A stretch of 64,000 bases of DNA, from NCBI GenBank assembly GCA_000320545.1, contig ADNK01001594.1, positions 81,736-145,735 on the forward strand, in the 5' to 3' direction. Each line of letters opens with the position of its first letter. Position 1 is the first letter of the stretch. This DNA is from Bigelowiella natans CCMP2755. Its lineage: Eukaryota > Protista > Cercozoa. Both the position numbers and the translations under genes were made by a program. The notes under the pieces are model-generated. The model saw nothing but the letters and a program-made list of their open reading frames with translations, had not been told where the DNA came from and searched no databases. Positions 1 to 64,000 of the stretch are shown piece after piece.

Positions 1-408
1 TACATACAGCATGCTGCTCCATTTCTAGATTTTGTGTTAGTTACTCGCTGTATATCCTATGTCTAGTAGTATTGTGCGCAAAACGTACGCACGTCGTCGT
101 GTGTCCCGCTACTACTAAAAGTGACATCGCACACATAGCGCTTGTTGAGTGCATCTTCGAAGTCGACGACACTGATAATTAGCTTCATAACATCTGTGAC
201 ACATTCTTCAAGAGCACACACATGATAAGATGGTGAGTCACGCCTAATAAATGCGCGCACATGGTGTATTAATTAGCAACTTAATCTTCTTCACATCGTT
301 CATATGGCATTGTACATGTAAATCAGCCACATACATCGTCGCACCATATCTCTTCATCATTGTTTTTGAAGTAATGCCCGATATTACGCACTGCAACTCT
401 TAATTCAT

Positions 409-1048
409 CTACGTATTAAAATTCTGTAATATGTATGGTTTTGCGAAAAAACCACCTAATCCAGCAAGAGTTGTTAGTACAAGGCCTAACGTCAGCATAA
501 TTAGCTGAGTTTCCGGAGATTCTCGTCTGAAAAGCCTGAAAATAAGAATATACGACGAATACATCAAGCTTAGGAATAAGTTGCTTTTATGTAGAAGAAA
601 AACCGTGTTTACAGCATTCACTATGTGGTAACACCGACAAGCAAAAAATAGATACACATTTCTACGATCAACCTTGTGCCTATCCCAAACGCCCAGTTGC
701 TCTCGGTGAAGATCATGGAGGGAATAGCGCTCACATTGTTCGACCATGCCTCTCCACCACGCACATACCACTTATCCTTTAAGCAGCAGCAGAAGGAACG
801 ACAAGTGTATCATGGATGGATCGATGGATATAAAGCAGTGTGTGATATTTACTGCTACTACAACTACTTCTACTACTATTGTTTCTATTACTACTCCTCT
901 ATCAGCACCTTTGCGTAGTCAAACTCGATTACAGGGTCCACGGCGTCATGGTAGCTGTGTGATTATCACTATCATCATCGTCAAAGTTGGGTGTTTAATA
1001 GTGATTGTTCGTCGCTCAGAACCACCAATTTGAACTTGAACGAAGAGG

Positions 1049-1090
<42 letters not shown>

Positions 1091-2863
1091 ATATAGTGCT
1101 TCTGGTGGTGTAACTGATGATGATGATGATGATGATGATAGGTGATAGGTGATAGGTGATAGGTGATAGATGACTCACGCAGCTCCAAAGCCATTGGCTT
1201 CTATCAACATCTTTGCAAGATAGCTGTGTAGAAACGCTGGAAACCCCCCTATTCTCGGTGGATCCACCAGCAAGAACACACTCGTGTAGTGATTTGTAAG
1301 GTCATCACTTTGGAACGTTGATGATGATGAATCATCGCCCATGATACTAATAAATTGATTCATAAGTCACACACCTCGATATGATATCATTCGTGGTTTG
1401 CTTGTTATCTATTTCTATATATCCTGGGGCGTCATCATCCATGCACAAACGCTGCAAAAATCTGTCTATCGCCTTCAACCACGATTCTCTAGCCTCCCTT
1501 CTCTCCTTCCACTTTCTCCATTTTGGTGTGCTTTCACAACAACAACAACTACTACTACTACTTCTGTCTCCTGTAATAAGTGACACTTAGGGCCACGAAT
1601 AACGCACCTCTTAGCACATTCTCTGCCATTCTCCTGATCTTGTGTGAAGCAATCAAAAAGCTGTATGATGTGCTCACAGTCCACCTCGCTGTCTATGGCC
1701 CCAAGGCAGCCTGACACGTTTGCGCTCTCCCCTCCCCCAGCAGCGCCGTACAGCAAACGTGCTACGGATCTAGCAACATCACAGAGCTGCAGACGCTGTG
1801 AAGCTGTGATATTGGTGTCGTACCTACCATAAATGATTGTTATGAGCTTACAAGCACTATTATTTCACACACACACTCCCACACACACACACACGCGCGC
1901 TCTTACCGTGATAGAAAGAAAGGATCCTTGAAAGAGCTGTTAGAATCTGAGATATGAATAGCGCCAACGTCCATCGACGGCGGCATCATCTCCAGGAAAG
2001 ACGGAATACTACCCACAGCAACAATCGCGACAGAGAAGAGAGAAGCATGATAAGAAGTAGCTTTTACTGCTGCAATGAGCTAGAGTTTGGTCTGCAAAGA
2101 AGGCTATCTACTTTTGTATATACGAAAATCATCATCATCCTTATCATCATCATCATCATCATCATATTATTATTATTATTATTATTATTATCAATCAATA
2201 TTGAACGATAACAACACGGGAGATAAGCAGCACGTATTACACTATTGAACGTGGAAGAGGAAAGAGGCAAAGAGTCCTACTACCTTGAGGGAGGGAGGGA
2301 TCTGAGACTAGCGTCTGGAGTTGTGAAATTGAGCGGTATTGATGATGATGATGAGGAGGAGGAGGAGGAGAGGTTCAGAGCAAGCTGCTGCAAGTTTTCC
2401 GAGGCGATTTTGTCGTTTGACCGCAGATGAGAGCGATGAACGAATACGTCATTTCCCCCTCCCCTTCCGTCGTTTCCTATCGACCCAATGGCACCCACCT
2501 GATATCAGTAGGTGAAGAAGGAGATGTTCATCAGTGATTAGTTCTGCGACGACCTGATGCTACTACTACTACTACTACTACCACCTACAGCTGCTGTTAC
2601 CTCGATGATTGAGTCTATTTGAGTCAAGTTGATGTTGGTGAAAAGTGTACTGGGCTTGTACGGCCTCACGCACATATCCGAATACTTATGAGAAGGCTGC
2701 TCACACTGAAGCCCTACTTTCAAATCCTTTGCGAAACGGCGAGATCCAACATACCTTGGTCATCACCATTATGATAATTAGTAGTACAAAAGGAGGAGGA
2801 GGAGGAGGAGGAGGAGGAGGAGGAGGAAGCAATCAATCTCTCAATCACACGCCCTACATAGCG

Positions 2864-2897
<34 letters not shown>

Positions 2898-2981
2898 AAT
2901 TCCCCCTGCATATCGTCATCATCGTCTTCATCATCATCGTGACTGTTTGGGCAATTCGTCCTCGTCGTCTCTTCTTCTTCT

Positions 2982-3014
<33 letters not shown>

Positions 3015-3374
3015 CCAACTTCTCCCCACCCCCCCTCCTCCTCCTCTGCATGCATGCATGGAGTCATTGACCAACCCAAATTGCTCCCCCTGTAGAATGG
3101 CTACCATGATCTTCTTCTCAACCTTATAATGCCATAAATGGAATCGACTTGAGTAAGTGAGAAGAGGAAGAGGAGGAGGACATGGCTAATAAGCTACAAG
3201 GAAACGTTGATACCACTCGTTGTATTACAGCACGCACCTGATCCAAGGACAAGCAGGACGAAGACGAAGAGGAGGAGGAGGAGGCGAGAGAAGAGTTGAA
3301 CTGATTCAGTGCCTTCACCGCTCCCAACAAGGCCACCAGCCCAGATTGGTAGAAGTTCGCTCCGACAGCTGATG

Positions 3375-3406
<32 letters not shown>

Positions 3407-5387
3407 GACGAGCAGGATGAGTGAGTATCATGATACTAACTCCATTCATGATTGTAAGCTTGGAAGTCAATATTAAAATGGATTTCAGGCCAACATATCC
3501 ACTATAAATAGTTGTTTAAGAAATGCGTTGCTACTATTTGATGTAGCGCCCAGGACAATCACCACGTAAATGCTCATGCATAGCGAAGAAAACAGGCATA
3601 TTCATCTCCGTTCTTCAAGTTTTCAAGGAATGATTCTATCGAGACAGCACGCAAATAACGACGACGACTAAGACGATGGCAGTATACCCATATCGTGGAA
3701 GAGAGCGGAAGAGTCCATCATTGCTATTGACCACAACAACTATCATTATCATCGTCATCATCATCATCATCATCATCATCAACAACAACATCTTCAAACC
3801 ATGCTTGATGATAATGTGGCATCATCTCCTACTAGGTCACTGAGGAGGGGAGGGGGAGGAGGAGGGGGCGGATGTTGCATCAGAACCCCTCACAGCATGA
3901 CACCGTTGAGAAGACTGCAAACACCGTCCTCCTCCTCCTCCTCCTCCTCCTCCTCCTCCTCCGTTGACTCTCTACTAGACTATCATGGTATTACCTGTAG
4001 CAAGGACAACTTTGCGATTACTCGTAGCGTTCAATCTAGAAGGAGAAGGGGGCAATGGAGAAGGGGCGGGAGGGATGATGAGAAAGACCTCTCCATCAGC
4101 TAGCTACTGGGAGATGATGATAATAAACGATATTATTATTCGGTAGTAGATCGAAGCACTGACAGAAGATGACGGGATGGATGATGATGATGCTGATAAT
4201 GATAATAATAATGATGCTGACGGTAGAATATATTACTAAATGCCGGAATAAACAAACGATGACGACGACGACGACCGAATGATCCAACACACTAATGTAA
4301 ACAATTCTCTGGTTTTAAGGTGGAAACCCATATAACACCAACAACACCACATGTTCTCAGTAGTTACCTGTCCAACGTCGTCCACACACTGAAGCCCCCC
4401 ACCGGCAAACAAGTGGCTCTTTTTAGGCAGTCTAATAAATATTAGTAATTGTTGTTTGTCACGCATCATTCACACATTCATCCTCGCCATATTGCCCAGG
4501 CAACTCCTCCTCAGTAATATCACCGTGCTCGTATCATATGGTAACCTCTCTCATTAATATGATCTTCGTGTTTTTATATATCGCCTTACATTGACTAAAT
4601 CTAATGCATCATTCACGCGGTTACTATTTATTATTACCAATGGAGTTTCCGTTAGCGTACATCGGGTAGTTGAACTCTGCGACAAATGCTTGAAAGTCTC
4701 CCTGTAAATTATATTGGATTGGATATTTTTATGGTGGGCATGATGGTGCTGACGGTATCATTAAAAGTAAAAGAAGAAGAAGAAGAAGAAGAAGAAGTAA
4801 AGGGGAAAGGAGGAGGAAGAGGAGGGGACTGCTACTGCTACTACATTACATTTTTTGCGCTTTGCTCGTTGTCCTTGGCCTTCTCGTACACCTCCTCAGA
4901 ACCCTGTTTATCAGCAACTACTATTCCGAAACCGTACCTACCAATATAGTCATTAGTAATATGGTTGGTGGTGGTGATGGTGATAACAACTGATATTAGT
5001 AAGGGGAAAACAACTGCAGAATTCTTTCTCTCTTGCTTTTACCTTTGGTGTATTATGGGGTCGACATGGCCTTGTAAGTTCCACTCGTGCAAATTCTGAC
5101 CCCGAATCTAACCAAATAACAGCCACAAAAGCAGTCAGAACGCGCCAGGGTTAAAGAAGAGCGAGAAGGACGATATGATACTTTCATGTTATATGTTACG
5201 TCGTCGTCCTCGCGCGTGAATGTGTGATTCATCAGCTATCTATCTTCTCCTCGCCATCACTACTTACTTACTACTACCTTGGCCATGAAGGATTGCGGAG
5301 TTTTCTCATCAGGTGAATATGCGGTAGGAGTGTCGCCGATGGTCAGAACCAATATGCCAGCCAGATCCATCGTAGCTCTTCGAGGAG

Positions 5388-5439
<52 letters not shown>

Positions 5440-5629
5440 CCAGAGAACAACAACAAGAAGTAGAAGAAGTGAAAACAAAACAGTTATTAAATTATGCACT
5501 TGATTACAACCCTGGTTAATATCTTCGCCGCCATTGACTTTGTTAGAAAATATCACCGTAATTCGTCCACGACAGATTTGTTGAATAGAGCCTGGGGCAC
5601 CTGCAAATAATTAGTCACAGCCAGAAAGG

Positions 5630-5696
<67 letters not shown>

Positions 5697-6255
5697 GTTT
5701 GTTGCCGAAATAAGTTATGCGAAGACATCAATTTTAGAATTCGAGAAGGAAAAGCACGCCCCCCGTCCTTTCGGTGAATAACCTCTACTTCCACTGATCC
5801 CTCCCTTTCATTACATTGACTCCTCCTTCGGAATAATATACATAATTTTAAAGTACCGCTACAGCAACTTTTCCATCTGGAGGAGACGATAGCACCGCTT
5901 GAAAGTCATTGTCGTACAACCTCAAGGTTCCCTCTACACGTCCATCGGCTAAATGTTATATGTGTGTATATTATTTATAATCATACGTGTTTTTAGTTAT
6001 TAGTCAGAAAGTGGATTTGAATTGCAGTTCCGTACTGCTGCATCCAATCTCGCCGTTCTTGGTGAGGAGACGTACACACGGCACCGACACGAGGTCAGAG
6101 TACATGGCATTGTAGATCTTATCGCAACCACCTGTATTAAGATGATGGATGGAGAAAATAATGTGTAATTGATGCAAAGCAGCACACAAATCACCGGTAC
6201 CAAAAGGCGGTTGTAGGAGCAGCAACAGCAGGGCAGCAAGGACAGAAGATCCCAT
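409..6255 (-). CDS. NCSTN: Nicastrin (gamma-secretase subunit), multi-exon gene; the span includes introns
   Basis: Signal peptide MGSSVLAALLLLLL (ATG 6255), then MYSDLVSVPCVRLLTKNGEIGCSS (nicastrin PCVRLL..IGC motif). Also AYSPDEKTPQ (~5290-5320), the spliced GEQFG|YVGSRRFAKDL (DYIGS-equivalent, ~3080 and ~2750), SLPPS (~2290), IFTESNW (~690-715), and a C-terminal TM segment LFRRESPETQLIMLTLGLVLTTLAGLGGFF ending at stop 409. GT-AG introns lie between these blocks. Confidence 0.88.
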
Positions 6256-7017
6256 GTTGTAATCCCGTGCTCTTTAGGGTTTATTTCCTCGTCCTTCGTG
6301 AGCTTAGATGTTGTTGTGTTGCGGGGGGAGAAGATCTCCACGTACTCCAACTCACTTCTACACACGTCAGAATTACGGATAAATTTATCGAATATATGTC
6401 GTTTTACCCCTACGACATCGAAATCATGACGTCTCAGAATTTTATTCGATCAAGCCCAGCTGTATCGAAACTTATAGTTGGTAATTCCTCGCATAAATTA
6501 TGGACTAAATATATTTATTGTTGGTCGGTTGTTGCCAAGCAAGCAATCCAAGCTGTTTTTTGAGGTAGATTTACATCGAAGAGACATCCTAAAGAAGAAA
6601 GATCGAAGAAGAAGAGGAGAAGAAAAAGCATGAGGAGGAGAGTTTCATCTAAGAAACTTCTGAATATTGTGTCGCAGCAATTAAATTCCCCTGTATTTCC
6701 CTTCAACTTTCGGAATCACCGGCCCACTCCTCTGCATGAGGAGGACACAAATCGGAAACAGCTAGTTGATCATCCTTCCTTCCGCCGCCATTCTTCCTAC
6801 CCGCCTCCCACCAGGGTAAACTCACCTGCTCGTTCAAAACTGCGCAGATAGCCATAAACATAAGATGCATACTCTATGAAGAGTGGGTTGGATAGTGATA
6901 AAACAACGATGATGCTATTTCCCATCTTCGTCAATGCTCCAACGGTGGTGTGCAGAATTACATCAAAATTTTGTTTGAATTAAAACTGAAGGTCTTTTTC
7001 TGCTCGGGGGAGAGACA

Positions 7018-7558
7018 ATGGCAACGACGACCTCGCGGTCTCCGGCAGAGGGCCTTAAGGTGGGTCTTTCTTGCCGCTGTGCTGCACGATGTATCAACAT
7101 ATGTACGTAAGTCCAACCCCTCACCTTTCTTCACCCCACACACGCACAACTATAGCCCGATGGCTCTTCGGAGAGTGATGCCAAAAAACACACGGGAAAA
7201 CCACCAGTGACTGGAGCATCTCCTGCACCAGCAGCAGGGTCTGCTAGCACGACAACCAAGCAAAGAAGAAGGTACATCATTTGCATAGTAGTAGTAGTAG
7301 CAGCAGCAGTAGTAGTGATGTAAGTGAGTGAGTGAGTGAGTGTGAATGTGTGTGTGTGTGGGGTGGGGGGGGATGGGAGGGGGGGTGTGGGGTGGGTGGG
7401 TGGGTTCTATTGCAATCACAGACCCTAATAAGCATAACATCGTTTTTATTCACTTATTTAGTAAAGATAACGTGCGTGTTGCTATCCGTGCGCGCCCCCT
7501 CCTTGCAACTGAGAAGCTGAGGGACTCCCAGTCCTGCTGCAAATTCGATAAGGTTAAT

Positions 7559-7606
<48 letters not shown>

Positions 7607-8045
7607 TATAAATGGTGGGACGAGAAAATGCGTAGCATAGCAGACAAGGAGTAAATCAGGGAGTTGATCGATCGATAGATCCGCTGACGACAAGATTTTA
7701 TTTGAATGAACCAACACACCGATAATAGACACATACGCGGCTCTCAATCGGAAATCGGCCTTTCGCTTTTGACCACGTATTTGGGCCATCGACGTCGCAG
7801 GATGAGGTACTTACTAATTGTTGAGATGAGAAGTAATGTTTGTTGCTGTTTCATGCCCAACAGATATCTGCTGCCATGGTCATTGCCCAACCGCATAACA
7901 AACTCTTTTTTTTTTCCTTCTTCTTCTTCTTCTTCTTCTTCTTCTTCTTCTTCGTAGGTGTATCAAGTGAGCGTGGTTCCACTTGTCGCAGCTTGCTTTG
8001 AAGGGTGTTTACTTTGCTTTTTATAAAGAAAACACTTTCTCTCTA

Positions 8046-8084
<39 letters not shown>

Positions 8085-8089
8085 AGAGG

Positions 8090-8131
<42 letters not shown>

Positions 8132-8273
8132 GTGTGTGTGTGTGATTCACGATTTCTCTTTCTTCTTCTCCTTCCTTTTCTCCTTCTTCTTCTTCTTCTT
8201 CTTCTAGATACAACGCAACAGTTCTAGCTTACGGACAGACTGGGTATGATGTGCCCCACCCATACTTAGTTTT

Positions 8274-8319
<46 letters not shown>

Positions 8320-8872
8320 TTATACACGATAAGCTGCACTTCTATATCATTATCTTTTTCCATTGTGAGCACAACTTTCTATGTGCAATTGAAGATTCTC
8401 CCATCCCCCCCCCCCTCCCCTTTCCCCTCCATCCCTCCAAGATCAGGGAAGACGTACACGATGGGTAGCGGGAACAAGCGAAACCTTGATGACGAGAAGG
8501 TGAGCACTATACTGCTTTTTCGTTTGTCTCTTTTGTTTGCTTTGCCTCCATCCTGGATGTGATTGATGATGATGATAATGATGATGTGATTGCTGATGGT
8601 AGGTTGGCATCATTCCGCGCGTGGTACGGGAGGTGTTTCGTCTCACAAAAGAGGTATATTCATGCTTATATTCTAGAATTAAGATCATCACATTGAAACA
8701 ACCAAGAAAAAGTAAGATGCACACTATTAGGACGCTATTCCGTCGATCCCTCCTTTATCTATTGCTATGATTATAACTAATCGAATTTATAATATCTGCA
8801 TGCAGGCGCATGAGAAAGGGGAACAAAGGGTTGAGGTGCGAGTATCATACTTGGAGATCTACAACGAACTGT

Positions 8873-8908
<36 letters not shown>

Positions 8909-9228
8909 GAAAACGATGAGTAGTAATGTGGTTTACCACCCACCTCCTGCTGCTGCCATACCTCCCCCTCCTCCTCATCTCTGTGTGTTTCATCAGATTG
9001 AGAGATCTGCTGCACCCAAGATCATCGTCGGGCAAGCCTGTTCCAATCAGGTAGTAGTAGTAGTAGTAGTAGTAGTTGTAGTAGTTGTAGTAGTGCTGCC
9101 TCTTCCAAACTGCTACCTCTTCTGCTAGGCGACGCCAATGAGGGAAGGAAACATTATTGATAATAATAATAATAAATAATAATAATGATGATGATGCGAA
9201 AAAGAGGAAGCAGCACGATTATCAAGCG

Positions 9229-9272
<44 letters not shown>

Positions 9273-9671
9273 ACGCATATGATGATGAGCACCTTAGCGA
9301 ACTCAATGAACCCTGCTTATGCTGATGCTGCTGCTCTTACTTCTACCACCCCCTCTCCCCCAATAACGATTACGTCCACTACTCATCATCATGATCATCA
9401 TGATCATCATCATTGTACCCACCTAGCATTCGAGAAGGCCCTAACTCTGCCATACAGCTTGTCGGTATCAAAGAGGAGCCCGTAAGGTCTGTTGCGTGCT
9501 CTATAGTGCTAGCAGCACCAAGTAGCAGCACCAGCACACCAGCAGCGTGTTCTTTAACGATTGTCGTTCAACGTATGATAATGAGAATAATAATAATAAT
9601 GATGATAATAATAATATGCTTTGTGCGCGTGTGTATGCATGAGGATGCGTGCCTTTAACGTTCAATGTGCC

Positions 9672-9705
<34 letters not shown>

Positions 9706-10654
9706 CACTACTTGCAGCAACTACAGCGAAATGATGCGGTATCTTGAAAGAGGATCGGTAATAAGCTACAATTGCATCGGAATAAGAAGATCCATTACTT
9801 TCTGTCCTTTTGGTGCTCACAACAACAAAATGAACGCTGCCTCCTCTTTCATCTTTCATGAGTTCAATGAACACGTTTGTCCAAACATTTTTGTCATCAC
9901 GGTCGTTCTTTCCATTAATAAATGGGACATTCTAACCCCCCTCCCCCCCCCCCCCCCCCTTCACCCAAACTCCTCCCCTCTCCTTTCCATCCATCGGTTA
10001 GGTGAGCCGAACAACGGCAAGCACCTTAATGAATTCCTACTCGTCGAGAAGCCACTCCATTTTCACCATCACAATCGTTCAGGTTTTTTTTGCTGCTATG
10101 TGAGACGAGTTTGCAGTGTATAGTTGTCTGCGGGTTTCGAATCAACAACAACAACAACAATAATAATAATAATAATAGTGGGTAACGATGATAATTATAT
10201 CGGTATTAGATATAGCTCACTGTTGGTACTAACAATAAGAATGTTGTAAAAATTACAGCGGAGCACATCAGCAGGCAACGAGCAGGTAACGATGATAATT
10301 ATATTGGTGTTATAGTAATTTACCGTTGTTACTAACAATGACAATGTTATAATAATTACAGCAGAGCACATCAGCAGGAAAGAACAAGCAAAAGAGAAAG
10401 TACAAGAAGTCCAAGTTTCATCTCGTTGACCTCGCAGGGTAGTAGTAACAGAAGTGAGAGGGAGGTGGAGAAGGAGAAGCAAAGGGGGGTAGTAGGGATT
10501 GCAAACGACGGGAATGAGGAGGAGGAGGAGGAGGGATCTTCCTCGTTCATAGAAGAACACAATTAATACCATCGTTCATTCAAGGATAATTGGTTGTCTA
10601 TCATCATCATCATCATCATCATCGCCGTAGTGCGCTTGGTTGCATCAAGAACCA

Positions 10655-10691
<37 letters not shown>

Positions 10692-10967
10692 GATTAGCTC
10701 CGTCGATGCTTACAATGAGGACGATGATAATGGTGATGGTGATGATGATGATGTGATGATGATGATGATGTGATGATGATGATGATGATGATGGCTGCTA
10801 TAAGGTCGGAGAGGGCTAAGAGGACTGGCGCGGTCGGTGCTCGTTTCAAAGAGTCTATTACCATCAACAAAGGTGCTGCTGCTGCTGCTTTAACATATGT
10901 ATGATGTCGTTGTATCCCGTCATAGAAATCTTCCACACAATATGCTACTTTCTCAATCTCTTCCACC

Positions 10968-11005
<38 letters not shown>

Positions 11006-12169
11006 CCCCCCCCCCCCCCTCAATTTGCTGCTCTATCTGCTGTGCGTAGGTCTACTTGCACTTGGCAATGTCATATCTGCCCTGTGCGCATCCCAGGTAG
11101 TAGCTGTAGTAGTAGTAGTAGTAGTAGTCTAATGTAGTAGTAGTAGCATGATAAAGAGGGTGCTACTGTACCTGGTACATCTTCTTAACAACGACGAGGG
11201 TGCCAGCAGCATCATCCACCATATCAAGAAGTTCCATATTTAAATAGTACCGAATCATGTTTACACCCCCCCTTTCTGCTTCCTCCCACAGTAACCCCGT
11301 TATCTGCTAATATACCAAACCCATCATCAGGCGAAAAGAACACACATTCCTTACCGCAACTCGAAGTTGACTCGGCTGCTACAGGTCGGGCATTCACCCA
11401 CAGCCAACAGTGACGAATGCCGTAGTACACACACTCATCATGCTGCTGCTGCTGCTGCTGCATAAATGAGCAGGATTCTCTTGGAGGCAATTCAAGGACG
11501 TTGATGATAGCTTGCATAAGGTCGGTGCTGGTAGATGAGACATCTTACTATAAATGCCAGACGCTAGAGAACGAATCATACGCTAATGTTGGAGGTGCTA
11601 ATTTATGAATGTTTGCTTGCTGATTGGCAGCCCCGCTGATATCAACTTTGAGGAGAGCTTGACCACACTCAAATACGCCGACAGGGCCAAGAAGATCAAG
11701 AATCGGGTGCCTATATCGTTTCGTTTGTCGTCGCTATTGTTGCTGCTTCTCGAAACGCATTTGCACGAATTATAAGCGCCTGTTGTCGTCGTTCTCTGTT
11801 ATTACTAATGTTTCCCGCTAACAACTTCCAAACAAATGTATGGTGCATGGTGACAACAGGCAATAATTAATGAAGAGGAAGAGAAGGTAGTACTAGTAGA
11901 GAGTCTCTTCTACTAATGATAATGTGTACAAATTCACTCACACACTCACACTCACACTCACACTCACACTCACACACGAATGAATAAACGAGACTCCTCA
12001 TAATATTGGGTGAGTTTGAGTGCGTGTGTGGATGGAGGGATGTGTATTATTATTATTAATAATGATATAATATGTGATGATGCCGAGTTGTGTTTTAGCG
12101 TATGGAGGAGGTCAAGCAGATGAAAGAGGAGATCGAGAGTTTGAATCAACAGCTATCCAAAGTGAGTGA

Positions 12170-12217
<48 letters not shown>

Positions 12218-13502
12218 GCTCTTCTTTCATATCCATGTTGATGCAGATTAACCCTTCATATCTTCTTGATTGTCTTGGTGGGATTTGCTTTTGTTATTAT
12301 GGTTGTCGTTGCTGTTGTGTTATTTCAATATAAAACTACTATTACTACTACTACTACTACTACAACTATTTGAGCATCCAAAACAGGAAGTACTAGGAAA
12401 CTCAATAGCAGTATTTCTTATGATTAGTGCTGTGGGTGTCACGATTCTTTGTAATTGTTTGAAATTGTCTGTGTTGTTTGTTACCCTGACCTCCTATCAT
12501 TGCTGCTGCTGCTGCTATGGTGATCAATCATCAGTTGCGACCAAATCAGCTGGCACGAGACTTGGAAAGTGAGATGGAGAGCATCAAAGGCAAGCTCAAG
12601 GACAGACAAGCAGAGGTACGTACTACAGTGCCTTATGGCGGCAATATAAAATGGCCAGTACCAACGCGCACATATCTCCAAGCTTTCCCTTTTCCCTTGT
12701 TCCCTTTCTAACCGCCTCGTTCAAGAGATATATGCACCCCATGTTGATATACATATACTACTATCGATGATACCGTTCTTCTTCTTCTTCTTCTTCTTCT
12801 TCTAGGTGGCTTCTCTCAAGGAGATGCGAGACTGGCTATTGTTAGGTATGATCATTACTATTATTATTATGATTAGTTGTAGTAGTAGTAGTAGTGGTAG
12901 TGGCAGCAGGAGTAGCCGTAGCTGACTCCGTACATTGATGCTTATACCGCCAACAATAGCAAATGAATGTCTATTCGGCCTGTCTGTTATTATGCTGCAA
13001 TGTTTCCATGCCTTGTTTATCATTATCCACAAGGAATAGCTAGTGGTGGTGGCACAATATACTGTTGATGATGCATCCATGCTGGTACATCGTAGGCGTG
13101 CAGAAGCTGACCACTTCTCTGCAAAACATCGAAGCTACTGAATCACAAAGAGAGGTAGGAGTAGCAGTAGTAAGGGTAGTAGTAGTAGTAGTGAGCTCAT
13201 CCCTCCTTCTATAGTCCCTCCTCTCCTCCTCCCTTCCTTCGATTTATAGATCATAATTGTTGCCTACCTATGTGCTTGCGCTGTTGTGTGCTGCAGGGAG
13301 TTAAAAAGCGTGTTTTGAAGATGAGAAGTGACTATGAAGTCGTTTCAAAGGACAAAAGTATTATTGTTATGCCACTGAGTTGTAGTAGCGTATCGTTCTG
13401 TGATGACAACGATGATGATGATGATGATGGTGATGATCTACATCAAAGATATATGCCTTTTCACCATGCACTCGCAATGTATATCTATATCATGCAATAT
13501 TG

Positions 13503-13539
<37 letters not shown>

Positions 13540-15221
13540 TGATGAGTCCGCCAACGTTCTAAGTCATTATCATCATCATCATCATCATCATCATCATATT
13601 TGTCATCAGAAACATCGAAGGAAGAGCTCGCGTTGATGGTAAAAGCGATCAAGGCAGAGCAGGTGACGGAGACTAATGTCCCTTGTTGTTCGTGCAAAAA
13701 GTGAAGAAACAATAGGAGCTAATGATCGAAGATAAAACGTTGTTTTTGTATCTGTTGTATTCTAGACTTCATACGTCAACCTTAAAGCTCACGTGGCAAA
13801 GGTGCTAATGCTTTGCTCTACAACAGTATATAAAAAATGAGAGTTATGCTATGAAAGACGGATGGGTAAACGACGTTATGGACGTTGTTACTAATCATGA
13901 TTCTGATTAATACGATGTATGTATGTTCGGTTCAAAGGCGAAATCCAATCTTCAGAGTGCTATCAAGACCTACATCAGCCCAGAAGTTAAGGTAGTACTA
14001 CTACTACCAGTAGTAGCTTTGTGTTGGCTATTTCCTTAACACGATTCGACTCCGCCCTCTCCTTACACACAAACGAACATCACTGATGATGAACGTGATA
14101 GACGACATGCAGCAGGATTGATGGTGTGTTGGGTGATATGAGATGGAAAAGCAGCATGAGCGGTATTAGTGAATGCGCGGTGTCTACGTGAGAGCGAGGC
14201 TGTTTGAATGATATTGATAATGGTGATGATGATGGCGTGTGGCCTGTTGATATTGTGTAGCTTGAAGAACGGTGGGGTGTAGTAACGGCGCCTCCCCCAA
14301 CAGATGGTAATATGCTGTAGGAGTAGTATAGTAGTAGTAGAGTAATAGTAGTAGTAGTATAAGTAGTAGATAATAATGATGGCGTTTACACCTCACTTTT
14401 CAAGCTTGTTGTGTGTCTCTGGCTTGCACACACACACGCACTCTCCGTCGCTATTTTGTCTTCCACACCACCTTCCTCCTCCTCCTCCTCATTATCATCA
14501 TGATGATCATCATCACTCCAGTCGTCCCTCCACTCAAGAAGCTAGATATGAGCAACGTGAAGAAAGAAGCAGGAATACAGGTGGTAGTAGCAATAAACCA
14601 GCGAAGGAACACCCTCTCATTTAGAAATTGCCACTCTGATACGAATGCCCTTCTGCTGCTGTTCTTCAGACTATCTCGGGAGAGCCGTTGGACACGGAAC
14701 GGGGCTTTCTTGTCGACGACAAGCAGGCCGAAGAGGATTCGTCCAAAAACGACGATGCAGCCTCTATTGAGAGTAAGAACGCAGCGGCTCGAAACCCCAT
14801 TCATGGAGACGGTGATGCGAAGCGCAAAGGAGATGGTGATGATGATGAAGATGGACAAAGAGCAGGGGGTGGCAAGCTAGTACGGTATGTATTGCAATAA
14901 TAAACTCAATAACCACAACAACAAGCACAACAGCGAACTCATATTTCTGATACGGAGTGATACCCATAATTTTTAACTCAATAATAAGAATTTTAATATG
15001 AGCGAGAGCATCTGTGTATAATAACATGTGTTGTTGTTGTTGTTGTTGCTGTTGCTGTTGTGTTGTGTTGGCGCTTTACTGATATATTAATATCAGCATG
15101 GTGCAAACGCTCCAAGAAGCACTCGCCGTAGAAGGTAGCGGCAGTAGTAGCAGTAGCAGCAGTAGCGGTAGGAAGAAGAAGGAGAAGTGAAATTTTACTG
15201 ATCGTACCACAAAGCTCTCTG

Positions 15222-15266
<45 letters not shown>

Positions 15267-15309
15267 CTTCCTCACGCCTTTCCCCCTCGTTATTATTTGG
15301 AATAAATAA

Positions 15310-15350
<41 letters not shown>

Positions 15351-17209
15351 GTAAGCGTCGTAGTGATATCGAGCAGGCATTGGTGCTTGCACGAGAGGAT
15401 TTGGCGAGGTAATTGGAACAGCTTCTCCTGATGCGACATTCAAGTGACTGAATCACGATGCTGATGACAATGATGATGATGATAATGACGATGACGATGA
15501 TGGCGTTATTTGTTCTGCAGGGACGACGTGATATTTGAGGCCAAGATGGTACGTTCAACGTACATTGTTAGTATCATGCTACTCTCTCTGAACTGCGCCC
15601 TATACCTCCCCAACGAGGGCAGCAGCAGCACTGTAATAATGGCTATTCTGCTGCTGCTGCTGCTGCTCTGTTGTCGTGCAACTGTTTTTAGGTTGAGATT
15701 AGAAAGTGGAGGGAGAAGGAGGCGGCAGCCTTGAATGAAGTGAATGCACTCCGAAAAGAGGTAGTAGTGGTTATAGCACCAGCTTATATAAAACAACTTC
15801 GCTGCAGCCTTTTACACTGTACCTCTCTCTTTCTCCTCCTTCATGCCCTCTCTAATCCCCTCCCCCCTGCCTTTGTTAGATCGAGTCGTTAAGAAATGCT
15901 CTAAGCTCCTCGCCCTCCCGTCGCAACAAAAACAACAACATGAACAACGCTAATGTGATGGACGGGGCTGGGGAGGAGATGGGTGTAAGGATTGTACGTG
16001 AGGATGATGATAATGATCGTGATGATGGTCCTTCTGGGCGGCCTCATCGTACGGATGATGACCTGCGAGCAAGCGCAGCATGGATGCGAAGGTAGTAGCA
16101 ACGAGACAACATGCATATAAGTCATCGTCGTATGGTGAAGTATTGAGGTCCAGGAAGGAGGGTGTTTTAAGCAGTAGTGATGGTGGTAGCAGAGGTCACG
16201 GATATTTTGTTAAGAGCATGGAAAGCAACTTGTACTAATGGAATTAGCAAACATCTATTCAATTTCCTACATGCACGATATTTGAGTGCTTCTCGTCGTT
16301 ATCCATTATCCCCCCCCCCCGCCTCTCTCACATCACCGTCCTTTCCTTCTGTCGTGTAAATCATCGCATATTCAGAGTCTCTTCTGTCCGCGGAGAAGGC
16401 AAGGAGAGGCTACTAGAAAGGCTCGAGGAAGACGATATCGGTCAACAGAAACATCATCATCATTATCACCATCATCATCATCATCGTCATTATCACCATC
16501 TACCCAAATCGCAGACACGATTATGTCACACAACATATGAGGAAAGTTCCAACCCGTCAATCGTGCCTACATAATTTCAGTATTACAAGATGATGAGGCC
16601 TATCCCCCCCCATCACGTGCGCGCACGGCACCTGGCAGTGACGGCGTAAGTTATCCTACGGGAAGGGGCAAGAGATTGCCGCAGCAGACCCATCACGTAG
16701 CACAGAGCATGATAATAACAACACATTCGAGCAAAACAAAGTCTCACCAGCATCAACGAAGAAACCAGCAGCTGCATCACCGCCAGAAGCAAGGAAGGGG
16801 GCAAAATCGCTTGATAAGAATCAATAAGGCCAACGAGGAGAGAGAGAAGAGTGCAGTTATAGTAGAGCGGGTAAGTAAGGAGGAGGAGAAGATGATGATG
16901 ATAATGATGACACAGCACTAAATGCTCACAGGAGCACACACGGCAAAAAAGTGGCGGTGCGTTGACTTGTGTGCGTAGGCATTGTTGTGGTGGGCTCTTC
17001 ACATTTACAAGCTGATTAGTAGCATTATTATACTACATTCGTTATACAAGGTGAGGCTGCAGCGCGAGAAGAATCTCTTAGAGTCGTCGATTAAGGGCGC
17101 GGTAATAGTAGTAATAGTAATAATAGCGATAGCCGCCTTTTGAAACCACTAACATTTCAACCACGAGGTCAAGTTTTTATGCGAGTACGTGCTAACGTCA
17201 GCACATACG

Positions 17210-17256
<47 letters not shown>

Positions 17257-18099
17257 ATTTCTTGCATTTCCAACAGCGAAAAGCGTACACTCGCAAGCAA
17301 GAAAATTGGACACGCGAGCTACGGGATATGAACATTCAGCTACAGGTCTCTTGTCTCCTCCGCATCTCTCTCTCTCTCTCTCCCCCCCCCCCCCCCCACC
17401 CTTTCTCTTCCCTTCACATCCACATCCACATCTATATCATCATATCTTCCTTCAGATGAAGAATGAGCTGCTCTCTCAAGCGACAGGGAAGAAGAATCTG
17501 AGCAAAAAGGTAGGTAGGGGGCGGGGAAGGACGAGAGATTATTGTAATCGCAGCAGCAGTTGTTCAAGGAGTAATCCTTCGTAGTTGCTGATAGCTGTTG
17601 CCTCTTGAATTGAATGCTTTTATTGCAAAAACATCTGGTAAAGTAAGTGCGTGTGCGTGCGTGTTTTTGCATAGGAAAAGGACCAAATTCTCAACAAAAT
17701 GGGAGGAATCGACCATGAAATAGAGAAATTCAATGTAGTGAGAAAATACAGCGGGAAAATTCGTATTGGAGTGAAGAGATAGTGGCATGCTGTTATTTGA
17801 AGCTCAAGTTTGGTGTGATGTGTGTTTGTGTGTGTTTGTGTGATGTGTGTGTGTGTGTGTGTGTAAAAAAGGTACTATTCTGATCTATGTCATTGATATG
17901 CACCAAAACAGGCCGCCCTCCATAGACTCGAGCAACAGCGTAACTCTGCTGCTACAACACCAGTAAGCATCCATTTGCGATATGAGAGAGGGAATATTGC
18001 TACTCCTCCTTCGCTGCTACAATTCACGAAGCAAGAGAGTTCATTGGCAGATCGAACAACATTTTTATTATCAGTGAGATTTAAGAGCCATCATTTTGC

Positions 18100-18177
<78 letters not shown>

Positions 18178-19231
18178 TAGAATACCGCTAAGTAATGATA
18201 TGGACATTTGGTGCTGTATTCCTTTGTTTGACATTCGATAATATCATGCGTTGTTGTTTGTAGCAGGAGAAGAAGAAACATGAGAGAAATAGCGAGAGGG
18301 TATATGAGGCAATAGATCGTCTCAACTACGCGAAAGAACAGGTGCTTGCTACGACTTCCAAGAAGACACAATCAGCAGCTTGCCTGTGGATTTGAGTTGT
18401 AAAAACTTAGTATCCGCACACACACTCACACTCACACTCACTACTACACACTTTTTCACAGCTCATATCAAGAATGGAAGAAGCAAGGGAGACTGAGCAG
18501 AAAATCGAGTAGCGCGCACACTCTCACCCATACAAAACACACAGAGAGAGATAGAGGGGGGGGGAGGGGGGGAGATAGGAGAAGGGTTTGCAAATGAGGA
18601 AAGTGTAAATCGGTCACTGGTGCCATCGTCGACCTTTAATCCTCCTAAAATAATCGTTTTTCATGGATGATGATGGATGATGATGATGCTGATGATGATG
18701 ATGACGATGATGATGATCGTGGCAGGACGATTAGACAAGAGATGAATTCCATTCGAAAGCAAGAAATCGCCGTGCGAAAGCACGCAAAAGTGGAGGTTCT
18801 CTCACAAACCTATCTGCGTAGAGTCGTGTAGATATGGGGGGCGGGGGATGAATGCATGTAAGAATCTGCGTGCTGATGGATAGATGTGCGTATAAGTCAT
18901 CACCCACAGAAGCATTCTCCTCCTCTTCCTCATTATTATCTATTTATTTATTTATTTATATTTGTCAATATCATCATTATAACCATGAATGAGAGGAAGT
19001 ATCGTATCTGTGTGCAAGCTGACAATTGTTGCTTGTGTGCGGTGGTTTGGGCTGCTGGTGTTTGTGCTGTTGGTATATTAGTATGATCGGCATCACGGCG
19101 TGATGGAGGGTTTAGAACGAGATTTGAGGGTAGCAAATGAAGAATAACAGTAGGAGTAGTAGTAGTGGTAGTGGTAGTGGTAGTTGGTGGTAGAGAGTCA
19201 TCGCTTCAGTATATAGTGCGTGTGTGTATGC

Positions 19232-19275
<44 letters not shown>

Positions 19276-19995
19276 GTGTGTGTGGGGGGGGGTGGGGAGG
19301 GAGGGAGGACTTTGCTCATATATGGGCTTGAAGGAGAGAAATTGCAACAGCAGCAGCTCCGCCTTCCCTCCCCCATCATTAGTGATAACTATTCGTTGGT
19401 GTTTCGCACACTATGGGCATGGCTGTGAATGTGTTGCCTCCTCCTCCTCCTCCTCCTCCTCGAAACCAATCCTATATATTACCTACCTACCTACCTAGGT
19501 GGTGATACGGGAAATCGATATGCAGACACGACTCATCAAGAAGTGAGGAAGAGGAAGAAGAAGAAGAAAGAATGATCAATTGGATGATTCAATATTGAAA
19601 TAGATGAATATCTTTTGGCAGTCATTGAGCAGCATGCGTGACTGTCGGTCGTCCATCCGCGTTCGTGGTTATCTTCATATCTTAATCTTCTTCCTTATGT
19701 GTTTTCTTCTATTCTGCTGCTGCTGCTGCTACTTCGTCGTCATCTGGGGCTTCATATCCACCCAATACCAGGCTTGAGAACACATCTTCCTCTGCTACAG
19801 GAGGTGAAGGAGAGACAGCAGGACAACAGGTTCTTCTGTCGAGTGAATAGAGGGAGGGGAGGGGGGGGGGGGGGGAGGGAGATAGGAAGTCAGTTGTTTG
19901 TGTTGTGAGTTGAGAGTTGAGATAATGAAGGTTATAGACACCAACCATCATCATATCCTGTATTATTCTGAGAAACATCGCTATTATTTCATGCT

Positions 19996-20056
<61 letters not shown>

Positions 20057-20141
20057 GGCTGTTTGCTGCTGTTGTGTGGGACTCCATTCTGCGTTCAACA
20101 TACACGGATTCAGTACCAGAACATCACTCCGAAGATAACCG

Positions 20142-20175
<34 letters not shown>

Positions 20176-20257
20176 AAGTAGTAGTCTCTCTTTCATTTTC
20201 ACGATTAAAAGGGAAAAAAATATGGATTTCACGTGCATTCGAAGATGGACGCATAGA

Positions 20258-20310
<53 letters not shown>

Positions 20311-21330
20311 TGTGTGTAGTGCACTTGCATGAATATTTCCAGTGGGCAAAGGTGTTGCGATGTTCTGCGGCGGCGTGTACTACTCGTTGCTGTTCAACTT
20401 ACTGATGATCAACGCTAACTACGTCTTGAAGGGGGCGGTGCTGCTTTCTGGGGAGATAATTCTCCATCATCTTGGCAGGTAGAGAGCAATAAGCAGAAGA
20501 CACGAAGCATTGCTGATGAGTTACTTGTCGTTGCTGCACTCTCGTTGTTGTTGTTGTTGTTTTTGTTGTTGTCTTACTGAATAGGCCGGGGAGAGACCAC
20601 GAACAGCGCCTGGGAAACACGTGGAAGTAGTCGCTGCTTTCAAACAAACGACAACCAAACTCACCGTCACTCATCACTTTACTTAATAGTATATCATATG
20701 TGCTCTGCGTGCTCTCTTGCTGGCGAGTCTACTGCTACTACTATTACTACTACTACTACTACTATTACAACGCATTGCCTTTCTATTTTCAGAGTCGAGA
20801 GGAATGGATGGAAGAGGAAATAGACAGGTCGTATGTGATTCTGTGATAATGAGGATGATGATGATGATGATGATGGTGGATTTGACTTAAATACGATAGC
20901 GACATCTCTCCGTCTTTCCTCTATGAGAGAGTGGACGGCTGATTCGCTACCTCGCATAACGCACATGCTGCTGTAAAAAGGTTCATGATTCAGACTGAGA
21001 TCAAGGAGAAGATGCGCCAGGAAATCGACCAAAAGTATTAAAAGACAACAACTCATCATCACCACCACCATCTACCGAAAAGTGTTGGGCCAAGGCGGGA
21101 TCTAGTGTTAGAACTACGTTTACTGCTTTTCTGCTGACTTTCATCCTCTACTTCTTTCTCTACTGTTTTTCCCTTTATTATCACTCCTCCTTTTCTTCTT
21201 CTTCTTCTTCCTCCTCTTTTAATGACGATTTCAACCCTTCAGACGCGACATTGAAAAGGAGCGTGATAACATATTAAGGTGACAGTAGTATAGCAGCACG
21301 GCAACAACGCACACATCTAAATGTCGCAGG

Positions 21331-21368
<38 letters not shown>

Positions 21369-21717
21369 ATCACCCACCATCCATCAGTCTCCTTGCTCAT
21401 TGTTCCAGAAACCCTGTTTTAAGTCGAAATAAGATGATGGTTGGCTTTTTCCTCATCATTGCTAGTAGTAGTGGCAGTAGCAACTCTGCATCTTCGGATG
21501 AGTATCACTGGCACTCCATTGAAGAACCTTTTCCCTCAGAGAGAAAGAGCGTATGGAAATGGCCAATGTGCGTCGCAGTCAAGTGGTGGCCTCCTCACTC
21601 ATCAATCTCAAGTCGAAGGCAATGCTATTACTGATGCTGCTCATGCTTGTGTAGAAGAGACGCGCGGAAGGAGGGAGGGAGGGAGGGTGAGGGTCACCCA
21701 TATATTGGCAAATGCCA

Positions 21718-21761
<44 letters not shown>

Positions 21762-22656
21762 AATGATTTGGTTGTAGCTACGGCGCGTGGACGAGGCTCT
21801 GAATCTGAAGCAGGGTGATTTGCGCCGAGCAACGATCACCACAGCTGCTGGTAGCAACGACAGAACAAACAACAAATGATGCAGAGTCATTGGAGTCGAT
21901 GTGATTTGTACAGAAAATGACGATGATGATTGAAGAAGAAGATGATGATGAAAACGCACACCACAATCTCACTGAGCTAGGACTAATTCCGTAGTGGTAG
22001 TTCCACCCAGAAGGCGTCGCAATAAATGATTTCTACGCGTGTTATGTGTTGCAGGTGCGACGGGCAGTGACGGTCTTAAGGAAGAAATCGTGAGCTTGAA
22101 GGAAGAACGCAAAACATTGCTCAAAGAGCAGGTAAAGAAAAGGGTCAATCATACTCCATCAGCGGAGCTCATGTTGTTATTCTGTACGTTGTTGCTGCTG
22201 CTGTTTGGCTGATATCCAGGCATCTTTAGAGAGCCAGATGGAAGGATTAGCTCAAAACGAAGTACTGCGAGGATGATGATAATGATGATGGTGTATGATG
22301 TTTGTGCGTGTGCGTATGAGCTCTCTTGTGAGCTGTCACGTATGTACTATGTGTATTGTTAACGTGAATCGACGTTATTGTCGGATTGATTCTCGTTGCG
22401 TTGTGCTTTATCTTATGGGTATTATCCTTATACACATATACTGATATACTACATATATATATGCCACACGACCGTGTCGCAGGGCCTTGTTAGTGTGAAG
22501 GACCGCATCGAGAGTCTCGAGGCTCTCATTGACTATAAGACAGAGAAAATACAGCAAATGGCGGCCAAGGTCCAAAAACAAGAGAATGGGGAATAATAAG
22601 ACGAAGAAGAAGAAGAAGAAGAAGACGAGAATGCTTACAGTTCTCTCACATACTAT

Positions 22657-22688
<32 letters not shown>

Positions 22689-23658
22689 CAACAGGCTGCC
22701 GGTGTGGATAGGAAGGAGTTCCTGAAGCGACTCACCAAAATGATCAAGCCCTCGAAGGAAGAAGAGGTTGAGATGATGATGACTTGTAATAATAAATCTA
22801 TAACTGTGTTGTGCGTTGTGCGTTGTGCGTTGTGTGATCTGATTTCTCTTCTTTCAATCTCACCGCATACATATTTATCTCTCCCCCTGACATTTCGCTA
22901 GCGAATCGGCATGATATCTGAGCTAACCTCTTCTCCGTGCATCTATCTCTGTGCTACTGCTGCTGCTGCCGCCGCTTTTTCTTGTGCGTGTATGGTATGC
23001 AGGCACGAGAAATTACTAGGCGTTTCTGCCAGCTAGCGATTGACTTAAGGTGGTGGTGTAGTAGTAGTTGTTGTTGTTGCTGCAGAGTATATGGATGATG
23101 GTCACAGCAGCACCTACATGGCAATAGTTGGCAGCTACTTCTCACGCGTACAAATGCGTAGACTGACCCACCGTATGTATGAAAAGAGAAACAAAGCTCC
23201 GATCAAGAGAGAGGGAGGAGAAGTCGACCTTGGAAATCGAAGAGAAGTCCCGACTGGTCTCCGAGCTCTCGCAGAATCTCCAGGATGTGACAAAGGACTA
23301 CGAAGACAGATTGCGGCAGATGGAGGAGCAGATCGTCGGGTCGCAAACGACGATGAGAAGGTATAAAGAAACCAACACCGCACTCAAGGCCAAGATTCAA
23401 GCGCTAGTGGACGTTGACTCGCTTATGATGCCTGCAACGATGACGACGTCGCCGCAACAGCAGCAAGAGCAGCATCGTATACTACAGAAAGAGAACGAAC
23501 AGCTGAAAGAGGAGATGAAAGGCCTTAAGAAGTATGTGCGCGACGTGCAAGCATACATCAGTGCCAAAAAGCAGGCCAAAAAGCAGCAGCAGCAGCAGCA
23601 TTCTGTTGATAAGGAAGTGGGAGGACAGCGAAGGGCCAACACCTCAGCCGGTTACTAA
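7018..23658 (+). CDS. Kinesin-4 family motor (KIF27/KIF7/KIF4-like), many small exons; the span includes introns and the start codon is tentative
   Basis: Spliced motor motifs: NVRVAIRARPLL (7470), FAFDHVF (7760), YNATVLAYGQTG|SGKTYTMG (P-loop, 8208-8470), VSYLEIYNE (8845), MNSYSSRSHSIFTI (10030), FHLVDLAG|SER (10415/10805), GLLALGNVISAL, HIPYRNSKLTRLLQ|DSLGGNSRTLMIACIS|PA, LKYADRAKKIKN (11670). A long coiled-coil tail follows, with KDRIESLEALIDYKTEKI (22500), which resembles KIF27/KIF7 C-termini. The last exon is ORF 23179-23658. Confidence 0.92.
10182..10390 (+). repeat. Tandem duplication of an intron plus exon start (~104-bp unit) inside the kinesin gene
   Basis: GTAACGATGATAATTATAT..TACTAACAAT..AATTACAG|C(G/A)GAGCACATCAGCAGG occurs at 10182-10275 and again at 10286-10378. 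Confidence 0.85.
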
Positions 23659-24306
23659 CAAGAGAATATAGTAAAATAAAGGAGGACGATGATGATGACG
23701 ACGATGCTGAATAGATAATATGTATCCTTGTTTCCATTACGACTCCTTAATCTAGCTCATCGACATTGTTACCTAAATTTCTTCCTTCGCTTTGTTTGTC
23801 GTATCATTTTGCTCATAATTACCTAGGAATTGCCGGATATCAACACAAGGAAGACGTGGCTAGCAGAGATCCACGACGGCCTAATTCAGCAAGGTATTCA
23901 TTGTGGTATTGTCGGTCGGTCGCTTACTATGAACAACAGTCACTGGCCTGGATTTCCTTTCATATATGCACTGATTTTGCTGTTTGCGTGTGTTTGTGAC
24001 CGTGTATTTGTACCCAGGCCTGCTTCCTCCGCAACATCGTTTCAAAGAGCAGATAAAGATTATATGTTCTCCTAGAATTGTAAATTATTCCTCTTCAGAC
24101 TCTTAATCCATGCAACAAATGAATTGTAATTTTGCGAGAATATTTTAATGATTTAAAGTAAAATCCAAACCCAGAAAGTACGACGCTATCAATCTTTGTA
24201 AACGGCAAGTCCTTTCCGTACACCTGCAACAGCAGCAACAGGTCGCAGCTTTATATTTAGATGTGGGTCCATGCTATATGCAGTGCATTCGATACATACA
24301 GTCGAT

Positions 24307-24968
24307 ATATGAGACGGATGTAATGAATTGATTAAATATTTTCAATGGTCATCCTAATGTACCTGTGCACGGCAGCGGCTACAGTTGATATATGCGTAAT
24401 TGTACGTTGATCTATGTGGGCAACGTAGGGGCCACTAATTATTATATTGTTGCGGTTGAGCATCTTGTCAGGCCCATGAGGCAACACAGAATGATGAGGC
24501 AATCGATAGCCAAACAATGTAGCGCTGTGTGATAAGTGATAAGCGTACCATGCCAATGAACATGACAATGTTGCTCATGACGTATGCATGTACCCGCGCA
24601 CAGCAGTGTGCAGCTCCGCTGGCTAGTCGTTACGCGATCTAGCGATGTAATAACCGGTACGTAAAATAGTGTATGTGTTGCATATCGCATTGTAGTGGTT
24701 TGTGTCGTGTGGCGCAGGCAGATGGCTCAATTATCTCATTATGATCGATGGATAGCTAAAATAGCGTACAATGTCCTCACCAATTATACCATATGTATAC
24801 GTCGCATACACGTCAAGACGCACATAGGTAAGGCATGTTGACATAAGCGCTGCATCGCAGCCGCGGCTCTGCATAGCTACATTAGGATTACCATTGAAAC
24901 GATTCAATCATATTATTGCAATAATAGATATATTGTATTACATGTCAATCATTGAATCCGTCTCATAT
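24307..24968. mobile_element. MITE-like non-autonomous DNA transposon remnant
   Basis: Outer terminal inverted repeat ATATGAGACGGAT (24307) / ATCCGTCTCATAT (to 24968). Inner imperfect ~55-bp inverted repeat TTTCAATGGTCATCCTAATGTACCTGTGCA (~24340) / TGCATAGCTACATTAGGATTACCATTGAAA (~24870-24899). The interior is non-coding, and TA flanks TGAGACGG..CCGTCTCA. Confidence 0.7.
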
Positions 24969-25062
24969 TAGCACAGGAATGCGGTGCAATGATGCACGCA
25001 GTTTGGTTGACTTTGATAATTTTGATTTCACTGCTAAAGACCACCGTGCAGGGCATATAAAC

Positions 25063-25560
25063 TCATGACGACGAGGACTGCTCGGATATGAAAGGCCCCC
25101 AGTAGCCACCATACGCCTTATTCGCCACTTCACATGCTTTCGGGTCCTTCTTACCCCGCACAGGCGAGAAAACGCTTGTTTGAAGAGTGTCTACCCTCCC
25201 TAAAAGCTCTCGAAAAACGTCGGGATTCTCAGCTGCGATGTTATGTCGTTCGCGCGGATCAGCATGAATGTCGAATAAACACCCGTCTTTCGGAGTAATC
25301 CCGCAGTGCTTTGCGTGTGCGAGGGGGTAGGTATGGCCGCTGCCACTAGTTCTGTTTGGCCAAGAAGGGCCAGTCTGCACGTATTGATCTACCATCCTCA
25401 TCTTGTCCTTGGCACCGACGATTAGCTTGTGCTTTCCTCGGATAATACCTCCTACTAATGCCTTGCCGTCTCCATTCGGTCCCAGTGCTGCCGTATCACC
25501 GATGGCCACCTGCGAAGAGGAAAATTGAAGGTGATTACCAAACATACATTAATACAAATG

Positions 25561-25627
<67 letters not shown>

Positions 25628-25949
25628 TGTACATGTGTACACAGAGCTCTCCCTCGCCGCCTCGTTTCTTTCCTCCTTCTCCCCCTCCTCCTCCTTGCTG
25701 CTCTTTCTTACTGTACTACCTCAGTTCTAATTGAGCTATTTTCTCCCATGATGGTGCCCCATACATCGATGGAATCGATAGGAGGCAGTCCAGCAGCCAT
25801 GGCCTTTACGTCTGTAGGATCTTCATCAGCAAGCCCGGCCAACGTGGCATACCTGTCATCACCATCAATCATTCACAGTAGATGCTCAGAGTATATTACT
25901 TAAAGAGGCTCCTGAGGGGGGAAGCAGTATAATGGTGGTGATGATTATC

Positions 25950-25983
<34 letters not shown>

Positions 25984-28185
25984 GGATGGTGGCGGTGAAG
26001 ATGATGCAGAAGAGGGGTGTGTTATACTCGATGAATGATAAATGCAGAAGGTAGGTATATATTTTGCAACTATAGATGGCATCGAATCTGAACTCCTCAG
26101 TATATGTTCAAATGGCTGAAAATGGCGTGGTAGTACATGTCCCAAGCAGCCACGTAGCCTTGCTCCTTCGCCCCTCGTCTCCCCTCCGGTATAACGCCCC
26201 CTGCCATGAAAGCATTCACACGGATTCCCCCCTCCCAGTTGGAAAACTTTCCTCCAGTTAACGGCCAGTTGTTGCCTCCTGTGTGTGTATGTGGCAGTGT
26301 GTCACATATGGCAATATATAGCATATTTTGCGCGAAACATCATACGTATGCATGCACGCTTTTCGATGCCAAACTGACCGCAGGTGCCGCCAAGGAGGAT
26401 CTCCCCCCCATTATCGCTGTGTACGATGAGCAGTGTGTTGTTCCAAAGGCCTTCTTTTTTGAGAGTGGAAGCCATCATCCCTATCTCCTCGTCAAGATAC
26501 GCCACCATTGCATGGTAACTTCGCCTTCGGTCATCATCGATCCAGGGAAATCTTTCTAGGTATGCGTCTGGGACTTGTAACCTACGATAGGGGTGGTGGG
26601 GGGGGGGTGGAACAGCAAGGAGAAGGAGGAGGAAAAATTTTATATTAATGTGTTTTATGTGTGTGTGTGTGTGTGTGGTGCGTGTGAATTTAAATATTTT
26701 ATGCGTTAGCTGTAGTCGGCTATGCTACTGCGCTGCCATGCCACTCTAGGGGTGAATTAATTACGGGTAGTGGACGAGATGCAGGCTCCAGAAAAGAAAC
26801 AGCGAGGAAGAAGAAGAAGAAGAAGAAGAAGAAGAAGAAGAAGAAGAAGAAGAAGAAGAGCTAGTAGTGGTCGTAGTATCAGCATTGATATCGCTTTTCG
26901 GCGCCATGAATCTCTCCTTTCGTGGCCGTTCCGCCTCTCCTCTTCGCTGTTGCCGTGCATGCCTCCTCACAATATTAATCGCCTCATCCCGAAACACTTG
27001 CTCCTCGTACACACAACGTTCCTCTTCGATGTCTTCTCCCTCTCCCCCTCCCTTGGGAGATTGGTTGTTCTGTGAACAGTGTTTGCCGTTTGCAAGGTCG
27101 AATGCAGGCCCGTCGTGGGTTGCATTGTAGCGCCATAGATCGCGCATCGGCTCGGTCCCTAGCTTGCACTTGCCTTCTTCATGTGTCCAGTAGTCGTTGG
27201 AGTGGTGCCAGTATCTGTGAAGAAGAAGAAGAAGAAGAAGAAGAAGAAGAAGAAGAAGAAGAATGTCAAGGCAGTTATCCTTGCAGAGCAGCAAAAGGAC
27301 GAAAAAACAACCAGTTTCTGTTCACGGGAAGATGCGATGCAAAGTACCCAAGGAAGGCACCGCTCACGCAACAGTTATTCTGTTGTCGAATAGCAAAGAT
27401 GTTCGGAGCATTTTTTTTCTTTTTTTTTTTTTACCCCAGCCATGAGTCATAACCGCGAGCTTTTGGGTGATGGTCTTGCGTGGCCATCCCAACATCCCAT
27501 TTACCAACCATGTGTGTTGAGTAGCCGCCCCTCTTTAGGACTGAGGCGATGCCCGTCATATTTGGAGGAATACCTATTAGAAGAAGCCAGACCATGGAGT
27601 AGTAAAGGCAGCCATATTGGATTATTCGTGCTGACCGATTTCGCATGTGTTGGTGCGTGTGCATGAGTTTTGTGTATACTACTATTATCATGGATTCACC
27701 ACCTTGATACCCCGCTACAGTATCCTTAGGATTAGAGCACTCGGGAACAACGTTTTGGACGTTTACGTGGATAGGGTGCCTGCCGGTCTGGATCGCACAT
27801 CGGCTTGGGCTGCAAATCTTGTGCGCGTAGAACCTTCAAAAATAAACACATCATGCAACAGCTTGGCTGCCCGGCTTTGTGATGTTTCATGTCACCTGTC
27901 TAATTCAACGCCTTCCTTCACTAGGCGGTCTATGTTTGGCGTCTGAATTTCAGAGGCATTGATCTGTGCCCGGTGGTAGCCTACATCTGCCCACCCCCAA
28001 TCATCCACCAAAATGTAGACGATGTTAGGCTTCAAGGGCTTTGCTGCAGACGCTGTCGGCAATAACGAATTTGGAAGCGAGAACGCCAGTGTCGTTAACC
28101 ATGCCAAGAAAGAGGAGGAGGAGGAGGAGGAGGAGGAGGAGGAGGAGGAGGAGGAGGAGGAGGAGGCATGCGCCAAGCGCGACAT
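25063..28185 (-). CDS. Arylsulfatase (ARSB-like, formylglycine-dependent sulfatase), 8 exons
   Basis: KPNIVYILVDDWGWADVGYH, FYAHKICSPSRCAIQTGR (CxPxR, ~27780-27830), GYSTHMVGKWDVG, SDNGG, NNWPLTGGKFSNWEGGIRV, LFDIHADPRERHNI. Seven GT-AG introns at about 27895-27834, 27702-27574, 27434-27215, 26764-26582, 26378-26279, ~26135-25853 and ~25720-25510. Confidence 0.93.
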
Positions 28186-28446
28186 GATGATTGTTGGGGG
28201 GGGCGCCCTGAGTCGATCGGAAGTGTGAGGAGATGAGATGTTGGTCCTACGACAACGAAATCAACTGAAATACCGGTAAATCAGGCCCAAAATCACAGTC
28301 GCATGATCAAAAATAGCCTGTATTCCATCACTACGACAACAGTACAATAATCACCTCAAAGGACCACCACCACGAAAGAAAGATAGGACACCTACGAGGC
28401 GAAGGGCCCTACCCTGATTTACATCCGCTAGGACAAATACTCGGAG

Positions 28447-29246
28447 ATGGAAAGGCCGGGAGAGTTGCGCTATAAGCGCCAAGATACTCCGAAGCATGGT
28501 GGTTGTGAATGTTGTGGGAAATCTGTTATACATGTCTGCATTCGCGTGTGGGGACTTAAAGTTTCTCTTTGATACACGCGATTAGGAGATGGCAGCCATC
28601 ACATAGGAGGTGGTGGCAGCGGGAGGGGAGATAACTGCTCGTACCAACAAATGGAGTCTCAGCGCTGTGAGATGGTTTTGCTTAACAAGAAAGTTTTAGA
28701 AGCAATCTGACTACAACAAATACACCTCAGGTTGATGGCAAGATGCAATGCACCAAGACCAGGACTGAGCTCCGAAAGTGTCCAGGCCGTAGAACGGAGA
28801 AAAAAGAAGGAGGAAGGTGGGTAGAGACGGATGAAAGCGAATTTGGCATCGGAGGATTAGGAGGTGCACTTGACTTGAACTTCGATTCCTTCTTTGGGCA
28901 AATTCGAGATCATCTTTCTGGAATGAGGAGAAACAACCCATCTGTTTTCGATGACCAATTTCCAATAAGGCCAAGACCTTCCGAGAGGAGAGAACAAGAC
29001 TACAGTGAATTTTTCCCACCTACAGGCCGATTCCCATCCTTCAGTCATTCCTTTAAATCAGGGAATGGAACAGGGAGAGACAACAACAATGATAACCATA
29101 GACACATTGATCCTGAACAAATCTTTGATTTCATGAAGCATTCAGCTTCAAGATCTAGTTCGCAGAAGGATAAAATGGTGCGACGGCAACAGCCGAAAAA
29201 CTTCAGGGGATCTTCATTTCATAACGACGTTATAGACGAGGTGTAG
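28447..29246 (+). CDS. Hypothetical protein, 3 exons, with a small Cys-containing module followed by an F/G/P-rich low-complexity tail
   Basis: Phase-compatible splicing of 28447-28501, 28586-28674 and 28731-29246 gives ...NCSYQQMESQRCEM|VDGKMQCTKTRTELRKCPGR... The last exon contains the 167-aa ORF. Confidence 0.6.
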
Positions 29247-29501
29247 AGATGATACGATAGACCAAATTCATGTATACTTTTCGTTCACTAGGAATGACAA
29301 TATGAGTAGGATGTTTTGAGCTTAACATAAGGCAAGCCTTCATGTTAAAGTCATCACACATGAAGACTGCTGTAATTTTTTGCCTGCGCCTGCCGGGTGC
29401 AAGTAGAGCCGACAGATACAGCAGCGATGTCAAGTAGTGCATGTGCGTAACATGTACGCATGCATGGTAATGCTCTGACTGGTCACTGCTGGGCCCAGAG
29501 T

Positions 29502-29770
29502 CCTAAAGGCCTCTGGCTGATTACGTTGGAAAAAGTGCATTTGCATTCATCAATGATTAGATTACATGTGTTGTGCAAAAGCATGCACATAAACACATGC
29601 ATTCATGTGCATTGCAGACAATGCTGTCAGCTAGAGTACATGTTAGCACACGTGTATAAATTTGCTTGGTGTACGTGTAGATACGAAAAGTGCACATGTG
29701 TTTGTTTGATACACACGAACAACATGAGCACATGTGTTTTGCACGCGTACATCAACCAGAGGCCTTTAGG
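29502..29770. mobile_element. Small MITE-like inverted-repeat element
   Basis: CCTAAAGGCCTCTGGCTGAT (29502-29521) is the reverse complement of ATCAACCAGAGGCCTTTAGG (29751-29770) at 19 of 20 positions. The interior is non-coding and TGCA-rich. Confidence 0.55.
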
Positions 29771-30097
29771 TACATAGGCCTCTGGCAGGCGCAAGCATGC
29801 ATGCTAGATGCTTTGATGGCCTCACATACTTTAGCTAGTTATTATCCGCATTGCATCCGGCCCAAAATGCTGAAAACGAATGAAGATATCTAATAGAGCT
29901 GCACTTTGGCACATATTAGGATTACAATCGAAAAATTAACACATTCATTACATCCGTCATACACATTGTCACACATTGCTACAGTACAAATGACTCAAAT
30001 GAGTAGTTATCTCAAGATTTTCTGCACTCGATATCTCGAGGAAAATAAAACCACACCTAGCAAGTGGTTTACAGTTGCGACGCCCGATCCTGGCCTT

Positions 30098-31297
30098 CTA
30101 CAATTTGTGGTATGCAAATGCTTTTGGGAAAAGCTCGCGGTCAACGGCGACAGCTATATCAAACCTTTCCTGCTTTTTGTTGAACTTGCTTCCCCAACGT
30201 CCATTCACGTTGTAAGGAACCGCTGGCGAAAAACTGCAAATGGATGGCTCCAATGCTACAATAGCCGCCAATGGATCGTGCAGTTTTTTACCCGATGGTT
30301 TCCGTTTGAGATAAACATCCATTGCCCTCCATATCCAGGAAAGGGAGGCAGATCCTTTGACTTTCTCCGCCAAAAAATCATGCAATTTCTTGTCGTATAC
30401 TACTCCGTGGCACACATTTTTAGCTACCATCCGTATCCTCGGGAGAGCATTCTCAGCGTGTTTACTGAACAGAAATTCCGCGTCGGCACGCGCACCACCG
30501 AGATTATATGTGGCAACTACCTCCTTTCCCGCAAATTTGTTCAGTCGATGCTCGGGTGGCACAATGCTGTCGCCAGCAAATCCACCTTGACACACCCATA
30601 AGGGGATGTGAATACGCTTATTGTTTTCCTTTTCATTCATCATAATCCCCCCTCGTATGGCCCGTGCAATTCCCTTCGGCGGAGATCCTGTTATTACTAC
30701 GTCTGGTCCTAGTGCATAGAGCTCCTCGGGCGTCATGTCAGGTTTTCTTTCGATGCGCTTTAGTCCAATGCCACCTTTATTTCTATCCTTGGTGTGCCAG
30801 GGTGAAACACATCCGTTTCCAGATTTTGTCTTGTGATCAGGATTTACGGAAGCGATGGGAGGGAGTTTACGCTTCGTTCCATGCTTACCTCCCTTTTCCA
30901 GCCCCCACACCTGTTCTAGAACTTGTGCAGCAACTGAAATTTGCAAGGGAGTTCCAGGCACCATGCAGACTCCGATGAGCTCCACTCGCGGATGGCCTGC
31001 AAGCCAAGCGAGGGTCAGCATATCGTCAGGGTCTCCAGTTTCGAGCTCTGCAATTACTCGTACTTTGCAACTTGTTTCTGTCTCCTTTTCATTTCCATTA
31101 GAAACCATTTTAGTCTCAGTATCGAAGTCCCCTAGAAATGTCCCAGCGGCGCATGACGTACTCGATGATGGAGCACCTATTTTTTTCTCCTTTTGCTGTG
31201 ACTTCTTCTTTGATGTCGGTAGACCCTCTCCTCTTCTCAACCTTATCGATTTTCCCTGTTCCTTCAATCGTGCGTCCCGCATTTCCCTCCAGGCCAT
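30098..31297 (-). CDS. Inosine/uridine-preferring nucleoside hydrolase family protein, intronless
   Basis: 399-aa ORF with an N-terminal Asp cluster ELETGDPDDMLTL (variant of DxDxxxDD), HPRVELIGV, QGGFAG, TYNLGG, KNVCH, and C-terminal LHDPLAA. It has a basic N-terminal extension. Confidence 0.85.
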   Translation of the reverse strand: MAWREMRDARLKEQGKSIRLRRGEGLPTSKKKSQQKEKKIGAPSSSTSCAAGTFLGDFDTETKMVSNGNEKETETSCKVRVIAELETGDPDDMLTLAWLAGHPRVELIGVCMVPGTPLQISVAAQVLEQVWGLEKGGKHGTKRKLPPIASVNPDHKTKSGNGCVSPWHTKDRNKGGIGLKRIERKPDMTPEELYALGPDVVITGSPPKGIARAIRGGIMMNEKENNKRIHIPLWVCQGGFAGDSIVPPEHRLNKFAGKEVVATYNLGGARADAEFLFSKHAENALPRIRMVAKNVCHGVVYDKKLHDFLAEKVKGSASLSWIWRAMDVYLKRKPSGKKLHDPLAAIVALEPSICSFSPAVPYNVNGRWGSKFNKKQERFDIAVAVDRELFPKAFAYHKL

Positions 31298-31652
31298 CCT
31301 GTTAGCTGTGTGTTGTTTTTCAAGCTGTGCTATTTCCTAGGATTTGTCTGGATTGTGAGGAGTGCCAGAATGATTAAGGTAGACAAATACAGGATTTGGA
31401 ATTATCTCTAAGTCGCACAGGAAAGATGCCCTACAACCGAACATCGAAGGAATCGTTCAGGATATTTCTACGACTTCGAAAGGTAGTCCTCTCATTGAGT
31501 TGAAATGTTCCTGGAACTTTCTTTGCCAATAGTTTCGATGCCCTTGTCGCATGTGCAAATTGGCCTATGTTTGTGTTATCGTCGCTCGTCTCATGGAAAA
31601 ACTATACTGTTGGTTTCGAGAGCAGCCGAGGGAATGATGTCCATGAAAGGGA

Positions 31653-33734
31653 ATGTTACAGCCATTTGGTAGGGCCGCACATTGGAGACTTAATGACCCT
31701 TACGAACGTACATGGTCTGGGTCTAATCGAGTATTGCCCCAAGGAAGTCATTCAAACGCAAAAACTTCGGACATTCACGATGAGAAGAAGGTATCTGGTG
31801 ATTTCTTACAATTCCGCTTACCACTGCTTTGTGTTCTGTCAAATCCTAAATTCTTTCAGTTTCACCGCATTCATCTCTGATGCGCAAAATATCATCCCCC
31901 CTCAGAAGGATAAAGGAAGATTCTCCTCGAAGGTAGTTCGTGTTTTGCTGTTGCATGGATGGGCTGGAAACGCTGGCGTTATAGAGGTACACGAAAATTA
32001 AACACTATAGTGGTGTGGCACCTCCACCTTTCATCTCCAGACAATGCAACTGACACGTGTTTATGAACTTTTTTTAAATTACTTATCAGCGTATGACTCG
32101 ACGGCTTTGTCGTCGCCTCAAAGATTTGGTGGATTTTGTGATACCTTCTGCACCGATATCACTACCGCCTCTCGAGTCTCCCCCCCCTCCTCCTCGTCGA
32201 GGACGTCCAAACGCGCGAGCATGGTTGATCCTCACTCAATTTGTCACATACGATTCTGTCTCATGACTAGTTTAGTCATACGGCTCTTTTGCCCATATTT
32301 AAGTAACAAATTCGTTAACATACCACTGTAAACAGGTTTGTGTACAATATGGATAATCCATCGGACACAAATGGATTTTTGCAGACGTCAACAGGTATGA
32401 AAAAGTGTGGAGCACAGAAGATTGAAATATCGATTGGAAACTGTAGAATTTCATGACGAAACAGTGACAATTTTAATCTGCGACGTGTTGGACGCGTTAG
32501 CGCGTCGCATGACCAATATCATTTCACAAAGATACTTTTGTTTTGGTATTTAGTAGCAATACGCAATGAGATAAATTTAATGGGCATAAGAAAGTGTTTA
32601 TTTATCGCAATTTTCCCCCTCCCTCTCTTCAAATCTTAATGCTCTCGAAATATATGATTTTATGATGATATTTCACAGTCAAATATTACAAATGGGAAGA
32701 ATCTGTGCGACATCTACACAAAATATGGTATTTTATCTTCGTCTTGAGTAACACAGCAGCATGTATACTCTTAATTTCACCTTTGCCATTTAAGGATTTC
32801 GATGCAACTTACATTTTGTAATAATCTATTAATTAAATAAAAGCAAGGACGAAGGTCCATTTGATGGAATCATGGGCTTCTCACAAGGTACTTTGGACCC
32901 CCCCAACCTCCTACTCTTTCACTATTTTCTCAAGGGTCACATCTTTCAGGAGCTGCGGCCGTTCATCTCCTCCTTCAAGGCCATTTCGAAAGGTGCGCCG
33001 ACTTGATGAATAAGAGACGTAGCAATGATGTGGTCTTTTGCTCAGGATATTTACGAAATTTCGCTTTCGATTCGTGGTTCTCGCTGCGGGGTTTGCAGGC
33101 AGCGGTTGTGGAAACGGTTGGTCACACAAGGTATTGATGCGGTCATGATTGATGACAAAGTGAAAACAATTGGTTTCGTAGTCATGTTCAATCAAATTTA
33201 ACAAGTATATGTGCTGGTGATGACTTTTTTATACATCATTCAGATTGAGATTCCATCTTTACACTTCTCAGGAGATGCAGATACGACGGTTCAATTTTTT
33301 TATCATTTCTGTCCTCCTAGTTTATTATGCATATGGGTGATATTGTGCATGTGAATCATTGATGCAAGTAAAGAGCAATTTATCATATTCTGATACGCCA
33401 ATCTTTTAGGTTCCTCCATGCCACCAAAGTCACCTATTTTCATGTAATATTGTAGCTTTAGCTTAGAAATAGAGAGCTGATTTATAACACTTTTCACAGG
33501 CTTTTCGGAAAAGAACAGAGTTTTGTCCAGACACCTCGGAGGACATATATGTGAGCAAACACTAATATTTTTGCCTCGTTAAATTGTACTAATTTTCCTT
33601 CTTCTATTTTTTTCTTACTGTTGCCTGCAGTACCTCAGAAATCAAAAGATGTAGCTACAATTCGTGCTTTCATCGAAAAATATTCCAATGCTTCAGAGCA
33701 TGCTTTAGAATCATGTCGTCACAAATTAAAATGA
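31653..33734 (+). CDS. FSH1/OVCA2-family serine hydrolase, multi-exon; start uncertain
   Basis: VRVLLLHGWAGNAGVIE (31935-31986), EGPFDGIMGFSQG|AAAV (nucleophile GxSxG, 32850-32960), RFVVLAAGF, IEIPSLHFSGDADT (Asp), HLGGHI (His), then PQKSKDVATIRAFIEK and stop at 33734. Confidence 0.82.
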
Positions 33735-34520
33735 CATATTGCTGCGCAGGTTTTGCACCTAGTAGCCACAGCCAGCAGCCAGCAGCCAGCGGCCAGCAGC
33801 CAATAGCCCGCGCAAATGTACATGCCGAAATATGTAGGCGATGTGTGGTTCTTCTCTAAACGATGCTTAGTACGGCACTTTGAATCTATCATGCAAATTT
33901 CTTTTTTTCTCAGCATGCAGCAGCAGCAAAAATAGCATTCAAGGCAGAAATAGGCTGCTAAAAAAGAGGAGCATAGTCCTGTCGTCGATTGTGGACGCAA
34001 ATACATGGAGTGCTAGTTTGGAGTGAACGTTGAATGCCGCAGTGACGGTTGAAGTTTGCGACGGGCAAAGCTAGAAAGTGCCTTCTACCATGTGGCGAGA
34101 CAATGCGAGAGACCCTAACTAGCGAATAATGCACATCAATTTATCCAGGCCCTTCTTTAATTTTTTTAGCTAACCTCACTCACATGCTTGAATGTGCCGT
34201 GCCTCATCCTTTTTCGAAGACGTCGGAATGGCACCAGGTAGGTTGTGAGGCATCGGTGAACAATTCTCCATTTCTCAGAATTCCGGGAATTATTGTTCAT
34301 CTTGCATTTAGAACATTCTCCGATGTCTCTACATGAAAATCGCATTGATCCAAGGGGACTTTTGCAGACGTTCGAAGAAAGCAGAACGTGTGCATATAAC
34401 AGACTGTTTTGAAAGTGCGACAACAAAATATGTGCTAAAAGTCTTGCAATTGACAATGTACAAAGAGCAGCCCTCAAACAGCTAACCAGGAATGGCACCC
34501 TCCTCGCGAATAACATAGAG

Positions 34521-35220
34521 ATGGTGGGTGATTCCTCGGATGAAATAAAGAATGTTTCACACAATTTTCCGAGATTCAATCCTTTATTTGAACTGGGATG
34601 AACCGGGAAAGGGTTTTTCGTTTTTCGCTTCATCGGAAGTTTTTCTCTTTCTTCTCTTCCGTCGGGCAAAGGACCATTTGAATCTGAATAAAAGAACATG
34701 TTGCAAATCAGGTGAAATCCGCCACAGCTTCAATACCATGCCTAGTTGTACCTCCGGTGACTACTGATAAAATGAAATAAAATTTTTGGCCGTATGTAAT
34801 GTGCTCCCTTTTACCCATGATTAGGTCCTTCGCTTTTCAAATGCAGAGGTGAAGCTCTAATGTAACTTTGTATAGTATTCGAAGACATTGGCGCTCACTT
34901 CTGACTGTTTGTGACAAAATTTTTCTTGCCATTCTTTCCAGAGCGGTCATAAACAGGTATGCGAGCTACCTTGAACAACACATTTTAATTTAATTCCAGT
35001 TTTCGATTTACTTTCATTTTTTTGCCATTGTTGTATACGATTCCTTCAACAATCAGATCTTGACTGTGTACAACCCCTTAAATTTCTACGTCGAGTTTAA
35101 AATACTCTCAACGCGTCCTGATTCCTACGACGTCATCCCCGCTACAGGTACGTAAGTAGTTGTTGCTGATCCAGCTGTAGTAGCCATGTTTTTATTCGAT
35201 TTAGCTGCTTTTTATGATGT

Positions 35221-35286
<66 letters not shown>

Positions 35287-36120
35287 ACATCTTAACTCCC
35301 AGTCTTCCATTGATGTAGTGGTAATATGAATTAAGTTGTCAGTAGGCCCCGACATCATTCTAACAGCACCCACTAATAGTACTAAAACAACATAAATTGC
35401 AATTACTGATACTAACACTGCTACTACTACTATCACACAACAGCTGCTGCTTGCTACTGTTACTACGATACCTGCTTCTACACACCTAAAGAACATCACC
35501 ATCACATGATGACGCACTTCTTGCAACATTCTTGGCAGATAAAGTTAAAGGAGGACGGCGAGGCTGTGTCCAAGAAACACAAATTTTTAGTGCGTGTATT
35601 CAATACGAAAGCCTCTGTCGCGGGAGATCAAGTCGTCACCGTAGAGTACAAGAGGAGGAGGAAAAATGCGAAAAATGTATCAGTGGTAACGTAAGCGCTT
35701 ACTCTTAGAAATAGAGCATACTAAATGATCCTACAACTTCTTATTAGGAGGCATTGCACAAATTGAAACATGAAGTTGTCCGCAGTAAGACTATATTCTG
35801 TTAATCCATTTTCTCCACACTAATTTTCTATCATATAAACGATCAGAAAATGTCGAAATGAATATGAGAAAGAAGAAATGGAATATATATCCCTTCATCA
35901 TCGGTGGCCTCCTCGTCGCCTTGTTTGCCTCTTATGAAATATCATCACTGAGCTCTACTTCAAAGATGTTTATATCCTACCTCATTGGTCAGCAGAAGAG
36001 CAATTTTGCAAGCTAATTTTATTCTGAGTTGCTAATGAGTTGCTGCTGTTCGGTCGTGACATACGTTTTGTGCTCTCTTCAGGAATCTGTGTGACCCTAG
36101 CTTATTCTGGAGATTGGTGA
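34521..36120 (+). CDS. MOSPD1-like motile sperm (MSP) domain membrane protein, ~10 small exons
   Basis: Spliced product MVGDSSDEIKN|VKSATASIPCLVVPP|VLRFSNAE|SGHKQ|ILTVYNPLNFYVEFKILSTRPDSYDVIPAT|GHLNSQSSIDVV|IKLK..HKFLV.. with two C-terminal hydrophobic segments (YPFIIGGLLVALFA; KMFISYLI|GICVTLAY), stop at 36120. It matches the MOSPD1 HKQVLTLYNP pattern. Confidence 0.82.
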
Positions 36121-38089
36121 TTGGTTCACGGAGACGACGTTAGCTATTTGAATTGATGCGGTTTGGAGATACAGAAAATTTAATATGGGCAGTAGACAAC
36201 TTGACGTCGTTATGAGAGTAGCAGTGGCACTAGTTGAAATTTACACTATTCTGTTATCTGTGATGCTGAATTAGTTCGTTGTCAAAAAGACATCACGATG
36301 CGTACCTTGCCATATGCAATTAACAAAAATCTGTCTTGAAGGAAAAAAATAAGTAGAAATACAATCCCTAATGTACGATGCGGCTCATAGAAATATAGCA
36401 TAAATGAACGTGGATGCATGTGGAAAACATTAAAATTTCTGTCATTGGCGAGGCAATCATCTCTAGCTAGCTAGATCTAGCCAAGTGTGACATCGCCCGT
36501 TATGCATTGGCTTGTCTGTTCTTATGAAAAACGTGATCAACATTGTGATAGCAGCGGAAGACACTGGGACATTCTAGACAATTCTGCGGGCCATGCTAGC
36601 AGGTAGCATGTCCTGCGTGCTAGCTAGCTAGCATGTCCTGCTACACTGTGGACACTAGCTCGCATAGGGTACCCAGTGTTAATGCTGTAGCTGTTGTACC
36701 AACAACATCGCAGCGCCTGCAAATGCCAACGCACGCAATTGTGCACAATTGCTTTCAAACAACAAACAGTGACATGGCAGGTTCAAACAAGGCGGCGCTT
36801 GTGCAGGCCAAAAGTTGCCACAAGCATCGGCCGTGCGTACAGCTGTAGAGTTGTAGATCAGCTGAGATGCTGACTGAATTCTGTGCAACATTTTGCATGG
36901 ATTAGCTATGGATGATGCGAAACGCTCCGTCCAGTCGCGGTCTGGCAGGATTCTGCACAGCGTTGGCGCTTGAGACATCCATGGATGGCATCGACAATTC
37001 TAGGAGAGATCCATTGAACACCACGTACACCACTCTCTTGTTTGAAAAACGAAAAATTGTAATAAATCGGATTGTTTTTCTGCCTGCGACAAAGGAAAAA
37101 CACCAGGTTCTGTAGTTATTGTCGTCGTAATATTTAGTCAAGACATAGCCCAGTGGGGTGTATGCCATTACTGGAATTTCTGAGTGCCCCCCCTTCCTGC
37201 ATGCACCAAGATGGTCGCGCAGACACCCGGTGTGGATAAATATTTAGGAAAGAAATAGCTTTGAATTGATCATTTATGGTAGTTGTTGTTATCTGGGCAA
37301 GTACGATATCGATTACAGAAACTTGACTTTGTCCGTTCTTGATCGATTCTCATTATCGTTTCAGAGCATACCCTGAATTTTTGTGGTTACAGTCTGCCAT
37401 TCGCCTTTCATCTCATAACATAAATCGCAAAGGTTTGCCAGCCGATACAGACGTTGCAATCAAGACGAAAATTGACATTTCAGCGACACTGAAGAGCTTC
37501 GCGTTTAAGATGTCGGGCAGAGTGGATCAGGGATTAGAGGCCCAGAACAGACGAAATGCTATCAAACGCCGAGCTAAGGAGGAATATCCCGTCGCATATA
37601 TTGTTTATGCTCTTTCGTCATTCACATACACAATGGTAATAAGTTCACAATGCATCGAATATGCTGCCTGACATTGGTACTTGGAACTGTCCACAGCTGG
37701 GAATCTCAATGTTGACCATATTCCGGGATCTTCCACACAGTTTCCGAGAAAATTGTCTCATCAACCTCGATCTCTACGCAGTCCTGCTTGTAATTCAAGG
37801 GTAGAAGCGGCCTCCGTACACAGATGGTCAATAAAGATAATCATTTTTTGTCCTCCCTGTAACTCAGGCCTGTCTCATTTTGGGCGGATGTTCTGGAAGA
37901 CATGATATGGTACCGATAAGATGAAATTTCAAACCATCGTGTAAACCTCTTTTAACGTGTCTTTTGTGGATAACCATCACTTTACACACCAAGGATGCGG
38001 AAGGGTTTAGGTCAATTTTGTGATTCTTTACTGGCTCCAACTCTCACGGTGCTTGCGATTTCAGGTGATGATTACTTGTATAAAAGATG

Positions 38090-38134
<45 letters not shown>

Positions 38135-39353
38135 TTTGAGTTTAGACATATGGTATTTGATCTATCTGTTAAAACGTATTCAGGATCATTATACTGGGGC
38201 GAGCTCTTGAGCAATGAAGAGCTGTACTTAGCCAGGACTCTTATTACAGGTCGGATTGGATCGATGAACTGTCCCTATCTAAAACCCATTAGAATAATAT
38301 CCATCATATGCCACTACTCTCATCGCTCAATTATTCTTTCACATAATCACCCGTCTCTATTTCGTATGTTATTTGTCTCAGGACCTATCATATTCTGCGT
38401 AAATCGGTAGATCGCACCCATAAAACGGCATATTGATTTTGATTTTCTCATAATACCGCAGTATTAGTTTCACAAACCAATGCATCAGATATTTAGATGG
38501 TATATGTATCTGCTCACAACACAACCACATAATTATGTAAGTACTGTAGTATATTTACGAGGCAACTACTGTCTTTTAGGATGGTAACTGGCAAGTTCCC
38601 TGAAAAGTTCATTCTTCATTCTCTCTGGCACATCAGCATGCCAGTAATTGGAGCGGTGAGTACGGAGTATGCAGAGGGGCTGTTGTACACGCATAAGCAT
38701 GTTGCGGGAAAGAATAAAATCTATTCCATTTTAGCAATATCGTAATATTGGTCACTGAACATGATCTTTACATTTAGATGTTACTATCGACGATAATCTC
38801 CAGACGAAAACTTGACGAGGTGGTTGAGTAGGAACCCTCGCTGATGCAATGAGAATACAGCACAACGCAAAGGCACACGAACTAAGTGGCATTAAAATTT
38901 GACAACATTAATTAAACGACTCCGTCATCAGTGTGTCAAGCTGTTTTTCATGTAAATTGTCATTACCAACTGTAAATTGTGAACAATTTGTTGCATGATG
39001 TGATCATTATGATATTCTGTATTTGTCACTGCAACTGTGAGCAATTTCCAATATTTTGGGGGTTTGGGTGTTTCTGGCTGCGGTGCAAGTAGGTTGCAAC
39101 ATTCATCGTGTGAGGTGCATCATTCCAACTGCCCGTGGTCTTGGCCACTCCCAATTGTGTGCACGATCACTGATGTCCATTCGACGCACATGCGCGTTGC
39201 ACAACTCAAACACGAGATGCCGTGCACTAGATGCACACTGAGCGCACGATTGCACGATGGGCGTGTGTACCAGTCACAGCCAGAACTATTGTCAGAATGA
39301 CATCCTGTGTGGATGCGTGTCCTCTCCTCCCTGTCCGTCATTCTGCTCTCCTC

Positions 39354-39408
<55 letters not shown>

Positions 39409-39521
39409 TTCTTTCTCTTTCTCTTTCTTTCTGGCTTTCTGCCTGTGCATGTGTGTGTTCTCGGTGCATGAGCGTCTTCAATTGTGTGCGCACACGTTCT
39501 AGACGTTGCTTTTGTCAGTGT

Positions 39522-39564
<43 letters not shown>

Positions 39565-40383
39565 CGAGAGAGAGAGAGATGGAAAGAGGGAGCGAGAGTT
39601 GCGATTGTTGTGGTTTTTCCAATGGTGACTAGGTGAGGGATGTTGATGGTGTTGCAACGTGAGGAACAGGAATGCCTCGCTTGTTTTCTTTCGTTCAGTT
39701 GTTTGTTCTCAATTTGGCCCATGTCAATGCTGCTGTGTTGTCTTGTCCAGTTCCACGCGAAGGGCAATGATTGTTGTGGTGATGATGACAACGAGATTGA
39801 TGCGACCACAGTCATCACCAGGTCGTCGGGGTTGTGACGACAGACTGCTAGACTGCATGCAACCATCAATTGTGCCCGAACATTGAACATTTGGCTTCAC
39901 ATTGCTGCAGTCACCACGTGCGAGCAAGCACCTCATGATTGATTGATTGATTGATTGATTGATCAATCCGTGTTAACGAGTGGAGCAATCCCAAACTGAA
40001 GTGGATGATGTGAACAGTCGTGTGCCCTGGATTCAGGCACCAAGAGCGCATTTTTTTTTGCAGACGGCTCGATTTCCATCCCCCGTTTGCATTTTGCGTC
40101 GCTTCTGTTCCTACGACAACTAAATCCAGGACATGGTGAGTAAAATGGGCAATTAATTTCCCTGTCACTCCGTCTGCGAGCACCAGCTCTACGGCAATGT
40201 GCATCTCTGCCGAAGGATGCAAATGGCCATGTGTTTTAAAGCGACGACAAGACTAAAGGCTTGCCTTAGTACGCATCTTCATGGGTATCGTCTATCATCT
40301 TCCAACTCCATAGAAATAGTTTTCAAAAGTGCGGACAACAAGCTTCTTCTGTCGCGTCCACTCTCCACTGTCCACTGTCCACA

Positions 40384-42263
40384 ATGTGCTCCGTACATCT
40401 ATTGGCACGTTTCCTTTTCTTGACTTCCTTCAGTAGCATTGTTGGTAAGATTTAGTATGGATGCATGTATACGCTAACGGTGAAAGTCACATCGGCAACA
40501 TGTTGCTGCATTTAATGGAAAATGGAAGTGATTTTCGCAATTGGTAGAAAGTGTTTTTGAAGATCATTATGAAAAGTGGACACTCATTATGTGCAATTAT
40601 GTTTTTAGGCGAGAAGGGTGATTCATCTACACCTTTCAAACCCCACATAATTTACATTCTAGTGGACGATTGGGGATGGGCTGATGCAGGATATCACAGA
40701 GAGGTTAATGATTCGGATTTGCAGACACCAAACATTGATGATCTTGTCAGAAATGGCGTTGAGTTGGATAGATTCTATACGTATAAATTTTGTGGACCAA
40801 GTCGGTGTGCAATTCAGACTGGCAGGAATCCCATCCATGTCAACGTGCTCAATGATGAACCTGATGTCGCCAATCCTGGAGATCCTATCAGTGGATATGC
40901 AGGAATCCCTCCAAATATGACTGGAATGGCATCTATTTTGAAACGAGCTGGTTATCGAACTCATGCAGTAGGGAAATGGGATGTGGGTATGGCATCGCAA
41001 GCTCAGCATCCCAAGAATAGAGGATATGATTCATGGCTCGGATACTGGCATCATTGGAACGATTACTGGACTCACTATGAAGAAGAAGATACTTGTAATG
41101 GATCAAAGTTAAGAGATTTGTGGAAATATAATTCTTCCTATGATGGGCCTGCTTTTGAAGCTAAGAATGGGGGAAATTGTTCTCAGGAGAATCAGCAGCC
41201 TGAAGGGGAAATATGCGTGTATGAAGAAGAGATGTTCAAGTCCGAGGCCTTCCAGATTGTCCGTGATCACGCTTCAAGTCACAAAGAGGAGCCTTTGTTC
41301 CTCTTTTGGAGTCTTCATCTTGTCCATGCCCCAAACCAAGTTCCAGACTCTTACTTAGAAAAGTTCAAACATGTAGATGATCCCCGACGACGAGTAGTCA
41401 ACGCTATGGTGTACTATATGGACGAAGAAATTGGAGAAATGATTAGGTTACTGAAAAATGAAACAGCAGGGACCAATATTTGGAATCAAACTCTGGTAGT
41501 AATTCATAGCGACAATGAAGGTCCTCTTGAAGCCAGAGAAGATGCCATTCGTAATGAATCTTCCCTAGCCAATAATTGGCCTCTCACAGGAGGCAAGGGT
41601 TCTAATTGGGAAGGAGGTATTAGAGTGAATGCCCTTGTCTCGGGTGGTATAATACCGCAGAATCGTAGGGGGGAAAAGGAGACTGGATATGTGACAGCAT
41701 GGGATTGGTACAGTACTTTTGCTAGGCTAGCGCGGGAAGATCCATTTGATTATGAATCTTCCAAAGTTGGACTACCTCCCATTGACTCGATTAATGCATG
41801 GCCTACCCTGACAGGCAATGCGAACCAAGAGAGTCGTAAGGAAATAATTATTGGAGATGCAACGACTTTCGTATCTGGAAATACACTTGTGGGCGGTTTA
41901 ATAAGAGATCAATATAAGCTTTTGGTCGGCAAAAAGGATGGGGAAGGGGTCATCGGTTATTACGTGCAAACGGGCCCGTATTGGCCGAATAGTACTACTC
42001 CCAAACTTCCGCCAAGTTGGCCTCATTTTAATACGAAAGTATGCTGTAGAAAGGTTGAAAACGGATGCCTATTCAATATCTTTGATGACCCAAGTGAGAG
42101 AAACAGCTTGAGTGAACAGAAGCCGGATCTTTTCGTAGAACTACTATCACGTGTTGACAACGCACAGCTTTCAGTTTTTTCTCCAAATCGAGGGGAAAAG
42201 GATGATGAAGCATGCGATGTTGGAGAAAACACTTATAATGGATATTGGGGACCATTTCTCTAG
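40384..42263 (+). CDS. Arylsulfatase paralogue: signal-peptide exon 40384-40444 plus one long exon 40609-42263
   Basis: The ORF has PHIIYILVDDWGWAD, FCGPSRCAIQTGR, GKWDVG and NNWPLTGGKGSNWEGGIRV. The upstream exon MCSVHLLARFLFLTSFSSIV-G|GTAAG..TTTTAG|GC splices in phase. Confidence 0.92.
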
Positions 42264-42956
42264 CTGATGATGCCGTACGTCGTATGACTGACATCAAGTT
42301 ATCTAATTTAAATGCTAGCGTAGTGCAGACAAGCGTTAGTACACATTGCACAAGTAGCATCTGTAATCGATGCTTTACATCAAAATTGTTGCGAAAGAGG
42401 ACATTTAGTGGCAATGGACAGAACTAGAGAAACGTGTGCACGCATCTTGCATCGGCATGAATCATCATCAACCTAGTCATGGTCATACTGCAATGCTAGA
42501 ATGCACAGCATGCATGCTTGTATCCAGAAACATGAATGCGCGTTTGTTTTAATCGACAAGGTCCAGGCTAGCAGAGTGGACATCAACCAAATCAGGCATG
42601 CTAGCATTCCACAAAGTCGAAACGTCGTTGGGCGGCATCTCTAGATGTGCTAATCTAAATCGACATGGCCATGTCTGTGGTGCACATGCCAGGCTAGCTG
42701 AGGATCATCGCGCCTGGCATGTCTTTGTCAGTTGCAGCGTGTGCATGATGCCCCTACTTCTTCATAGTCTGGCTCAAAATGAGCAGCTGCACCTGTGCAT
42801 GCTAGCATGGTTCATGCACACTGCTGCGTTCTTGGCATGAAACGATCGAACGCAGCTCAGCGCGGCTATTTGCTAGATTCACAACCTCACAAATGCTGCC
42901 AGTTTTCAATCAATAGTCATTAATTGTGTGATAAATAAATTTGAGATAGAATCCTA

Positions 42957-43469
42957 CTACTGCATGCACTGCGTGCTAAGCCAATTGACGGCTGTTATTA
43001 GAAGAGACTGGTTGCTCATCACATCCTCCGAACTCAAAAATTCCTTAAATGTCTTTTTGGCATTATCGATGAAGTAACCAGTCTTTTCATTGGAGGTCTT
43101 GTGAAAGAATTTTCGCATCTAAATTTGGACAGAATCAGTCATGAATGATGTAGCAGGAAAAATAGACGTTGGAAGAGTCATTCGGTTTCATGGGACGTAA
43201 GACAGCTGCAATTCATAGATTCATTAATATAGAAGGAATCGTTAATACCCTTTCAAGTGGCTGAGACATAGCGTCATAACGGGGCAAGGGCATGCCAAAA
43301 GACCGTGGATACTCCTCAGAATCACCGTCCAAGAGCATCAGAATGCGCCTCTAAATAATGTTGATCGTGATATTGATTAGATTATTATGGGTAGCATATT
43401 TGCAGGAAGTAAATAAATTATGGTCTTGTGGAATGATGCAGATTTTTACACATATTCTTATTTATATGT

Positions 43470-43545
<76 letters not shown>

Positions 43546-44444
43546 CACCTCCAATTGGATTTGCACAGTTTGCTGTAAAAGTTCCTTTCGAATTGACTCG
43601 ATAAAAGCTTTCAATTTGAAGAGAAGATGGGACTGTCGTTTTCCCGTGATATCCACTTTCAGTGATGCTGATAGTAGATCTGGAGCATTTCTATCATTAC
43701 GTCCCTCATCCCCCCCCCTTTCCTCCTCTTCGGGTTCATCTTCCTCGGCCCAGGTACACTGACTGTTATCATAGCTTTCCTTCCGAGTATGTTGGTGTCC
43801 CCCATCATTTTCTTCTTCTTCTGGCTGCTGTCCCCTTTGTGCTGCTTCTGATTCTATATCCTGACATTTCTCAGGTGGATGGAGCAGCGAGTGAGACAGG
43901 AGGTTGAAGGCTGAGGGCACTGGAACTCTTCTTCGAAGATTCACCTGGATGCGGGAAGTTAGAATATCTGAATCATCAGTTTTCGACTAATTCAAAAGCA
44001 TACTGCCGTTGCTACTACTACTACTACTACAACGACGACTACTACGACTACTACCACCACCAGCTACTATTTATTACAGCACTTTACCATAGTTCTCAAA
44101 GACGAATATACTGCCAGCGTCAAGTGGAGCAGATCCTTCCTTACCCTAGTGCTAACGAATGGAGGAGGAGGGCCGTCTTGGCGACAAATGTAGACAAGTA
44201 TAAGTAACTCGATCGTTTATCAGCACATGCAGCATTCATAGAACCCAAGCATCGTTATTACTACCATAACTGCCATTACCTTTAGCGTCTTCTTCCTGCT
44301 CATCATTCATCCATTCTGCCACTGCTGCCGTGTCGATAAGTCGGTGTAAAAGCCCAGTGTACGTGCACACTGAAGGCACTTCGATGCCAACGGTCAGGTG
44401 CAGTGACATTGATGATGTCGCAGAGGGAGAAGGAACAGAGTCCT

Positions 44445-44480
<36 letters not shown>

Positions 44481-45035
44481 GTTATCGTTATCGTCATCTA
44501 GAATTCTAAGAAGAAGTCCTATTTCTCGAATATGAAACTGACATGATGGTTATCATCGCCGTCGCTGTCACGCACGGCAGTTGTTGTTGTTGTTGCTTCG
44601 TGCATGACCCCGGATGGAAGATACCTTCATTATGTAGGAAAAATGCTATGAGGATAATGAACGGTCATGGTAATGATGATGATGATGATGATGGTGATGA
44701 TGGTGATGATGATTTTATAGTGTGCGTATTACATTATGTCTCCTGGCCTTAGCAGCACCCTCGGCATTAACAACTCTCCGATCTGCTCGTACATAGCCCA
44801 CCACACACAACAAACACCCAATTCCGCAATATCACTCAAATGTATTCATCTTACTCTGCCTCTGATGCTGCAGAGCTAGATCTCGTGCTGCTTCTCATTG
44901 CTGTGTATTAACATCATTTTTATCGAAAACCTCATCGTCTCTGGGCTTGTATTTCTGGTCGAAGCGGCTCAGTGGCACCCCTCCCTAAGTAGGAACAGTC
45001 CATCATCACATAAGCAATGTATGGAGGAAGAGATT

Positions 45036-45078
<43 letters not shown>

Positions 45079-45658
45079 GGGGGGGGGAGGAGGAGGAGGA
45101 GGAAGGGGCATGAGTTTGTGGAATAAGTAGTACCTTATATAGACTCCATACTTTAGAACCATAAACCTTGATGATATTGACTATTATCACTACTACACCA
45201 CCTCTTGGCATCGCCATCATCACCACCACCATTCATTATAGTTTCCATAGTTTTTCCTGCTCTGGGCTCATTCGAAGGCAGCAGCATGATGCGACGCACC
45301 CCCCACCTGCAAGACGACGCTCTCCATATAGTCCCAATGAGCTTCGAACGCCTGGCTGCGAAGAGATGTTGAGTTGTATGGATTAGTCGCCGTTGTCACA
45401 CACGCGCGCGCGCGCGCACACACACACACACACACACAGAAACAACAAGATGGCGAGGGGTGATTACGCTATTGACCGCTAGTATGAGCATTCAACCGTT
45501 GATGACGACTTTTCTATCTCTATTGCTACGGCTCAAATCATCCATCATCAGCATCAGCATCAGTGGTGTGCTCCATGCCAAAGCCGATGTTAAAAGCTCT
45601 ACTGACAACTAGCGGTAATACCTGTCAGCGGGCGTTAAGTACATGTTGACCTAACAGC

Positions 45659-45711
<53 letters not shown>

Positions 45712-45906
45712 ATCGTAAGAATTCAACATAATCCATCGTGCACTAGGAAATATCATGCTGATTGTGCGGATGTGGAGCAGCTCCGGTCATCTACTATTTT
45801 CTGAGTTCTATTGTCTATGCGGTATAAACTAATTTCAACGTCGCATGACAACACCACCGTACGCACATACACACACACACACACACACGCGCGCGCGCAA
45901 ATATAC

Positions 45907-45945
<39 letters not shown>

Positions 45946-46017
45946 CTTGTAATTACATCGACTATGGATTCGAAGTCCGATGCCAAATCTTTTGCCAGTA
46001 GTTCAATCTATTGAAGT

Positions 46018-46061
<44 letters not shown>

Positions 46062-47240
46062 ACACACACACACACGTATGCTGCATTATTAAGGTATCGT
46101 GATACAACTTTACTTTCTTTTCATATCATCATTATTCAATTGGCCGTCGCATTTATCATCGATGGTCCCACCTCCCCAACGCGGTGATTCACTCGGTTTA
46201 CCAGTACAGAGAAGTTTTTCCGATGGAATAGGTAGTCGATAAGATCGGCATCAAGCCGTTGATGCTGTCCGTGCTCCTCCTTGTTTGTGTTACTACTACT
46301 ACTACTACTACTACGACGACGACCACGACGGCCACTTTTATCAACCCCTCGTTGAATCTGTGAGCGCTCGTTTTCCTTATTCAGCCATAATTTCTCCATT
46401 GGAACAAAACCCGTCCACCAAGAGCCATCTAGTTGTTATAGTCATCGCCACATTATCACCATTAAAGCTATCCCTGTCACCTCCACTATCATTATCTTAT
46501 TCTGAAATTCATCGTTGCAAACAGAAGGTGTAGTTTAGGAGGGGGATAGCACAAAGTGAGAGTCACCTTCTCCTCTAACTCTCTTTAGGACTTTGATATC
46601 ATCTGCTGTGGGTGGGAGGAGCTTCCTTCGCTCCTTGTTCGTGGCATAGCCCGTCGTCTGCTTTCCTTTTACTCTGCTAACATGGCTGAGATCGGCAAGG
46701 AGAGGTTTAATCTGATGTGTAGATAAGAGTGATAATTGGTGATCAATACTAAAGAAAAAGAGGTATATATGTAATGACGACTATTGACCTCCGAACACTT
46801 CGAAGAAATAGTACCAAGTAGACCGATAATAATTCCTCACTATTTCTTGCTCACACTCATCTCAAGAGTAACAACCTTCTCGAGCGGCATCAATCCCTGA
46901 AACTTGGTCATGTTGCCCCCGCTCCGTAGGATCCACACTTTGTTCTCGAAAGCCGTGACGAACCCAGGTAAGTCAGCACCGAACAGACTGTCAAAGCTCT
47001 GTGATAATTGCTGTTGTTGCAATTGTGGTGTGGAGCAAAATTGCGATGATGACGCTGCCGACGAACAACTACCGCTTCCTGATATGTATTGCAATTCCAG
47101 ACAAGACTTTTTAGCAAGGGAAGACACATGCAAATCTGCTGTCGACGTACGTGTTCCCACCACCTTGCTCCTTTCGCAGCTGCACCTGTGCTTCTACCTC
47201 CTCCATTACGAAGAACAGAGAGAACAATATCGCCAGCCGC
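42957..47240 (-). CDS. JmjC/Cupin_4 2-oxoglutarate-Fe oxygenase, ribosomal oxygenase (NO66/MINA/RoxA)-like, multi-exon; 5' end uncertain
   Basis: Spliced: SFDSLFGADLPGFVTAFENKVWILRS..FQGLM (46880-47000), FSVLVNRVNHR, IELLAKDLASDFESIVD|VNMYLTPADS|QAFEAHWDYMESVVLQ|VYGSKVWSLYK (HxD at ~45330), LLRPGDIM|YLPSGVMHEA (distal His at ~44600). The last exon ends at 42957. Confidence 0.82.
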
Positions 47241-47895
47241 ATCGATAGCAGGCGGGTTGAACACGATTCCCGCACCATGCAAGATAGGAATAAATGTTGG
47301 CATGCTCCTCCCATAGTTAGTCCACCCCCATCCTCGACTCTTCGTGCTCCTCCCTTCGGAACTGCAGCGTGAGCAGGTTTGATGCAAACGCGCTTTTTCA
47401 CTAATAATTCAGCTTTGATTCCTTATTCAGCTAAAAACGCCTTCTATTCGCACTACTCAAGTGTTCCAGGAGTTTTAGGATGTCGTCAAAAGCTAAAACC
47501 CTCCGAACTAGCCCTTCTCCATCGGCCTTATCCGGTGTTTTCCACTTCCGAATCTGAACGATATCCAAGTGGATATCGCCGATGAGACTCCAGAATAACC
47601 ACTTTGAATGCTGTACGACAACATACATACCCTGTCTTCTGGGAAGATTTTGACCCTTTTAAACATAATTCTCCAACCATGCAATGTGAAGGGCCCGAAA
47701 TATCTGGAACAAAAACTCGGGATTCAGGATACAAACGCAGTATATTTTGTCCTTGCGACATGTAAATTTATCGAAACTTGTGGCGAAATCAGAGGTAGTC
47801 TTGGGTTTCGGGAACAGAGCGAAACAGAAGAGGAAGGAGAGGGGCAACCTATTACGAGGACAAAAAACAAAAGGACAAAGTGGTATCATCAAAAC

Positions 47896-49884
47896 ATGGC
47901 AGACTCTAAACAAAGTGGAGCAGTTGTTTTACTGATTGGAAGTGGGGGTCGAGAACACGCAATGGCTTGGAAACTGGCTCAATCACCGCAAGTGAGCAAA
48001 GTACTTGTGGCGCCCGGAAACGGAGGAGTCAACGGCCCTAAGCTAGAACGCGTGACAGACCTTAACGTTAACGATCACAAGTCTGTTCTCGAAATGTGTA
48101 AAAAGCACGACGTCAGTCTTGTGGCAGTTGGGCCTGAAGCTCCGCTTGCGGACGGAATTGCAGACTTCCTCAACGCTGGAGGTCTTTCCGTCTTCGGTCC
48201 GAGCAAGAAGGCTGCAGAAATCGAAGCCTCTAAAGCTTTCTCTAAGGATTTTATGGCTAAGTATAAGATTCCAACTGCGGAGTACAAGAACTTTACCGAC
48301 TTTAAGGCAGCCCAGGATTACATTAAAGGCATCAAGCACAAGGTTGTCCTTAAGGCCTCCGGCCTCGCTGCGGGGAAGGGAGTGCTTCTTCCCGAGACCA
48401 CTGAGGAAGCTCTAGAGAGCCTCGAACAGATCATGGTCAAGAAAGAATTTGGAGATGCAGGATCTGAGGTGGTAATCGAGCAGCGTTTGGGAGGACCAGA
48501 GGCATCCGTCCTTGCTTTTACGGATGGGACAACTGTCATTCTCATGCCAGCAGCACAGGACCACAAGCGCATTGGTGAAGGAGACACTGGACTTAACACT
48601 GGTGGTATGGGAGCATACGCCCCAGCCCCCGTTCTTACCGATGAGCTTCGTGAGTTTGTACGCAAGAATGTTCTTCAAGCAGCCGTGGATGGTCTGAGAG
48701 CCGAAGGTCGCAAATTTGTGGGTGTACTGTATGCCGGTATGATGCTTGATCCTGAGCTCGGCCCACAGACTCTCGAGTTTAACTGTCGCTTCGGCGATCC
48801 AGAAACCCAGGTTTTGCTGCCGCTTCTTGATACGGACCTCTACCAAGTGATGAAGAACTGCTGCAATGGCACCCTGGACAAATTGGAGGTTAAGTTTAAG
48901 CCAGAAGTAGCTGCAACAGTTGTTGCAGCGAGTGGTGGATATCCTAAGAAGTACAAAAAGGGAATCAAGATCACAGGAACTGATGAGGTTAAAAACGGTG
49001 CAAACATATTCCATGCAGGAACCAAGCTGGATGGTGACGGCAACCTCCTAACGAACGGGGGGCGTGTACTCACCGTGACGGGCACAGGTCCATCTCTGCG
49101 TGAAGCTCTAGGCCAAGCATATTTTGGTATGCGTAAAATCAAGTTCGAAGGCATGCAATTCAGAAGGGATATTGCACACAGAGCTCTGACTCCAGAACGC
49201 CAATTGAAGGTGGCAGTTCTCGGTTCAACCCGAGGAACTGATTTACAAGCAATTATTGATAATATTCACGAGCCTGGAAGCAAGGATCCCTCCAAGATTG
49301 ACGTTTGTTGCGTGATTTCCAACCGAAGCAAAGCTGGTATCTTGGAGCGCGCAACGAAGTATAAAATACCAAACAAGTTTGTCTCTGCAAAGGGAGAGGA
49401 CGGGAAGTTAGTGTCAAGGGAGATATACGACGAGCGTGTAGAAGATGCCATGAGACCCTACGCCCCTGATCTGATCCTGTTGATTGGATATATGCGTATC
49501 GTCTCTGGTGCATTTTGTCAACGTTGGGAGCGACGGCTCATAAACGTTCATCCTTCCTTGCTTCCAAAGTTTGCAGGTGGTATGGATGGAGATGTGCATG
49601 CAGCTGTTCTGAAAGCAAAGGAGAAGGAGACTGGCTGCACAGTCCATTTCGTGGAGGAAAAGGTCGATGCTGGAGAAATTCTGGTGCAAAAGGCATGCTC
49701 AGTGGATCCTACAGACACTCCCGATAGCTTGAAAGCTAAGGTTCAGGCACTTGAAGGCCAAGCGCTGATCGAAGCTATCGAAATGTTCCGTCTGTACCAA
49801 CTGGGGGTTTGCCCCCTTCGCAATGCCCATCGTCTCAGTGGTGGTGAAGCAGAGCCTAAGAAGTCTAAAGTGGCTTCTACGTAA
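47896..49884 (+). CDS. purD/purN: Bifunctional GAR synthetase (PurD) - GAR transformylase (PurN) fusion, intronless
   Basis: PurD motifs IGSGGREHA, APGNGG, VGPEAPL, KASGLAAGKGV, QDHKR..GLNTGGMGAY, EFNCRFGDPETQ, HAGT, GGRVL, FRRDIA. These run directly into PurN motifs VAVLGSTRGTDLQAII, INVHPSLLPKF, GCTVHFV and DAG. The likely start is MADSKQ at 47896; the ORF is open from 47608. Confidence 0.95.
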   Translation: MADSKQSGAVVLLIGSGGREHAMAWKLAQSPQVSKVLVAPGNGGVNGPKLERVTDLNVNDHKSVLEMCKKHDVSLVAVGPEAPLADGIADFLNAGGLSVFGPSKKAAEIEASKAFSKDFMAKYKIPTAEYKNFTDFKAAQDYIKGIKHKVVLKASGLAAGKGVLLPETTEEALESLEQIMVKKEFGDAGSEVVIEQRLGGPEASVLAFTDGTTVILMPAAQDHKRIGEGDTGLNTGGMGAYAPAPVLTDELREFVRKNVLQAAVDGLRAEGRKFVGVLYAGMMLDPELGPQTLEFNCRFGDPETQVLLPLLDTDLYQVMKNCCNGTLDKLEVKFKPEVAATVVAASGGYPKKYKKGIKITGTDEVKNGANIFHAGTKLDGDGNLLTNGGRVLTVTGTGPSLREALGQAYFGMRKIKFEGMQFRRDIAHRALTPERQLKVAVLGSTRGTDLQAIIDNIHEPGSKDPSKIDVCCVISNRSKAGILERATKYKIPNKFVSAKGEDGKLVSREIYDERVEDAMRPYAPDLILLIGYMRIVSGAFCQRWERRLINVHPSLLPKFAGGMDGDVHAAVLKAKEKETGCTVHFVEEKVDAGEILVQKACSVDPTDTPDSLKAKVQALEGQALIEAIEMFRLYQLGVCPLRNAHRLSGGEAEPKKSKVAST

Positions 49885-50284
49885 TGATAAAAGTTCATGC
49901 CGATATAACTAGTACTTACGACTGCGTACTTAGCCAGTAATTCGCTAGAGTGCTTGTTACGTTGTGCCACACAGTGCAGCATGCACACCTACACCCACTG
50001 CATTTCCACACAATGATGTGTCAGCACAATGCACATTCCATCATTTAGCAACTGGCAAACAAATTGCAACATCATTAGCACTAGAGCACACCGAAAATGA
50101 GTGTGCATGTGCAAGCTAACATGTCAGTGCATGTGCCGCCACTCGGCATGGCGGTTGCCAGCACTAGAGTAGGGTAGTAGCGCAGAATCACATGCTAGCA
50201 TGCAGCGAGCGACGTGTCTAGCTCTAGATGGAGCCCGCAACTTGTGTTGCTGAGCATTGCGGAGGGTCGCAATAAAGCTTTGAT

Positions 50285-50610
50285 TGTAGCGCGTACCACT
50301 ACGCGGGCACAAGTCACGTGCGACAACAAAGGGGTTGTCGCGGATATAGAATATAGATAACGTAGATATTAATACAGCATAGGCACGTGGGTTCCGGCGG
50401 GACTCATGGCAGCACACCGGAAGTGTGCTGCCCCACGTGCGGCGGCATTCGCGAAAGCTTCGCGAATGATTACGCAGTGCACGATTTAATAAAAATATAA
50501 TCTTTAATAAAAATAAACACAACTCTTCAAAAGGAAGCAAACGTGCCTTTCCCCCCCCCTGCCTACTTGTGCACGTAGCGCCTCGGCCTGTGAACACCTT
50601 ACGCGCAACA
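50285..50610 (+). repeat. 5' LTR
   Basis: TGTAGCGCGTA...TACGCGCAACA terminal inverted repeat; direct repeat of 55708-56033; two AATAAA motifs. Confidence 0.97.
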
Positions 50611-50615
50611 ACCTT

Positions 50616-50679
50616 TGGCTTCCACGCGGGGAATCGAACCCCGATCTTGGGAGTGAAAATCCCATATCCGATTTGACTA
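50616..50679 (-). other. Extended primer-binding site / tRNA-Glu(TTC)-like sequence lacking the 5' acceptor strand
   Basis: The minus strand reads TA GTCA AATC GGAT A TGGGA TT-TTC-AC TCCCA AGAT CGGGG TTCGATT CCCCG CGTGGAA G CCA. Confidence 0.88.
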
Positions 50680-50682
50680 ACA

Positions 50683-53600
50683 ATGTCACAGCAGCTAGAA
50701 GAACAGCAGGACTTTGGCTCGCAGGCCGTGCAAGGGCACGAGCAGAAACAGGAAAGGAAGGGCGATACGGACGCTAAGGAAGGAGGAGGAACACCTCCAC
50801 AGGCACCGCCGGGACCAGCACCCGGGATTAAGAAAGCAGATGCAGCAGCAGAGGCACTGGAGAACTTCTACGAGGCGGACGACGAGGACGTGGCCGCCGA
50901 AAGCAAGAAGGTCGTAATGGCATTACGAGCCTTGCGACCCAGGGCGAGCAACTACGCCAAACTGAAAGTATCGATAGAATACAAGTATCAGACACATGAT
51001 GTTTGGGCAGCTATCATGCAGGACATCATGGATTACGAAGCAGACTTACCTCCAGAGTGGGCAGCTTTGTTTAGGAACGACGGGGGTCTGGGCGCCTCGC
51101 GGGGGACGACCCAGAGCACCGTCAAGCAGCAGCAGCCGGTACAGCGGAACACCCAGTTCATGTCTGTTAAAACAGCACCGGTTATGATAACGAAATACAA
51201 CGGGAAAAGAGGTGAGGCAAGGAGGTGGTGGAAGAACGCTAGGAGTATACTCTGCGACTTTACCCCTAACCCCACCGAAAACGACAAGCTCAAATGGCTA
51301 GCTATAATAAAGCAAGCCATGGACCTTTACGAGACAGGCAGGACCCGGATCAGGCAGCTAGAGAAAATACACACTACAGTTAGTGGGCTACGAGACGTTG
51401 AGGCGATAATGAAGGCTTTTGTAAATGAACAGGATGCTAACTCCCTACCCCAGGCTATTAGAAAATACAGAGCAATGATGCAGCATGAGAGAGAACCTGT
51501 TAGAGACTTTGCCACGCGCTTCCAGGATATGATCGACGAACTACATGATTTTAATTACAACACAGGTGATGATCAGGCAAGGTTTGAAGAGTTCAAGTTA
51601 AAGATAAAGGAATCCACTTACGTTACGGAGAAAGGCTACACCACGATGGAGGCAGCAGTGCAGGCTATATCCCTACGCGAGCAGGAGCAGGACCGCAAGT
51701 TTACCAGCCCTAAGGTACCTGGCATAGGAAACATTAACGCTATTAAGCCGCAGCGAGACTGGTACAAGGACAGGGAAGGTAACCGACGTTGCGGATACTG
51801 CTCACGTAAAGGGAAACACACCGCTAAAGACTGCAGAGACAGGAAAGAAGGACGACCCAGGATGACGATCAGGCAGCTCAACGAACACTACGAGAAGTTA
51901 AAGAGAAAGAAAGGCAGAGGACAAGGATATAACAACAGCAAATGGCAAGGCAGCAACAACGGGAAGAACAATAAATATAAGAACAAAAAGCAGAACAGTA
52001 TCAATGCTATACAGCAGCAGATAAACGGAATATTAGATCACCTTAAGCAGGCGCCGACGAAGACAGCAGTACCAGCAACGCAGGACCAAGACAAGCCCAT
52101 GACCCTAGACGACATAAAGAACTTAGGAGTATGCAACATTAATGACGAAGACGCTAACAGGACTATCAAAGTTGCTATGACCAAGGTTAAAGTTAAAGAC
52201 AGCTACGGAGACTACAAGAAACTACCTGCCCTTTGGGATAGTGGCAGCATGCCGAAGTCCTTCATAAGCCTAAGCACAGTAAGAAGGTTAGGACTATTGG
52301 ATCAAGTGACTAAGAAAGAACGTAAATATGCTCAAGCAGACGGAAGCTCTTCCATGAAGACCGTCGGTGAGCTAATGCTAAAGCTACAGATACCTGGCAG
52401 CGACGCGGAGACCCAAATCAAGACCCGAGTAGCCATGACTTTATCCATGGAACTACTCCTCGGACAGGATGCCCTAGAAAAATTAGGGGGGATCATATCA
52501 TTCTACAATCACAAGATATACTTTGCTAAGTTGCCAAAGAAGTCAGGCAGGACCATCAGCCAGAACATGATACGGCTTGACGAGTGGACCTCTGAGTCAA
52601 GCGTTAATGCGTTAGAGTTTATGGACCTAGCGGACAACAAGCTACCTACACCTACCGAGCTACGGAAGAAGAACCCCGGCAAGACCATCCGACAGATAAC
52701 GGAGCTACTGGACAAGACCCCCCCAGCTGATGATTGGGATATCGACAAAGGCAAAAAGTACATTAATAAAATATTAAACGAGAAGTACTCTGACATCACC
52801 AAGCCGACGACGAAGCCCTCCAGCAAGCTTACCCCAGTAAAGATCGAGCTAAAGAAGGGATACGAAGAGTGCATCATCAATGACCCAGAACATAGGCGAC
52901 CGGAAGCGGACTGGGAAAAGATAGAGTGGCAGATCAATGAATGGGCAAAGGAAGGGAAGATAGAGCCAAGCAACTCACCATGGAACGTGAGACATGTGCT
53001 AGCTAAGAAACCTACTTACCCTTTCTTCCGCCTGGCGCACAACTTCATCCGCCACAACCGAGTAATAAAGAGGATCCAGACACCTACACCAAGGATAGAT
53101 GACGTTATTGAACACGTCATAGGATACAAATACTACTCTTCCCTAGATAAAAATGAATCATACATGCAGACACCCATCCACAAAACCTCCCGCCCCATTA
53201 CCGCGTTCTCCAGCAGGCACAGGAAGTGGCACTTCGTCGTATTCCCTTACGGCCTAAGCATATCAGGGGATGCGTTCAGTAGTCAGAACTACAGGGCATA
53301 CACACATGATGGGATGGCGTCTGTGTTGTGGGTGTTTGTGTTTGTGTATGTGGATGATGACATAATATGTACCAACACAGTCGTCGCTCAGATCTTCCTC
53401 CTGGAAAATATATTTATTAGGTTTGCACACTTCGGTTTTACTATTAGACTGCAGAAGTGTACATTCCTAGCTACAAGAATCAAGTGGTGTGGATATTACC
53501 TGGAGCAAGGCCGCATCACCCCAAACCCCGAGAAAGTAGCAGCACTACAGCAAGCCCCTAAACCTAAGAATGCAAAGGAGTTAAAGTCATTCTTGCAGAC

Positions 53601-55656
53601 TGCAGCTTGGATACTACGTAGGTTCTCCCCTACCTACGCTAGGACTGCAGCTGCTTTTACTACTGCTTACCGGAAGGAGAACTCTGTAGGCCTCAGCTTC
53701 GCTAAGGTGTGGGCCAAGGCTGGCCTTGATGCCCACTTCGATAACCTAATAAAGTTATGCAGCAACACCCTATTGAATGCTAAGCTAGACACTACTAGAC
53801 CAGCTACCCTATGGACAGACTGGTCTAAGCTAGGTATGGCTGCTGTACTTACCCAAGACCAGCAGATCATACGGGTGTGGGGCAGGGCCTGCACAGCAGC
53901 TGAGGCCAAGTACAGCCCTACAAAAGGAGAGTATAAAGCCATGACTGAGGCGCAGAGGAAACTAAGATACTACCTGCTGTCGGTGCCCAGCTTCACCTTA
54001 ATGACTGACCACAAGCCCCTCCTAGGCATCGACCGCAAGCTCGAAGCGCCTAACGATGAGTATGCAGCTATGAGGGCGGACACGGAAGAGTTTAGGGACA
54101 AGAGGACAGTGGTCTACGCACCAGGAGACAAGCAGCTTGCTGACTATTTCAGCAGGCTGTTCGAAAAGAAAGTCCCTACCCAGGTCACCCCTATGGTTAA
54201 CGCGATTACCTTCGAGGACGGCGACTTCCTGCCTGAGCCAGAGGAGCTCCAGCACCTTCAAGAACACCTGGATAAATACAAACACAAGCATGAGGTACTT
54301 AGTGATAGGATATATGTATACACTAATAATGTTAGGCGTACCTACGTGCCACGGCGGACCAGGGGAGCCCTTCTCTTTACCGCCCATGGACCTGCACACG
54401 TAGGAGAAAACCATATCACTGCTCTACTCTACCATTACTACTGGCCCTACAAGCTAAAAGAGATAAGGACATACCTGCGTGGCTGCAGGTGCTCCAGCTT
54501 GAAGGCGGCAGGCGTCGCCACCAAGGAGTCCAGCAAGAGCCGTGCATCTAAGAAAATCAAAGCAAGGAACTTCTTAGATATCGTGCAAATTGATGTTTAT
54601 AAGTACGATGGCTATCACTACCTTACCTTCGTTGATGTGGCCACTGGAAAGTGCTGGGTTAAAAAGATTATCAAGGTCAACGTTGCTAAGAAGAACAAAG
54701 GCTTATATAAGCAGAGGCTTACTAACTGCTACCGTACCTGGGAGTCTGAGCTCCAGGCTATCCCTGATGAAGTTAGCATAAACAAGATACCAAAGAAGTT
54801 ACATGTGGATAATGAGACCTCTCTTCTACAGCTACCACACCCTAATATTGATGCCTCACCTGTATACTATGCCCAGTCCAACTCCAAGGTAGAGCGACTC
54901 CACCGCACCTTGGCCAACCTAAGCAGGATAAATAGCACCACACCAGACAAGATACAAGGGTTAGTAAACGACACCTTCACGTCTGGGGGAGGTATCAAGG
55001 ATAAGGAGAGGGAAGAAGGCGACGACAACGACGACGATACCGAGAGCGAAGACGAGAAGGTCCCGTACGATGGCCGAGTTCTAAAGGAAGGACAGTATGT
55101 TAGGGCCAAGGTAAATCTGAGATCGAGAAATAAACAAGACCCCTTCTGGGGTGGCGTTGCAAAGGTTACCGAGAGGAAGGGGAGGAAGCAGTACTACATC
55201 TATGATGGGAACAGGGTCACCTTGCGCCACATCAGTCACCTAAAGAATTATGATATCGGTGAGAAGCTCCTAGAGGATGTTAAAGTAAACCCTACTGTGT
55301 GGGAGCGAGCAATGCCTTGTTTAGGACCCCGACCTAAGTTCGATGTGGAATATGGAAACAATAAGGTCAGGGTGAACGACGATTGGCGCATGAAGATTGT
55401 CTATCTAGGCTACCCTGGATTACGAAATATGGAGAGGGTAGCTATGAAAATAAAGGACGGAAAATATCAGCTACTCTACCTAGCTGTTCCCGACTTACCC
55501 TTTGAGCACTGGTATAAGGTCCTGGGGGACCTTGATGCAGAGGGCTGGTATGGACACGAACCTAAGGACGAAGGTGAGTTCTGGGTAAGCGACAAAGGAG
55601 ATAAGGTTAGAGAGGAATCTATTACCTGGTGGTTGGTGAAGTTCCGAAAGCGATGA
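50683..55656 (+). CDS. Gag-Pol polyprotein (1657 aa): Gag with Zn knuckle, aspartic protease, RT, RNase H, integrase, extra C-terminal domain
   Basis: CGYCSRKGKHTAKDC knuckle; ALWDSGS protease; PYGL and YVDD in RT; TDWS and TDHKPL..ADYFSR in RNase H; H-H..C-C zinc domain; IDV / VDNE / SKVER integrase core; SH3-like GPY/F-type module; then ~130 further aa. Confidence 0.96.
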   Translation: MSQQLEEQQDFGSQAVQGHEQKQERKGDTDAKEGGGTPPQAPPGPAPGIKKADAAAEALENFYEADDEDVAAESKKVVMALRALRPRASNYAKLKVSIEYKYQTHDVWAAIMQDIMDYEADLPPEWAALFRNDGGLGASRGTTQSTVKQQQPVQRNTQFMSVKTAPVMITKYNGKRGEARRWWKNARSILCDFTPNPTENDKLKWLAIIKQAMDLYETGRTRIRQLEKIHTTVSGLRDVEAIMKAFVNEQDANSLPQAIRKYRAMMQHEREPVRDFATRFQDMIDELHDFNYNTGDDQARFEEFKLKIKESTYVTEKGYTTMEAAVQAISLREQEQDRKFTSPKVPGIGNINAIKPQRDWYKDREGNRRCGYCSRKGKHTAKDCRDRKEGRPRMTIRQLNEHYEKLKRKKGRGQGYNNSKWQGSNNGKNNKYKNKKQNSINAIQQQINGILDHLKQAPTKTAVPATQDQDKPMTLDDIKNLGVCNINDEDANRTIKVAMTKVKVKDSYGDYKKLPALWDSGSMPKSFISLSTVRRLGLLDQVTKKERKYAQADGSSSMKTVGELMLKLQIPGSDAETQIKTRVAMTLSMELLLGQDALEKLGGIISFYNHKIYFAKLPKKSGRTISQNMIRLDEWTSESSVNALEFMDLADNKLPTPTELRKKNPGKTIRQITELLDKTPPADDWDIDKGKKYINKILNEKYSDITKPTTKPSSKLTPVKIELKKGYEECIINDPEHRRPEADWEKIEWQINEWAKEGKIEPSNSPWNVRHVLAKKPTYPFFRLAHNFIRHNRVIKRIQTPTPRIDDVIEHVIGYKYYSSLDKNESYMQTPIHKTSRPITAFSSRHRKWHFVVFPYGLSISGDAFSSQNYRAYTHDGMASVLWVFVFVYVDDDIICTNTVVAQIFLLENIFIRFAHFGFTIRLQKCTFLATRIKWCGYYLEQGRITPNPEKVAALQQAPKPKNAKELKSFLQTAAWILRRFSPTYARTAAAFTTAYRKENSVGLSFAKVWAKAGLDAHFDNLIKLCSNTLLNAKLDTTRPATLWTDWSKLGMAAVLTQDQQIIRVWGRACTAAEAKYSPTKGEYKAMTEAQRKLRYYLLSVPSFTLMTDHKPLLGIDRKLEAPNDEYAAMRADTEEFRDKRTVVYAPGDKQLADYFSRLFEKKVPTQVTPMVNAITFEDGDFLPEPEELQHLQEHLDKYKHKHEVLSDRIYVYTNNVRRTYVPRRTRGALLFTAHGPAHVGENHITALLYHYYWPYKLKEIRTYLRGCRCSSLKAAGVATKESSKSRASKKIKARNFLDIVQIDVYKYDGYHYLTFVDVATGKCWVKKIIKVNVAKKNKGLYKQRLTNCYRTWESELQAIPDEVSINKIPKKLHVDNETSLLQLPHPNIDASPVYYAQSNSKVERLHRTLANLSRINSTTPDKIQGLVNDTFTSGGGIKDKEREEGDDNDDDTESEDEKVPYDGRVLKEGQYVRAKVNLRSRNKQDPFWGGVAKVTERKGRKQYYIYDGNRVTLRHISHLKNYDIGEKLLEDVKVNPTVWERAMPCLGPRPKFDVEYGNNKVRVNDDWRMKIVYLGYPGLRNMERVAMKIKDGKYQLLYLAVPDLPFEHWYKVLGDLDAEGWYGHEPKDEGEFWVSDKGDKVREESITWWLVKFRKR

Positions 55657-55699
55657 AGGTCTAAGGGAATAAGGAAGGAAGGAAGGAGCAACGTGACTT

Positions 55700-55707
55700 G
55701 GGGGAGG
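55700..55707 (+). other. Polypurine tract
   Basis: GGGGGAGG directly 5' of the 3' LTR, with a further purine-rich stretch at ~55663-55690. Confidence 0.8.
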
Positions 55708-56033
55708 TGTAGCGCGTACCACTACGCGGGCACAAGTCACGTGCGACAACAAAGGGGTTGTCGCGGATATAGAATATAGATAACGTAGATATTAATACAG
55801 CATAGGCACGTGGGTTCCGGCGGGACTCATGGCAGCACACCGGAAGTGTGCTGCCCCACGTGCGGCGGCATTCGCGAAAGCTTCGCGAATGATTACGCAG
55901 TGCACGATTTAATAAAAATATAATCTTTAATAAAAATAAACACAACTCTTCAAAAGGAAGCAAACGTGCCTTTCCCCCCCCCTGCCTACTTGTGCACGTA
56001 GCGCCTCGGCCTGTGAACACCTTACGCGCAACA
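55708..56033 (+). repeat. 3' LTR
   Basis: Direct repeat of 50285-50610, followed by the TGAT TSD. Confidence 0.97.
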
Positions 56034-57083
56034 TGATTCATGGTCGTCTAACTGCATGATTTTTTTGCATCAGACTTTGTTGTTTGAACTGCACCCCAAT
56101 CAGCCGCTGCTCTGAGCAGCTCACACGTGTGTGTGCCTCGATTTGACCGTGCGTACGCGGTTCAATTTCTCCTCACGTTTCTCTTGTCATTCTATCAACT
56201 TCGTGATTTTAAATTTTCGCTTCATGTTCATCCTTTGACTGTGCATCGTGAATAGCTTTGTATTAGCCGAGTGAAGGCAGTTAATAGAAATCCAAGAACT
56301 TGGGAGGAAATCTGAGCAGGACTGAATTTGATCCAGAATTGACAGGCGAAAGTCTTTGCACAATTCCTCTCTATTTCTGATTCAGCAGTGTCCGTGTAAC
56401 TCCCTTGCAGATTACTGAATCAGAGACAGAGTCTATTCACGAAGTTCTTTAACATGAGGCCCTAGTTCTTTATTAATGGTTGTCTTTGTACTAACAAGAT
56501 CTATGCTATCCTTTCAGTCTTGCCCCACATCCACATTGTTGCATTTTCGCTAGCTGTAAACAACTCAAGAATCTTTTCATTTGTTTTACTTTTTCGTTGA
56601 TCTTTTGCATCTTTGTGATTGCGCGTACCGCCTAATTTGCCTGGTCGACTGTCAACATCCTCTGTTCTCATCTTGTTCACCGCATAGTTGATTTCATAGT
56701 CCTTCTCATTTGTGTAATGAGAGTCATGTCACCAGCAGCTCAATGCGACATCTACAATGCTGTTCAATTCAAGTCAATTCGAAAGGGTTGCAAGCCTTTT
56801 CCCGATTGCGACAAGTGTGAGATGTAACCGCTGGAAAAAATAATCATACTTCAACCACTGCTGCAGGTAATTCAATTTGTGGACACGATGAAAGCTACCA
56901 ACATAAATGACAAATTCAAACCAAAGAAGGATGCTCTTCTAGTTCTTGTAAACATAACCTAGTTAGACGTATCGAAACATACATGAGCAGTAACAGTAAT
57001 CAGTTAGGTTAGATGTAAGGAACCAATCTAATGACAAGATGTTTTACATAGAGCGTTGAAGCCTTCAGATCGAATCTACCCCA

Positions 57084-59510
57084 ATGGTGAATTCGGAGAG
57101 TGAAAAGCGTAGCAAGGACATCAAAGAGTGTACTCAGGACCCGAAAAGAAGGAAACTTTCTGTGTGTAGGGTTGAAAATAACATAAATCTGGGTTATCGT
57201 ATAGACATTGCTAATTTGAAATCATTCTTCAAAAACAAGAAGCTTAATCCAATAGCATTTAATGTAAACTCATTGAAGCAAAACAAGAAACAAAAACGAA
57301 AACGAATCGTCAGTAGTAACAGTAGTTTACTGGAGGACACGGGCTCCAAGGTTCGCATTCCATCCTGGAAGTAGTTTCTAGTTTTATATAATTTGTTACA
57401 GATTGTGCAGAACCCTATTCTAATACAGAGTGATATCAAATTTCTGAATGGCATTTAAACATCTCCCATTGACTAATAAATCATGGTAGAATCAACAAAA
57501 CTTGAAGGCTAGCAACACGGGAAAAAGAGGGAGTTACAACCAAAAACAAGCTTCAAAGATATTGTCTAGCAAAACCTATCGCTGTCTCTATGAAAGACTG
57601 GTAGATAATCCTGATTTTGAGACTCTGGAGAAATTAGAATGGAAGGATATGATATTGGTTGCTCAAGCGAACCAACTGACAAGATATGGATCCAGACATC
57701 AACTGAGTATCCGACTGGTACTAATGATAATTCTGGCACATGCAAGGATATTCGTTCAATTTACCTTTGTTACAGCTTAGCCTTCTAAAGCTTAAAATGC
57801 TAGTCAATCCAGAGAGAAAACTCCAAAGAAACACCAAAATATTTTCTACAGAGCTCTGTAATGAAGATATTGAAAGTCAGGCTTTACTCGAAAACACATT
57901 AATGGAATTGTTTGAAGGTAAATTAACCTTTATTGGAGCCTTCAGTAAATATTTACTCTAAAAATGTGTACTTTGCTTTTCAGAAGCTAGGATTCGAGCT
58001 GCTGAAAATAGAATATTTGAGAAAGAAAGTGAGTTTCTATATTTACATGTTGAAATATAAATCCTGTATATTGCAATTCAGTTCGAGCAATGCTTCCGAG
58101 TTTTCCTAAAGATGAATGCGTATTCGTGATTCAAGGTAGAAACTTTCACGTCAACAAATTAAGATAAGCCAGCCAAATTTTATTTTTAGCACTGGAAGAA
58201 ATTATGGCAGACTCAAAAATCAAATTATACTTCAAACTTCCTAAGCTGGACCCAAAACTGTTTGCTCCTTTTGGGTTAATGCAAGGCTATATATTATCAG
58301 CAAGGAAAATCTGTAACACTTCAGGAAGACCCTGTCTTCCGAGAAGAAGACATAAAAAACTATTAAACAAAGAATTTGCAGACTCAGCATCATGGATTCA
58401 TGATTTCTATCTTGTGACGGCACAAGTTCGAAGAATATTTGAATTCGAAGAGGGCATTCTTCCAGAAACAAGTACTACAATTCAGATGATAATGTAGAAT
58501 CGAAGTTTCTTAGACTAATGTATTGAGTGGGATTACATTATGTAGAGCCTATAGAGCATACTGTTAAATTTGTCGCGTCTCTCTCTTCAAAAAGTAAATG
58601 GATTGTTGAAGCAGATGCTCTCAAGAGGACTCAAAGAGTTTGGAAGGTAATATTTATTTTTGAAACTGCAGCAGCTCTGATGTGCAATCCATAATTTCCA
58701 GCTAAATAATCTGATTCGATATGCGAACGATCATCAAGACCTACAAAAGCTAGCTACCCCTATTGTAGGTAATTATGGATTTCATGTCAGCTATTCTTGC
58801 TGCGTTACCTTCTTAAATTGTTAGGCAAAGTTGTTCGGATCAAACAGTTTTCAAAGTCTTCAGATTACCAGCGGAGTCTTTACAAATGCATGAAAATTCA
58901 GTGGCAACAGAGTTCTACAAAAGTATGAACATTCCAAGTCATGGCTGCACACTCATTTTTTCCTGTTCAGATCCAAACAAAACTTCCCCCTACAGTAATT
59001 TCTGCATGGGAAGTAGAGCCTATTCGTCTTATCGATGCAGTCACGAATGATCTATTGTTCATAATCAGCCACTACCCGTCAATTGAAGCACAAGTAAAGT
59101 CATTTCTAGTTTTCATGATCAATCGTAAATTTTAAACAACAGATTCAGGTGAATGCAGTCTCACTAGTTCAAAAAGTGAGAAAGAAACTGAACTCTGTAG
59201 CAACTAATTTAATGGATACACGAATACTTCAGGTATTGCACGATGTTTGCATGGTGTCAATTAGAAGATTGCATTCATTGCATTCTCCATTTATGATATC
59301 AGATGGCATCAGACGCCTCAAATGCGGACATAGACAATGCTAAAAAATTTGCTAGCCTTCACATAGAATACCTGCAAAGAGCATTCGCAAGCGCGAAGTT
59401 GAAACATTGGTTTACGACACATAGCTCATGGGAACAGGTGCGTGACATGATCATGAGACAGATGTACTCATTATGAAAAACTGTCTGTTTAGCTATATTC
59501 AGATTTAGTA
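57084..59510 (+). CDS. Hypothetical multi-exon protein of unknown function; ends approximate
   Basis: A chain of coding-looking blocks separated by short GT-AG introns, e.g. DPKRRK (NLS-like), LEKLEWKDMILVAQANQLTRYGSRHQLSIRL (SAP-like), ALEEIMADSKIKLYF.., IQTKLPPTVISAWE.., LHIEYLQRAF.. Confidence 0.6.
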
Positions 59511-60113
59511 AGGATCTGTCATTCGGAAGTGATTTTGATGCCAAGAATCATGAAAGGAATAGAGGAGATGTCGCTGTTTACCTCACAGAACTAGCTAGCT
59601 AGTGAACATGTTTGAGTCACATGCAATGAACAACAGTGCGCGCTTTCTAATTTTACTGCTGCAATACCATGACGACGAATACGTTCACATTGCTGTTTGT
59701 CGAATTTTTTGTCGTGCATGTTCCAGAACGTCAATCGCGCCATCTAGCCATGCTCATCTCTCAGCGCTAATGAGCTTGCAAGCAGGACACTTTGCATCAG
59801 ATCATGCAAAACACACCTAGCTACAAGTGAATGCGACGACACATGACATCATTGTTGCGGAGATATCTCGCTTTCTCTAGATCTAAGCAATCGACCATTT
59901 TCAGACTTGTAGTTCTACATGTGTTTTTGTGGGCCGCTGAGCTTCTGTGTAGCTAGCATTACTTCTATCGACAAGTGATCTCTGTTTGTGCACTCGAACA
60001 TGTCTCTATCACATCGATTTTCACATTATGCATATCCATTATTAAAGACGATCGGCAAGATGTTTATTACGAAGCAAAATTCAGTTTTACATTATTCAAG
60101 GCTTGGCTGTACA

Positions 60114-60337
60114 TTAGACGGGAGGTAACAAGATTCCATGTTTATCCATCTCAGGATCCATCCCGTCTCCAGTGGTGGGCCTTCTGTGCAGATGTTTTTG
60201 TAACTTCACCAGTCCGTCATCCTCCTAATGGAATCGAAACAGAAAATCGGATTTCTCGTTTTGATACCAGAGCGAATCTAATTATGGCACTCACATTGAC
60301 AACCTTTTTAATCTAAGAAAACCGTACGAGTACTCAC

Positions 60338-60370
<33 letters not shown>

Positions 60371-61522
60371 TCGCTCTCAAATGAAAACAACCAAATGAAC
60401 ACAACCAATGGTGTTGCGTAAGACGTACACACACGTAAGGCTTCTTACCGGTAAACTTTCGAACCCAGGCACAATGTATGCCTCTGGAGGGGGCAACCGA
60501 ACAACTTTTTCGGTATTTCTAAGAAGAATTTATGCATATAAATGAGTTATACGAATGAATTGATAAGTAGATCCTCTGTGATATCGCACGTAAAATGTTA
60601 TGAAGATAGTATTAGCTACTTTCTATCAAAGAAGTGAGGGTCGAATTTCGATGCTCTGGCGCAATCCTCCGCAAATTCATCCACGAGCTGATTCTAAAGA
60701 AATGCGTGATAACAACAAACTTTCAGGCGTAGCATCGAACGAGGCAATCTCACTTTCATCGTATGACGATGAATGTAACTCCAGAGGACTCGCTAATTAT
60801 AGAAATTAAAAAACATCTTTCTGATAAGGTTTGTTGAATTTTGACGGTATCTCACCTCATATTCTTCGGTATTTGAAGGTGGGGCTTCATCCATCCTGAA
60901 ATAAAACATAATTTGCACCGTCATAGCCATTCCAACACATCCTTAAGCACATCACCAAAACACACAAAAACTAAAACACAGCAGCTGTTCCTCCCCCTCT
61001 CTCATTAGCCCTATGATTTCAAGTTGCGGTATGAATGAAAATGTGTCATAGGTAGCTATGCATTTGCCTTCGCTTGATCTCTGCTGTTTCACGTTGATAG
61101 ATAGGATTATTCGCCAATTCTGAGGAAATTACACATGCATAAGAACGATATTCAAGACTCCTCACACCTCACACCATAAATACCATTGAATTTCCTCTTA
61201 CCTTTTCTCATTTGCGCAATGGTGAGTTTGCTGAATTCTTGCGTACTTTTCCCTTTTCGCGCCTCTCCTTCACCGTCCTTCATTTTCCCGATTCGCGTCG
61301 GTTGGTGCTGCTCTCCGCCTGGTTGCTCGTATGCTGGATCTAAGTACGTCAAATTCGCCCTGTCGATTTCGTCCAGATCCTGACCTGTGAAGACACAGTA
61401 CCGATGATGCATATTTGCGCATTTATCATGCTAATGATGATCGTTTTGTCAAGTCAAGATAATATCTAATGAAAAGAAGACACCATTCTACCCTCCCCAG
61501 GCAATTAGCATCCTCACGCCCA

Positions 61523-61568
<46 letters not shown>

Positions 61569-63393
61569 CTCTCCCTCTTCTAAATTGATTGGAGACTCTC
61601 TCACACGCACAGAGATGCATAATCCTCTTCTTATTAACACAACCTTCAAGTCGCGCTTGTGCTTTTGCGGCCTCGTATGCGCTCTGTTGAATATAACACC
61701 ACAGTATGTATGTATATAGATTATATGTAGCAATGACAGATTAAATTCCCACATATTTTTGCACAGCAGAATAGCTGCGTAAAATATTGAAATCATCTCG
61801 TATAAACTACGGATACACCGTTGATTTTCGTGCTACGATACAGTCTTATGTGGTTAAATCTGAATCTTCAGTTTTATCAGCTCTATATTCTGGCACTTGT
61901 GATGGTTAAGTAACACTATCATCGCTGTATTTCCCCAGAAAAATCGCTTAATGTTTTATTAGAGACATTATTATCATACTATCATATACTGTCCGATACA
62001 CTCAAGCTAACACGTTTCATCGACTATTAAATACACCCTTTGTATTGCTACGAAATAAGGGCTCATGTGCGTTCTTGCCTTGACGTCTTTTAGCTCTCCG
62101 ATCATTTTCTCTCGTTCTGCGGGATATTTCTGGTGAACAAGTCGCTCTATAGGCGACAGATCTTCACCTAGACTTTTCGGCATCTATTGATAGAAGGGGG
62201 GGGGGGAGGGAGAGGGATGATATGTTGCGAGGGAAGACTTCAAAGATTCATGAATTGTAGTTATAATCTCATGATCATGAGCATGATCATCGTTATCGTC
62301 CTAATAATATGGCTTCTCTTTTTGTCACGGCATTTCGTTCGTAACGTGTCGCATCCCTACCAATTGCTTATCCGGTATTTTCAGATCTTCATAGTTCTCG
62401 AATGGATCGATGTCGTCCTCTCGAAGAGCGTACTTTCCATCCCCCCCTTCCTTCCCCTTGTCCGGCGGATGATGATGCTGCACTAGTTGTGATACATTTC
62501 CGCTTAGGCCGACTACTTCGGGTAAGGATTCTGCTGATGGCGGTTGCTGCTGTGATCTTGATTCCACCAACCTCTCCATACCTTCCATATCGTCGTATCC
62601 CACTTTTTTGAAGAGGAGGACAGGGGAAGGGGGGGGGGGGAAACGGAGAAGGGGCGTTAGACAATTGAATAGATCGCGAGCTTTATCGCCTTCTTCTTGT
62701 TCTTCTTCTTCATTTCTATTCCTAAACTTCAGAATAATTGTCATTAATACTACATATAGGGCAAGTGTGAGTGTGTGTGTGTGGGTGTGCGGGTGTGCGT
62801 GCGTGTGAAAAGGCCACAACCCTTTGGTGAAAGCAAATATATGGCTTGTTATTGTTAGCAAACCATACTAGGAAGAGGTGGTTGCGACTTGGCTTCCAAA
62901 GCTACACGGGCGTTGAGACGGCCAAGGTCATCATCATCATCAGAAGAAGAAGAAGAAGATAATGATGAGCCTTGTCGCTGTTGCCGTTTCTTGATTTGAG
63001 GCCTCTGCTCTGGTGGGCGGGGCTTCATGTTCTTAAACGGGTTTTCCAATACCTGACAAAATAGCACAGCGCGTACGTTCATTTCACACACTACCTCACA
63101 AAGTATGACCCCCCCCCCCCCCCACATGATTCATCAATATGGATGTATTATGCATCTTTATCTTCTTCGTAGCATTCTTCACTTCACTTTCTTACTCTCG
63201 ATGCTTCTTTCTCACCTCTGCTCTAATAATCCGAACGTCGTCCAAAGGCTCCGATGCATTGTTTACCTTTCGTCACCATCGATTATACGCTGTATTCAGT
63301 CGACCATCGTCGCTAGTTGACATCATAGTACTGGCAAAATAGTGCTGCCAGAGGTATAGTGTCTTCATGAAATCGCCAAACGTTTGCTCTCTC

Positions 63394-63449
<56 letters not shown>

Positions 63450-63546
63450 CAGCCAATCGGGTGCAGCAGAGTCCCAACAATGACTTCGCAAACAGAAAAT
63501 AGCGCGCGTCTGTATGATATTGCCCTTTCTCATCCAAACCCGCCCC

Positions 63547-63585
<39 letters not shown>

Positions 63586-63912
63586 GCAGGACAATTCTCT
63601 CCAGTATTTTGAGGTTGGTTTACAATCGGAAGATCGATATCAAAAGAAGACAAGCATTGATGTATGCGTGTATATATGTATGTTGTTGATTGTATTGTGC
63701 TGTGATATGCTACACCGGCACATTCCCTATGTTGTCGATGACAGTATAGAGGGTCTCTCCACGCACAAGGCCTAGAGGAAAAGAAGACTCCATCACAACA
63801 AATCAGAAAAAAGGCAGCAAGAAGAGCCACTGGAAGTAGAGGAAGAACGTTGGATTTCCACCATCCTTCCTCAAAGATAAGTACTGCTTCTCTCTTTGAA
63901 GAGGGATACGAT

Positions 63913-63978
<66 letters not shown>

Positions 63979-64000
63979 ACGAGTAAGTAAGTAGTAGAGT
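60114..64000 (-). CDS. Cyclophilin-type PPIase (CWC27-like) gene with a long C-terminal tail; the 5' part lies outside the window
   Basis: Spliced GLVRGETLYTVIDNIGNVP (~63716-63770)|VNNASEPLDDVRIIRAE (~63215-63266)|VLENPFKNMKPR (~63016-63052), resembling the end of the CWC27 cyclophilin domain. Further exons run to EDDGLVKLQKH..ILLPPV* at 60114. Confidence 0.62.

Follow-up and report, generated by a model that had tools for sequence, protein, structure and literature searches.

Does an LTR retrotransposon in Bigelowiella natans encode the tRNA that primes its own reverse transcription? The question is raised by an element in the window, by which we mean the whole 64,000-nt stretch of DNA that was analysed. 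In this element a near-complete antisense tRNA-Glu begins at the primer-binding site (PBS). An earlier note on this DNA offered two explanations. Either the reverse transcriptase reads past m1A58 and copies most of its primer, or Pol III transcribes the stretch antisense, making a tRNA-like primer or recruiting TFIIIC. We find that the stretch is very probably a copy of the host primer tRNA-Glu(UUC), of the G73 isodecoder, and that it has no designed function.

The coordinates of the element are collected in the table below. It is assigned to the Ty3/gypsy type on its TG...CA LTRs with a target-site duplication (TSD), its tRNA PBS and polypurine tract, and the order of its domains. In the gag-pol open reading frame, Pfam detected RVT_1 (amino acids 798-939) and RT_RNaseH (1018-1118), with weak matches to gag-asp_proteas (513-599) and Integrase_H2C2 (1222-1269); the integrase core (rve) was not detected by Pfam in this frame. 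TSDs of 4 bp also flank most of the standard copies that were checked, as well as the C2666 copy described below. The insert region aside, seven standard copies match the window copy at 100% identity over 5365 nt; it therefore differs from the master sequence only by the tRNA replacement. Judged by its sequence, it is a young, structurally intact member of a highly amplified B. natans family of the Ty3/gypsy type.

Features of the retrotransposon in the window (positions are those of the whole stretch)
Feature	Position	Strand	Remarks
Target-site duplication TGAT, 5' side	50281..50284	+	repeated at 56034-56037 after the 3' LTR
5' LTR, 326 bp, TG...CA	50285..50610	+	100% identity to 55708-56033; matches the LTRs of standard copies
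Spacer ACCTT, 5 nt, between LTR and PBS	50611..50615	+	found in every copy read
Family-wide PBS TGGCTTCCAC, 10 nt	50616..50625	+	complement of the tRNA-Glu(UUC) 3' end, including G73 and CCA
Copy-specific insert, 44 nt of antisense tRNA-Glu(UUC), tRNA nt 65 to 22	50626..50669	+	replaces the standard 11 nt ACACGGGAAAC; 100% identical to host genes
Rest of the ordinary family leader, GATTTGACTAACA	50670..50682	+	same in all standard copies, which lack the tRNA body
gag-pol open reading frame, intact, 1657 aa	50683..55656	+	gag ATG at 50683; protease, RT, RNase H, integrase zinc domain; Ty3/gypsy order
Polypurine tract GGGGGAGG, adjoining the 3' LTR	55700..55707	+	from sequence inspection
3' LTR	55708..56033	+	100% identity to the 5' LTR
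Target-site duplication TGAT, 3' side	56034..56037	+	matches 50281-50284

We compared the tRNA-like stretch with the tRNA genes of the host. As the earlier note had proposed, the LTR is followed by a 5-nt spacer and then by TGG at 50616, and the tRNA complement runs for at least 54 nt. Read antisense, positions 50616-50669 reproduce CCA, G73 and nt 71-22 of host tRNA-Glu(UUC) without a mismatch (54 of 54 nt), in register with the PBS. The TTC anticodon, the T arm, the 4-nt variable loop and the anticodon stem are all as the note described them, and the 5' acceptor strand is indeed absent, tRNA nt 1-21 being missing from the insert. Four nuclear tRNA-Glu(UUC) genes, called tRNA-Glu ttc by ARAGORN on contigs C2833, C2811 and C2427 (two on the last), are 100% identical over the copied part to the antisense of 50620-50669. 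This supplies the exact host match that the note had proposed to look for. The stems, which the note thought different from known tRNA-Glu sequences yet paired, are simply identical to those of the host genes. G73 of the element agrees with the C2833 gene. CCA is encoded in the element and follows none of the four host genes; therefore, the template was a mature tRNA.

These data bear on a possible origin in DNA itself, whether through gene conversion by a tRNA gene, a tRNA retrocopy inserted into the leader or an error of assembly. Identity to the host tRNA genes is what such an origin would predict. However, the copy includes CCA, which is not encoded in the genes, and in all four family members that carry a long tRNA copy the sequence begins exactly in the register of the PBS and always lies antisense. 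The window junction is also present in independent sequencing. In run X1 a 102-nt contig is identical to 50597-50698 and spans the junction, and run X3 holds a contig with the C197 form described below; the junctions are thus not an assembly artefact. These runs were read as Logan contigs, which are silent on strand and ends and give no dependable measure of level. To the right of the junction the X1 contig extends for only 29 nt, 2 below the 31-nt bridging rule applied, but it ends exactly where identity to the standard copies starts. This also explains why, in DNA runs X2 and X9, contigs joining the flank to the LTR extend only 26-28 nt into the LTR. Taken together, an origin at the DNA level is extremely improbable.

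We then considered whether the minus strand of 50616-50682 could be a Pol III tRNA-like gene, either as the source of the element's own primer or as a recruiting site for TFIIIC. Some of the features that suggested this are real. The tRNA copy contains a perfect B box (GGTTCGATTCC) and an encoded CCA on the minus strand, and the T4 run that had been placed about 85 nt downstream in the LTR was found as TTTT on that strand (AAAA on the plus strand) at 50530-50533, 83 nt downstream. A B box on its own might, in principle, bind TFIIIC. Rfam scored 50627-50679 on the minus strand as a tRNA with 31.9 bits against a gathering score of 29, covering model positions 8-63 only. However, the cloverleaf is incomplete, with no acceptor stem, and ARAGORN called no tRNA anywhere in the window. 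The proposed extension to 50679 through a shortened D arm with an A box did not hold up: GATTTGACTAACA is ordinary leader and sits identically before the ATG in 29 of 29 standard copies read, all without a tRNA body. By pattern counts, the A-box bases are ordinary leader in 317 copies that lack the tRNA body, and the insert is missing from about 99% of copies.

Several further points argue against such a gene. Its sequence is unchanged from that of the host tRNA, and the compensatory stem changes that would have marked selection on structure are not seen, the four occurrences in the family being without variation. The host itself provides the tRNA from four genes. An encoded CCA sets the insert apart from eukaryotic nuclear tRNA genes and marks it as having been copied from mature tRNA. 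Weak evidence in the same direction comes from contig depth over the insert, which does not exceed what one copy among about 330 should contribute. The tRNA-like promoters of the Helenus type lie in the LTR, in sense orientation, and are not used as primers (PMC10886601). A Pol III gene at this place is accordingly very unlikely, and this part of the earlier proposal is not supported.

How common is the long tRNA form in the family? There are about 330 near-identical copies in the B. natans genome, and the LTR end followed by the PBS 10-mer occurs at 329 places. By pattern counts, the standard leader, in which the 10-nt PBS is followed by 11 nt of non-tRNA sequence, occurs 317 times in the genome, against 4 occurrences of the long tRNA form; 29 standard copies were read directly, and five CACAA variants also occur. 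The long match is therefore not a feature of the family. Two outcomes that the earlier note had named as speaking against its proposal were thus obtained, namely absence of the long match from other members of the family and a host tRNA that accounts for it. The proposal that the reverse transcriptase passes position 58 stands for the window copy and fails as the family's usual mode of replication.

The four long copies carry 54, 55, 55 and 56 nt of tRNA sequence, each with its own junction. In the window, where the microhomology at the junction is 1 nt, the leader is rejoined 11 nt past the PBS, and in the C197 copy, otherwise a normal element, it is rejoined 4 nt past the PBS. In the C2666 copy the 56 nt of tRNA sequence are joined to about nt 15 of the LTR, giving an LTR-tRNA-LTR structure, and in C3228 the tRNA copy is joined to inverted internal sequence. 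Across the four junctions microhomology amounts to 0-3 nt. The endpoints within the tRNA are nt 22, 21, 21 and 20, all within 3 nt of one another at the boundary of D loop and stem.

These copies could in principle belong to a replicating sub-lineage in which the long complement serves as a functional extended PBS with better primer binding. The window copy is structurally intact, with identical LTRs, a TSD and a full open reading frame; both it and the C197 copy carry the insert in an otherwise normal element, and were such a copy to replicate with that read-through again, the long PBS would be perfectly kept. However, genome pattern counts found each of the four junctions once only and the window junction (ATATCC joined to GATTTG) in no second copy. 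Two of the four long copies (C2666 and C3228) are scrambled, and standard copies outnumber long ones by 317 to 4. We regard a functional extended PBS as quite improbable. Diagnostic SNPs common to the window and C197 copies were sought, and the family is too uniform to separate descent from independence; on such near-identical copies, the two forms could also be related by an 8-nt deletion instead of having arisen in independent events.

A search for shorter read-throughs gave one candidate only, the C3705 copy, which has GCGGGG for ACACGG in register with the standard leader. This copy is slightly diverged: it has 5 differences in 1490 nt, and its LTR differs by about 2%. Inheritance of an ordinary 18-nt strong stop could account for it, and so, just as well, could descent from an older lineage whose PBS is 16 nt long. 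In distant relatives on metagenome contigs, whose polyproteins are 39-45% identical, the PBS is 9-10 nt long and is followed by no long tRNA complement; for these relatives (L075-L077) the comparison covers PBS length.

The insert in the window is thus most probably a replication accident, in which read-through of the primer tRNA was followed by a template switch and integration. The family would prime minus-strand synthesis with host tRNA-Glu(UUC), of the G73 isodecoder, on the 10-nt PBS. During synthesis of plus-strand strong-stop DNA, the tRNA still joined to the minus strand would have been copied. In HIV-1, m1A58 is the reverse-transcription stop that sets the 18-nt plus-strand copy; when it is lost, synthesis runs on and the cDNA is not complementary to the other strand (PMC8599865). 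In the window copy, synthesis would likewise have passed position 58 and continued through the T arm, the variable loop, the anticodon arm and the 3' strand of the D stem, probably on a primer molecule without the usual block at A58. It would have halted at nt 22 (nt 20-22 across the four copies), leaving a 44-nt tail unpaired with the minus strand. The 3' end would then have changed templates, moving to the minus strand at a point 11 nt beyond the PBS with 1 nt of microhomology, and resumed synthesis. Integration of the DNA, with its 4-bp duplication, would have followed, and the plus-strand version would have been fixed. The outcome would be a standard element in which 11 leader bases have been exchanged for 44 tRNA-derived bases.

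What halted synthesis at nt 20-22? We infer that it was stopped either by a blocking modification in the D loop, of which acp3U at U20 would be an example, or on reaching the 5' end of a fragment cleaved in the D loop. acp3U at position 20 is known to block reverse transcriptase (PMC11831618). Alternatively, a D-loop cut may have left a 3' fragment of tRNA-Glu as the primer; reverse transcriptase would then have reached the fragment's 5' end at nt 20-22 and moved to another template, as these enzymes do when a template ends. The clustering of the four endpoints within 3 nt at the boundary of D loop and stem agrees with a cut, and junction microhomology of 0-3 nt is as expected of end-to-end template jumping. 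Cleaved tRNAs are known primers of copia and Ty5 (cited in PMC10886601 and PMC5371799). However, a hard-stop modification at U20 predicts the identical pattern (PMC11831618), and we hold the cleaved fragment to be a possible but less probable primer. It departs from read-through of a whole tRNA only in the cause of the endpoint.

The ordinary leader itself shows a further resemblance to the tRNA. Against the acceptor and T stem it matches at 14 of 18 positions, the first 10 perfectly, and its 13-nt block AACGATTTGACTA matches the antisense of tRNA-Glu nt 8-20 at 10 of 13 (P about 0.005). The distant relatives L075 and L076 do not share the latter resemblance. It hints that the relationship of tRNA and leader is perhaps older or more complex than one accident. 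The ordinary leader might then be a two-part primer-binding region, with a putative D-arm contact, rather than a base modification, halting plus-strand synthesis at nt 20-22; we consider this unlikely. If it were true, the initiation complex of an algal retrotransposon would have left a natural footprint in the four read-through copies.

We compared these findings with known systems. [quoted passage not shown] The B. natans family is alike in having 10 perfect PBS nucleotides, and in 317 copies the bases past the PBS stay unlike the tRNA, so that tRNA sequence is normally not inherited. Ty1, however, is a copia-type element primed by initiator tRNA-Met, whereas the B. natans element is of the Ty3/gypsy type, uses tRNA-Glu and shows rare inheritance of 54-56 nt. 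Colicelli and Goff (1986) are said to have described circular retroviral DNA with a tRNA copy between the LTRs. The C2666 sister copy, with its LTR, 56 nt of tRNA copy and LTR, has this arrangement; in the window, in contrast, the tRNA copy lies between the LTR and gag of a linear element integrated with a TSD.

Read-through on tRNA-Lys3 in HIV-1 offers a further parallel. There too, plus-strand synthesis proceeds into the 3' end of the primer, continues when the stop at A58 (or U54) is lacking, and leaves extra DNA uncomplemented after strand transfer (PMC8599865); the content and orientation of the window insert are exactly as expected of such a product. The HIV-1 product was described as unable to integrate (PMC8599865), whereas in B. 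natans four are integrated, two of them in otherwise normal elements, and the second stop lies at D-loop nt 20-22 instead of U54. Helenus and Cassandra 'TRIMp3' elements, with Pol III promoters derived from tRNA or 5S, resemble the window element as LTR retroelements with a tRNA-derived B box (PMC10886601). However, the tRNA-like part of Helenus is family-wide and not complementary to the PBS, whereas that of the window is a truncated, copy-specific PBS extension in antisense. Ty1 and Ty3 make extended or bipartite primer contacts (PMC5371799), and the B. natans leader past the PBS similarly resembles the complement of other parts of the tRNA; unlike those contacts, the 10/13 match is weak, predicted from sequence and not conserved in L075 and L076.

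A retrotransposon that encodes its own primer is an attractive idea, and it is very probably wrong here. The B. natans insert is a further example of an already known type of error. For those who annotate genomes it carries a caution, in that a tRNA match beside an LTR may be a copy of the primer and not a gene. The four integrated copies among about 330 constitute a natural record of a textbook failure of reverse transcription and give a rough in-genome error rate of about 1% for the read-through step. They indicate that the plus strand can extend 54-56 nt into the primer tRNA before halting at a single discrete site in the D loop, and that read-through products can be completed through a template switch and go on to integrate, even in the form of an element that is otherwise perfect. 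A testable prediction follows on the modification or cleavage of tRNA-Glu in this chlorarachniophyte.

One LTR retrotransposon in the window is complete, with paired LTRs, a target-site duplication (TSD), a polypurine tract and a single ORF. Its polyprotein has the Ty3/gypsy order, with clear Pfam matches to reverse transcriptase and RNase H and weak ones to protease and the integrase zinc domain, and protein fragments 82-100% identical to it bear JGI 'Bigna1' gene-model names. A degenerate Dam-like methyltransferase had been suggested at the C-terminus (55261-55656); Pfam, run on the entire polyprotein with hits accepted at E up to 1, returned no methyltransferase family. Within the LTR lies a perfect 10-bp inverted repeat (50446-50469; TTCGCGAA...TTCGCGAA core), which Rfam mir-9428 matches weakly, below threshold, on both strands. 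The window is unusually rich in (GA)n and (GT)n microsatellites at many sites between 1015 and 39620, with 36 places in one repeat family.

Features of the window element, the host tRNA-Glu(UUC) genes and the four long tRNA copies
Feature	Location	Description
LTRs	50285-50610 and 55708-56033	326 bp each; 100% identical; start TG, end CA
TSD	both element flanks	4 bp, TGAT
Spacer, then TGG	directly after 5' LTR; TGG starts at 50616	ACCTT
ORF	50683-55656	single, 1657 aa
Polypurine tract	adjoins 3' LTR	GGGGGAGG
Host tRNA-Glu(UUC) genes (L005-L008)	contigs C2833, C2811, C2427 (two genes)	n=4
Long tRNA copy, 54 nt	window	joined to leader 11 nt past PBS; normal element, TSD TGAT
Long tRNA copy, 55 nt	contig C197	joined to leader 4 nt past PBS; contig ends inside element
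Long tRNA copy, 56 nt	contig C2666	joined to nt ~15 of another LTR, then standard element; 4-bp TSD
Long tRNA copy, 55 nt	contig C3228	joined to inverted internal element sequence; scrambled copy

The antisense tRNA-Glu at the primer-binding site (PBS), which the earlier note had described, is real and has the host match sought for it. Four host genes that ARAGORN types as tRNA-Glu, anticodon ttc, match bases 50620-50669 at 100% identity on their antisense strand. Adding C at 50619 (G73, shared with the C2833 gene) and TGG (CCA) gives an antisense copy that matches host tRNA at 54 of 54 nt, from tRNA nt 22 to the 3' end. The PBS fits the G73 form of tRNA-Glu(UUC); the discriminator base is G in the C2833 gene and A in the C2811 gene, as it is in the one C2427 gene for which the 3' flank was covered. 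A single internal difference sets one C2427 gene apart. CCA is present in the element and encoded by none of the four host genes, so a mature tRNA, and not a gene, served as template. The match does not continue to 50679 through a shortened D arm, as had been thought probable: 50670-50679 is ordinary leader in every copy, and so is the A-box-like sequence formed by the same bases. Rfam scores the minus strand as tRNA at 31.9 bits over model positions 8-63 only, and ARAGORN found no tRNA over the whole window. In all, 44 further tRNA-derived bases stand in place of 11 standard bases; elsewhere, seven standard copies share 100% identity with the window element over 5365 nt.

Independent sequencing runs contain the window and C197 junctions. 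A 102-nt contig from run X1 (2016) is identical to 50597-50698 of the window form, and the C197 form, including its 8 extra bases, is present in run X3 (2019). Contigs from DNA runs X2 and X9 link the 5' flank with the LTR start. These contigs stop 26-29 nt past the junctions, slightly below the 31-nt bridging rule applied, and do so exactly at the merge point with the high-copy standard form. In X2, gag depth is ~340x that of single-copy flank, in agreement with the pattern counts below. Insert depth does not exceed the share expected for 1 copy in ~330 and gives no hint of extra transcription, although contig depth is a poor, strandless measure.

The long match is not a family feature. By pattern count, the LTR end plus 10-nt PBS occurs in 329 places genome-wide and the standard leader in 317, whereas the long form occurs in only four: the window, C197, C2666 and C3228. 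Of 33 distinct copies examined, 29 show the standard order: ACCTT, the 10-nt PBS TGGCTTCCAC, ACACGGGAAAC, GATTTGACTAACA and ATG. Copying of the tRNA would turn ACAC into GCGG, yet ACAC is retained in the 317 standard copies; inheritance of tRNA sequence therefore normally ends with the 10-nt PBS. Primer tRNA sequence is reportedly not inherited in Ty1 either, judging by the title of Lauermann and Boeke (1994). Five copies (C465, C1471, C1846, C2683, C3604) have CACAA for CACAC just past the PBS, a single C-to-A change. One slightly diverged copy (L074, C3705:48086-48120) has GCGGGG instead of ACACGG there, giving 16 nt of tRNA identity in register; it could belong to an older lineage whose PBS spans 16 nt, or be a rare case in which the product of an ordinary 18-nt strong stop was inherited. 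A further copy (L072, C2955:40706-40727, minus strand) has an internal deletion that fuses the 10-nt PBS to element position ~4325, so that LTR and PBS lead straight into the final ~1.1 kb, which ends with the 3' LTR.

By comparison with the host gene, the long copies (54, 55, 55 and 56 nt) end at tRNA nt 22, 21, 21 and 20. They share a start, end within 3 nt of each other, and join four different landing sites with 0-3 nt of junction microhomology. Such a pattern would be expected if the polymerase stalled or ran off and then switched templates. An inherited designed feature would not yield a common start and endpoint with four different landing sites.

The earlier note had also raised the possibility that the minus strand is a Pol III-transcribed tRNA-like gene giving the element its own primer. 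This idea is not supported and fails because of structure and distribution: the stretch lacks the 5' acceptor strand, as that note had recognized, and a tRNA-derived D arm, and the insert is missing from ~99% of family copies. Moreover, four host genes already supply the same tRNA, and the stems, which that note took as unlike known tRNA-Glu and as fitting selection on structure, lie in sequence that does not differ from the host tRNA. In Helenus, tRNA-derived Pol III promoters lie in the LTR, family-wide, and the tRNA-like part is not complementary to the PBS (PMC10886601); the window stretch, in contrast, is a copy-specific PBS extension. Its perfect B box could be an accidental TFIIIC binding site.

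The ordinary 31-nt leader (e.g. L040:477-507, a standard copy) itself resembles two degenerate antisense tRNA-Glu blocks. Over the first 18 nt, 14/18 agree in register with tRNA nt 76-59 read antisense; over the next 13 nt, 10/13 agree with nt 20-8 read likewise, and the probability of a match this good at any place in the remainder of the tRNA is about 0.005. The gap between them is bounded by tRNA position 58 and the endpoint of the four long copies. The two blocks may reflect chance, a relic of old read-through whose middle was later lost, or a second primer contact like that of Ty1/Ty3. The nearest relatives outside this genome (L075 and L076, ENA metagenome contigs; polyproteins 39-45% identical) have a PBS of 9-10 nt (TGGTTCCCC) near the gag ATG and lack the second block. 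A short PBS thus seems typical of the clade.

The standard model of reverse transcription suggests how read-through would arise. The tRNA would prime minus-strand DNA on the 10-nt PBS; plus-strand synthesis would start at the polypurine tract and copy U3-R-U5, then the tRNA still joined to the minus strand, usually stopping near A58. In HIV-1, m1A58 is the RT stop, and without it synthesis goes on, giving cDNA non-complementary to the other strand (PMC8599865). Here, the polymerase would have continued into the D loop, leaving a 44-nt tail unable to pair with the minus strand. The tail end would then have primed on the minus strand near the tethered PBS duplex (window, C197) or elsewhere (C2666, C3228), and the finished DNA would have integrated. 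The halt at nt 20-22 may be due to a modified U20/U20a that RT cannot pass; acp3U at position 20 is such a block, and dihydrouridine leaves no misincorporation signal (PMC11831618). Alternatively, it may mark the 5' end of a tRNA fragment cleaved in the D loop. Read-through of the primer, the other explanation in the earlier note, is right for the window copy but not as the family's usual mode, with four long copies against 317 standard ones. The insert is a read-through product, a rare accident of reverse transcription. Errors of this kind are known, and the window copy adds a new example, in an otherwise perfect element.
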